Positions 1 to 64,000 of a stretch of 64,000 nucleotides of DNA are shown here, piece by piece. Every line of letters starts with the position of its first letter. The first letter of the stretch is position 1. The position numbers and the translations under genes were made by a program. Origin of the DNA: Eledone cirrhosa (taxonomy: Eukaryota); contig OZ024742.1 in NCBI GenBank assembly GCA_964016885.1, forward strand, positions 215,388,001 to 215,452,000, read 5' to 3'. The notes under the pieces were generated by a model. It had not been told where the DNA came from. It searched no databases and saw only the letters and a program-made list of their open reading frames with translations.

Positions 1-391
1 CACCACTAACCCTGTATAGATCGCCAAGGTGGAGTTTCCACCGATCACATTGCCAGATTCGCGGAGGGCTGTAAGCGCCTGAAGAATTGTCACAGAACTG
101 CATCTCCATTAAGTATACCAGCTAGGGGGACATGCATTTGGTGAACGGCAACCATACCTGTTCACAATTAGGGAAAATATGCCGATGTCTTAGCCTCAGC
201 ACATGTCTGCGCACCATAAGCGACGGCATTCGCAGTACTCCAAGCAGCGAGTGTTCACAGCAGATGGACCACCTGACCATCGGAACATGTCCTTTCCACA
301 AGAAGCGGAAGAGCAAATGCTCCAGTGCTGTCAGACCACCGACGACAAGCACCAACCTCGTTGCTAACACCTTGACCAAAATGTTTAACAC
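1..391 (-). mobile_element. Tx1/L1-type LINE ORF2 remnant with internal deletion
   Basis: ORF 122-391(-) joins an RT-like LNILVKVLATRL segment to FRFLWKG..V..SIC....LGVLRMP, resembling the post-RT FLW-G / GGLG-P region of Tx1/L1 ORF2. Confidence 0.6.
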
Positions 392-402
392 TGCATTTAG
401 CA

Positions 403-403
<1 letters not shown>

Positions 404-470
<67 letters not shown>
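404..470. repeat. (GTA)n microsatellite
   Basis: Directly visible. Confidence 0.97.
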
Positions 471-564
471 AGAGTAACTGACTGTGGAAATACTGTTAAT
501 TAGAAACGACCACTAAGTACTAAAGGGATATATAACATTAGATAATGTATTTATTAGATAGATA

Positions 565-1607
565 TGTTTCTTTTATTTGCCACAAGGGCATCAAAAGTGG
601 GACAAGTACAATGGGGGGAGTTTACAAAACAAGGCGTCCTCAATAGGGAGGAGGCAATAACAATATATAAAAATAAAATAAAATATAACAAAAAATAGAA
701 TTATAACAAAATCCTCAATAGAGGATTTTGTTATAAAATATAACAAAAAATAAAATTTATAACAAAATCCTCAATAGAGAGGAGGCGCCTTGGGGGGTCG
801 CACACACCCCCGAAAAAAGTGTGCAACCCTTTTCCTCAGGAGTACAGAGAGGGGGTGCTCCCTCGTTCCTTCCTCTTTTCCACCTACAGGCTTATGTAAA
901 GAGAAGGCCCATTCACACGGGCCATTCTCGCCACTTTCACCCACCTTTCATAAAAACGACTGGGGTGCAGCACCTCTCTCTCCATCCTGATCCTTCTTCC
1001 GAAATGATATCGGAAGAAACGGACCAGTTGTTGGCCAGAGAGAAAGGTGCCTGACCTCAGTCCTTTCAGACGCGTCCACCATACAACCTCTTTCGCCATG
1101 GCTATTACGCACAGAAACACCGCCTCTGCTTCATCTTTGAAGGGGGGAGGCGGCTTGATCATTACAATAGACTCGGTGGTCAACCGGATCGGTCCCACCC
1201 TTGACAGCAGTTGTTCGACATAGCCCCACAGATCGGCTACGCCCGAGCATTGTACCAATGCGTGTGCAACGGTTTCCTCGTCGCACACGCATCTGGGACA
1301 GATCTTTTTGGCGAGGTCCCTACCCGGGCGCCCGTGTCTGTAGAGCCTTTCTCGAACGGGTAAAGCTCCTCGGTAGCACTGCCAGGCCAGGGACTTCTGG
1401 AAGTTGTCCATAGGTCCCGGGCTGAATGTCCTACCGAACAGGCTGGCCAGTTCGTCCTCCTCCAAGTCTAGGGCTTCTCCGAGGGCGTCGTCGCACCTGC
1501 TGCGTACCAGCCCTCTATAGAATGTTGCGGTGGAGTCTCCACTGATAACCGGATCCGCCTGCCAGAGGGCGGTGAGCGCCTGGGCACACTCAGTGTGCCA
1601 GGCGCCC
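565..1607 (-). mobile_element. 5'-truncated Tx1/L1-type LINE: C-terminal zinc-binding (zf-RVT-like) region plus 3' UTR
   Basis: ORF 884-1465(-) has W...GALPVRERL...CPRC..DEETVAHALVQC (CCHC). AATAAA lies at 572-577(-). GC-rich body with (AGAT)n on both sides. Confidence 0.85.
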
Positions 1608-4600
1608 AGATAGATAGATGGACAGACAGATAAGTCACTCGATCGATAGATAGATAGATTGTATACTTATTTGTTTGTTGTATATATCAATATATTACAG
1701 TTTAATATGATTTGATTATTTTCCTTATTGTTAAAGTGTATACATTTTGTTCTCATATAACATTTAAGAAAGGTGTAAAAAAATAATTTTAATAGCAAAA
1801 TGTGAAAAATTGTACTCAAATAATGAGGTGCCAGACAGTCAAAGACAAATTACGTGTCGTAAGTGAACTTTACTACTATGTCTATTTTAAAAATATTGAA
1901 CGCTGAAAAGGAAATTAAAATAGTCTAAAATTAAAATATAGAAAATAATCATAATAAATATAGAAGTATATGCAAACATATGTTTTTAGTTAATGAGGCA
2001 ATATAGAACGAGCATGATTCTACAGAAAAATTAAGTTTAATGAGTATCAGAATATAATTGGTAGATGTATTTGATTATTCAAGCAAACACCTATCACATG
2101 TTGTTATTTACTTATTCTCTATTTGTTAAATCAATAAATGTACGAATGTAATAAAAAACTAATAATTATATTATTGTATTTGTAATAGTGTAACATAGTG
2201 CGGATTCTTTAGGGAGATAACAGACTGTAAAAGTTTCTAAGTTTAGATATTTGCAATACCAGTAGAAATATTGTCGTTTGATAATAATACAATGTAGGTT
2301 ATCTTAGATGGATGGTTATAAACAAGCGTTCAATGAGAAACACATATCAGTTATACAGATGAACGGTATTAATAAAACTACTCAAATTAGCCAGAACATC
2401 CCCTACTAGACACAGCTCTGCGCAAGGTCTTTTTGTGGAGGCCCAGCAGTGGTCAATGAAAACTAATTAGCTTCTAGTATTTAGGAGGTTACTGGACTAA
2501 AATATATCTAACTTGACTGTACAGATCACAATATATGTGTGTTTTACTCGTCTAGTTTAAATTATGGACACACTAAACAATTTCTATCTGTTATGGGAAC
2601 AAACTTCCTAAATACATACAATGTGAAGTACCTGATGAGTGTTCCATATCCATACTGCTACATTTTGGATAACATGTTGGTGCATGACAGACTGCTGGAA
2701 ACATCGGTGCATGTTGATGAAGTATTGGCTCTCAGTTTCGTTACAGCTAACTCCACAGAATTCTAAGTTGCGTCTGCGATGCCATTCCAGTTTCGTACTA
2801 GTCATAAATAGTGGGACGTTCGTCTAAATGCGTGTAAATACATCTTTTCATTTACTTCCTAGTTGCCCTTCTGGTGTATTAACTTTGGAATTTAACAGTT
2901 TTATCAGCATTATAAGTTGCTTTTGAGAATGTCGCACATTTAAATTACTAATGTTACTAACAGAATTCTTCTTCGTTGATTTCTCTAAATTCTGTCCACT
3001 AAATCAAAACGTCAGAGTTATTTCAACCTCACGGCAATATAGCATTATTGGTTTACAAAACATTTTATGTTTACACTCGAAAGACTACTGGTGGTCTTTC
3101 AATCTAAAGTTCAACTGTCTGTGTTACAGCACGATTTTCTTTGTTATGAATGTGTCTCAAAATATGATTATACCACACATAGTATCGTTATAATGCCGTT
3201 TATCATACCGATATCAACACACTTGGCTCTAAATATTCCATAAGACCACGGCCTACCAAATGATTCACTTAGTATCATTTCAACTACCGAATAAACAACA
3301 GAGAAACGATCACGTCATTCGAAATATGGTACTAAAGAATATCATATTCTGCTCATTATTATCAATCAGCAAGAAGAGCAATTTCAAAAACAAACATTTG
3401 TATACAAATGCAACCCACACAAGGAAAATACGATATATACACGTTAATTGCAGTCATTATCATTGCTAAATAACATGTGTAGCAATTACCATAGACGTTA
3501 ATGTAGACTTTGACATTCTGTTGATTGGCATCTTAATAGCGACTTTTATGAAAGCAGTCAGATTTACGTTTTATTGGCATTAAGCGAGTGAGATAACAGG
3601 ACGCCAATCTAACGCTGGGTTAACTGCAAGTAATCATTTCCAGCTGAATAAACTTGAACAGCGCAAAATGAAGTGTATTGCTCAAGACCACAACAGGCCA
3701 CATGGTTCAGACCACAAAATCACGACGTTATGATCGTAAGTCTAACAACTTAAATTATTTATAGTGAGCAATTTGCTTCGTATAAAATTTCCTCAAAATT
3801 CAACTTTAAATTTCATCCTACAGGGCTCTATAAAGCAAGTGCCGGTTAAGTAACGTTGTGTCTTTTTGCTTCTTGCATACTGTTTCTTTGTTTTCTTCTC
3901 TGCTTCTCTCTCCCTCTATGTTTGGCTTTGTTTCTCTTAGCTTTTCAGTCTGACTTCCTTTCACGTCCTCTCACCCTCTCTCTCGCTATCTGAAACGGTG
4001 ATGTTTTGTCGTCAGAACGGAATCGGTTGACTGCTCAAAGCGTCAATTACTTCAAAAATACAAAAGGGTTGAAGAAGAATCAAGAACATTCTTTTCGTAG
4101 AAAAACTGATATGATTCTGCAGCACTCCGAAGATGTCGGATGTACTCGACATCACCGAACAGAAATACAGATGTAATTCCCGAAAGGTTAGGCTCTGTAC
4201 CAATGTAAGAAATTAACAAACGTAGAGCAGTTTCATTTTCCTCCGATTACAATAAGCAATATTTCGATCGAAGTTAATACTTATTTTTATTTAACACAAT
4301 ATGTTCTTTAATACCTACACTTTCCAATTATACGTCCCCTACATTCGATTATTTTGTTTTAAGTTTTTGATTTTCTCATTCCAATCATAGTCCTAATTTC
4401 TAATACGTCAGATATTGTTTTTAATTTTAGGTAGCTAATAAACACGTCATACATAATATATCACGAGTTTGAGATATTCAGATCTTTTCATCTTGTTATA
4501 TCAAAAGAATATAATCGAAATATATCGAAACTTGTGATAAGGATGTTAATGGAATATGATGAGAAACAATTAAATGATATTAACAAGGGATATCACGCTA

Positions 4601-5379
4601 TTTCAAAGACTAATTGCTAGATATAATTCTATTGTCACTAACTACATACACATAAACATTCACACCATTACAACTACCACGCCAAATATTACTCGATCGT
4701 CACCAGTAGCTCCACATCCCGATCTAAATCACATACACTATACAAATCGTTAGGGAGCTAATAAACTCAGTGATATTGTCAAACACGAACACTTCTATAA
4801 CTCAATTTCACCCCTACCCCTCTCTCATAAACACAGACTCATACTTATTCACTGCCAGATTAGAAATATACTAAGATGTAAATGGATGTAATCATTTTCA
4901 TATATGGAAACATTCATATACATAGGACATAGATGTATGTAACGTACGCCACAAACATTATAGAAATAAGGCAATAAGAAAGCGTGCACCTAAACACGCG
5001 CACACGCAAACATACAAACACACATCATCATCATTCGTCGACTACTGTCGAGATGATGGATCTCACTCTCATGCCCCACATGCATACACACACACACAGG
5101 AAGCAACTTGCACAAATGACATACGCTTGCGTATGTCCCTACCCACACCAACATCTAGGGAACCAAATGCATAATGTGAGACAGGTATTTCATTTCAGTG
5201 ATTGGAAATCCAACAGCATGCGATGTTTAAGATTATTCAAATGATATATTGAATGGTGCTTTCAATATTCAAATGTTCCTAATAGTGATGGAACAACAAC
5301 TCTGACCGATTTTCTACCTGAGAATTCTGTTTTACGAATGTTCTATCTTATGATTAGCCATATCCATAAGTAATACATC

Positions 5380-5800
5380 TCTTGCCATTTTAGATTGATT
5401 AAAAGAACAGGATTCATAAAGCCACATTTCACTTGACTATGATCTAAGAACAGTTCCAACAAGAGATGCCCAACGAGTTTCATAGAGATGGGAAGTTAAA
5501 GCAGATGCGTAAACATTATCTGTTCAAATCACTAATGGTGATGATGTATGTAAAATAACATTTAGGCTGTGATCTTTACGTTCCAGAAATTTGATTTTTC
5601 AAGTTAAAGCATGACCCACAAAAGCCTCATCCAAATGAAATCGATTCACAGCCTATCTAAGGAACTCAGTGGATATTTCAGTTTTAGCCATGCCACTATC
5701 GTACGTAGATTAAACATGTTTGTAAACCTGTTGATTACTGTGAGGTATTGCATACACTAGAATTATGCGTGCCATGTTTGGAAAGCGATGTTACTAGAGA
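5380..5800 (+). mobile_element. Highly degraded CR1/L2-like LINE RT remnant
   Basis: Frameshifted LE-YACHVW-like motif near 5757-5781. Other motifs are weak. Confidence 0.35.
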
Positions 5801-7371
5801 TGAGAAATGAATCCTTTATCACCACGTTAAGCACCGATTGCTGTGGCTTAGTCATGGTGATAGGAATACAATACAATCATATGTTTACCTGCATCTAAGG
5901 AAAATACTATTAAGTGCAAGGAATAGCTCATTATAATTTGTTTATAGCAGTTCAACTTTCATAAAATTAGTTTTAATGAAAACAACAGATGTGGAAAAAA
6001 ACACCTTTCATTCTTTATCATTATAATGACCATCCTCAACCTGCATGGGCAGCCAATGCCTTCCACGAGGAAATAGTTTATGGAAAGTGCTTCATTCTCA
6101 CCATCTTTTTTGCTGATTATTGTTTAGGAAATTACAAAATACGATATGCAAAATAGAATTTTTCTTTTTCCAATCACACCTAAAGCATTTTATAAGCCCC
6201 CATAAGCTTGTTGTAAGACGGAATAAGGTTATCAAAAGCAATGAAGAATATATTAATGATTAAATTCATCCATAAATATTGCACTTTTCAGGTTATAATT
6301 GCGTAGAATATTCCTTCCAAACAAATACACCCCATAACAGTACCTTTCATTGACGTCTACTTAAAATTAAAAATCTAAGGGAATATGCAATAACCATAGG
6401 TCCCAAATGTGTATTACTGTATTACATTAGTCCTTAAACAGCCCAGGAGATTTCATTCCGTTTAATATTCATCGGCACTACAAAGTGTAACAACACTTAA
6501 GCGTAATATGTACAGCAATGTAAAATATCGGAAAGTATATGTAACGAAATAAAATATTACATTGCAACTTTCAAAGTCTCATTGAATTATTGCACAATAG
6601 ATTGTCTCAGACAATACTCTGTTGCGACAACAAAATGCAACAACTCAGTATATATTACTGATCTATTAGAAAAGCAGCAAGGGAATACACGCTGTATATG
6701 ATTTAATGTATATTATTTAATGTTTATAATATAAAAGTGTCTTTTAATCACAGGAAAAATATTACCTTTTTCAAGAATAGCAGTAAGAACATAAGTCTAG
6801 CGTAAAACTCAAACTGCTGAGCTCATAAAATAAACAAAGTTAATTGATATTTACACTTAACAAATTCCATTACATATAGATGTAGTATCTATTCGAAGAA
6901 AATATCGTATATTTATATTTTAATGATTGGTCTATGAAACTTCAATATACACTAAATACTTATTTGTAAGTGAGGAAATGACATACCAATGCTAAACATT
7001 AAAAAATCTCTCCTTTTTCGTATATGGTAAACTGTTTCATTTTTTCATTCATGAAATCTTAATCTGCAAAACGAAATATTTCCTTTCAATGAAATCTGTC
7101 GCACCTTTGTATTGATAATTCAAACAAATCATGGTTCTTTCATTCAAATATAAAACTCGTCTACATTTGAAAGAAGTAACTGTCAACTATTAACAGAGTA
7201 TTCATCAGTCAAATACCAAACATTCCGATAGAATTTGGAGCGTCAGGGTAAGATTATCTAGATAATAATTGTGTAGATTCGTAAATCCGCATGAATTCGT
7301 AGGGAAGCTTATTATCATACGACATTTATTGGATATGCTAAAATCCGCAAGGCGAGGTTTGAACAGAGCTT

Positions 7372-7750
7372 TTTTCCACAGGGAAATTAGCGGGGAAATA
7401 AAGAAAATGAAAAAATCCCGCCGAGGTTGACTTTGCCTTTCATCCTTACGGGGTCGATAAAATAAAGTACCAGTAATGAACTGGTGTAATTGCTGGTCTT
7501 GTGCCTAAAGTAGACACAATTATTTGTATTGACATAGGGCGGTGAATTGGCGGTGAAGGGCGGTGAATTGGCAATATCGGTAGAGGGTCGGACGCCATGC
7601 TTTCCAGCATAGTTAGGTCCCTTTACGGTTTGAGTTCAAATCCCGTCGAGGTTAACTTTGCCTTTCATCCTTACGGAGTCGATAAAATAAAGTACCAGTA
7701 ATGCACTGGTATAATTGCTGGCCTCGTGCTAAAAGTAAAAACAATTATTT
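7372..7750 (+). mobile_element. Two tandem copies of a tRNA-headed SINE (first is 5'-degraded)
   Basis: A-box-like tggcaatatcgg near 7569 and B-box gagttcaaatcc near 7632. Conserved core ctttgcctttcatccttacggggtcgataaaataaagtaccag recurs about 10 times in the window. Confidence 0.85.
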
Positions 7751-7916
7751 GTATTGACATAAAACGTATATAAGGCAACGTTGATTGCAATGGAATTTGA
7801 AATGAAAGAGAAGAGAGCCGGATGGATTACTGCAATTCTGCCAAATATTTGTTGAGAGAGGAGGATGTAGAGAGTATCTTGCAATTTTTGTCGTATGTTG
7901 GGTATACATTTGGAAG

Positions 7917-7947
<31 letters not shown>

Positions 7948-8884
7948 TTCATACATCCATACATATATATATATATATTGCTCTGTTAAAATATGTTATA
8001 TAACATCATAGAATCTGATCAAATACGAAAAGGCTCTCCCGTATCTTTTTCACGTGACAGTAACTATAATTAATTACCTAATACATAAAGTGCAGTTGAA
8101 AATCATACCATTTTCTGTCTGAAAATATTGCTACAATAGCAAAACGATAAAGTTGCAAGCTATAATATAACTATTTTGTTTTGAATGCAACAAAATTGTA
8201 TCACCTCTACCTATCTCATTCTTTATCTATAGCTCGTTAATACCTTTATTTCGAATAGCTGATCACCCCTGACAACAGTTTTTCGATTATTCCCGGCAAC
8301 GTTCCATTTCTCAAGAACCACTTAATGGCATTCTTTATAATTCACTGTTGCTTTATGTTTTGAATATTTGCTTTCGTTTGACTGTTTAACGATTCTCTTG
8401 TCATCCTTTCTGATTATATGTGCATGCCACTTTCCCAAAAGGGCTTTTATTATAAATGACTTAATGCTTTGGTGATCTGATCTTTCTGCAGAATTTGCTG
8501 TACACGAGCATACACTGCTGCGAGTAGGCTGAAATATATAAATACACATTTCTCTTGAATGCAAGTAAATCAAAATAATATATAAACCATGTTTTCCCGT
8601 GTACGCATTTACTCATAAGCAAATACCTATATGACATAACCATCAACGCGTGCATATATACAATAAATTTAAATGTATATATACATTTACGAGCTAAGAC
8701 GAAAAAAAAAAACACGCACCTGCGTGCGTGTTTGTGTGTGTGTGTGTGTGTGAGAGAGAGAGTACACCCGTGTGCTTTTGTCTATGCGCTCCTATTTGTA
8801 AGTGGGTTTACGCGTATACTCGTATGCAGTTACTCATAGATATATGAATATACGTGCATACGGATAGAACATACACACGCACTC

Positions 8885-9496
<612 letters not shown>

Positions 9497-10083
9497 AGGG
9501 AGTGTAACGTGGAGTTACTGTAGGTTCACCCGGGTGAGCACTTGATGTTAGGACCCCAACGGCTGAGCTCCGGCCTTTTCTATATAGGGAAAATCACTAA
9601 AATGATTCTGGATTAAACCCTGGATTAAACCCAAAGTCAAGCAAATTGCGATATCTTAGCCTTTGTGTTAGCACTCAGGAAGTGTTCTGCATGTTTAAGA
9701 ATATCGAGGATAAACGGAATACCACTTTCATCCATTGATAACTACTACACTTTTATTAACCAACCAATCATTATGGCTGCTTTGTATTACGCCAAAACTA
9801 TTACACCCATTACAGTCCAGGAAGTTGAAATCATATTCCACGATCTAGCTGTCGGGTTCCTGACTCTTTTCCTATTAGACACTCTACTACTCTAGGTATC
9901 GAGTACTCTGGTGTGTTATGGTCTAGCTGGTTCCTTTGTTATATATATATATATCAAGTAAGAATATTTTCGAAACAGCGAGTGGGTTTGAAATTTTTAG
10001 AAATGTAAACTATCGCCGTATTTTGACTAAAGAAATTAAAGAAAGTATTTAGCCTGATAGTGGGGTTAAGAACCCTCGGAGAA

Positions 10084-10158
10084 TGATGTTTTTGTGTAAA
10101 TGGTAGCACAGTGTGGTCCGGATAACCAAAGATGTGGGTTCGACTCCCATGTACGTCA
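10084..10158 (+). other. tRNA-like cloverleaf (SINE head or tRNA pseudogene) inside an inverted repeat
   Basis: Acceptor tgatgt/acgtca, D arm gtgt/gcac, anticodon arm tggt-ccggata-acca, T arm gtggg-ttcgact-cccat with B-box GGTTCGACTCC. Confidence 0.6.
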
Positions 10159-10235
10159 ATACTCATCTTTTTCCATTTCTACGAGGGATCTTAACCCCAC
10201 TATCAGGCTAAATAATTTCTTCTAATTTCTTTAGT

Positions 10236-10287
<52 letters not shown>

Positions 10288-10291
<4 letters not shown>

Positions 10292-12235
10292 GTGATTCAT
10301 AATTATAGGGAACATGTCGATTGTGCCCTCTATTATATTTACATAACGGCTAGGCTACCTCAATACGGGAAGCTACCGTTCTAGTTAAGGATTGCATAGT
10401 TTGGTGAATCTTTAATTCTATGCCAAAAAATATGAACACGTATTACTTCAGCTTTTGTTGATTTTAGCCCGATTGCATTCTTTGTAGAATTTTCGTCTGT
10501 TTAAACGCAGGAGAGTTTTCTAAAGTTTATGTAGCTCTAAATGAAATTAAAATGAATCATAAACTTAAACGAAGCATATACAAATATTTTCGCATCGTTG
10601 ATTTGTTTTCCTAGTTCGTAAAAATAAGTATTTGGTATCACGTTGACGAATTGAGCTTTTCAATATGTTTTGATACTATTACAAGATTTTGAGTTAACAA
10701 TAAGGTTGTAATGCTTGGCTCATTGAATAGTTGGATCAGTGCTGGGCTTTTTAGCGAGTCATAAACACGCTGGTTTTCATGAACTCCCATCTGTTGTTTT
10801 CAGGTTATGAATTAATAGGCCATTTGACTGCTTGAGAAAAGGCTCGAGAACTTCCAAACAACGAGTGCTCTAGTGTGTTCTCTACCATCAAGTCGAACAC
10901 GTTGAGACAATTTCAGTTGCTGGAAAAGAAACAGCCCAGAAGAGCAAGTAAGTGTGTAGAAAAGCAAGTATCCCTACCCAAAACGGAGAAAAATATCCGC
11001 ATTTCAATCGAGAAAATGGAGCACCAAGGATTGAAAAAAAGAAAATCAAGGATGACTGGCAAATCGTTAAATATAGAATGGTAATTTCGAGGAAATGTTT
11101 GACATTGCAAGCCAAGACATTCTCAACGTACGGATGTCCCATCTGAAGACAAAGCTTTACCTGATACGAAGCGGAAAGATTAGATGTCTTCATTCATGGC
11201 TTCATTCATGCAGAACATGTAAGAGCAATACAGAAGCAGGAAAAGTTTCATGATGTGAAATTAAGAAAGAGAAAGCAGGATTTTGAAATCAAGAAGATAT
11301 CGAAGAAATTAGCTCTTGAAAATTCCTCATCCAGGTCAGCTATCAGTGATGATGGTCAGGAAAACGTCATTCCAGCACCACCCCAAAATTCCCTGCGAAT
11401 AAAGGTGACTCTCGAAACCAGCCTTGTTGCCACATGGGAACTAGAGAAACTGGCGGTATAACAGGCAATTACTTCTTACCTCACATTTGTGGAGATACTT
11501 TATGATGGATCTAAAATATAGATTCCACACTCTAATTTGTATCGAGCCAGAGCCACTCATTGTGAGATGATGGCTTAGGAAATTGAGTTATCATCTTTCC
11601 CACCTGAAGTCAGATGACAGTTCTTCCCTAGTATGGAGAATAATTACTATCGGTTTCCAGATCCAGCATATTTTTAATTACAGTAACATAAAAGTATGAG
11701 ATCTTAGGTGCCCCGATGTCCGGACAACAAATCACTAAAATTGTTTTGAAGGAAAATTAACAACACAAAAGTAGGATAGAATAATTGGTAAGGCCTTTGA
11801 CATCAACGCCAGTAACACCGGCATGCACCAAGGAACCAAGAGAAACAGTGAAGCATCTCTGAATTAATACCTCTTTTGTCTGTCTTGCCATCATAATATT
11901 CTTTGACTGGTTTTCAAGAAAGTATTTGAGATTATTCTCTCTTCATCAATGTCCCAAATTGCCGTTAACGTTGGAACTCCATCGATAAGTCTAACCTGGA
12001 TGATGATGAGTCATATCAGATGTTTTCAAGCACAAAGGGAGACCATCCCTGAGAAGATTATGCCAAATTCTCCCTTCTCTATTTTGGTGGTTGGCCTATT
12101 CCCTAGTTCTCCTTCTTAGTTTACCACCAGGCTCATGTGATAGCTAAGGCCATATATGTAATCAAGATAGTTCTGTTCATGATACACGCTTTATAACTAA
12201 TATCCATACTTTCAGAACGTTCTGGCCTGTATATC
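10288..12235 (+). mobile_element. Decayed hAT-superfamily (probably hATm-like) DNA transposon
   Basis: Starts TAGAGTG. Broken transposase motifs FDINASNTG (~11796), SCHHNIL (CxxH-like, ~11883) and HQAHVIAKAIYVIKI (~12126). Right end not identified. Confidence 0.55.
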
Positions 12236-12284
12236 ATTGCATCTATACTGGATTACACATACACTTGTACAATCTATACTGGAT

Positions 12285-14311
<2,027 letters not shown>

Positions 14312-14799
14312 AATAAACTTAGGAGCGCGGGTCTACGTACGGTTTATAATTTTTTATCCCATTAGTAAAATAAGTTGGATTACTTAAATAATGAGTGAAT
14401 ATTACATAATGTATCTACTAAATTTCGTGGCTGTTCATTAAATATATTGTATTACTTATTTAAAGATTCACGTCTTTAAAATGTTCAAATGTCAACATTC
14501 CCGATTAGCGGTCGCTTAAATGAATATTCATATATTTCTGTCACTAATTTTCTCCTAATGCAGTTTATATATAACATCGTCTTTTTTTAATGTATCATGG
14601 ATTCCGTTACTGATTACATAAGAGAGTGTAACACATTCTTCGTTCAATTTCTGTGTATATTGTCAATTACGATTTTATTTGATGTATCATATCTACATGC
14701 ATATATACTTGAGCATAATATCAATATTCACACTACACATGCTAGCAGAAAACCACCCTAAGGGTGGCTTTTATGCTGTTATATATAAACATTGTGGTC

Positions 14800-15870
14800 G
14801 CGGTTCCAGAAGAGTGTGATTATGTTTGAATTCGTATAAAATAAAAAAGAAAGTGAACGCAGGAATATCTATTAGAACAAATGCTGTCAATGACAGCGTT
14901 GGGTAAAAAAAGAAACCCCAGAGGGCAGAGATCAGTGGCTAGTGGTTGGTAGAGAGACAATTTCGATGAAATGTAGAGATTATTGAAAGTGTAGGACGAT
15001 AAGAAGTAATGTGTTAACGCATAAAAGTGATTAGAATGTAACAAATAAAGGCAATGTATAAGACAAGGTCACGCACTCACCTCGTCACGCTCTTCATCTC
15101 TCAAATCAGCAACAATGGTTTCGCCCAAGTTAAATGTGTGGACCATTTTAAAATTGCCTCATCGTGTAACAGAAAAGACTGTTTCTAGTGTGACGTGTGC
15201 GGGATAAAACAAACAGACAAATCAGTCAACGAAGTAAAGTGCCTCCTAGCGACACTAATTCGACGTTAGGACGGACAGCAAAACAAACAGAACAGTTAGA
15301 CAGACATATCAGAGAGCGTAGTAAATAACGTCTTATCGACATCAGGCCGCCACTGAAACGAGGAACAAATGGCTCTGTGTGGCGAAGTTGGCAGCATGAG
15401 CAATAAATAGGAGAAGAAAGAAGAGAAAAGCAGGGGTAGATGAAAAGGATGAAAGAAGTTTAAGAGAAAATTGACCGCATGGGCAGCATGTAGGAGAAGC
15501 GAGAAGAGAATAGCGGGGAAGAAAGAGAAAGTATGAGAGAAAAATAAAATAAAATAATTGATAATGGACCTCAAGCTGTGGTATCTGTCCAAAATAGAGA
15601 GCTAATAAGTTATAGCTATGATAAAGTTAAATGAATAAATATTGTTGTATCTGTTCGGGCGGAACGTGCGTATATGTGAATTCAGAGAAATTAGATAAAA
15701 CACAACGCAAGTATAGCTGTTAAAACAACCAAATTCTATCAATGTTTGCGTTGAGTAAAAATACCTCATAGTACAGAGAACAGTGGCTAGTGGCTGATAG
15801 AGAGACAATTCAAATGAAATATGGAAACGATTCAGAAAGTAGGAGTGGAAGTAAATGTGTGTTGGTGCAT
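14800..15870. repeat. Two diverged direct copies of an unclassified ~220 bp repeat (~14800-15030 and ~15655-15870)
   Basis: Shared cagaga.cagtggctagtgg.tg.tagagagacaatt and colinear flanks. Confidence 0.6.
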
Positions 15871-16099
15871 AGAAGTGACTGGAAGAAGGAAATAAAGAAA
15901 TGCGATGTACAAGAGAAGTTCATACACATATCTTCACCCTTTTCAGCTTTCATACCAGAAAAAATAGTTTCGTTCGATTTAATTGATAGGAACATTCAAA
16001 CATTTTTGGAACATGCAACAGAAAAATATAAATATTGGTGTGAAATCATATATACATACATGTGGACTACGTGAATGTGTATATTAGTATAAATATTAT

Positions 16100-16390
16100 G
16101 CAGAACAAGATTGACGTGTGTAAAACATACTCGAAAGATAATAGGAATTGAATTTTGCCAGGAGAAATGTTTGTATGAGAAGGTAAAGCGTGGGAAATCT
16201 ACAAGACACTCTAGCAACATCTCTATTAATGGTCTAACTGTTTCACCGGTATCAGACGAGGAATGCTACAGATACTTGGGGATTAACATAAATACAACTT
16301 ACGATAGAATTCGTAATAAAGAACTAAAGTGGAAATATAACTCCCTATTAAACGTAAATAGTGGGGGAAAGGAATTAAGATATACCTAAA
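16100..16390 (+). mobile_element. Degraded R4/Dong-like non-LTR retrotransposon RT remnant
   Basis: IGIEFCQEKC....VKRGK ... YRYLGI resembles the GMEFGLDKC...GK...YKYLG region of R4/Dong RTs. Confidence 0.5.
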
Positions 16391-17140
16391 TGTGCTTTGA
16401 ATATCGCACGTTATGTCTTTGACAACATCTAAAAACCAGCAAGAGTAGAAGACAATCCATAGAAAATGTCTATCGACATGAAGCAGATGATATCATGAGA
16501 GTTTGGACGGCGCTTCCTGAAAAGTGCTCTCTAAATAAACACCCACGGAATTTTCACCGTTCTGCTGCGGTGAATCAATGGATATAAAGCTCAATAGAAA
16601 ATTGTTCCAAGGCTAGAATAATATTGCTAGCCAATTAATATGTATTAAACTAACAACCGCTGTATTAGCATTTGAAGGATATGCTTGAAGGGATATATTT
16701 TTTCATTTCTTTAAAATAATTACCAAAAATGAATCGATGTAGAAAACGGAAAATGACGCAAACACCCCCCACCCGCCACCCACCCCAACATATAGACAAA
16801 AAAGATCAGACATATTGATATGGATCGGAGAAATGAAGCCATGCACAATTGAGTAAATCGACAGCCCGACAGATCTACCTAATTACAAATGAATTTCATT
16901 AATAGAACATTAAACATATTTAAAATATTCTATAAGTTTAGTATATATCTTAATATCTTCATACATCCATATGTTTCTATAGACAGATATGCATATCTGC
17001 ATATATTGCTGAATATATACGAACACGCTACAAGCAGTGACCTCAATACAAACACATATACATGCAGACAGAAGTACATAATTGCTTAGTTAACGATGTC
17101 TAAATTCCAATGAATAAGTCTTATTTCTGGGTTAGAAACC

Positions 17141-17333
<193 letters not shown>

Positions 17334-19253
17334 CACATAAACACATACACACGCACAAATACATACATACACGCATGCATATATGCATGCATACATAAAT
17401 GCATAAATGCATACAAACATATACACACCTGGTAAGATGATCCTCATGCTGAAGTGATGTGTGTTTTATTGGAAGAGTTCAGTATTCTCGAATCATATGT
17501 CAATGAATTTAACGATTTCCGTTCTATCTTCTAGCAGTATGTAAACATTAGATTTACGAAAGGCTTTTAACGCAATATAATAACTCTATAGCAAGTTGCT
17601 ATTTGAAAGATGTGTTAGCTGTTGTTCCAATAACAACTCCTAAACTACGTGTTGAAATCCTTGCCCGCAGCTTATAGTGCTGCTAATATTGTCCAAATAT
17701 AATTTGCTAAATCACTTATATATTTTTATTCATTTATTTCTGTTTTTCATAAATTTTCTACTATTAAAGCGGCTGATTTGTTCGAACTATGACAAACTGA
17801 TAGTTTTTGTTTATTCTCTCTGCAAGCAGAATAGAATGAATATCTTCAAAAATAAATGCCTAGTATCTTATACCAGTTATTATCGAGTGAAAAATCTGTA
17901 TTTGTATTTTTTATATGTATTTATTTATTATATCATTTTTTAAAATATATTGTGCTTCATATTATTATATCTTATACAGTTTTCATTTTAGGATTTTTTA
18001 AATTAATGTTGTATGTAATAGTTACCTTTTTAATGCTTGTTTTATTGCCTTTTTGTAACAAAAACAATTTGACTATGAAAAGGAATTTGAATATTTCATT
18101 GGAATAATAATAAAATATATTGATTTGGTTTTCTAAAAGCGACTACAAATGAATAGATGAGGAAAATCTCTTCTTTATACGATTGTTTAAGGAAAATCTA
18201 ATATGCTGATACATTATGTGAATCCTGAGAAGAGATGTATTAGTCCTGCGTAGGAATTCTCCCATAACAATGGATTGTACGTAAAGCTAGAGAATATGAA
18301 ATGCACCGTCAAATAGGTTAATGAACATAATATCAGGGTAAATTTTGCCAATGTTATCTGAGTTCATTTAGGTTAAACATATTAAATACTAGCCGCATTT
18401 CAATTCTAAAAGAGAGAAACTGACGTTCAGATACAGCTTATTAACACCAGACTTGTGTAGGGTGGGGGAAAATAATTAAACGAAGAAATATGGAACTTTT
18501 AATTACCTTTTGTTAGAAGAGATCAGGTCACTTGCCTCGGAGGTATGCAACACATTCTCGTTAGAATAATATATAACAAGAAATTGTGTCTGCTTCCACT
18601 GAGATATTAATGAAATAGATTTGCAGAATTGAAGTTTAAATGAATAACGTATTTAAATCAAAAGAAAGTCAGAATAATATATCATCTTAAAGAGCTACAC
18701 CTTTGCAAGTGATAATTACAAAAGGAGCGAAAATCGAGAAATATGTGGAGATTCAACAGCAATTTTGTAAGAAGGGATCAGTCAATAACATCGATCCTAG
18801 TACTTAACTGCTACTACATTTTCTCAATCACCTCCTGGGAAAGATGAAAGATATCGATAATTTTGGTGATATGTTGTACACATGGCGGAATTAGTCCGAA
18901 CAAATACTGCGAAGCATTTTGTCAAACCCTCTAACGATTTTGACTATTTCATATCAACATAAATGTTGCAATTAGATAATATTTAATAGCATCCAGTGCG
19001 TTCATGTACTGAAATGATATAGTTAAGATTTCTTTTATTCTTATGTAATCAACTTGATATTATTCAATGCCGAAATACAGATTGCAGACATTATTTAATC
19101 AAAGATAAATATTTAGCTACATAGAGTGTTACAGTATGTTGTAAAGTGCACACATACACTTGTACACTTTATTACACAGAGGAAAGAACATCATATCGAA
19201 ATATATCTGGATGATAAAACAATGGAACCAGATTTCATGATATCAATATTACT

Positions 19254-19292
<39 letters not shown>

Positions 19293-19313
19293 CCGTATAT
19301 TTAAATACATATG

Positions 19314-19431
<118 letters not shown>

Positions 19432-19942
19432 AATATATATATAAAATCTATAGTTGTGTAGAACGATAGTGTTAAGTGATAGGGTGAGTAGATAACATAA
19501 TACAATGATTAGTTTAGCTACTCATACTTCTGTATTTATATCATGCTGTAATTGATTTACCTTTCATCCGAACACAATTGCGGGTATAAGTGCCACTAAT
19601 ATATTTCAGTTGATGTAATCAGTTATATTATTTCCTTCAACAATTCGATTTTATCTAAATAATGTGTATTGCACGTAATTACACATAATACACAGCATGA
19701 TTAGATTGTTATTATATTATTACCCAATGATATCTATTGATAAACTTTGAAATATGACAAAAAAATCGCTGATATAATCTTACACTATATAGGTATTTCC
19801 ATATTTATTATATTTCAAGTTTAATTTGATTTACTACAATATCTTTTAAGCCGGTGTCGCTAATTTTATGGATAAGTGTTGTTTTTGCTGTTATTGTTGT
19901 TCATGATTAGCCCCTAGTCTGATCGGCTCCCCGTTCTTTTAA

Positions 19943-20406
19943 TCTATATATATAAAACAGAGAATGTCTGTATGTCTGTCTGACTCCCTAAATGTCGAGA
20001 ACCACCCCACCGATTGTTTTCAAACTTTACACATATAATACTTATGTTGCTGTGAGTGCATTGGGCAAATAATATTTCAAATGTTCAATGCTCTAGGGAC
20101 CGCATTAGGCGATTTAGCGATCTCGCTCTATAATTCTTAGACTTTCTATTTAGATAGACACATAGCTACGACGTCGCGCCCTTATAATATCTGTCGGAAT
20201 CTCTGGCTGTCTGGATTACGGCATTATGAAGCTATATGTGTGTGGGTGTGTGTGTGTATGTATATATAGTGTGTATATATATATATAGTGTGTAACGTTT
20301 TTTGAAATATTTACTTCTGCGTTCACAGATTGATTTTTTAGTTTCAGAAGATCCCGTTAAGGGTGAAAGCAGCGATTCTTTGCTTAAACTATAATCTGTT
20401 ATTTTA

Positions 20407-20443
<37 letters not shown>

Positions 20444-20589
20444 TATATTCGTGTACAGATATTTTTGCATACAAAATAACAAAATATAAACAAACGTATT
20501 TATTTCACGAGGCTCGATAAAGATGAATATATATCAAATATATAAGAACCCTAGAGCAAATCCCGAGCAACGCCGGGCCATTCTACTAG
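19943..20589 (+). mobile_element. Non-autonomous Helitron
   Basis: a|TCtatatatataaaa start, subterminal hairpin cccgagcaacgccggg (20562-20577) and CTAG|t end, at an AT target without TSD. Confidence 0.8.
20325..20399 (+). ncRNA. Type I hammerhead-like motif with U4A core change (probably inactive)
   Basis: agttt-CAGAAGA-tccc gttaa gggt-GAAA gca..tgc TT^-aaact, with distal stem acagatt/aatctgt. Confidence 0.65.
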
Positions 20590-21130
20590 TAATATCTATA
20601 ACTACATAGCCTAAACTGTACTTCCGGTTTTTAAGAAGGTAATGTACGTGATAGAATGGTGATTTGGATGGTATTTCCTGCTGGACGAGTGAGTGTGTAG
20701 AGATATATGCGTTGGTTTAAATGAAATGACGCATCTTAGAGGAGATATTCTAGAGAAAATATAGTCGGGTAATTAGTATAGTCAGTAAAACGTGTTTGCA
20801 GTATTTGTTCTGCTTCTCTGCATGCCAAATTTATATCGCATTTGATTTTCATCATTCGGAATAAATAAAATAAACTACTAATCAAATGCATCGAATTTAT
20901 GGATTGCTGTGTGTATGTCGAAATGATTTTTTTTAGTATATCATGCATTATTTACATTCTTACTTCTGGTGAGATTCATTTGAGCCTTCATTCGATTTAA
21001 CACAACCACCAGCCATTGGTTGATTTTAGTGGAGTTACCCTTATAGCAATATATCTGAAAATTTCGTTGGATTCAGGATAACTTCTTCTCGTCCTCCAAC
21101 TCATCCCAAACGCCCTAAAAATAATGCTCC

Positions 21131-21225
<95 letters not shown>

Positions 21226-21233
21226 TCACTGTA

Positions 21234-21313
<80 letters not shown>

Positions 21314-21360
21314 TATAGATTTATATATATATATATATATATACATATGTATATATATAT

Positions 21361-21417
<57 letters not shown>

Positions 21418-21420
21418 TAG

Positions 21421-21618
21421 ATAGATGAGATTCTACAGGACTAGAACTGTTTCATTCTTTAGAAATCATCAGGAATCTCAGAGATTCCTGATGATTTCTA
21501 AAGAATGAAACAGTTCTAGTCCTGTAGAATCTCATCTATATTAAAACGTTTATACTCTGCAATGTATTGAGTACCTTACTTACTGTGGTTACCTCCGATT
21601 CAACCCGGAATAACGTAC
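21421..21618. mobile_element. Mini element: perfect palindrome of two hammerheads plus 3' tail, within (TA)n
   Basis: 59 bp arms 21421-21479 and 21481-21539 with a 1 nt spacer. HHR gagattc-CTGATGA-tttctaaagaat-GAAAC ag..ct GTA^-gaatctc. Same family at 43668-43708, 60297-60530 and 63231-63385. Confidence 0.9.
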
Positions 21619-21690
21619 TATATATATATATATATAATAAAATAAAATAAAATAAATAAGTCGAATGTTTAAAATTTAGCTTCGTTTATT

Positions 21691-21745
21691 ACTGCTATAT
21701 ATATTTCGGTGACAGCCATCTTTGGCTGTGACCTCTTCAGGCAGT
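21691..21745 (-). ncRNA. Type I hammerhead ribozyme
   Basis: actgc-CTGAAGA-ggtcacagcca aaga tggctgtcacc-GAAA tatata TA^-gcagt. All three helices pair. Confidence 0.9.
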
Positions 21746-22266
21746 CCGAATTCGTGTGGTATAGGCAAGTACATATGTTTTTGAGGTGTATAACTTTGTC
21801 AATACTCTGATATGCCCAGTTCCTGGTTGGGTTGTTATTTCACCGAGGAACTGGAATCATAGGTGTTGGTATACAACCAGCATATACTCAAAATCTCTCT
21901 CTATATATATATACATATATATATATATACATATATATACACACACATATATATATATATTAATATATATATATATATATATCATAAATTATGTCTATAG
22001 AATCATCAGATATTAAAATATATACTATTTCTTCTTCTAATTAGCATAATTAACCATATACAAAGTCAAATCTAGCAAGCTTTAAGAATAAATTTTCTTA
22101 TGGGGAAATCTCTGACAAACAATTGATCGTAGCCTCCTCGCGGCAGCCCCGTTCCATTATTTATCCAACATTTCGGCAGCATGCAGAATCCGACCAAATA
22201 TACCATCAACCACACACAATTAGTAGTAAAATTAAACTTAGAAGAAATGCGCACATACCGTAATTA

Positions 22267-22344
22267 TATCTCTACTATGGTTTCTTCCTTATTTAGGACA
22301 TCCAAATAATATGAATTATCCAGAGTTAGGATCATCAGGAGATA
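22267..22344 (-). ncRNA. Type I hammerhead ribozyme with extended helix II
   Basis: tatctc-CTGATGA-tcct...agga a-GAAAC cata GTA^-gagata. The inverted partial copy has palindromic ACCATGGT near 22955. Confidence 0.8.
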
Positions 22345-23246
22345 AACTCAAAATCAGACATTTAGTTTTTCTAACCGATCGCGCCAAATTTAGATTCAAA
22401 AATGGCTAAAATCGCTATGTAGCTGTGTACCAGCCAGAGAGAAAGCGTGTGATTGGTTGCTTACGGCGGGTAGGCTTGCTGCTAGAAAGCGCAGCCATAT
22501 ATCGCCAAATTTAATCTCAACCAATTGGGAGATTATTAAATATAAAGGTTATCACATACATAAAATTAAATTAAAGATATATATATGTTGCAACTGTTCA
22601 CTTTTAAGCTCAATGAAGAATTAATAAATTAAAATCAAAAATCAGAGCATTATATCATAAATTATGACTATAGAATCATCAGATATTAAAATATATACTA
22701 TTTCTTCTTCTAATTAGCATAATTAACCATATACAAAGTCAAATCTAGCAAGCTTTAAGAATAAATTTTCTTATGGGGAAATCTCTGACAAACAATTGAT
22801 CGAAGCCTCTTCGCGGCAGCCCCGTTCCATTATTTATCCAACATTTCGGCAGCATGCAGAATCCGACCAAATATACCATCAACCACACACAATTAGTAGT
22901 AAAATTAAACTAACTGGATAATTCATATTATTTGGATGTCCTAAATAAGGAAGAAACCATGGTAGAGATATAATTACGGTATGTGCACATTTCTTCTAAG
23001 TTTAATTTTACTACTAATTGTGTGTGGTTGATGGTATATTTGGTCGGATTCTGCATGCTGCCGAAATGTTGGATAAATAATGGAACGGGGCTGCCGCGAA
23101 GAGGCTACGATCAATTGTTTGTCAGAGATTTCCCCATAAGAAAATATATTCTTAAAGCTTGCTAGATTTGACTTTCTATATGGTTAATTATGCTAATTAG
23201 AAGAAGAAATAGTATATATTTTAATATCTGATGATTCTATAGACAT

Positions 23247-23421
23247 AATTGTTTCTACTTTAGGCACAAGGCCAGCAATTACCCAGTGCATTACTGGTAC
23301 TTTATTTTATCGACCCCGTAAGGATGAAAGGCAAAGTCAACCTCGGCGGGATTTGAACTCAGATCGTAAAGGGACGTAACTATGCTGGAAAGCATGGCGT
23401 CCGACCCTCTACCGATACTGC
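23247..23421 (-). mobile_element. tRNA-headed SINE
   Basis: Reverse complement of the 7537-7750 family. Confidence 0.88.
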
Positions 23422-23533
23422 ATGATATAATGCTCTGATTTTTTGATTTTAATTTATTAATTCTTCATCGAGCTTAAAAGTGAACAGTTGCAACATATAT
23501 ATATCTTTAATTTAATTTTATGTATGTGATAAC

Positions 23534-23619
<86 letters not shown>

Positions 23620-23825
23620 ATAAATACTTTAAAACATATTGCTACTGAGATAAGATTTAATGAGAGGCCTCATAAAACGTGACTTCGATTGAGATGTTAG
23701 CCTGCCTTTTGTAGACAATATATATACTAGATTAAATCTTCATTGCATGTTAACTCAATCTTTTCAATTATACACAACTTTTATATATCGAATCGATGCA
23801 TAACTTACCACTACATTTAAATATT

Positions 23826-24004
23826 TGTTTCTACTTTAGGCACAAGGCCAGCAATTACCCAGTGCATTACTGGTACTTCATGTTATCGATCCCGTAAGGA
23901 TGAAAGGCAAAGTCAACCTCGGCGGGATTTGAACTCAGATCGTAAAGGGACGTAACTATGCTGGAAAGCATGGCGTCCGGCCCTCTACGGATACTGCCAA
24001 TCCA
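23826..24004 (-). mobile_element. tRNA-headed SINE
   Basis: Near-identical to 23247-23421. Confidence 0.88.
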
Positions 24005-25228
24005 ATTGACGTTGAATTTGATTTCACAGAACAGAGAAAATAGGTAACATTACACTAATATGTCTATACAATCGATAGTGAGAAAACCGCGTTTATTTGT
24101 TTTGTAAAAGTTGTTCAATACATCTCTTCGACTGTGGCATCACACACTTTAAATGATGAAATATTTAACACTAAATTTGCATCAGGCTATATGTTTCTTT
24201 CTCACTTGAAACTAACTACCAAGAAAATAGAATATATTAATTGCATCATGAACACTATGCATTATTCGACTGGGGTTTATATAAGTTTGTGGCAATGATT
24301 TTATCTACAAAGTATTATTATGAATTAAAGATTAACAAGAGAAAATTAGAAATACGATTTCATAATAGATATATCGCAAATCTGACAGCATTCTACTGTC
24401 TTTAGATAACATTAGTCTTCGTGATTAGTAATATAACTGGCGTTTCCTGTTTCTAGTAAAATTGTATGATTCCTCGCGTCTGCTGTACAAACTGATTGGA
24501 TTGTTGGTTGAGAGTGAATCTAATTATATCGTAGATACGGAGCAGAAACAGGAAACTAACGATGACGAGTTTAGTAAAAACATTTCACAAGCCGGAAAAT
24601 ATGAATTCCTTGTTATCAAGTAAATTACATAATAAATTAGCAAGTGTGTTAAGCTGTTGCAGACACACACCAAGAATAATCATAAATATACCAAGAATAA
24701 CCGTAAATATACGTTTATAGATTTCATTTAGAGTTTTTATATGCGCGTGCGTATAAATGTGTGTGTATCTGTACATGATTAGAACTGAATGTGTGTGGTT
24801 GAGTATGCGCGTATACTTGTTCATATGTGTGAGTGGGCTTACGATTATGAGCATTTTCATGGAAACTTGCACATGTCTGTATGTTTATATTTGCATATAT
24901 GTATGTGTGTGTGGATGTATGCATGGATCATATTCGTTGGACACATTAATAAGACAAGGGACTAGTGAATAGGAGAATTGAGCGATGGGGAAAACATTTT
25001 GTACTATTTAGCTACATCAGTGTGTAGTTCATACTTCAATACTTAATTAGATCGACTGCTTTTCATCAACAAAAGTCTATAGAATAATTGAAGGCCATTA
25101 TAATGTATCTACTCCTGAATTAACATATGTGTCCAACAGGTACGTACCATAGAAGTTATCATTAAAGTGTATCATATAATGAATTCAAAAAATATAATAT
25201 AACATTATATATATATATATGTGTGTGT

Positions 25229-25268
<40 letters not shown>

Positions 25269-25669
25269 TGTGAGTATGTGTGTGTGTGGTGTGAGTGTGT
25301 ATGTGCGTATGCGCGCGCGCGCGTATGTGTGTGTGTGGTGTGAGTGTGTGTGTGCGTATGCGCGCGCGCGCACGTGTGTGTGTTTATGTGTGTGTATCTG
25401 TGTATGTATATAATAGATAGGTGCGTAATGATATTTGCAATCGACCTTCCTGTCTGAATGAAGTTCCAAAGGTCCGTCACGTGTAGAATATATAATTCCC
25501 TGTAGGTGTCGGCCGATTTGGCCTGAAAATCGCTAGATAAGTTTACGTCATCAGCTTCCAGTGATTAATATGTTTGTTCGTAAACATACCGTATACTGCT
25601 AGATATAAAATAAACATATACTTGTATGTATACAGCTATGTTGGAGCGAATGCCTTAATCATATATGTT

Positions 25670-25700
<31 letters not shown>

Positions 25701-25786
25701 GTTTATGTGTATATATATATATATGTGGAAAAAGCGAAACGAAATTTCATTTCTCACTCTTAGTACGGCTGTTACTTACATACATA

Positions 25787-25830
<44 letters not shown>

Positions 25831-25959
25831 CAAAGGGATATTTAATTTGTTGGTAATTCAACAAATGTATTTATAACAGATTCGAAGCACTCGACAGATT
25901 TTCGGAAATATAATATCAATGATATTAATAAATGGAAACTATGTTTATAAAACCATAAT

Positions 25960-26020
25960 TATTCTATTATATATATTTCAAGGATACCAACATTTTGGTA
26001 CGCGCTCATCAGATAAAATA
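25960..26020 (-). ncRNA. Type I hammerhead ribozyme in a ~230 bp (TA)n-abutting element (25828-26050)
   Basis: tattttat-CTGATGA-gcgc gtaccaa aatg ttggtat cctt-GAAA tatata TA^-atagaata. Homologous to the 50.5 kb and 59.8 kb elements. Confidence 0.8.
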
Positions 26021-26577
26021 CAAAGTTTGTTTTATAAATATTGACATAGCCATAAATGAGACAGTTCAAGTTTCACCTGGATAGTGAAAGGAAAGAGGAA
26101 AAAGAGGAAGAGAGGAAAAAACAAATATTTCAAATTATTTTGATGAATATGCAAATGAGGTTGAGGCCGAGGGCTGAAAAACACTTTATTTTTAGACGCT
26201 AGGTACATTTAAATAATTATTAGAATATATATATATATATATACGTATATATATATAGGAAGAAGAAAGAAAATAGATTTGTTTAAAGACATAAAATTAA
26301 AACATAAGAAAAATTTTATTCAAATGGATATTTCAAATTACTACTCCTCTATTACTTAATAAGGCACTTAATTACGCTTCTAAAAATACTGACCTATCCA
26401 TCACGGATGATGGATAGTCCCCGCTTCTCTTTCCAATTTTAACTTCATATGTATCACAGCTGCAACAACACAACACGCCATTTTTCATTTCAACATCGGT
26501 GAAGTTGGCACCCTTAACTCACAGTTGGGTGCGGATGCATTCATGTATATATGTGTGCGTCCGCATGTATCTGTGTG

Positions 26578-26672
<95 letters not shown>

Positions 26673-29366
26673 GGTGTAACCGATATAGTGAAGAAGTGGA
26701 GGAACCAGCCATCAGCTACTACACCCGGAAATTCTCTCTAAGATGGGGACTGATTACGGACATATAGTTATAAATTAACTTTCGACCGGATACATAAGCC
26801 GGCTTGAAAGCAACGTAAAACCACTTATTTTCCTGCAACAACTTGCATTTTGCACAGAGGCTTTGAACAGAAGCCCCCTTACATCATCCGATAACAAACT
26901 TTTCTATGCACTTTACATGGACGAAATTGAGAAGCATTTTTACCACTTCCCTCTCCCATTTTGTACTTTTTGTTTTGATTCATGTGATAGAAGAAAATAT
27001 TAACTATTTATTTGCCTTACTACGTTTCATACTGTAATTCTACTTTACGGTACTATCGTTCAAATGTTATTCAAAAATGGTTATTTTCATAAGAGCTGTA
27101 TTAAACCTCCGAGTATTTAGCAGACTCTCGTAACATTTCTGAGGCCCCGCCTTTGATTCCTATGCGTAGATTGTTGGGCAGGAATATCTTACCACAGAGC
27201 GGATCTGAGGAGACATAATCTGTGTGAAAGCACCATCACATGGACTGTAATACATGTACTGTCTCCAAAATCAAAACCTAATCACGAACTGGCTCATGTT
27301 ACTTGAAGTCGAGAAATACCTTAATGGTACAAATAATTGTGGAATACTCAGTCACTAACACTCTAATTCAACGAGGGGGCAATTCTCGTGTTCGAAAAAT
27401 TGTCGAAACCGATGGAGATAAACCTATGCATATTTTATTCATGTGACAGTTAAATAGATAACCGAAAGTGGTTGCATGGCTGAAGAAGCTGGTTTACATT
27501 ATCAACTGGTGTATTTACTGGTATTGTTATTGGACACATAAGTCAAATCTTAGTAGAAAAATGCCTATTTTCTTTTACAACTACAATCATTAACTCACAG
27601 TTCTAAATGTTACTCCGTATATTAAGTAGTTTGTTACATCTTTGTTCTAGGGGATTACAATATTAAAATTGCTACAGTTATATGAATATAATTAATATAG
27701 CATATGATAATAAAAGTTGAAACACCCACATTAGAGAGAAGGTAAAATAGATACCGTTGTCCGTGAAATTATTTTAGTTTTGTATATACATAGGAAAGAA
27801 GCCCAACTGAATGAATGATGTATACAGTATTGAGTTTGCAGTTTAGAACAAATACGTCGCCTGAATACTATTGTACAAACGTAATACACCGTTTTAAATT
27901 AAAATAGCGTAGTTACCCTTATAGTAATTGCATCCTTTGCAGATGTCTATTGATCTGAATATTTGCTGACATGTCGTATGTGTATAAAACTTTCCGAACG
28001 TGGGATACTTTTATGACTGGTTCAAAGGTTAATACCTTTTTAAAGGTGAAATGAAAGTTCATTCATGATATATTATAAAGAAATGTGTTCAAGTACCCGA
28101 TTTGAATGTTGGATCTTTATTGCACAGACAAAGCTTATAAAAAGATATGTGAAGTTGAACACAGCTTCATAGCGTCCTTCTGTGTAAAATATATTAATTT
28201 AGAAATTGTAACTTCTTCGCTATTGCGATACAAGAAGATATGGAAATTCTATCACCGTATTATTTTTGTTCCTTATAGCATAAATAGTGTGGGTTTCAAT
28301 GTTTTCGTTGGAAACATGTTGAGTGTACATTTGCAGGAGATATCTGTGTGGTTTTTAATGTTTCTTTTTTCCAAAGGCAACTAATGGGTCAGGGAATGAC
28401 ATAAGACATTTGTATTTAGACACAATGTGAAAAAAAAAGGAAATTGTACGAGGGTCTACGTCTGGGGACAAATAATCACTCCTATTTAATTATGTCCATA
28501 TCAGAGGAGTGAGGCAGTGGCATGTGAATATTATGGAGAGTGGTGCAACGTAAAAATATAGAGGAACAGATCAGGAATCAAGAAGAACTTTGGAAGGTAT
28601 TATATGACACTTACATTATAAGAGTTTATATTGTTAGTGTCATATAATGTGTAATGTGTAGATTGTATAATGTAATTTTACAATGGTAGTGTGGTATCAT
28701 TTGTTAATTTAGTGCGGTCAGAGGGTAGGATGTAGAACGAATATGACACCAATGTATGGAAAATATTGAAATATTCACAAGATCTCCATGAACATATAGA
28801 GGTTGTCCTCCAAGAAGTTTCAGAACGGATCACCTGATGTATATAGATTTAGAATATATATCCATGCTTATTATCCGATGAAAAACGGTGCAAGAGAATC
28901 TAGGTAGATATATAAATTAACATTGTGAAATCAACTGAGTCTTATAATGCAAAAGTAGAAGTATACTAATTGTCTCAATATTTTATTCAAGTCATTGACT
29001 TGTAACAATAATTAATAATTGAAAGAATGTAAATTAATTCGTCTGTATGGAGAATCCGATGAAAGATTAAATATGGCACAAAGCCTAAATATAGTTGGGG
29101 GATTTCCAGTAAATCAATAATTCATTTTAAACAAGAAAGCTATAATCCAATAAGAGTTCAATATAAAGAAAGTAGTGATTAGTCATACTCCTGAAACTCA
29201 CGTAAATATCTAAACAATCCTGTTATGTTTAATAATTTATTAATTTTAGTTTATATTTGTCATTATAAAGGTGAGATAATGAAGTATTTAAGTCGTAAAG
29301 CAACAACTGCTTCTGGGTGATCAATTAGAATTATTTGCAGTTTTTACATAATACAACAAATCACGT

Positions 29367-29570
29367 CTAACTCAAGGTTACCTCTCTTAGCGTGCGCGAA
29401 AATACAAACGTGATACTTCTCACGTAGTTTGGGGCCGTTTTTCTATTCCTCAACCATTTGAAACTCCTTTCCGTTGCCTCTGATATGGCCTTTAAGGCTT
29501 TGGTGCTTGTCTCTTCAGAGACGGAAAGTTGTTTCATGAGAGTGTAGACAAATTTGTCCACAAAGGCTCT
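29367..29570 (-). mobile_element. 3' end of a HERO-like (restriction-like endonuclease) non-LTR retrotransposon
   Basis: LRAFVDKFVYTLMKQL....KALKAISEATERSFKWLRNR resembles the RGF...S...LG...I.EA.E..S.WLW..R C-terminus of HERO elements (recalled, not searched). Confidence 0.55.
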
Positions 29571-30931
29571 CAACAACCATTGTCTTGATAAAAACTTAAT
29601 TTACGAATGTAAAGTTATAACTGACACCAATTCCTTCACCTATTTTGGCTCCACTGCCACCTCCTTTAAAGCTCGTCTTTATAATCATCATTCGTCTTTT
29701 AAATATAAACTTAAAAGAACCAACACGGCTCTCTCAGAACTCATATGGTCCTTGAAAGACAAAAATATTAAATATAACATCTCTTGGAAAAAGGTTTCCT
29801 CTGCTTCTTGAACAGTTCTCTGAAATCTCTGTCTAAATGAAAAATTTACCATTATATCTAATTTAGATTCTATAATAAATAGACGCACTGACTTTTTTTC
29901 TATCTGCTTGCATAAATTCCACAGAACTTTCCATAAAGTATACAGCTAATATCCTAAACTTTATCAATTCAGAATCCTTTTCTCAAAGGCACATATATAA
30001 ATATATACTTCTTTAAAAATATACCCACCTTTCTACCTTATTTCAATATTATTTATTATATTCTATATCACTCCTATTCATCACTTCCCTTTCTGCCTTT
30101 TCCTTTTCTTTTCTTTTTCTTTTAATTTCTAACCCCTAATCTGTACCTTTTCTCACTGTGCCTAACATAGAAACAATTATTACACAATACACTATATTCT
30201 TACTTTATATCACCTTTAAAAAATCCTTCGTAAACATAAACATTTTTTTTTTACGTTAGATTATTCATCCTCTATTCATTATTTTTTCTCACTTTCATCT
30301 AACTTATTCATGCTCATCTCACAATATATCCTTACTTACATTACTTTTGTTTTTTTTTAATAATACATATCAACATTTTCTTTCCATCGCACATATTATT
30401 AAACCCTTAAATATTATTCTTAATACATATTAACAATTTCTTTTCATCGCACATATTATTAAACCCTACAATATACAAACCTTAACTTTACATTATTTTT
30501 CTCTTCGTTAATTTTCAAATTCTTTTAATTTATACATTATCTTCCAACGGTTTTTCAACCTCTCTATGTAAAACAATATATTTTTCTCAGTTATAAAAGC
30601 TATCTCTCTCTCTCTCTATCACCCATCTCTCCTCCTATCTCATCCTTCCTATTATACTCCTCCCCCTCCACTTTTTACTCTCAACTCCTCCTCTTTTTCA
30701 TCCTTTCCACTCCCCCCCCCCCTCAAAAAAAATGTTTCCCCAATATCACACATCAATCTAAACCTACTTCTCATATGTTGATTTAAAACTGCACTATCCA
30801 CAAGTGTTTTTAAACTTCATATCATGTCCTCCTATTTTATCTGATGAAAACACAAATGTTATTGCATGATGATATTTGTTTTTGAAATGCGCATAATAAA
30901 ATACATGGAACTCATTTAACCATCTTTTGAT

Positions 30932-30933
<2 letters not shown>
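29569..30933 (+). mobile_element. 5'-truncated Penelope-like element (Naiad-like): GIY-YIG endonuclease, 3' UTR and hammerhead
   Basis: CLDKNLIYECKV...YFGST...FKARLYNH...W..*NLCLNEK...CLH, frame ending at TAA 29947-29949. HHR at 30833-30903, then (TA)n. Confidence 0.85.
30833..30903 (+). ncRNA. Type I hammerhead ribozyme at PLE 3' end
   Basis: tattttat-CTGATGA-long helix II-GAAA tgcgca TA^-ataaaata. Palindromic helix III ATGCGCAT. Confidence 0.9.
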
Positions 30934-31001
<68 letters not shown>

Positions 31002-31034
31002 AAGAAATTAAAAGATGGGTAATAATATTCCATA

Positions 31035-31104
31035 TATTTTATTATGCGCATTTCCGAAACAACATCATCCTGGGACAAAATTTGTGTTCTCATCAGATAA
31101 AATA
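31035..31104 (-). ncRNA. Type I hammerhead ribozyme, diverged paralogue tail-to-tail with the 30833 copy
   Basis: Same stem I, core and helix III with a different helix II. Flanks 30800-30933 and 31000-31137 are imperfect inverted copies. Confidence 0.85.
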
Positions 31105-31292
31105 AGGTAACATGATATGAAGTCTAAAAACACTTGTCAACAGGAAAGTGCAAAGTCTACATATGACAGAAATATAAGAGTAAGAAAAAGATAGGAAAAT
31201 AGAAGAAAAGGAAAGAAGGAGAAAAAGGAAAAAGAAAGATAATAGAGGAAAAAGGAAAAAAAGGGAAAAAAGAAAGGAGAGAGAGAGAGAGA

Positions 31293-31370
<78 letters not shown>

Positions 31371-32123
31371 GAGAGAGACTTTTGATCAGGAACGCTGTCA
31401 AAAGGAAACAAGCTGTAAATAACGGTTAAAAAGTAAATTGATGATGTGTATGTGCGAATATTATAGATGGTATTCAAATATTAGATGTCTAAAATATAGA
31501 AACTGGGTATATTATTTTATATTGGGTTTAAATACTAAAAATTGGATTAAGAAGTGTAAAAATGTATTAATAAAATAAAATAAAATAAAATAAATTAAAT
31601 TAAATTAAAATAAGTATAAACATTTTTTTATAAAATAAAATTAAATTAAAAAATAAAAATACTCTATCTATGTCAAAATTTAAAATTTCTATTAAAAATT
31701 TATATATGTGGGGTATACTATTTAATTTATATTTTATATCAACATGTAAATAAAGGAAATTGCTAGAATGATTTATAAACGTAGATAAACATATGTCGTC
31801 ATAATTTGTTTACAAAATATACGAAGGTTTGAGCGAAAATCTAAGGCTATAGAAAACTAAATTAATACATTGTAGAATATATGTGTAAAAAAAATAGGTG
31901 TAAAAATTTAACCGTTATTCGTGGAATATGTTATAGGACATTAGCTGTTTACTTTGTGAAAGTATATATGTATATATATGTAGATAAATCTACCAAAATA
32001 TACGGTAGTGTCCATACATACGTTGCTCCTAATTTTATACAGGTATTCATATTTTAATATATATTTTTTATATATATATACATAATTTTATGACTCCCTA
32101 TATATATAGTTGAGCTCTCTTTC

Positions 32124-35100
32124 TTGTCCATTATCCATATTACAATGGAAAATTCTTTAAAGAAAATACCGATACCTTCTAAGGACGAATTCTTACTTCG
32201 TATGATACAAAAAACCAACCAATTCATCAAAAGTTTCAGAAAGAGGGCCTACCACTTTGATAGAAAAACAAAACGTAATGATAAGAAATATTTATATGAT
32301 TTCACCACATATAAGAACCCACCACACAACCCCTTGCTTGAAAACTTCGAGAAAGACCTATCAAACACCTCAGATTTAAGAAATATAAATCTAATTTTCA
32401 AATCTACCCTATTGGATCTAAAAAAAATCTAGCAAAGTCCACGTCCACTCAGACAAAACTGGAAATTTACACCACATGAATATTGATAATTAGAATGAGG
32501 TCATTTATAAAGAACTCAGGAAAAATAATTAAAAAAAAAATAATGCGGCTCTTACCAATATCAACAACAAAACATACAACATAGTAAATAAACTCAATAT
32601 TGAAGACAGAACTGAATTTTGGCACTGAAAAAAACACACTTTAACCTGAAAGATCACGAATCTAACTTTAACTCTAATACTTCTATAAGACTTATTTATA
32701 TGCCCTTCCAAGTCAGATATTGGCATCATTAGTAAAAATAGTTTAGATAGAATCATCCCACAATTAAGAAAACACGTTATCTTACCACTCTGGGAAAACA
32801 CATCTGGTTTACTTATATTAGAAATAAATTATCTGCTTCATTTCTACAATTTGATATAGATGCTTATTATTCCTCTATATCACCCATACTCCTGAACAAA
32901 GCCTTGATATTTGCCAAAAATTGATCAAACTTAACTATGTATGACATTAATATTATCACGCACGCTAGACAAACACTCCTGGAGTTTCAGAAGGAATACT
33001 GGACTAGAAATACATATAGCAATGTCTTCGACATAACTATGTGCTCTAGTGATTCCGCCCAAATTACCGATCTTGTGGGCCTCTTTATTCTATTTTACAT
33101 TAATTCATCTTTTCCCCACCTTAAAGGTAGTTTATATCGTGATGACTGTCTTCTTCTTTCCACTAATCTTAGCCTATCAGAAATTGAACTTATTAGAACT
33201 TTCCTCAAAGACTATTAGAATCTCACTATTACATTTGAAAACACCAGTAAAATAGTTAATTTCCTAGATATAACTTTAGACCTATCTAGAGTATCTACCA
33301 ACCTTACCATAAATCTAACCAAAACTTACATTACATACACTCACAATCCAATCACCTTAGATCTATCCTTAAAAACCTATCATATAATATCTCACTCAGA
33401 ATCTCTAACCTTTGATCTAACCAGGATGTATTCGATAAAAATGCGCCCTTTTATAATGAAGCTTTAGCTATAAGGGGCCACAAAAACAAATTAGTCTATA
33501 TACCTTGCACCAATAATACTTCAAACATACAACCCAATATTACCAACAAACACCAAATGAAAAACCCACACCTAAATGCCACTCATACTACACCCCAAAA
33601 TACTAACCTAAAACTGAATTTCTCTACCGCTTCTCACATAAAATATAATAACTTTCAAAAAAACCATTCATCCTAATACTCCAATATATGTTAACAATAC
33701 TAACAAAATTCCTAGTAATCAGACTAAAACACCTAAATCAGTTAATCTAACTAAACCTATATATAATAAATTCACTAATAGTAACTCTCTTAGTAAACAT
33801 CCTGATACATCGTATACATATAAAAAACAATATCGAAACCGTAATAGACGGGTTACTTGGTATAATGCTCCATTTAATATACAAATTAAAGATAATATCC
33901 CTAAAAATGTTTTACTATCCTATAGAAAAACTTCCAACAAAACCATAAGTACCTTCAAATTTTAAATAGATCAACTGTCAAATGTTCTTACTCCACTCCC
34001 AAAAATATACAACAGAATATAAGTGCGTACAACGCATATAAATGTAAAACAAAACACACATATACCACCAACACATCAAACCAACTATAATACTAAAATA
34101 AACCGCAACAAACCATCATCTCCTTCACCTGTAACAAGTCGAGTAAATTCCACACCAAATTTGACTAACTCCTCTCATATAATATTCACGAATGGTTGTA
34201 ACTGTAGAATCAAAAGAAATTGCCCATTAAAGGGAAATTGTCTTATTAATAACATAGTCTATAAATGTAAAATTAGCACTAAGGACTCCACTTATTCATA
34301 TATAAAAGCTACGTCTAACCAATTTAAAGTAAGATTTAATACCCACAAACAAAGTTTTAAAAATGCCGCATTAGCTAATACAACATCCTTGGCTGAAACA
34401 ATTAATAATTATAGAAAGAAGAATATCGATTACAACATGACCTGGAGCGTGCTCAAAAGGGCCACCCCTTATCAAAATAACAGATACGAGTGTAGGTTAT
34501 GCCCCCAGGAACTTTTTGAAATCATGTAATCTAAGGATATCCTATTAAATAAGTGGCAGGAATTAATTATATCTTGCAATCATAGAATTAGAAGAACCTT
34601 TAAATATTATTAACCTAATTAATATACACCTTACTCCTATATTTTACATATTATTATAATTAGTTTTTTTTTTATTTAGTTAACCTATAATTAGTATTTT
34701 ACTACAGATAACTTCATAATTTTATTTCCCTCTTACAGCTCTCTTTTCCTAAAATTAATACCTAATAGTGTACCTATAAATTAATTTAATTTCTTGTTAT
34801 GAATCTATATTGCTTGTAGTTTATATAAGATTGGTATTTCTCACTACTACCCTTATCCCAAAATTTTACTTTCTTTCGTTTTTAACAACACACTTTAATA
34901 ACATCTAATTCTTATTTATCACATTCATATGAATTAATATAAATTTATCCCTATAAGTATACCTATTAATTAATTTAATTTCTTGTTATAGATCTAGATT
35001 CCTTATGGTTTAAATAAGATTGGTATTTCTCACTACTACCCTTACCCTAAAATTTTATTTTATTTCGTTTTTAACATTATTCTTTAATAACATCAAATGT

Positions 35101-35520
35101 TCGTGACCCTTCACTGGCTTGACCGCTTTTCCTCCCCAAAGTATTCTTTTCGTTCAAAGTATTCTTTTCATTCAAAACATTAGTCTGCACTCCTCTACCC
35201 CTAAATTAAATTCCTACTACCACTATTCTATCAACTTGACCTCTAACTACTTTTCTGTTGGTCAATTCAAAACCGGTTCCCAAACAGACCTTTTATATTA
35301 AATTTTTGTTGGTTTTTTTCAATAAACAAATCACATCATTTCTGAAGACAACATGTATATGTGAAGGTATCTATATTTCCTCTGATAATTTGTAATATGT
35401 TTACATAGATCTATATGATATACATACCAATACACATATACATCCTAGAAACGATCGTAAAATGATGAATTTTTTAATATAAGGAACTTGTTCTTTGTTT
35501 TTATTTCATTGTTTTTATTA
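32124..35520 (+). mobile_element. Near full-length decayed Penelope-like element (Naiad-like): RT + GIY-YIG pseudogene, 3' UTR, hammerhead
   Basis: SLKKIPIPS, SDKTGN, LKDH, PSKSDIGIISK, FDIDAYYSSI, FDITMCSSDSA, LYRDD, VNFLDITL, SNH, CNCRIKRNCPLKGNC (CxCx5Cx5C), IVYKC..YI, CRLC..E. Many stops and frameshifts. ORF ends near 34610. Confidence 0.92.
35334..35467 (+). ncRNA. Type I hammerhead ribozyme at PLE 3' end with ~100 nt helix II
   Basis: catcattt-CTGAAGA-...atgtatatgtg/cacatatacat...-GAAAC gatc GTA^-aaatgatg. 8 bp stem I and palindromic ACGATCGT. Confidence 0.85.
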
Positions 35521-35537
35521 ATATATATATATATATA

Positions 35538-35634
35538 TTTATTAAAATAACAGATTAAAGTTTAAGCAAAGAATCGCTGCTTAACGTTGAAAGCAGTGAT
35601 ATTTGCTTAAACTTTAATCTGTTATTTTAATAAA
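35538..35634. repeat. Fold-back palindrome made from the 3' half of the 20325-20399 HHR family
   Basis: attaaaataacagattaaagtttaagcaaa ... tttgcttaaactttaatctgttattttaat. Confidence 0.8.
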
Positions 35635-35648
35635 TATTATAGCATCTA

Positions 35649-35947
35649 CTAATCGTCTGCAAGTGGTGCAAATATGTTATACTCTGCGCGTTCCATAAAA
35701 GGGAAATAACTCGTCTCTCATCTCTATTTATACATTTTAACTGAAAAATCAATACTCTACAAATTCGATTTTTGCACTTGGCGTGGGTCGATTTGAAAAT
35801 GTTTTTGACCGATGTCTCCACCGGGCCTACATCTATAAGTGTAGCAATTTCAGCGAAATTTGAACGTACGGTTTAGGATGAGATGTGTGCCGACGGTTTT
35901 AGTAGACAGACAGACAGACAGACAATTTCAGTTTTATATATATAGAT
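35649..35947 (-). mobile_element. Probable non-autonomous Helitron
   Basis: Minus strand starts a|TCtatatatataaaa..tgtctgtctgtc like the 19943 element. The 3' end is degenerate (ttag|t). Confidence 0.55.
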
Positions 35948-35958
35948 ATATATAAATA

Positions 35959-36008
<50 letters not shown>

Positions 36009-36009
<1 letters not shown>

Positions 36010-36195
36010 CCAAGGAATTGTGGTAAGGAACCAGATGGACCAAAACGCACCAGAGTACTCAATACTTAGGGTAGTAGAGTGGGAAATAGGAAAAAGTATG
36101 ACCCCGTCGGCAGAGTTCAAGCCGCCGTTTCGACGGCTATTTCTGGTAATAGCCGTCGAATCGGCTTGAAGTCTGCCGTCGGGGTCATACTTTTT

Positions 36196-36200
<5 letters not shown>
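36009..36200 (-). mobile_element. (TA)n-embedded mini element with ~110 nt hairpin (family also at 63475-63664 and partly 9869-9941)
   Basis: Hairpin 36086-36200 plus tail cactctactaccctaagtattgagtactctggtgcg. Confidence 0.82.
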
Positions 36201-36268
<68 letters not shown>

Positions 36269-37097
36269 CTGTGTGTGTCATTCATCTTAATATGTACATA
36301 CACAAAACTACACCATTCCGAATGATATCTATGATGAAGAGCAATAACACTCGATGAAGTAGAGGTCCTAGTAAAGTGGTAAGTTAGACCACGTCATATC
36401 GTGTTCTGATGTAAATATACATACAGAAATTGCCATTTGCCCAAACCTGTACGGAAATACATCTAGAACAATTCAAAGCTAAATAGGAATTCAACCAGTG
36501 TACCTCATAAGCCAGCATATGACCTAACATACAAGTCCCCTACTATATAAAGAAAGTATATTGCAACCGGCATTTTAAAATCCGTCCCCAAACTCCCTAA
36601 AAACAACAACCTACCTACCACAATTATTGGCCTCTGGAGACAAACTTCATCTGGCTGAAACTGTTGAATTTTGTAGATTCTTTAAACAATATGGAGCGTG
36701 TACGAACCCATTGCCCAATTTGTTTGTGTGCCGAAGTTTTAGGGTTTCTGAAATAATTAGTTGCCATATTCGTAAATATGGTTTTATTTGTCATTATCCA
36801 TAGCTTCGATTACATAGAGCGGACTACATGTAAGAATTTTTTTTCCAGATTGAAAAGAATTTTCTTTCCTCCTATAAATCACAAACCTAAAAGATTTCCA
36901 AGTTACTATTTTGAGGACCGTATAAATATGGTTCCTGTTATTTCTTAGGAGTGGGTAAGACTGTCAATCGAACAGTAATTACAAGCTGAATTCCACCAGG
37001 GAGAGGCACATTTTGATTGGATTTTGTTATGCAGAAATTCTATATCATTTCACTCTTCTAATACGTAGTACCTTGTTATTAGTCAAAATTAATAAAT

Positions 37098-38750
37098 AAT
37101 TGTTTCTACTTTAGGCACAAGGCCAGCAATTACCCAGTGCATTACTGGTACTTTATTTTATCGACCCCGTAAGGATGAAAGGCAAAGTCAACAATGGCTT
37201 GCGATATTTCTTCTTCCTTTCCGATTTTATTTTCTTACAAGCAATACTTCCTGGTCTAATATTAAATCTGTGGGCTAAATCGTATGCCAAATTTCTTGTG
37301 TATTCCTGCACACTGCACTCTGAGTTCAAATCATGTTCAGATTATCTTTGTCTTTTATCACAATCCCATTGCAATTGATAAACACGATATCACTCAAATA
37401 CTTGGGTGATGTTTCATTTTCTTTTCTTGTTCTCTTCTCTTACTCATACTCTCACCTTCTCCCTCCCTTATTCACCCTCTCAGTCTCTCTCTCTCACTCT
37501 CTCTCTCTCTCTCTCTCTCTATCTAAAAATAAAATGAAATAGCCTGTGTTCAGATCTGGAGAAAACTAGACAGTCTTAAAAAATAAACGATTAAAGGCGA
37601 GAGAATGAGAAAGAAAATAATCTAATAATTTAAGAAATAGCCTGAATGTCATTATTGAACACAAAATAACAAAGAACAAATACTGTTGGAAATCATATAA
37701 TATGGATTGTGGAAATATCGTGGTTTAAATAAGTGGCATGTGGATAAATAATTGTTTCTATTTATAGGCACAAGGCCAGCAATTACCCAGTACATTACTG
37801 GTACTTTATTTTATCGACCTCGCATGTGGATAAATAATGGTTTCTGATTTAGGCTCAAGGCCAACAGATTTGAGAGGAGAGGCAAGTCGATTAAACTGAC
37901 TCTCGAGCATTATTGGTGTTTATTTTATTGACCCTGTAAGAATGAAAGGCAAAGCTAACCTCGTTGGTATTTAAACTCAAAACGTAATGGTTTTCAAGCG
38001 TTGTGGCGCAAAACATTTTGTCCGACGCCATACCCATACAGCCAATCAACTGCCCTCAATAGTTTCTGATTTAGACACAAGTTCATCAATTGCGGTGGAG
38101 GAGAAAGTCGATTAAATCGACTCCAGTGCTTTAATGGTAATTTATTTTATCGACCCAATAAGGGTGAAAGACCAATTTAACCTTAGAATGTAAAGGCAGG
38201 TAATATTATGCCCCACTAATTGGATAAATAATTAAGTAAATTGTAGTCTAAATCTTGAGTAATTTCAGTAGAGTGTGAGTAGAATAGTGGATATGTATGA
38301 AGAGTGATTTATAGGTATAATAATTGTTTCTACGTTAGGCACAAGGCCAGCAATTACCCAGTGTATTACTGGTACTTTATTTTATCGACCCCGTAAGGGT
38401 GAAAGGCAAAGTTAACCTCGGCGGGATTTGTACTCAGAATAGCAAGGGCCGTAACTCTATGCGTCAAAGCATGGCGTCCGACCCTCTACCAATACTGCCA
38501 ATCCACCGCCCTTTATGGGTATAATAATGTTTTTTTTTATATAAGCACAAGCCCAGCAATTTTTAGGGGGAGGGGAAAGTCGATTAACTCGAACCAGTGC
38601 GTGACTGGTACTGTATTTTATCGACCCCGTAAGGATGAATGGCAAAGTTAACATCGGTGGGATTTGAACTCAAACTGTAAAGGACCGTTACTCTGTGCTG
38701 CAAAACATGGTGTTCGACTCTCTACCGATACTGCCAATCCACCACCCTCC
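37098..38750 (-). mobile_element. Cluster of six same-orientation SINE copies of differing divergence
   Basis: Copies near 37098-37192, 37749-37822, 37835-38058, 38060-38190, 38320-38512 and 38535-38750 share tttatcgaccccgtaaggatgaaaggcaaagt or its 3' flank. Confidence 0.85.
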
Positions 38751-39289
38751 GTGTATAGTTAAAATAAAAGTCAGATTTCTAGTTAAAAGTAGTAATTTTA
38801 CTGGATTATTAAATACAAATCCTGATCAACTCACAAATATATAATTCATTTGATATTCTTATCGAAATAATCATTCTCTTGATTATTGGAAATGCATATT
38901 GTTTATTATTTAGACTATCTACAGAATAGTCAATTTCGTGATTTGAACTTAGAACACAGCGATGAGGAACACATGTTTCATACTCAACAATTCCGCATAT
39001 CCGCTAATAATTGAGAGCGATGATCGTCGGAAGACATAACGACTATTTTCACAAATTAATTCTAACATTAAAAATAATGTAGTAACTGGTGTGTCGAGAA
39101 GAAACCTCCTCGTTAAAATAAAATCATTATTATACAATGTGGGAAATGTGCGTGTCCACCGTTAAACCAAACATTTAAATATTGAGAAAGTATTGGGGAT
39201 ATTCACGAGCATATTTTGTTTTCTTTATTTCGATTGCTATTGAGTCAATACATATATATTTGTTATGTGAAAGAGAACTGTCTGAGATG

Positions 39290-39665
39290 CAATGAATCCT
39301 GCGAATAAAAAACATCTGTCCAGCGCTTCTTTCCCGAGACATTTTGACCCCATGTCCATAGTATCGAATCTGCGATCTCTCCATTCATTGAAGCAGCATT
39401 TCTGCCTGGAGCAATTCTATGATCTCTTAGCTACGCACTCTATCAAGTAACGTTACCGTAAACATCATTCAGAGGAAATCCATTTAGACTGCTTGTGTTC
39501 GGGATCATATTCATTCGGTCATTACCCAAGATTCATGAACTTTGACTAAATGCTTAAGCTGCAAATGCACCAGCAATTCTTGCACTTAATTCAGCCTCCT
39601 GTCGTCTATCACTCATGTACACGGCGCCGATAGATTTGAACTTCTCCACCAGCTTCAATGGAGCA
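39290..39665 (-). mobile_element. RTE-clade (Expander/Rex3-like) LINE remnant
   Basis: VEKFKSIG...SD....E...RI..A, HESWVMTE and ERSQIRYYGH..KM..ER motifs in colinear order. Confidence 0.7.
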
Positions 39666-40499
39666 TCAATAACATGTAGAATCCTTTTGATATTTATAAA
39701 AGTTTACTCACTCTTTAATGGAATAGATACATCTACCGTAAGACCTTTAAACACGATAATATAAAATGGCTCACATTATTAGAGCAAATGTATCATGAAC
39801 ATTATAAGGGTCTATATATTTTCAAATCGATTGCAGCATATAACGTAAAAGGGCTTATCATCTGAGATCGATTGCAGTAGTGTAACATGTATTGGTTTTG
39901 AAAATGACTATTGGGTGCAACATCTTAATGATGTTTTTTTTTAATTCTATTTAAGGTATGTTTGTTCAAACTACATAATAAATAAGAATAATCGATAAGC
40001 CAAACACCATATAAGCCTACAAACATTACCACAAAATAAAGTCTGTCACAAATATAGAAATACGCAGAATATTTCTGCAGACGACATTATATTTGTAATA
40101 TGAAGCAGCAACAGTACGAAGCCTTATGTTATTATCGTTCATGTTAACTGCCTATTTCTCTGTCAGATATCGATCGCTCTCTTCCAATGCTCGTGATTGT
40201 GATACTGCTGCTCTTGGTAGAGGTGTTTGCAATGCTCCTGGTTGTGGTAGTAATGATAGTGGTGTTGTTTTATGTGCGGGTTCTGGTGCTTGTGGTGGTG
40301 ATGAGGGTTCTAAATATTGGTGAAATTATAATTAACTGACTGACTCTTCAATATTAAGCATTCCGAGTGACTTTGATTCACCCTTCTATTGTTCATTTTG
40401 TTAAATGTTAAAGGTTCAATTCATAGAATACAACACACCCAATGTAATGTACATACATAATTCAAACAATTCACCCATATGCGTTAAAGCGAATTCTTT

Positions 40500-41310
40500 T
40501 AGTTTTTAAATTTCTCTTAAATTTCTCTTCAAATAAAATGAATACATTTTATGTTGAATTCCTTGAAAAATTGATGGAATGGTCATAGAGGGAAATTAAT
40601 TTCCTCCACCTCCACCGTATCCTCCCCCTCCTCCTCCTCCTCATTCTTCTTCTTCTTCTTCTTCTTCTTCTTCTTCTTCTTCTTCTTCTTCTTCTTCTTC
40701 TTCTTCTTCTTCTTCTTCTTCTTCTTCTTCTTCTTCTTTTTCTTCTTCTTATTATTATTATTCTTCTTCAGAAAATTTGAAATGTGTAGGTATTTATAAG
40801 AAAAGCAGATCTGCTACAATACATATATTAGCTTTTTTTGGCATGTATCCACAAGAAAAGCAAATAGATTTCAAATTATCAAACTTATACACATTCGTCA
40901 CATATATTTTTTTTAACTCTTTAACATTCAAACTGGCCATAAGCTGCCAGAATTCTCTCATCTTGCCTCAACAAACCGGTCGTACCCGGCCACTCATACC
41001 GACATTAAGGGATTGTGCTCAAAATAAACAACAACAAAGTCTCATAGATTCAATATTATGTGAGTTAATTATTATTATGTGAGTTAATTATTATTAGTTT
41101 TAAATTTCTCTTAAAATAAAATGAATACATTTTATGTTGAATTCCTTGAAAAATTGATGGAATGGTCATAGAGGGAAATTAATTTCCTCCACCTCCACCT
41201 TATCCTCCTCCTCCTCCTCCTCCTCCTCCTCATTCTTCTTCTTCTTCTTCTTCTTCTTCTTCTTCTTCTTCTTCTTCTTCTTCTTCTTCTTCTTCTTCTT
41301 CTTCTTCTTC
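40500..41310. repeat. ~600 bp unit in ~1.35 tandem copies containing (CCT)n(TTC)n
   Basis: 40500-40740 is repeated at 41097-41310. 40620-41080 has a near-identical inverted copy at 44197-44634. Confidence 0.85.
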
Positions 41311-41984
41311 TCTAACTTTCCCTCTTGCCAAAAATGATCTTATATGTTTTTTTCTTTTTCTCCACAGAAATAGATAAATACCGAGGTTCGGCCTTCGCGG
41401 GATCCAGGACGGCAGTTCACTCAAATTGCCGAGCTGCGGAAAGCTGTGCCTCACAAATGACGACCACACCTGTTAGCCAGTTCTCAGCACATTATCCTAA
41501 CTGGTTCTGAGAATCAATCGTCAACGAAACTGGAAAGCCACGTACGGTCACGCAAGAATGTTACCTGAACTTCTTCATCCAATGGAAAATCCTTTCTATA
41601 TCGAGACCATACAGAAATAGAAGGAGGTCCTGTAAGTTGTGCATCGATAAAAGAGTAATTATCTTGCAGAGATTACATAAAAGTGCTTACTTTAAAATGA
41701 GGCCGTTTTTCTCTTGGGTAACAGGAAGGACAAGCACTGCCCCCCATGCACCGAAATTTCTCTTATGTAATTGGAAGGACAGGGATAACCAGAAGTTCCA
41801 TCCGGACTGAACATCCACAAGAGATCGTGCTTCAAAGGTTGTCCCGTCTAGAAGAGTCATTCTCGAATTCCCTCCCTTGTCATTTAGCTACTGGTATCTG
41901 CCGCATAAGTACTTCCTTCTCAACATAACCATACGCAAGCTGAAGAATCTTTCGTTGGAAACGCCTGTTCTCAAGTAATGTCGT

Positions 41985-42415
41985 GTAACTAAATCTCATT
42001 ATTGGTTATGTCAGAGTTGGTGCTGGCTAGGGTTAATGCTTTGTTGAGCAGTTCCGGGGTTATTGAAGCGTAGATTCCTTGGGCCTTGATCGGAGAACCA
42101 TCTAATGACTTGGCCGGTGTTGGACCACAGCTTGTAGGTGATATCATCCCGTAGCCCAGGGATGATCCTATCAAGGATGTTCTTACTGATACGACCCAAG
42201 TCGGATGTGGTTGGGCTTATAAGTCTAATAGAGGGGTTCTCTATAAAGTTTGGCTTGTGATCCTTGAGAGAAAACCTTGGGGTTGTAGGTATATAAGGGT
42301 GGGTAAATCTATCCAGATGCAAGTCCTTAACCAAAGCCTGGGCTTTGGTTAAGTAAGTTTACACTGGAGTGTATATTTTTTTTTATAGTTTTTATTAAGT
42401 TCCTTAGCCACTAAT
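41985..42415 (-). mobile_element. Penelope-like (Naiad-like) RT fragment
   Basis: LKDHKPNFIENPSIRLISPTTSDLGRISKNILDRII and YASITPELLNKAL, homologous to 32640-32930. Confidence 0.88.
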
Positions 42416-43449
42416 ATCCCTAAACGCTTCTTCTCTATCCTATCTATAAGGATATATAATCATTTGATCGAGAAATATTATATGGAGTAGCAAAACAATT
42501 GTAAACGGACATTATTATTATTAATATTATTATTATTCTTTACATTCCTTACATCAAACTAAAATATGTTGCCAATCTTTTAGTAATGTCTTCCTTGTGA
42601 AATTTGTGGTCTTGTTTTGCTTAACTAATGAATATTTCCAGCTCTGTGCACCTGACCTCTGCATGAACCCAGCCACCTAGCTGCCTTCTACTGCATCTTG
42701 CACATTGAGCACATGCCTTTACGCTTTGACTTCTAACTAATTCACCAACCTCTCCTCTCCTATCTCCATCTCTCTCTTCAAGATTGGTTACTCTTGAACT
42801 CTATATATATATATATATATCGTTGCTACTTTGTATTTAATCGTATCTATTTACACCTTTCATCAAACCTCGATTTCTTTATTTATACTGCACACATTCA
42901 CGTTAAAACATACACTACATACACACACACACACACACATATATATATGTATCACGTAAAAATATCTTTGCATATGTATATATATACATAGTTCCATTAA
43001 CTCTTTAGATCTCCTGCTATCGTATGTTGTTTTAATTTTCTGTCTTTTTCCTTTCATCTTCCTATCTATCCGTTTACTCTTTCCATTTGTTTCGATTGCT
43101 ATCTGTTTACTACTGATTTCAATAAATTTCTTTCTTTTTTACTTTTCCATTATTTTCAAGAATTTTCAACAAAAATTTTGAACGTATCAATGAACATTGT
43201 TTTTTCAGAACTGTTATATTAATTTCTTTCTTTTGTATCTAAAATGAAAAAAATGTTGGTTATAAAGAAGAATTTTCATTTATTTCTTCAGTTCGGTTTA
43301 GTTACGTACGTCATGTAATTGTATATTTATATCACGATATATACCGTACGCATATATATATATATGTTTGTGTGTGCGTGTGTGTGTGTGTGTAGATAAC
43401 TACAGAAAAAGATAAATAAATACATAGATAAATGGATAGAGAGATAGAC

Positions 43450-43496
<47 letters not shown>

Positions 43497-43498
<2 letters not shown>

Positions 43499-43583
43499 TA
43501 GAAGGGGTATTTAATTTGTTGGAAATCCGACAAATATAAATATAAATGTATCGCACTCAATAAGTTACTGAAGTAAATATTCA

Positions 43584-43623
<40 letters not shown>

Positions 43624-43708
43624 ATGTGTGTGTACTTATGTATCAATGTGTTTCCTATTGACTTTTTCAGGACTAGAACTGTTTCATTCATTTAAAATCA
43701 TCAGGAAT
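43497..43708 (-). mobile_element. Two short remnants of HHR-element families: 3' tail 43497-43587 and HHR core 43668-43708
   Basis: First matches the 25828 family tail. Second reads cctgatgattttaaatgaatgaaacagttctagtcctg on - and lacks the cleavage triplet. Confidence 0.7.
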
Positions 43709-45087
43709 GATCAAAATAATCTGACTTTCCTGGCGATTTCAATCTAACAAAATATTTCTGCTCTTGCCGATGTAATTTCTTAATGAAATAAATATATATG
43801 TTCTCTACTAGCGTATTTAGTACTTTATGTAACTGGGAATTCTTCTTTATGCTCTTTGGCAACCATAAACAATTGTGTATATATATATATATATATATAT
43901 ATGTGCGCGTGCGTGTGTGTGTAATTTTGTTTGCGCATGTGTGTAAAATTAATTTAGTTTTATTTTTTCAGAGCACAAACATTCCTTGTGAATTAGCCGT
44001 ATAACATTTTCCATGAAACAGTAAAATGTTCGACACATGTTCATGTGGGAAACTATGCAAGCTCCTGCTGAGTGCTGGGCCCATTATAACCCAAAGCAAC
44101 CAAGACAAACGTTTACCGTTTAATTAGACGTTTAATACTTTAGTATTTACATTACTTTATATATACTATTATATTTTCACGGTAAAGGCTTTATTTCACA
44201 TAATTAACTCACATAATATTGAATCTATGAGACTTTGTTGTTGTTTATTTTGAGCACAATCCCTTAATGTCGGTATGAGTGGCCGGGTACGACCGGTTTG
44301 TTGAGGCAAGATGAGAGAATTCTGGCAGCTTATGGCCAGTTTGAATGTTAAAGAGTTAAACAAAATATATGTGACGAATGTGTATAAGTTTGATAATTTG
44401 AAATCTATTTGCTTTTCTTGTGGATACATGCCAAAAAAAGCTAATATATGTATTGTGGCAGATCTGCTTTTCTTATAAATACCTACACATTTCAAATTTT
44501 CTGAAGAAGAAGAAGAAGAAGAAGAAGAAGAAGAAGAAGAAGAAGAAGAAGAAGAAGAAGAAGAAGAAGAAGAAGAAGAAGAAGAAGAAGAAGAAGAAGA
44601 AGAAGAAGAAGAAGAAGACGGAGGAGGAGGGGGGTAAGAAAAAATAAAAAGAATATTAACTTGTGTGGCTAATATATATATCCCATTTCGAGATATATCC
44701 AAAAATAATAATGTGTGGTGATGACTTATTATGCTGAAATTGTGAGCGCTAATCTTCAGATAATCCTTATTGAATTCTATCAGTCACCATGCAACACAAT
44801 TGCTGCAGTGAAACCCGTAAATATTTAGGAAATCGCATTGTAGACTGTCTTGAAAACATCAGTTGAAACGCATTTACAGTTTATATATGATTCACGGTGG
44901 ACCAAAACATAATCGACTTCCCTCAGCAATTCATTAGAAATTTCGGGACCGGGCTGTCAATACATAAAACTTTCAAAGAGTTATACATTGCATGCTTTAT
45001 ATATTGGCTCCTATGCAAATGAAATGCCATATGATCAATACTATTTCACATGAATGTTGAACTTTAGAGATGCATATGAAAAAATAT

Positions 45088-46250
45088 ACATGAGGTTTGT
45101 CCCAAACGTAAATATACTTGTATTTTCTTTAAACGTATATTAGACGTGCATGAATTTACAAGATATCTCCTTCAGAAAACGAGCCCCGGAATTCACAGAG
45201 AATTTCCAACGATTTTTCTCCATTGATTGTAGAAGTTCCGAAAGTCATTTTCTATGACTTTCCTTAGACTGTCGGTTACAATTTTTTGTATGTTTTTCAC
45301 AGTCGAAAAAATGCTGACCCTTCAACCCATCTGGGTTGTAGGGAGGATGTGGAAGAGCGGGAATGTTTTTCTTAGCCAGGAATTTTCTAATTGAAATTAC
45401 TGTGTGAAGAGGGGTGTTATCTTGGTGCAATACCCAATCTCCTGCAATGTCCGGTTGAACTCGTAAGTTCATTTTTTGATATATTTGATCGTTCCGAGAC
45501 ATTTTTGTACAAGGTGCGATTAACTCTGTCGGTCCTAGATTTAAAGATTTTGGGTGATCAATACCAACATTATCGAAAAAAATGATAATCATTGTTTTGA
45601 TCTTGGATCTTCTACTGGATGCTTTTTTTTTCGACCAAAATAATTTTTCATGTGCTACTCCTCACTTTGACAATTTGTCGCTACATCGTACTCGAGCACC
45701 CTTAATTTATTAATTGTTATTACTTTAACCAAGAAATTTGGAGTCTGTCCAGCAAATTCTAATAAACTTCCAGGCGATTCGCTTTTAGCTCCACAGACAA
45801 GTGTTTTGGTACTATTTTTGTACAAATGATGTGGATGTGCAAATGGTCTGTTTAAATTCTGTGCACTATATTTTTATCTAAACCCGTTCCTTCTGCAGTC
45901 ATGTTAACACTTAATTCGCCATCAACACTCACAACTCTTCCATAATTTTTCATTCGTTGACGAGAATAGAATTCCAGATCGAGGTGCATTTTCAATATCT
46001 TCTCGGCCATCTGTGAGAGATTTGTGCCACTTACAAATGTTATTTCTCAATAGTGTGGTATTTCCAAATGATTGTGATGAAGTATTAAATGTTTCGGTGG
46101 CAGATATGTTGAGTTTCACACGAAATTTGTTCGCGTAATATTGTTCAATATATTCCTGCATCGAAAATATAATGGATGTTATAAACAAGTCTGTACATAA
46201 ACTGCAATAACTCGCGACTGTCTCAATCGATCATATTGAAATAAATATGT
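45088..46250 (-). mobile_element. Decayed mariner transposon
   Basis: N-terminal EQ...KF..KL..SATET...W.K....GRED.E..PRSG and C-terminal WVLHQDNTP.H...FL......LPHPPYNPD. TIRs not confidently located. Confidence 0.88.
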
Positions 46251-46394
46251 GCGTACAGCCAAAGTCGTAACCAATGCGCTTATATACATCAGCGGGGTGC
46301 GTCGTTATCTTGTACATAAGACAAACAGTACCCTTACATTTGAAACAAACGCACACACACACTCATATATATTCATATATATATATACATGCAT

Positions 46395-46517
46395 GCATGC
46401 ATGCATACATACATACATACATACATACATACATACATACATACATACATACATACATACATACATACATACATACATACATACATACATACATACATAC
46501 ATACATACATACATACA
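46395..46517. repeat. (ATAC)n microsatellite
   Basis: Directly visible. Confidence 0.97.
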
Positions 46518-47283
46518 CAGGTCATCAGGCAGTATAAAAAAAACCTTAAAAAAACGTCTTAAAAAATAAATTCTCCAAAACAATATTCTAGAAACTTACT
46601 CGAAATATTTTCCTCTTTTCGTGATATACGGGAGGGGTGAATTTGTTGATGTTATTTCTTCACCGGTCGGCCGCTGTATGACTTCTAGATTTATGACGGA
46701 AGTGCTCGTCAATTCCAGTTCTTCCTTTCTATTGCTGAATATTCCATGTACCTAGTCATCGTTGTAATATCAAATTCTGCAAGTCGTCCGTTCCCACTCC
46801 TCTCTTCCAAGTAGTGGTTGTTGTAGAAATGACAGCCATCCCCTCCCAAACCAATGGTTCCGTGATTTTGCAGCAACTGTTAATAAGCGATTGGAGTATT
46901 ATAACCGATAACATGAAGTAGACATATAATGCATAATTAAAAACAAATAATTATATTGAAAATAGATACCAGTAAAACTTTAAAATAAACCACACTATAT
47001 AATGTAGTAGTTATATAATTATTGTGTAACTGGTTTAAAGTTGCTGGAAGTGTCAGAACCCTATCTTCACTAGTTTAACTTTTAACCATAGTTAAGGTGT
47101 CCAATAGATGTCCAATACGTGTCCAGGAGACTTATGCACTCGATGAGCGGGATGCCAAAGTGAAAGCTGACGATATGTAAGGAATGACCGTAAAGGAGGT
47201 TGGGAAGTAGCTTGTATTATACCGCCGTGAAGCCGATCGAGCTCTCATGGCCAACATGTCTAACCAGTAAGAAGTGATTAGGT

Positions 47284-47552
47284 GGTTCTGTAAACAATCA
47301 AAGGCTGACTCAAGGTAACCTAAAGTAAATACCCAAATGAGACACGTGAATATGTACTAGAGATTAGTAAATGAATTGGTTCTGTAAACAATTGAATAGT
47401 ATAGGCTGACTCAAGGTAACTTAAAGTAAATATCTGAATGAGACACATGAATATGATTTAACGATTAGTCAAATCCCAGTAAATGAATTAGTTCTGTAAA
47501 CAATTAAATAGTGTAGGCTGACTCAAGGTAACTAAAAGTAAATATCAGAATG
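47284..47552. repeat. Three imperfect tandem repeats of ~95-112 bp
   Basis: gttctgtaaacaat...aggctgactcaaggtaac.taaagtaaata near 47285, 47380 and 47491. Confidence 0.85.
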
Positions 47553-48341
47553 GGTAGGAATTATATATATTAAGCTGTAGTAAATTATGGGATGGTTGCA
47601 GACACACAGTATCATAAAAGAAACAGGAAGGTATAAAATGCAACAATATACGGGATAAAAATATGGAAAACAGAAGAAAATGAAAAGTATAAATAATATA
47701 ATAAAGACAATGAAATAGATACAAGGAAATACCATAAAATAGCCTGGGACACGTACAGTGGTAAATTAACATTGGTACAATTGTGTCTAAACATATAATA
47801 TATGGATTGGAAAAATAGATAAGAAAAAATATGGAAAATAAGGTTAAAAAATGGATAGGGATAGAGTTCATAGTGTTCGTAGAGAGACTTTTATTTGTTA
47901 ACTAGTTAGTGCGCAACAGGGAAGAGGTGAGAGCTTCTCTCCCACAAGTGTTCTTATTCCTATGGATAGCCGCGGGTCAAAAGCTGTAAAGTGTTGTCCG
48001 TGGTCAAGGGATGTTGTTATCTTCCGTGTTCTCCCTTCCTGGAGGGATAAGCTTTAGGAAATCAAATTGAAGTGGATGCTTAAGTCCAGTCTGTTACTTC
48101 GTGCTGTGTGATGCGGACCGAGCAGATGAAGCTATCACTTATTTATTGCGGCAGATAACACTCAACTGTAAAGAAAACTTTCATTATTAGAATATAGGGC
48201 TTAAGGCCCAGGAATGTGTAGAGCACATTATTATAGGTCTGCTGTAATTCTGTATAAAGAGCTCAGGCGATCAGTATTGGTAGTCGTCAGCATCATATGT
48301 ATCACGGAGAATATATATATATATATACTGAGAGAGTGAGA

Positions 48342-48490
<149 letters not shown>

Positions 48491-48696
48491 AATATGTATA
48501 AAGCGAATCTGTCGGTCAAAATCTGAATGATCTTTCCATATATATCAGCAGAACAGAAATTCTATTTTTCAAAAAAGTGACAGTAAATTGGCTGTGAGGC
48601 CCATTTTAACCGAATATTCCGAGGTTTGCCATCCTCTTATAGCAAATAATACACACATGCATGCACAAACATACAAACACACAAATACACACACAG

Positions 48697-48760
<64 letters not shown>

Positions 48761-49350
48761 TTACTCATTGATGTTTATGTATATCTAGATTCCAGTGCTT
48801 ATTGTTTGCCTTGTAATCATTTTCTGTGTTCATTTCCTTGGTCTAGAGTTTATAATAGTCAATGTCAATATGCAAATATTTATCAACCTCGAGCTTATTA
48901 AAAACACAACGGTTCCAAACGTTTTCATAATATATTTATGATTATTATTTTTTATTTATTCTTTTCTTTGTTTAATAACGATATTTTATATTTTATTTAT
49001 TTCGTTATATATTTCTTTATTTCTCTTAAAAATAATAGGGGAAAAAACTAAGCATAGTAAAAGAGAAGTTACGCATTATATCTTTATTAGGAAGAATGTA
49101 ATATTGTTATACGTAGAAGTGACGTAAATTTACTTGTTATTTTGTTTCCATTCGTATTTTTCGTTTTCCTGTTTTTATTGTGTTTGTATTTCACTTTGTT
49201 TTTTCTTTGTAAGTGTAACATATGTTAATAGAGTTAGTTTTGTTTTATTCCCATGACGGCCAGCTATTTGTTTATCGAAGAAACTATAAAACCTACACGC
49301 GCGCGCCCACACGCACACGCACACACACATACACACACATCACACACACT

Positions 49351-49381
<31 letters not shown>

Positions 49382-49494
49382 GCACACATACAGTGAGTAT
49401 GAAATACAATCATCCGATTAACATACACACACGCACATATTCACACACACACACACATGTACACACACGCATATATATATTTATATATATATAT

Positions 49495-49830
49495 CGTTTC
49501 TGAATTTGTTTAGCAAAATTATTTATCTGAAAACATGTGTTGAAATCGATATTGTTATAGTTTGGGAGGGTCATGTTGACAATAAGAAACACACGCACCA
49601 AGTGTTATACTCCAATTTATTATACATTAAATTTATAAATTTAAGAAATTTGTAAATTTCCGGTTGGTTGGTTGGTTCCACAACTAGACGGTTGTTCATA
49701 TATTGTCAAAGTTGTTTCGTCACACATTCTGTGACGTCTTCAGTGACTGGAGATCTCTTCTTTGTTTTGTGCCTCTCCTTTGTTCTGTCCTACGCCATCT
49801 TGCTTTTGTGAACACACACAAAAACAAGAT
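49495..49830 (-). mobile_element. HHR-containing pseudo-LTR-like element (HHR 49705-49747)
   Basis: gtca-CTGAAGA-c gtcaca gaatg tgtgac-GAAA caac TT^-tgac, with a helix III mismatch. Homologue at 54305-54675. Confidence 0.75.
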
Positions 49831-49874
49831 GGCATAGTATATATCTTATCAAATGATTCTATGGACATACTTTA

Positions 49875-49934
<60 letters not shown>

Positions 49935-50068
49935 GTGAGGTTTTTTTTTTTACAAAATGAAAAATAACCAAGGTGTCCTACACGAGTGGAAGTATAAAGA
50001 AAAAGGGATGAAATCGAAAATGCAACTGAAGTCTTATTTTTTTTTTAAATCTATATATTTATTTGGTT

Positions 50069-50106
50069 CCTTTACCGGTTTCGCAGTTCTTCTGCTTTTC
50101 AAAAGG
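50069..50106 (-). ncRNA. Minimal type I hammerhead, U3-A8 core variant
   Basis: cctt-TTGAAAA-gcag aagaa ctgc-GAAAC cg GTA^-aagg with palindromic ACCGGT. Second copy at 54736-54770(+). Confidence 0.8.
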
Positions 50107-50134
50107 TGAGTTGAGATGGAGGGTCTGTGGTTTT

Positions 50135-50176
<42 letters not shown>

Positions 50177-50445
50177 GTTTCAGTGTGTTGTGAGAATATA
50201 TCACATTGCTTAGTCTACATCTTGTGTTTTAGTTTGTTTCACTTGAAGGAAAATTATGGCAGTTACTATAAGTTGCATTACTAATGCCGACTAAATTTTT
50301 CCCTGAATTTATTCGTAGAGCGTGAATTGGGGTGTAAACAGCACAATCTTACGAAACAAGAATTTAAGAAATAAACACACAAACACTCTCAATCAGACAC
50401 ACACACTCACACAGACACACGCACACACACACACACTCACACATA

Positions 50446-50499
<54 letters not shown>

Positions 50500-50980
50500 C
50501 ATGGAAAGTTATATTTAAAATTGTTGGGTTACAACTAGTAAATATTTATAACTGATATAAAAGCACTCGACAAATATTTGGAGTATATTTACAATGTTAA
50601 ATAAATGGAAACTATATTTATAAAACCATATTTATTTCATTATATATATTTCGGGGATATCATATTAACAATATGCTATGCCTTCCTCAGACAAAATACA
50701 ATATAAACAGTTTTATAGATAAATAGATTCGACATACCGTTATAACACCGACTTGCATTTGAAGAGGTTAAGCTGGCAGAAGAGGTTAAACTGCCAGCTT
50801 AACCTCTTCAAATGCAAGTCGGTGTTATAACGGTATGTCGAATCTATTTATCTATAAAACTGTTTATATTGTATTTTGTCTGAGGAAGGCATAGCATATT
50901 GTTAATATGATATCCCCGAAATATATATAATGAAATAAATATGGTTTTATAAATATAGTTTCCATTTATTTAACATTGTA
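50500..50980. mobile_element. Fold-back element with two hammerheads (50633-50698 -, 50872-50937 +)
   Basis: ~190 bp inverted arms centred near 50785. tattttgt-CTGAGGA-...-GAAA tatata TA^-atgaaata. (TA)n flanks. Confidence 0.88.
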
Positions 50981-50992
50981 TATATATATATA

Positions 50993-52772
50993 TTGGAATA
51001 AATGCTCTGAAATAGCGATATATATGTGAATATAGACATAGAATATTCGAAAATATTCTGTATGTTTATAATAAACATTTTGAAGACCTAATCGCTATAG
51101 AATAGAATACGTCACGTATTACAATTAGATTCTCGATAAAAGCAAGGGAAGTAATCTACGCGTTTCATTCTTGTTAGAAATCATCAGGACCACATATCCA
51201 GTGCTTTTATCGAGAATGACACAGCTAGAGACTTATAGAATACTTAGCTGTGTACAGGAACTGGTTTGACGTGACGTATTCTATTCTATAGCGATTAGGT
51301 CTTCAAAATGTTTATTATAAACATACAGAATATTTTCGAATATTCTATGTCTATATTCACATATATATCGCTATTTCAGAGCATTTATTCCAATTTCTAA
51401 TTTCTGCCGGACCGGCAACCGCTCTTTCAAACCAGTTCCTGTACACAGCTAAGTATTCTATAAGTCTCTAGCTGTGTCATTCTCGATAAAAGCACTGGAT
51501 ATGTGGTCCTGATGATTTCTAACAAGAATGAAACGCGTAGATTACTTCCCTTGCTTTTATCGAGAATCTAATTGTAATACGTGACGTATTCTATTCTATA
51601 GCGATTAGGTCTTCAAAATGTTTATTATAAACATACAGAATATTTTCGAATATTCTATGTCTATATTCACATATATATCGCTATTTCAGAGTATTAACAA
51701 GAATGAAACGCGTAGATTACTTCCCTTGCTTTTATCGAGAATCTAATTGTAATACGTGACGTATTCTATTCTATAGCGATTAGGTCTTCAAAATGTTTAT
51801 TATAAACATACAGAATATTTTCGAATATTCTATGTCTATATTCACATATATATCGCTATTTCAGAGCATTTATTCCAATTTCTAATTTCTGCCGGACCGG
51901 CAACCGCTCTTTCAAACCAGTTCCTGTACACAGCTAAGTATTCTATAAGTCTCTAGCTGTGTCATTCTCGATAAAAGCACTGGATATGTGGTCCTGATGA
52001 TTTCTAACAAGAATGAAACGCGTAGATTACTTCCCTTGCTTTTATCGAGAATCTAATTGTAATACGTGACGTATTCTATTCTATAGCGATTAGGTCTTCA
52101 AAATGTTTATTATAAACATACAGAATATTTTCGAATATTCTATGTCTATATTCACATATATATCGCTATTTCAGAGCATTTATTCCAATTTCTAATTTCT
52201 GCCGGACCGGCAACCGCTCTTTCAAACCAGTTCCTGTACACAGCTAAGTATTCTATAAGTCTCTAGCTGTGTCATTCTCGATAAAAGCACTGGATATGTG
52301 GTCCTGATGATTTCTAACAAGAATGAAACGCGTAGATTACTTCCCTTGCTTTTATCGAGAATCTAATTGTAATACGTGACGTATTCTATTCTATAGCGAT
52401 TAGGTCTTCAAAATGTTTATTATAAACATACAGAATATTTTCGAATATTCTATGTCTATATTCACATATATATCGCTATTTCAGAGCATTTATTCCAATT
52501 TCTAATTTCTGCCGGACCGGCAACCGCTCTTTCAAACCAGTTCCTGTACACAGCTAAGTATTCTATAAGTCTCTAGCTGTGTCATTCTCGATAAAAGCAC
52601 TGGATATGTGGTCCTGATGATTTCTAACAAGAATGAAACGCGTAGATTACTTCCCTTGCTTTTATCGAGAATCTAATTGTAATACGTGACGTATTCTATT
52701 CTATAGCGATTAGGTCTTCAAAATGTTTATTATAAACATACAGAATATTTTCGAATATTCTATGTCTATATT

Positions 52773-52775
<3 letters not shown>
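50993..52775. mobile_element. Second tandem array of the HHR monomer (310 bp variant): ~0.9 unit on -, then ~5 units on + including one internally deleted unit
   Basis: Period 310 (tttctgccgg at 51886, 52196, 52506). Strand switch near 51269. HHR cores at 51181(-) and 51509, 51994, 52304, 52614(+). (TA)n flanks. Confidence 0.93.
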
Positions 52776-52828
<53 letters not shown>

Positions 52829-52831
<3 letters not shown>

Positions 52832-53270
52832 GTTTTTATATGTATAATAAAGCCAAAACAATGCAGGTATGGACATAGAATAAAGAATGCAAATGCAAAA
52901 GATATTGTTAACAATTAGTCTTTTACCTTAGATTTATTTAAATGTCCTTAATGTTCGAGATATCTCTTCTTCGGAGGGAAGTAAAGCGGTTAAACCAGTG
53001 TTCTAAATAGCTTGCCAACTCATGCTGACAGGAAATTGTATAGAGTACCATTCTATCTCTAATATCAAAGAGTTAAGGTTAGGTGGATAAAGAATAGTCT
53101 CCCTTTAAAAGGGTTTTTCTTTTTTTTTGTACATGCCTGTTTAAGTGTGTAGGAGAATGCGTGAAGGAGAAAGTATGTGTGTGTGTGTGAGAGAGAATAA
53201 GTGGAGATGTAAGCGTGTGTGTGTGTGTATGTGTGTATGTGTGAGAGAGAGAATAAGTGGAGGTGTAAGC

Positions 53271-53303
<33 letters not shown>

Positions 53304-54215
53304 TGTGTGCGTACGTGTGTGTGGGCGTGTGTGTGGGAGGGGGTTCAAATATGGGGCTAGATTCTCTATCAAGTTATAAATTGGGTATTGAGTTCTAGTC
53401 TATTATTGATTGGTGGTTGTGTTTTGTCTATAATTAGTGCTTCCTTAATTCTAAGATTGCCGTGGTTTCTTTCCTTAGTTTCTATCCTAACTATTATGGT
53501 TTTTTCGGTGTTTTTGCATTTAACTAGGTCTTTCTTAAATGAGGAGCGTTAGTATTGAGGTGTTCTTTTATTCTTATGTGGAGTGGTCTGGTGGTGCTAC
53601 CTACGTAGAAGTTGCTGCATTTGTCGCACTCTAGTCTGTATAGGACGTATGCCTGATAGCATAGGTCTGTGTCGTTGAGGGGCAGTTGGCTAGCCTGCAG
53701 CGGTTGTCATGTCTGGTGGAGTGTCTTTTGGTTAGCTGTCCGCGTAGAGAAGGACCTGAGTGGGCTAGTTGGATATCTAGTCCCTCTCGTCTGATAACTT
53801 TGCGGATGGCTGTTGTTGTTTCGTCACTGAAGTGTGGGAGCTTCAGGAAGCAAGTGTTAGCGCCTCGGGTGTGGTGTCCTCTGTTCTTTCTGGCACGGTT
53901 TGTGGTGGATGTCGTGTATCCGTTCAGTTTGAGTACTTCCAGGAAATATGTGGTGTGTTTGTCTCGGTCTCTAGCGTCGGTGCATTTGTTCCGGATACGT
54001 GTTAGGTCGTTCCTTATGTATCCGAACTTAGCGCCGGCTGGGAGGCCCGATCTGAAATGTACGAACAGGTCCCTGCTGGCGGCTTTTTTATAGAAGCAGG
54101 TGTGGATGTTGCCTTCCTCTGTTACCCTGAGCTGGAAGTCCAGTAGGGATAGGGATCCGCGGTCATCTGGGTGTTCCATGCTGAACTTTATACTGGCGTC
54201 CATGCTGGAGAATGT
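52829..54215 (-). mobile_element. 5'-truncated Penelope-like element (non-Naiad clade): RT thumb + GIY-YIG + 3' UTR
   Basis: IKFSMEHP...SLSLLDF...FYKK...FVHFRS (ORF 53631-54203), then after a frameshift VLYRLECDKCSNFYVGSTTRPLHIRIKEH and LRIKEALII. Ends at (TA)n. Confidence 0.9.
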
Positions 54216-54276
54216 TGTGTATATTTTAAAATATACACAACATTCTCAACATGTGAACTATAACTTCCCCCATATA

Positions 54277-54304
<28 letters not shown>

Positions 54305-54311
<7 letters not shown>

Positions 54312-54675
54312 ATACTTTGGGAGGGTCATGTTGCCAATAAGGAACACATGCACCAGTTGCTTTTATTTCAATTTATTATAATAAATTTATAAATTTAGGA
54401 ATTTATAAATTTCTGGTTGGTTGGATGGTTCCACAACGAGATGGTTGTTTATATATTGTCAAAGTTCTTTCATCACACATTCTGTGACCTCTTCAGTGAC
54501 TGGGGATACCTTTCTTTGTTTTTGTGCCTCGCCTTTGTTCTGTCCTACGCCATCTTGTTTCTCATTGGCAACATGTGTGTTCCTTATTGGCAACATGACC
54601 CTCCCAAACTATAACAATATCGGTTTCAACACACGTTTTCAGATAAAGAATCTTGCTAAACAAATTCAGAAACGA
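54305..54675 (-). mobile_element. HHR-containing pseudo-LTR-like element with inverted end (HHR 54458-54500)
   Basis: gtca-CTGAAGA-g gtcaca gaatg tgtgat-GAAAG aa CTT^-tgac. ~54572-54675 is an inverted copy of the family 3' end (compare 49495-49600). Confidence 0.82.
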
Positions 54676-54676
54676 A

Positions 54677-54703
<27 letters not shown>

Positions 54704-54708
<5 letters not shown>

Positions 54709-54846
54709 AACCACAGACCCTCCATCTCAACTCTACTTTTGAAAAGCAGGAGAACTGCGAAACCGGTAAGCGAAGCAAATAAATATATATATATTTTTTT
54801 TTAAATAAGACTCCAGTTGCATTTTCGATTTCATCTTTTTTTCTTC

Positions 54847-54847
<1 letters not shown>
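54704..54847 (+). mobile_element. Mini element carrying the U3-A8 HHR
   Basis: Reverse-complement homologue of ~49990-50140, between (TA)n tracts. Confidence 0.8.
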
Positions 54848-54904
<57 letters not shown>

Positions 54905-54906
<2 letters not shown>

Positions 54907-55667
54907 CTATATTTGATTTGCACAGCTGTCTAAACGTATTGTTATTACTCTGGGGTACTAATCCCTATCGAGTGCTAAAGCTACATTCCGAATTTGCATT
55001 CGTCAGCTTGGCCGCAACCTAAAGCTTTGTTAATGCTGTACTAAAATTTGTATTTTAACTCCTAGAATTAACGATTAACTGATTAATTTAATTAGACAAT
55101 TCTATTGATTGATTTATTGTTTATGCTTGTTTGATAACTTCTGGTTGAGTGCTTAATTCGGTTTGTCTAAGGGAATTTCATTCCTTTGTCTCACATTTCG
55201 AATTCACCGCCAAAACGGGGGTTACCTCCCTTTGAGAAAACCACGTGTCTATAGCGAAATTTACTGCTAGAACACACCCGCAGAGGCTAAAGAACGCAAG
55301 ACTTGTTGAAGAAGTAAATCCTTTGTTCCGTCGTCAAAGACCATTAACTTGCAGACCCCTGCCAGCGGAATTAGTCGACCTCGGATTTACAGTAACCTAG
55401 CGTGGATGTTGTGTGTTGTATGTGATGTATATCGTTTGCTATACGATATGCATTATATATTGCATTCGGTCTCCGCGCTTGGTCCAGGTTAGTCTAAAAT
55501 CTTTTCCTTAGTCCAAACATTTTCGTCGCTATATTTGATTTACAAAGTTGTCTAAACGTATTGTTATTACTCTGGGGTACTATTCCCTATCGAGGGCTAA
55601 AGCTACATTCCGAATTTGCATTCGTTAGCTTGGCCGCAACCTAAAGCTTCGTTAATGCTGAACTAAA

Positions 55668-55669
<2 letters not shown>
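54905..55669 (+). mobile_element. 621 bp unit with 144 bp direct terminal repeats between (TA)n tracts
   Basis: 54905-55048 matches 55526-55669. No ORF. Confidence 0.8.
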
Positions 55670-55763
<94 letters not shown>

Positions 55764-58700
55764 TTATGTATGTATGTATGTATCTATGTATGTATATGAA
55801 TATGTACCGTACATCTTCAAATATATTGAAGACCTCATACCTTACTGGTCATCTCTGAGTTTCACGTAATGGATATGCAATACCATTTCAATATATATCT
55901 ACCTCTCCCCCTCCTCTCTCTATCTCTCTCACACACACACACTCTCTCTCTCACTCTCTCTTTCTCTCTATGTATATATAATTATATATATATGTGTGTG
56001 TGTGTTTTTTTTTATATATGTGTGTGTGCGTGTGTTTGTGTATGTGCGTTTGTGAATTTTCTATGTATGTAGATATATACTTTCCTTAGATTAGTGCATA
56101 CTATTGTTCCCTATTTGAGACTTCTTTAGTGAAGTTAGGCTGATAACATACTACATTGGGTAAAGTCCTGTTTGTGAACAATGAGCCATGAACTGTTTAT
56201 ATAAACACTAGTGTCCTATAAGTTTACCAGAGATTTATTTCAAACGTCAACTGATCCTGGAATATACGACAACTCATACTATTATACAATAAATAGAACC
56301 TACTTGGAACAGTAATCATCTGAACTGGTACGATTTCTATTAACAGCCGTGATGATATTTGTGTATAAAATGTTATGTTAGCTCTCTCTTCCATGCGCAC
56401 AATATATCGTAATATCAAATGGAGTAGTTTCTTCGACATATGACTAACGAAACACAGACTGCGGACAATAAATAGGCCAATAGGAATGGCTGCTAAAATA
56501 CAAAATCGTTTATACAATATACATAGGAATAAGTACACTCTTCGTCTGTCCATGATCATATGTATCATGTAGTCTTGCTTGACATGTCACACGCACGCCA
56601 ATGAAATCGTCAAAAGTTAACACGTGTTACGACAGCACTATTCATTTATTTGTATCGATTTCTAAACCCCTTCTAGCCATAAACACTGTTGGTGTCATTG
56701 CGATTAATCTACGTTGACGTTAGTGGAAAGTAGAAACCTATAACAGTAGATCAAATGAGAAGGAACCTCGTGTCGTTTCGTCTACCGTTATTAGATATTT
56801 ATAGACGTTGAGACAAATAATTTATACAACTTAAAACTGATCTCATTTCTCTAGTCCTAAGGAATTCTTACATGTTATATAAATTAACATGTATTCACAA
56901 TACTGTATTAAAAAAATAGCTTTAAGGAACAAAGTTCCGAATCTTAAGGCGGCAACATTATTATGATATAAATATATATTATATATTATATATCTGTTAT
57001 CGTACTTGCACTGAGAATATAAATGTAAAATTTAACCACAGAAATATTTCCTCCTGGCGCTGTCGTGTCTGCAACGATATCGTATCGAGTAAGATATGGA
57101 GAGAAATTCTTCTCATTTGGTCTACTTGCTACAAATAACAACAAAATCTTAAAGTTCTACTATATCAACGGAGGATGAAGCATTGAATAACATAACCCTG
57201 CATACTTCCGGCAAGCAGGTGTTTAATCGGAGATATGTTCAAGGCAAAACAACAACTTCTCTCATCATTCAGAGAGTATTGTATTAATGCCAGTGTAAAG
57301 ATATCGTACAGTGGAAAGATATACATTAAACTTCATGACTCATTCTCACACGTGAATACGCGTCTGTATTGTATATATGCATGTAAATATTTATCTACGT
57401 AAGTATGTGCGTCTATGTATGTATGTATGTGTGTAAGTACGCACGTTTGTATATAATATGCATGTAGGCATGTATTTGTCGCATTTGAATGCAACAGATA
57501 CAACAATATCCATTAGACCTACGGAAATGTAAAACTTGAGTGCAAAAATTCATACCTTCATCATAGTTTCAGCTGTTCCTTCTTTTTTCTTTCTTTCTTT
57601 CATTTTTCTTTCTCTCCTTTTCTCTCTCTCTCATACTCCCTCTCCCTCGCTTTCTCTCTCCTCCTATTTCTCTCTTTCTCTTTCTCCTTTGATGTATCCA
57701 TCTCTATATTGTTATGTTGTCTGATATGCATATTTCCATCAGCATAATCCAACCCATCGTGACACATCGGCACAATATCATGCTTTCCCAATGTTATGCA
57801 CGAAATTGCATTTTCCAAAGGTAGCCGATGAAATAGGTAAATGCTTTTGTTCATTCTCCCACATATGACATCTTTTACGGGCGCAAATTTCCTATTTATT
57901 TCTAATACAACGCTACGTCTTCTTTCTTTGATTCAGTAAGAGTTTACTTGACAGCCGACAACACTTTCTCTCACACACAGCCATTTTGCTCTCCCCTTTT
58001 TTGGAAGATATATATATTTCCCTCCTTCCGGCGTTACCATTTGTATAACTTTGCTGCACTCTATCCATTCCCATGTCTCAATGTTTTTATATTGTTTTAT
58101 TTCCATGTTTCATGTGTGTGTGTCTGTGTGTGTATATATCATGATATATCGTTCAGTGTCGTCGTACTCTGACTTTCTCTATAACACTCATTCTGATAAG
58201 AAAGACTTCATTTACTTTTTTCCGCCTGTTTCTTCTGTTTAATACAGAAGAACAGCAGATACATCTATAAAAACAGCCAATATTATAACAATGTACACTT
58301 TCGTAAGACATGTCTCTGTATGGTTTAACTAAAGATCTACTTATCTCTATTCTGACTCATTGCCAAATATCTCTAATAGCTTACGGTTTATTTAAAGACA
58401 TTTTCGCAAGCTGTCGAAATGATTCAAGTCTGCTTCATCTTCATCTTTAATCTATCTTCAATATAGTGTAATAATATTTTTATTATGGTATTTGTTCTAT
58501 ATCATAGACTGTGTTTACAATTATACTTGCTTATAGCCCACCACCACCGCCATAGGCTTATGCTTACGCACAATTGGTTTATATACATCCATACGGCAAG
58601 TTATGGAACATCAACCTTCTTGCACGAATCGCTAGAAATAGCAGATGAATCAGATGTAATGCATGGAAGCATTGGATAATGTAGTCCTACATATCCCTTG

Positions 58701-59748
58701 AAATGAAAAGATTGTAGTTAATGGAATGATTATGATAACAGGGCTAATTAACAACAACAAATATTAAAACTTCAGTCAATCATACGCAGAGGCTCTTGCA
58801 GAAAATAAGGGCACAGTGATTATTGTTGGGAGGGGCATCACATTTCTGACCTATGCGAATGAATGATATTGACGGACTGACAGGAATATTGATGAACTGG
58901 TTATATTAGTTACCTTCATAAAGCTTCCCACATGTTTAGAATAAAAATCACGCCAAAAAATAATAGACCCTGACTCTAATAGTTTCATCATTACATACAT
59001 CTATATTCAATGTAATAAAACTAAAGACGTACATCAGTTTGACACAGCTGGGATTTATCACTAATTATATACATCAGCAAGACCATAAATCCTTGCATAA
59101 ATCGAACAGACAATGACTGAACTAACGAAACTAAAACTAATATGGAGAGGTAGAATCATCACCTTGGAAAATATATTTTATATTTTTTTAAATCCATTTG
59201 GAACAGGAGCCTTCACTGCTGAGATAGACGGGAAGCTACAGACACTGCAAAGGTGATGTTTCCGTAATGCCTGAGGTATCTTATGTATAAACCATATCAC
59301 AAACGGTGATGTCCTCGAAAACACCTAGCATCACATTGGTTTCAATGTAGCCCTTCGCACATTCACGACGACTAGAAGGCTGGGACTGTGTTGCAATATA
59401 AACATCGAATAGCCTGCGAAAGACTGTATGCGCATGTATATGTGTGTGTTTTCTTGTGTACATATAGGTCTTCCATATGTTGAAAGGATATTTTTAAAAT
59501 GTGGGAGATCTTTATGCCCAGCCTCTATATGCGACATATATGTGATGCATGTATGCTAATCTAACAATTGGTATTTTTACACCTACTAATATAAAAATCT
59601 GTCTATTGATCTATTAATCTGTCCTGGGGGTAGATATCGACTTGAAGTCGCTTCATGGCAATGAAACCGTGATAAGCCCCGTTATGATGGGCCTCAGGGC
59701 TCCAGGGTATTTTGTTATATTATATATAATTATATATATATATATATA

Positions 59749-59814
<66 letters not shown>

Positions 59815-59817
<3 letters not shown>

Positions 59818-60275
59818 AAAGTTCTATTTAACGTTGTTGGGATACAACAAGTAAATATTTTTATAACTGATATAAAGCACTCGACAAGTTTTTGGAGTAG
59901 ATATACGATATTAATAAATGGAAACTATATTTATAAAACCATATTTATTTCATTATACATATTTCAGGGATACCACATTAAATTATGGTATGCCTTCATC
60001 AAACGAAATACAATATATAACAGTTTTACAAATAGCTTTCACATACCCCTTTAAAATGCAACCATTACTTTTGAAGGCTGTCTGGCAGCCTCCAAAAGAC
60101 AGCCTCCAAAAGTAATGGTTGCATTTTAAAAGGGCATGTCAAAGCTATTTGTAAAACTGTTATATATTGTATTTTGTTTGATGAAGGCATACCATAATTT
60201 AATGTGGTATCCCTGAAATATGTATAATGAAATAAATATGGTTTTATAAATATAGTTTCCATTTATTAATATCGC
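59815..60275. mobile_element. Fold-back element with two C3U-variant hammerheads (59946-60010 -, 60170-60234 +)
   Basis: Inverted arms centred near 60090. tattttgt-TTGATGA-aggcatacca..tggtatccct-GAAA tatgta TA^-atgaaata. Confidence 0.85.
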
Positions 60276-60559
60276 ATATATATATATATATATATACGTT
60301 ATTCCGGGTTGAATCGGAGGTAACCACAGTAAGTAAGGTACTCAATACATAGCAGAGTATAACAGTTTTAATATAGATGAGATTCTACAGGACTAGAACT
60401 GTTTCATTCATTAGAAATCATCAGGAATCTGGGTATCAAAAAATAAATATGGTATTTATAGGTCTCTACAAGTGGTAGGAGAGGGTGGGGAGTGGGATGG
60501 GTGCAGGTCATGGGTGCAGGTCATTGGTTGTATCTACTTTTTCTGCCTGTAGAGGTGTC

Positions 60560-60651
60560 TTTATGTGCCTGTGTATATGCGTATATTTATTGAGTACCTA
60601 TTTACTTGTATGTGTATATATTTGTTTGTATATGTGTATATGTGTATGTGT

Positions 60652-60683
<32 letters not shown>

Positions 60684-60709
60684 CGTGCATGTATATGTAT
60701 ATATGTATG

Positions 60710-60772
<63 letters not shown>

Positions 60773-60884
60773 GTGTATGTGTGTGTGTGTGTGTATATAT
60801 ATATGTGTGTATATATATATGTCTGTGTGAATACGTGTTTTATGTGTGTATATTTATGTAGGTATATGTTTGTATGTGTTTGTG

Positions 60885-60915
<31 letters not shown>

Positions 60916-60952
60916 GTGTGTGTGTATGTATATGTATGTATATGTGTGTGTA

Positions 60953-61005
<53 letters not shown>

Positions 61006-61398
61006 ATGTATGTGTATGTGTGTGTATGTATATATGTATGTATATGTGTATGTATATGTATGTTTGTATATATGTGTGTGTATATATTTATGTATATATA
61101 TATGTATATATGTATATATATATGTATGTGTATATATATATATATATATATATGCGTGTGCGTGTGCGTATGTGTGTATATGTGTGCGTGTGTGTGTATA
61201 TATATATATATGTGTATATATGTGTATATGTATGTGTTTGTGTGTATGTATATGTATATATGTGTGTATATATATATGTATATATATGTATATGTATGTA
61301 TGTGTATATATATATATGTGTGTATGTGTATGTGTATGTGTGTATGTATTTGTATGTGTATATATACATACACACATATGTATATATATATGTATATG

Positions 61399-61434
<36 letters not shown>

Positions 61435-61543
61435 CATGAGAGAGAGAATGTGTGTATGTGTGTATATATATTTTGTGTGTGGGGGTGTGTATGTGTGTAT
61501 GCGCGCGTGTGTGTATATATATATATATATGTATGTGTGTATG

Positions 61544-61592
<49 letters not shown>

Positions 61593-61624
61593 ATATATAT
61601 ATATGTGTGTGTGTGTGTGTATGC

Positions 61625-61686
<62 letters not shown>

Positions 61687-61775
61687 ATGTATATATGTGT
61701 GTGTATATGTGCGTTATATCTCTGTATATATATGTGTATATTTATGTATAGGTCTGTGTATGCATGTGTATGTAT

Positions 61776-61827
<52 letters not shown>

Positions 61828-61894
61828 ATATATGTATATATATATATATATATATGCATATATATATATATGTATATGTGTATATATATGTATA

Positions 61895-61925
<31 letters not shown>

Positions 61926-61944
61926 GCATATATATATATGTATA

Positions 61945-61995
<51 letters not shown>

Positions 61996-62102
61996 TTGTA
62001 TGTGTATGTATAGAGAGATATATATATATATATCTGTACGTATGTGTGTATGTGTGTACGTATATGTATGTGTGTGTGTATATGTATGTATATATATGTA
62101 TA

Positions 62103-62171
<69 letters not shown>

Positions 62172-62202
62172 ATATATATGTGTGTTTGTATGTGTGTATA
62201 TG

Positions 62203-62253
<51 letters not shown>

Positions 62254-62374
62254 ATGTGTGTGTGTATAGATATTTATACATATGTATACTCGTGTTTGTA
62301 TGTATGCGTGTGAGTGTATTTATTTGTGTATATATGTGTGTATCTGTGTATGTATGTGTATGTGTGTATGTATC

Positions 62375-62419
<45 letters not shown>

Positions 62420-62536
62420 ATGTATATATGTATATATATTTGTATATATATGTATGTATTTGTATATATGTATATATATATGTATGTATGTGTGTGTGTG
62501 TGTATGTGTGTGTATATATATATGTGTATATGTGTA

Positions 62537-62612
<76 letters not shown>

Positions 62613-62810
62613 CGTATGTATGTGTGTATATGTATTTTATATATGTATGTATGTATGTGTGTATGTATGTGTGTGTACATGAATATATATTTATATTTGT
62701 ATATGTTTATATATTTTTTATATATGTGTGTGTGTTTTTATGTGTGTATATGTGTTTATGTGTGTCTTTATGGTTGCGCGTAAGTGTGTGAGTGAGTATG
62801 TGTGTTTTTT
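60560..62810. repeat. ~2.2 kb compound (TA)/(TG)/(TATG) microsatellite
   Basis: Directly visible. Confidence 0.97.
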
Positions 62811-63230
62811 TGTTTTTTAGGTGTGGTTTCTTGTTTTTCTGGTTTTTTTGTTTTATTGGGTTTTTTTGTTTTTTTGTGAATGTGTCTGTTGATTTGGCAT
62901 ATTGTTGATTAGTTTAAGAGAAGTTCGAAGATAATAGTAAGATATGCACTCAGTATTTTGAATCTGTCTGCAGAATTCCCTAGACCTTTGTCACTTAGCA
63001 GAACCTTAATGTAAAGAATCTCCCTTTTCTTTAATTCTATCGAGCATGAATGACCCCCCACTGATTTTATAGACATCTGCTAGCTTAAGAGAAACTTATT
63101 GACAAGGAATAGTACGCCATCCAGAACCTGTTTATAGATTTCTGTCTGCCTTTGTTACTCTAAAAACATAAATAAATATAAATTAACTATAGCTATGTAG
63201 AATTAGCTTTTAATGAATTCCCTTCTCTAT

Positions 63231-63295
63231 CAACCAATGACCTGCACCCATCCCACTCCCCACCCTCTCCTACCACTTGTAGAGACCTATAAATA
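63231..63295 (+). promoter_or_regulatory. Candidate Pol II promoter upstream of HHR (CCAAT 63234-63238, TATAAATA 63288-63295)
   Basis: TATA begins 30 nt before HHR stem I at 63318. Mirrored in the inverted arm. Motif match only. Confidence 0.4.
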
Positions 63296-63380
63296 CCATA
63301 TTTATTTTTTGATACCCAGATTCCTGATGATTTCTAATGAATGAAACAGTTCTAGTCCTGTAGAATCTCATCTATATTAA

Positions 63381-63474
<94 letters not shown>

Positions 63475-63479
<5 letters not shown>

Positions 63480-63661
63480 AAAAAGTATGACCTCGACGGC
63501 TGGGCTCAAGCCGTTTCGACGGCTATATCTGGAATAGCCGTCGAAACGGCTTGAGCTCTGCCGTCGTGGTCATAATTGTTCCTATTATCCACTCTACTAC
63601 CCTAAGTATTGAGTACTCTGGTGCGTTATGGTCCATCTGGTTCCTTATCACAACTCCTTCG

Positions 63662-63664
<3 letters not shown>
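63475..63664 (+). mobile_element. (TA)n-embedded hairpin mini element (36009 family)
   Basis: Hairpin 63475-63585 containing gccgtc-GAAAC ggc..gcc GTC, plus the shared tail. Confidence 0.82.
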
Positions 63665-63703
<39 letters not shown>

Positions 63704-63785
63704 AATATATGAAATTATATATATGTATATATATATATATAAGGGAACAAAAAATCAGTGTTGCATCATATACATATTTAATTAA

Positions 63786-63873
63786 ATATTACATATGTTT
63801 CACTGTCGATCAGTTCGAAAAACGACCCATTTACGATCGAACTTAACTCTGAAATCGGAAGCTCCTCAGATAT
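63786..63873 (-). ncRNA. Type I hammerhead ribozyme
   Basis: atat-CTGAGGA-gct..agttcga/tcgaact..agt-GAAA catatg TA^-atat. Palindromic ACATATGT. (TA)n about 50 nt downstream. Confidence 0.75.
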
Positions 63874-63938
63874 GTGTTAACATGTAGACTCGCGTCTTTA
63901 ATACCTACACACACACGCACACACACGCTCATACACAT

Positions 63939-64000
<62 letters not shown>

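What the first reader, a model, noticed from the sequence alone, without database searches (positions are those of the whole stretch)
50993..52775. Second array shows structure-preserving changes in stem I and a skipped half-unit
Proximal stem I is gtaatc/ggttac in array 1 and gtggtc/gattac here. Three substitutions all keep pairing (AU to GU twice, UG to UA), and the helix II change falls in the loop (aata to aaca). Units are near-identical within an array but differ between arrays (310 versus 312 bp). One unit skips ~135 bp at ~51695, landing in the helix II loop. This supports independent insertions from distinct RNA templates under selection for the fold.
Basis: partly seen in the sequence, partly recalled or inferred. 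Interest (0 to 1): 0.8.

Follow-up and report, generated by a model that had tools for sequence, protein, structure and literature searches.

The report
Retrozyme stem changes record RNA editing
This array is one of well over a thousand recent insertions of a small non-coding repeat carrying a hammerhead ribozyme motif, and its pairing-preserving stem changes likely reflect RNA editing of the copied template plus selection for the fold, a DNA record suggesting that Penelope-type enzymes copy one RNA unit repeatedly from both sides of a break.

Summary
The observations are real; the inference needs reshaping. Array 2 is one insertion of a young non-LTR retrozyme family (about 18,500 units). Its three stem-I differences are one-sided A/G swaps opposite U, not covariation (1 two-sided pair in 31 haplotypes). 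They sample standing variation: the array-2 stem is a 4.6% minority allele, one A>G step from the majority, arising on five backgrounds and nearly always filling whole arrays. Array-wide A>G changes exceed T>C (15:6, against 23:44 among single-unit mutations) and cluster in the hammerhead stalk, which fits A-to-I editing of the template. Selection is still supported: array-wide changes at paired or core sites keep pairing 11:1, single-unit ones 10:44, and a sister family shows true covariation. The skip is a unique junction; similar jumps occur in 6 of 141 loci at scattered sites, so helix II is not special. The strongest signal is the insertion geometry: two inverted arms in (TA)n ending at two sites about 35 nt apart, one of each (58 of 58; 63 of 63), the Penelope tail. 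No RNA evidence, no partner element found. The scan reported this family and footprint before at other loci of this genome.

The parts
50979..50991 (.). left remnant of the (TA)n target
   Evidence: sequence
50992..51269 (-). left (inverted) arm, unit positions 165 back to 198 of the previous unit; outer end at start site b (position 165)
50992..51026 (-). about 35-nt 'tail' (unit positions 131-165) present at this end and absent from the other
   Evidence: compare PMC11167929, PMC8557442
51151..51193 (-). type I hammerhead motif in the left arm
51269..51270 (.). inversion joint between the two arms (about 1 nt overlap)
51270..51691 (+). inner part of the right arm (unit 41 to 310, then 1 to 152)
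51503..51545 (+). type I hammerhead motif
51692..51694 (+). skip junction: 3 extra bases joining unit position 152 to 291; unique in the assembly
51695..52783 (+). outer part of the right arm, 3.5 identical 310-nt units; outer end at start site a (position 131-139, merging with TA)
51988..52030 (+). type I hammerhead motif (stem I GTGGTC/GATTAC, core CUGAUGA..GAAA, palindromic stem III ACGCGU, predicted cut after 52024)
52298..52340 (+). type I hammerhead motif
52608..52650 (+). type I hammerhead motif
52776..52828 (.). right (TA)n target
12483..14251 (.). array 1: independent insertion of the 312-nt subfamily, left arm 12483-13359 (-, site b end), right arm 13357-14251 (+, site a end), in (TA)n

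Best explanation
Array 2 is one recent insertion of an abundant protein-free hammerhead repeat (non-LTR retrozyme) that was likely pasted into a (TA)n tract by a Penelope-like reverse transcriptase/endonuclease, and its stem-I G residues likely arose as A-to-I edits of the RNA template that the fold tolerates. Shown by sequence: two inverted arms, outer ends at two fixed sites about 35 nt apart with one of each per insertion, rare variants shared by all units of both arms, strand-biased recurrent A>G in the hammerhead stalk, and a deficit of pair-breaking array-wide variants. Inferred: both target ends prime reverse transcription on the same RNA molecule at sites a and b; each enzyme reads the unit repeatedly (most often round a 310-nt circle, sometimes along a multimer); the two cDNAs are joined at short microhomology; an edit made once on the template is thereby copied into every unit; templates with a broken stalk or core are rarely copied. 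The 135-nt skip is inferred to be a one-off stop and restart during cDNA synthesis or repair.
For: Family size: 5,255 exact core matches, control 0; 848 units with the array-2 stem allele and 17,608 with A at that site. End rule: 58 of 58 untruncated two-armed loci with both ends in the two windows have one of each (P 7e-18; 7 more of the 65 had one end elsewhere); in 67 loci picked by their b end, all 63 two-armed ones end at a on the other side. 96 of 131 inversion joints are blunt or overlap. 44 of 45 rare array-wide variants are in all arms that cover them. At position 276, 57 of 58 unbiased loci are all-A or all-G, whereas about 21-28 mixed loci are expected if units were independent. G276 occurs on 5 core backgrounds and A20G on 6. 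Array-wide A>G:T>C sites 15:6 (15:9 at worst) vs 23:44 for single-unit variants (P 0.005 to 0.03); 7 of 15 stalk As vs 8 of 78 others (P 0.002). Pair-keeping 11:1 vs 10:44 (P 3e-6); after removing A/G swaps, 1 break in 30 vs 44 in 241 (P 0.037). Sister family C keeps the same architecture and end sites with two-sided changes. Monomer folds better than 100 of 100 shuffles, z -4.4. Two adjacent RT start sites and AT-rich cleavage are shown in vitro for a PLE (PMC11167929).
Against: No RNA data: expression, self-cleavage, circles and editing are all unobserved. No autonomous partner found. Three loci (L044, L136, L153) carry unit-level variants in the same register in both arms, and several show periodic patterns, which a single monomer circle does not explain. 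One of the three stem-I differences (position 2) is probably G>A by outgroup, so not an edit. No significant ADAR neighbour preference (5' U 8 of 18, P 0.39). Variant lists and polarity were curated by hand and counts are small; the first 72 loci were chosen for likeness to the two window arrays. Array-wide variants may partly be inherited from homogeneous source arrays, and recombination between haplotypes could mimic recurrence. The antisense strand folds about as well (z -4.2).
Confidence: 0.68

Rival explanations
1. Same element and PLE mobilisation, but the template is an uncut linear multimer transcribed from a source array; no circle is needed, and array-wide variants are inherited from homogeneous source loci.
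For: In-register variants in both arms at L044, L136, L153; the stem III is a one-pair palindrome needing dimer pairing (PMC4209133 reports low activity for such motifs); ribozyme cleavage was dispensable for PAc insertion in vitro (PMC11167929); cDNA inner ends are not enriched at the cut site (9 vs 10.8 expected of 258).
Against: A new variant must pass through one unit to fill a whole array; many single-locus variants fill up to 22 units in both arms; editing-type alleles are all-or-none.
Confidence: 0.3
2. One reading: the stem-I changes are ordinary mutations retained by selection for pairing, with no editing involved.
For: Deficit of pair-breaking array-wide variants; A/G swaps cost at most 0.6 kcal/mol; transitions dominate anyway.
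Against: Selection removes variants but does not by itself raise A>G in the stalk above the rest of the unit, or favour A>G over T>C on one strand, or repeat the same change on 5-6 backgrounds.
Confidence: 0.25
3. DNA-level satellite: arrays amplify and homogenise by unequal crossing-over and gene conversion, with no RNA step for most units.
For: Block duplications and periodic variants inside long arrays (L062, L063, L051, L170) show some local expansion; proposed in 10.64898/2026.07.22.740005 (Discussion).
Against: Does not explain dispersal to over a thousand (TA)n sites, fixed a/b ends, inverted arms or strand-biased A>G.
Confidence: 0.07
4. The skip at 51692-51694 is an assembly error or a later DNA deletion rather than an event of insertion.
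Against: Five other loci of 141 have same-strand jumps with short extra bases or microhomology; the restart lies between the two start sites (2 of 6 do, P 0.08).
Confidence: 0.3

Closest known systems
Metazoan non-LTR retrozymes (Cervera and de la Pena 2020, PMC7229834, passages and parts 2-4 of 6 read; Li, Clavereau and Pollet 2026, 10.64898/2026.07.22.740005, parts 1-3 of 5 read; supplements not seen)
   Same: Tandem 310-312 nt low-GC units, one type I hammerhead each, no ORF; motif resembles the axolotl types (one-pair palindromic stem III; U-U at the base of helix II). Both papers propose PLE mobilisation; the first proposes circular templates and mentions RNA editing as a possible source of heterogeneity.
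   Different: In the parts read neither describes two-armed inverted insertions, paired a/b ends, (TA)n targeting or genomic A>G scars ('inverted' and 'microsatellite' occur 0 times in PMC7229834). Expression and circles are shown there and untested here.
Endonuclease-positive Penelope-like elements (PMC11167929 parts 1-2 of 4; PMC8557442, PMC3846280, PMC4209133 passages)
   Same: Inverted 5'-truncated copy, 30-40 bp tail at one end, two adjacent RT start sites, AT-rich or (TA)n targets, hammerhead in the pLTR.
   Different: No RT or GIY-YIG ORF; arms are multimers of one short unit; strict one-of-each use of the two start sites is not reported in the passages read (in vitro no strand difference in start site was seen).
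Non-autonomous Chlamys PLEs such as MRC1 (PMC8557442, passage)
   Same: Non-autonomous PLE derivatives with pLTRs and multicopy head-to-tail insertions.
   Different: Algal; the clade is said to lack canonical hammerheads; those share 3' sequence with autonomous families, whereas no partner was found here.

Membership tests
non-LTR retrozyme | type I hammerhead motif in each tandem unit | tested here: met
   (Rfam gathering scan gave no hit)
non-LTR retrozyme | short (150-450 nt) low-GC tandem units | tested here: met
   310/312 nt, 107 of 310 G+C
non-LTR retrozyme | no protein-coding capacity | tested here: met
   longest open stretch 59 codons in six frames of a trimer
non-LTR retrozyme | dispersed, recently mobile | tested here: met
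non-LTR retrozyme | self-cleavage in vitro | not testable with these tools
   needs transcription assay
non-LTR retrozyme | expressed as linear and circular monomer RNA | tested here: inconclusive
   no run on record as RNA was available
non-LTR retrozyme | target-site duplication longer than 4 bp when present | tested here: inconclusive
   ends merge with (TA)n
autonomous Penelope-like element | RT plus GIY-YIG ORF | tested here: not met
PLE-mobilised non-autonomous element | inverted 5'-truncated arm | tested here: met
PLE-mobilised non-autonomous element | 30-40 bp tail at one end only | tested here: met
   ends at 126-139 and 163-172, one of each
PLE-mobilised non-autonomous element | AT-rich microsatellite target | tested here: met
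   flanks printed
PLE-mobilised non-autonomous element | sequence shared with the pLTR of an autonomous PLE | tested here: inconclusive
   two young PLE-like families (60 loci) showed none; other families not searched
structure-selected RNA (covariation) | significant two-sided changes within the 310/312 family | tested here: not met
   1 of 31 pairs, 21 of 500 shuffles
structure-selected RNA (covariation) | two-sided changes in or against a diverged sister family | tested here: met
   family C: 3 of 32 pairs, 9 cells, 0 of 500 shuffles for cells (control ignores relatedness); by eye 4 two-sided changes in the extension stem and 2 in stem I between A and C
ADAR-edited template | strand-specific A>G excess in duplex | tested here: met
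ADAR-edited template | ADAR neighbour preference (5' G depleted) | tested here: inconclusive
   1 of 18 sites has 5' G vs 15 of 93 As; not significant
ADAR-edited template | A/G mixture in RNA but not DNA of one individual | not testable with these tools
   no RNA run

The most novel reading that the evidence does not exclude
A Penelope enzyme pair primes both ends of a (TA)n break on one 310-nt RNA circle at two sites 35 nt apart and rolls round it in two tracks, so that ADAR edits made once on the circle are stamped into every unit; editing is then a main source of heritable, fold-preserving variation in this retrozyme, and arrays that switch from A to G along the b arm (L051, L164) record editing that happened during reverse transcription.
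Probability: 0.4. Interest if true: 0.8.

Novelty: new variant of a known kind. Interest (0 to 1): 0.55.

Why it matters
Circular-RNA templates and PLE mobilisation of animal retrozymes are proposed in the papers read but not shown. A family with thousands of young insertions, a strict two-start-site rule and all-or-none editing-type marks turns both into testable predictions (which sites are edited, where priming occurs, whether a circle is the template). It also warns that 'pair-preserving' A-U to G-U changes in mobile RNAs can come from editing rather than selection.

Tried and rejected
Rfam scan: no hammerhead hit, only a tRNA-like match. Within-family covariation: not significant. Helix II as a jump or stop hotspot: inner cDNA ends there 3 vs 10 expected of 258; distribution round the unit not different from uniform (P 0.13); no excess at the cut site. 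Skip junction copied elsewhere: 1 match only. Nicked monomers joined by template jumps: 16 of 1,065 unit junctions have any private change within 6 nt, one an indel. Sequencing runs: no RNA holder listed; three runs hold a single 340-nt contig that goes back 310, which a DNA tandem array gives equally, so it is no evidence of a circle. Read support for the skip junction was not obtained. Partner search: two young PLE-like families share no sequence with the unit. Pfam gave nothing informative on PLE-like ORFs. ATG inside the core as a conserved ORF start: lost in the N7 variants. Dropped rows: locus L133 (parser error) from variant counts; C131T-type calls at the a end (TA boundary artefact); the L135 'jump' (duplicated segment); variants with fewer than 3 covering units. 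Literature searches for the two-armed footprint or editing scars in retrozymes listed nothing describing them; unseen supplements of PMC7229834 and of the 2026 preprint may bear on this.

Full report
Observation. All sequence statements hold. Numbering the unit from the predicted cut site (52025 = 1), stem I is 274-279 with 1-6, the core 280-286 and 301-303, helix II 288-299, stem III the palindrome 304-309. Beyond stem I lie a 3-bp and a perfect 16-bp extension (13-28 with 250-265). Array 2 consists of an inverted left arm (50992-51269), a right arm with a skip (position 152, 3 extra bases, position 291) and (TA)n on both sides.

Family. The window lies in a 3.0-Gb animal assembly; earlier scan notes call it octopus-like, which I did not test. 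An exact core pattern matches 5,255 times, control 0; stem-I patterns give 848 plus 17,608 units; a b-end pattern gives 781 forward-strand matches (reverse matches are partly double-counted), so about 1,500 insertions at least. I parsed 141 loci: 72 (mostly chosen for likeness to the window arrays), 67 consecutive b-end matches on contig C1, and the two window arrays; 5 were extended and 6 more fetched later.

Within and between arrays. In the unbiased 310-type sample (62 loci) units differ by 0.36 within and 3.4 between arrays. The array-2 unit is the modal unit of 16 of 132 loci with full units, but of only 1 of 69 unbiased ones. Array 1 belongs to an older 312-nt subfamily, with intermediates between the two.

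Are the stem changes covariation? No. On 31 distinct hammerhead haplotypes 99.8% of cells pair, but 9 pairs vary on one side only and 1 on both. All nine are A/G opposite U.

Is there selection? Using single-unit variants (mostly post-insertion) as a neutral control: at core or paired sites they keep pairing in 10 of 54; array-wide variants do so in 11 of 12 (P 3e-6). Leaving out A/G swaps, 1 of 30 array-wide variants breaks a pair against 44 of 241 (P 0.037). Array-wide changes in the ribozyme fall at the free core position N7, the U-U pair at the base of helix II, loop II, or a one-base bulge in stem I. A loose end led to an older 319-nt sister family (C) that shares unit positions 59-235 at about 75% and both end sites, but has a different hammerhead sequence in the same architecture; it shows two-sided changes internally and against family A (read by eye).

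Where do the G residues come from? The array-2 allele G276 is 4.6% of units, one step from the majority GTAGTC. It sits on five backgrounds defined by variants 8-19 nt away, and A20G on six. Array-wide A>G sites outnumber T>C 15:6 (15:9 if doubtful T>C are counted) against 23:44 in single-unit variants, and 7 of 15 stalk adenosines are hit against 8 of 78 elsewhere. Selection cannot raise a rate; A-to-I editing of duplex RNA followed by reverse transcription would (established knowledge; PMC5625713 passages report heavy editing in octopus and of a lizard Penelope element).

The skip. The junction occurs once in the assembly. Same-strand jumps occur in 6 of 141 loci, stopping at 3, 152, 81, 278, 111 and 291 and resuming at 281, 146, 71, 275, 13 and 152 in synthesis direction. 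No other lands in helix II, and arm inner ends are if anything rarer there. The restart at 152 lies between the two start sites, where a few other copies end on TA, so re-priming is plausible but weakly supported (P 0.08). It is a one-off accident; read support is lacking.

Insertion geometry. Outer ends cluster at positions 126-139 (a) and 163-172 (b). Of 65 untruncated two-armed loci in the first set, 58 have both ends in these windows and all 58 have one of each; in the b-selected set all 63 two-armed loci end at a on the other side and 4 are one-armed. This equals the 30-40 bp PLE tail (PMC8557442, PMC3846280), shown in vitro to be the interval between two RT start sites after AT-rich cleavage (PMC11167929). 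Inversion joints are blunt or overlap in 96 of 131; five use the element's own 16-bp inverted repeat.

Template form. Rare variants fill both arms in 44 of 45 cases and position 276 is all-or-none in 57 of 58 loci, which needs a single-unit bottleneck, most simply a circle. But L044, L136 and L153 carry unit-level variants in register in both arms, pointing to multimer templates in some cases, and long arrays show local duplication. Two loci switch from A to G along the b arm while the a arm is all G (L051 with L197, L164); template switching or local expansion could also give this.

Partner. Young open PLE-like ORFs of about 821 and 777 aa with RT and C-terminal GIY-YIG-like motifs (labels from my own knowledge; Pfam gave none) are abundant, but their 60 loci share no sequence with the unit.

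Novelty and verdict. The element class is known (PMC7229834) and its PLE origin proposed (10.64898/2026.07.22.740005). My searches listed no paper describing the two-armed footprint or editing scars in retrozymes; supplements were not seen. Earlier scan notes report the footprint for this family and editing marks for other families; the variant, selection and skip tests here are my own. Odds: PLE-mobilised retrozyme 0.9; constraint on the stalk 0.75; editing origin of G276 0.65; circle as usual template 0.55. Interest 0.55.

Noticed in passing
L103-L114, L182-L196 (family C); flanks of L067, L073, L102, L104, L154, L065: A set of older sister retrozyme families shares the a-b tail and end sites but carries different hammerheads, including a U3/A8-type core (UUGAUAA) with a 4-bp palindromic stem III in family C (1,342 first-look candidates).
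   Followed up: partly
window 21421-21636, 60277-60515, 63233-63383, 43584-43708: Short (TA)n-flanked elements with a hammerhead sharing the core and helix II start of this family but a 4-bp stem III; one is a head-to-head pair.
   Followed up: no
window 50584-50986 and 59898-60282; also 22660-23250: Palindromic inserts next to (TA)n, PLE-type layout; array 2 sits in the TA tract at the end of the first.
   Followed up: no
window 53631-54245 (-), 42011-42358 (-), 33642-34529 (+): Decayed ORF fragments that look like PLE RT or GIY-YIG parts (label from recall; Pfam no hit).
   Followed up: partly
window about 49700-49755 (-): Another hammerhead-like motif with a longer helix II; similar ones lie in flanks of L107 and L111.
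   Followed up: no
L153: Both arms carry two units of one haplotype outermost and another haplotype inward: a chimeric multimer template read in register.
   Followed up: partly
L115, L119, L145, L169, L174, L171, L179: Successful 311-nt haplotypes with one extra base in the 3' strand of stem I, forming a bulge.
   Followed up: partly
L135, L175: The only true compensatory change in the family: G-C to A-U in the 16-bp extension.
   Followed up: yes
L209-L237 and L238-L267: Two very young PLE-like families with many open ORFs (about 821 and 777 aa), candidates for active transposases.
   Followed up: partly
runs X3, X5, X6: Runs under three other organism codes each hold one near-identical unit as a single looped contig at low depth; kind of run unknown, so unexplained.
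   Followed up: no
window 10085-10158 (+): Weak tRNA-like match inside a palindromic repeat, probably a SINE head.
   Followed up: no
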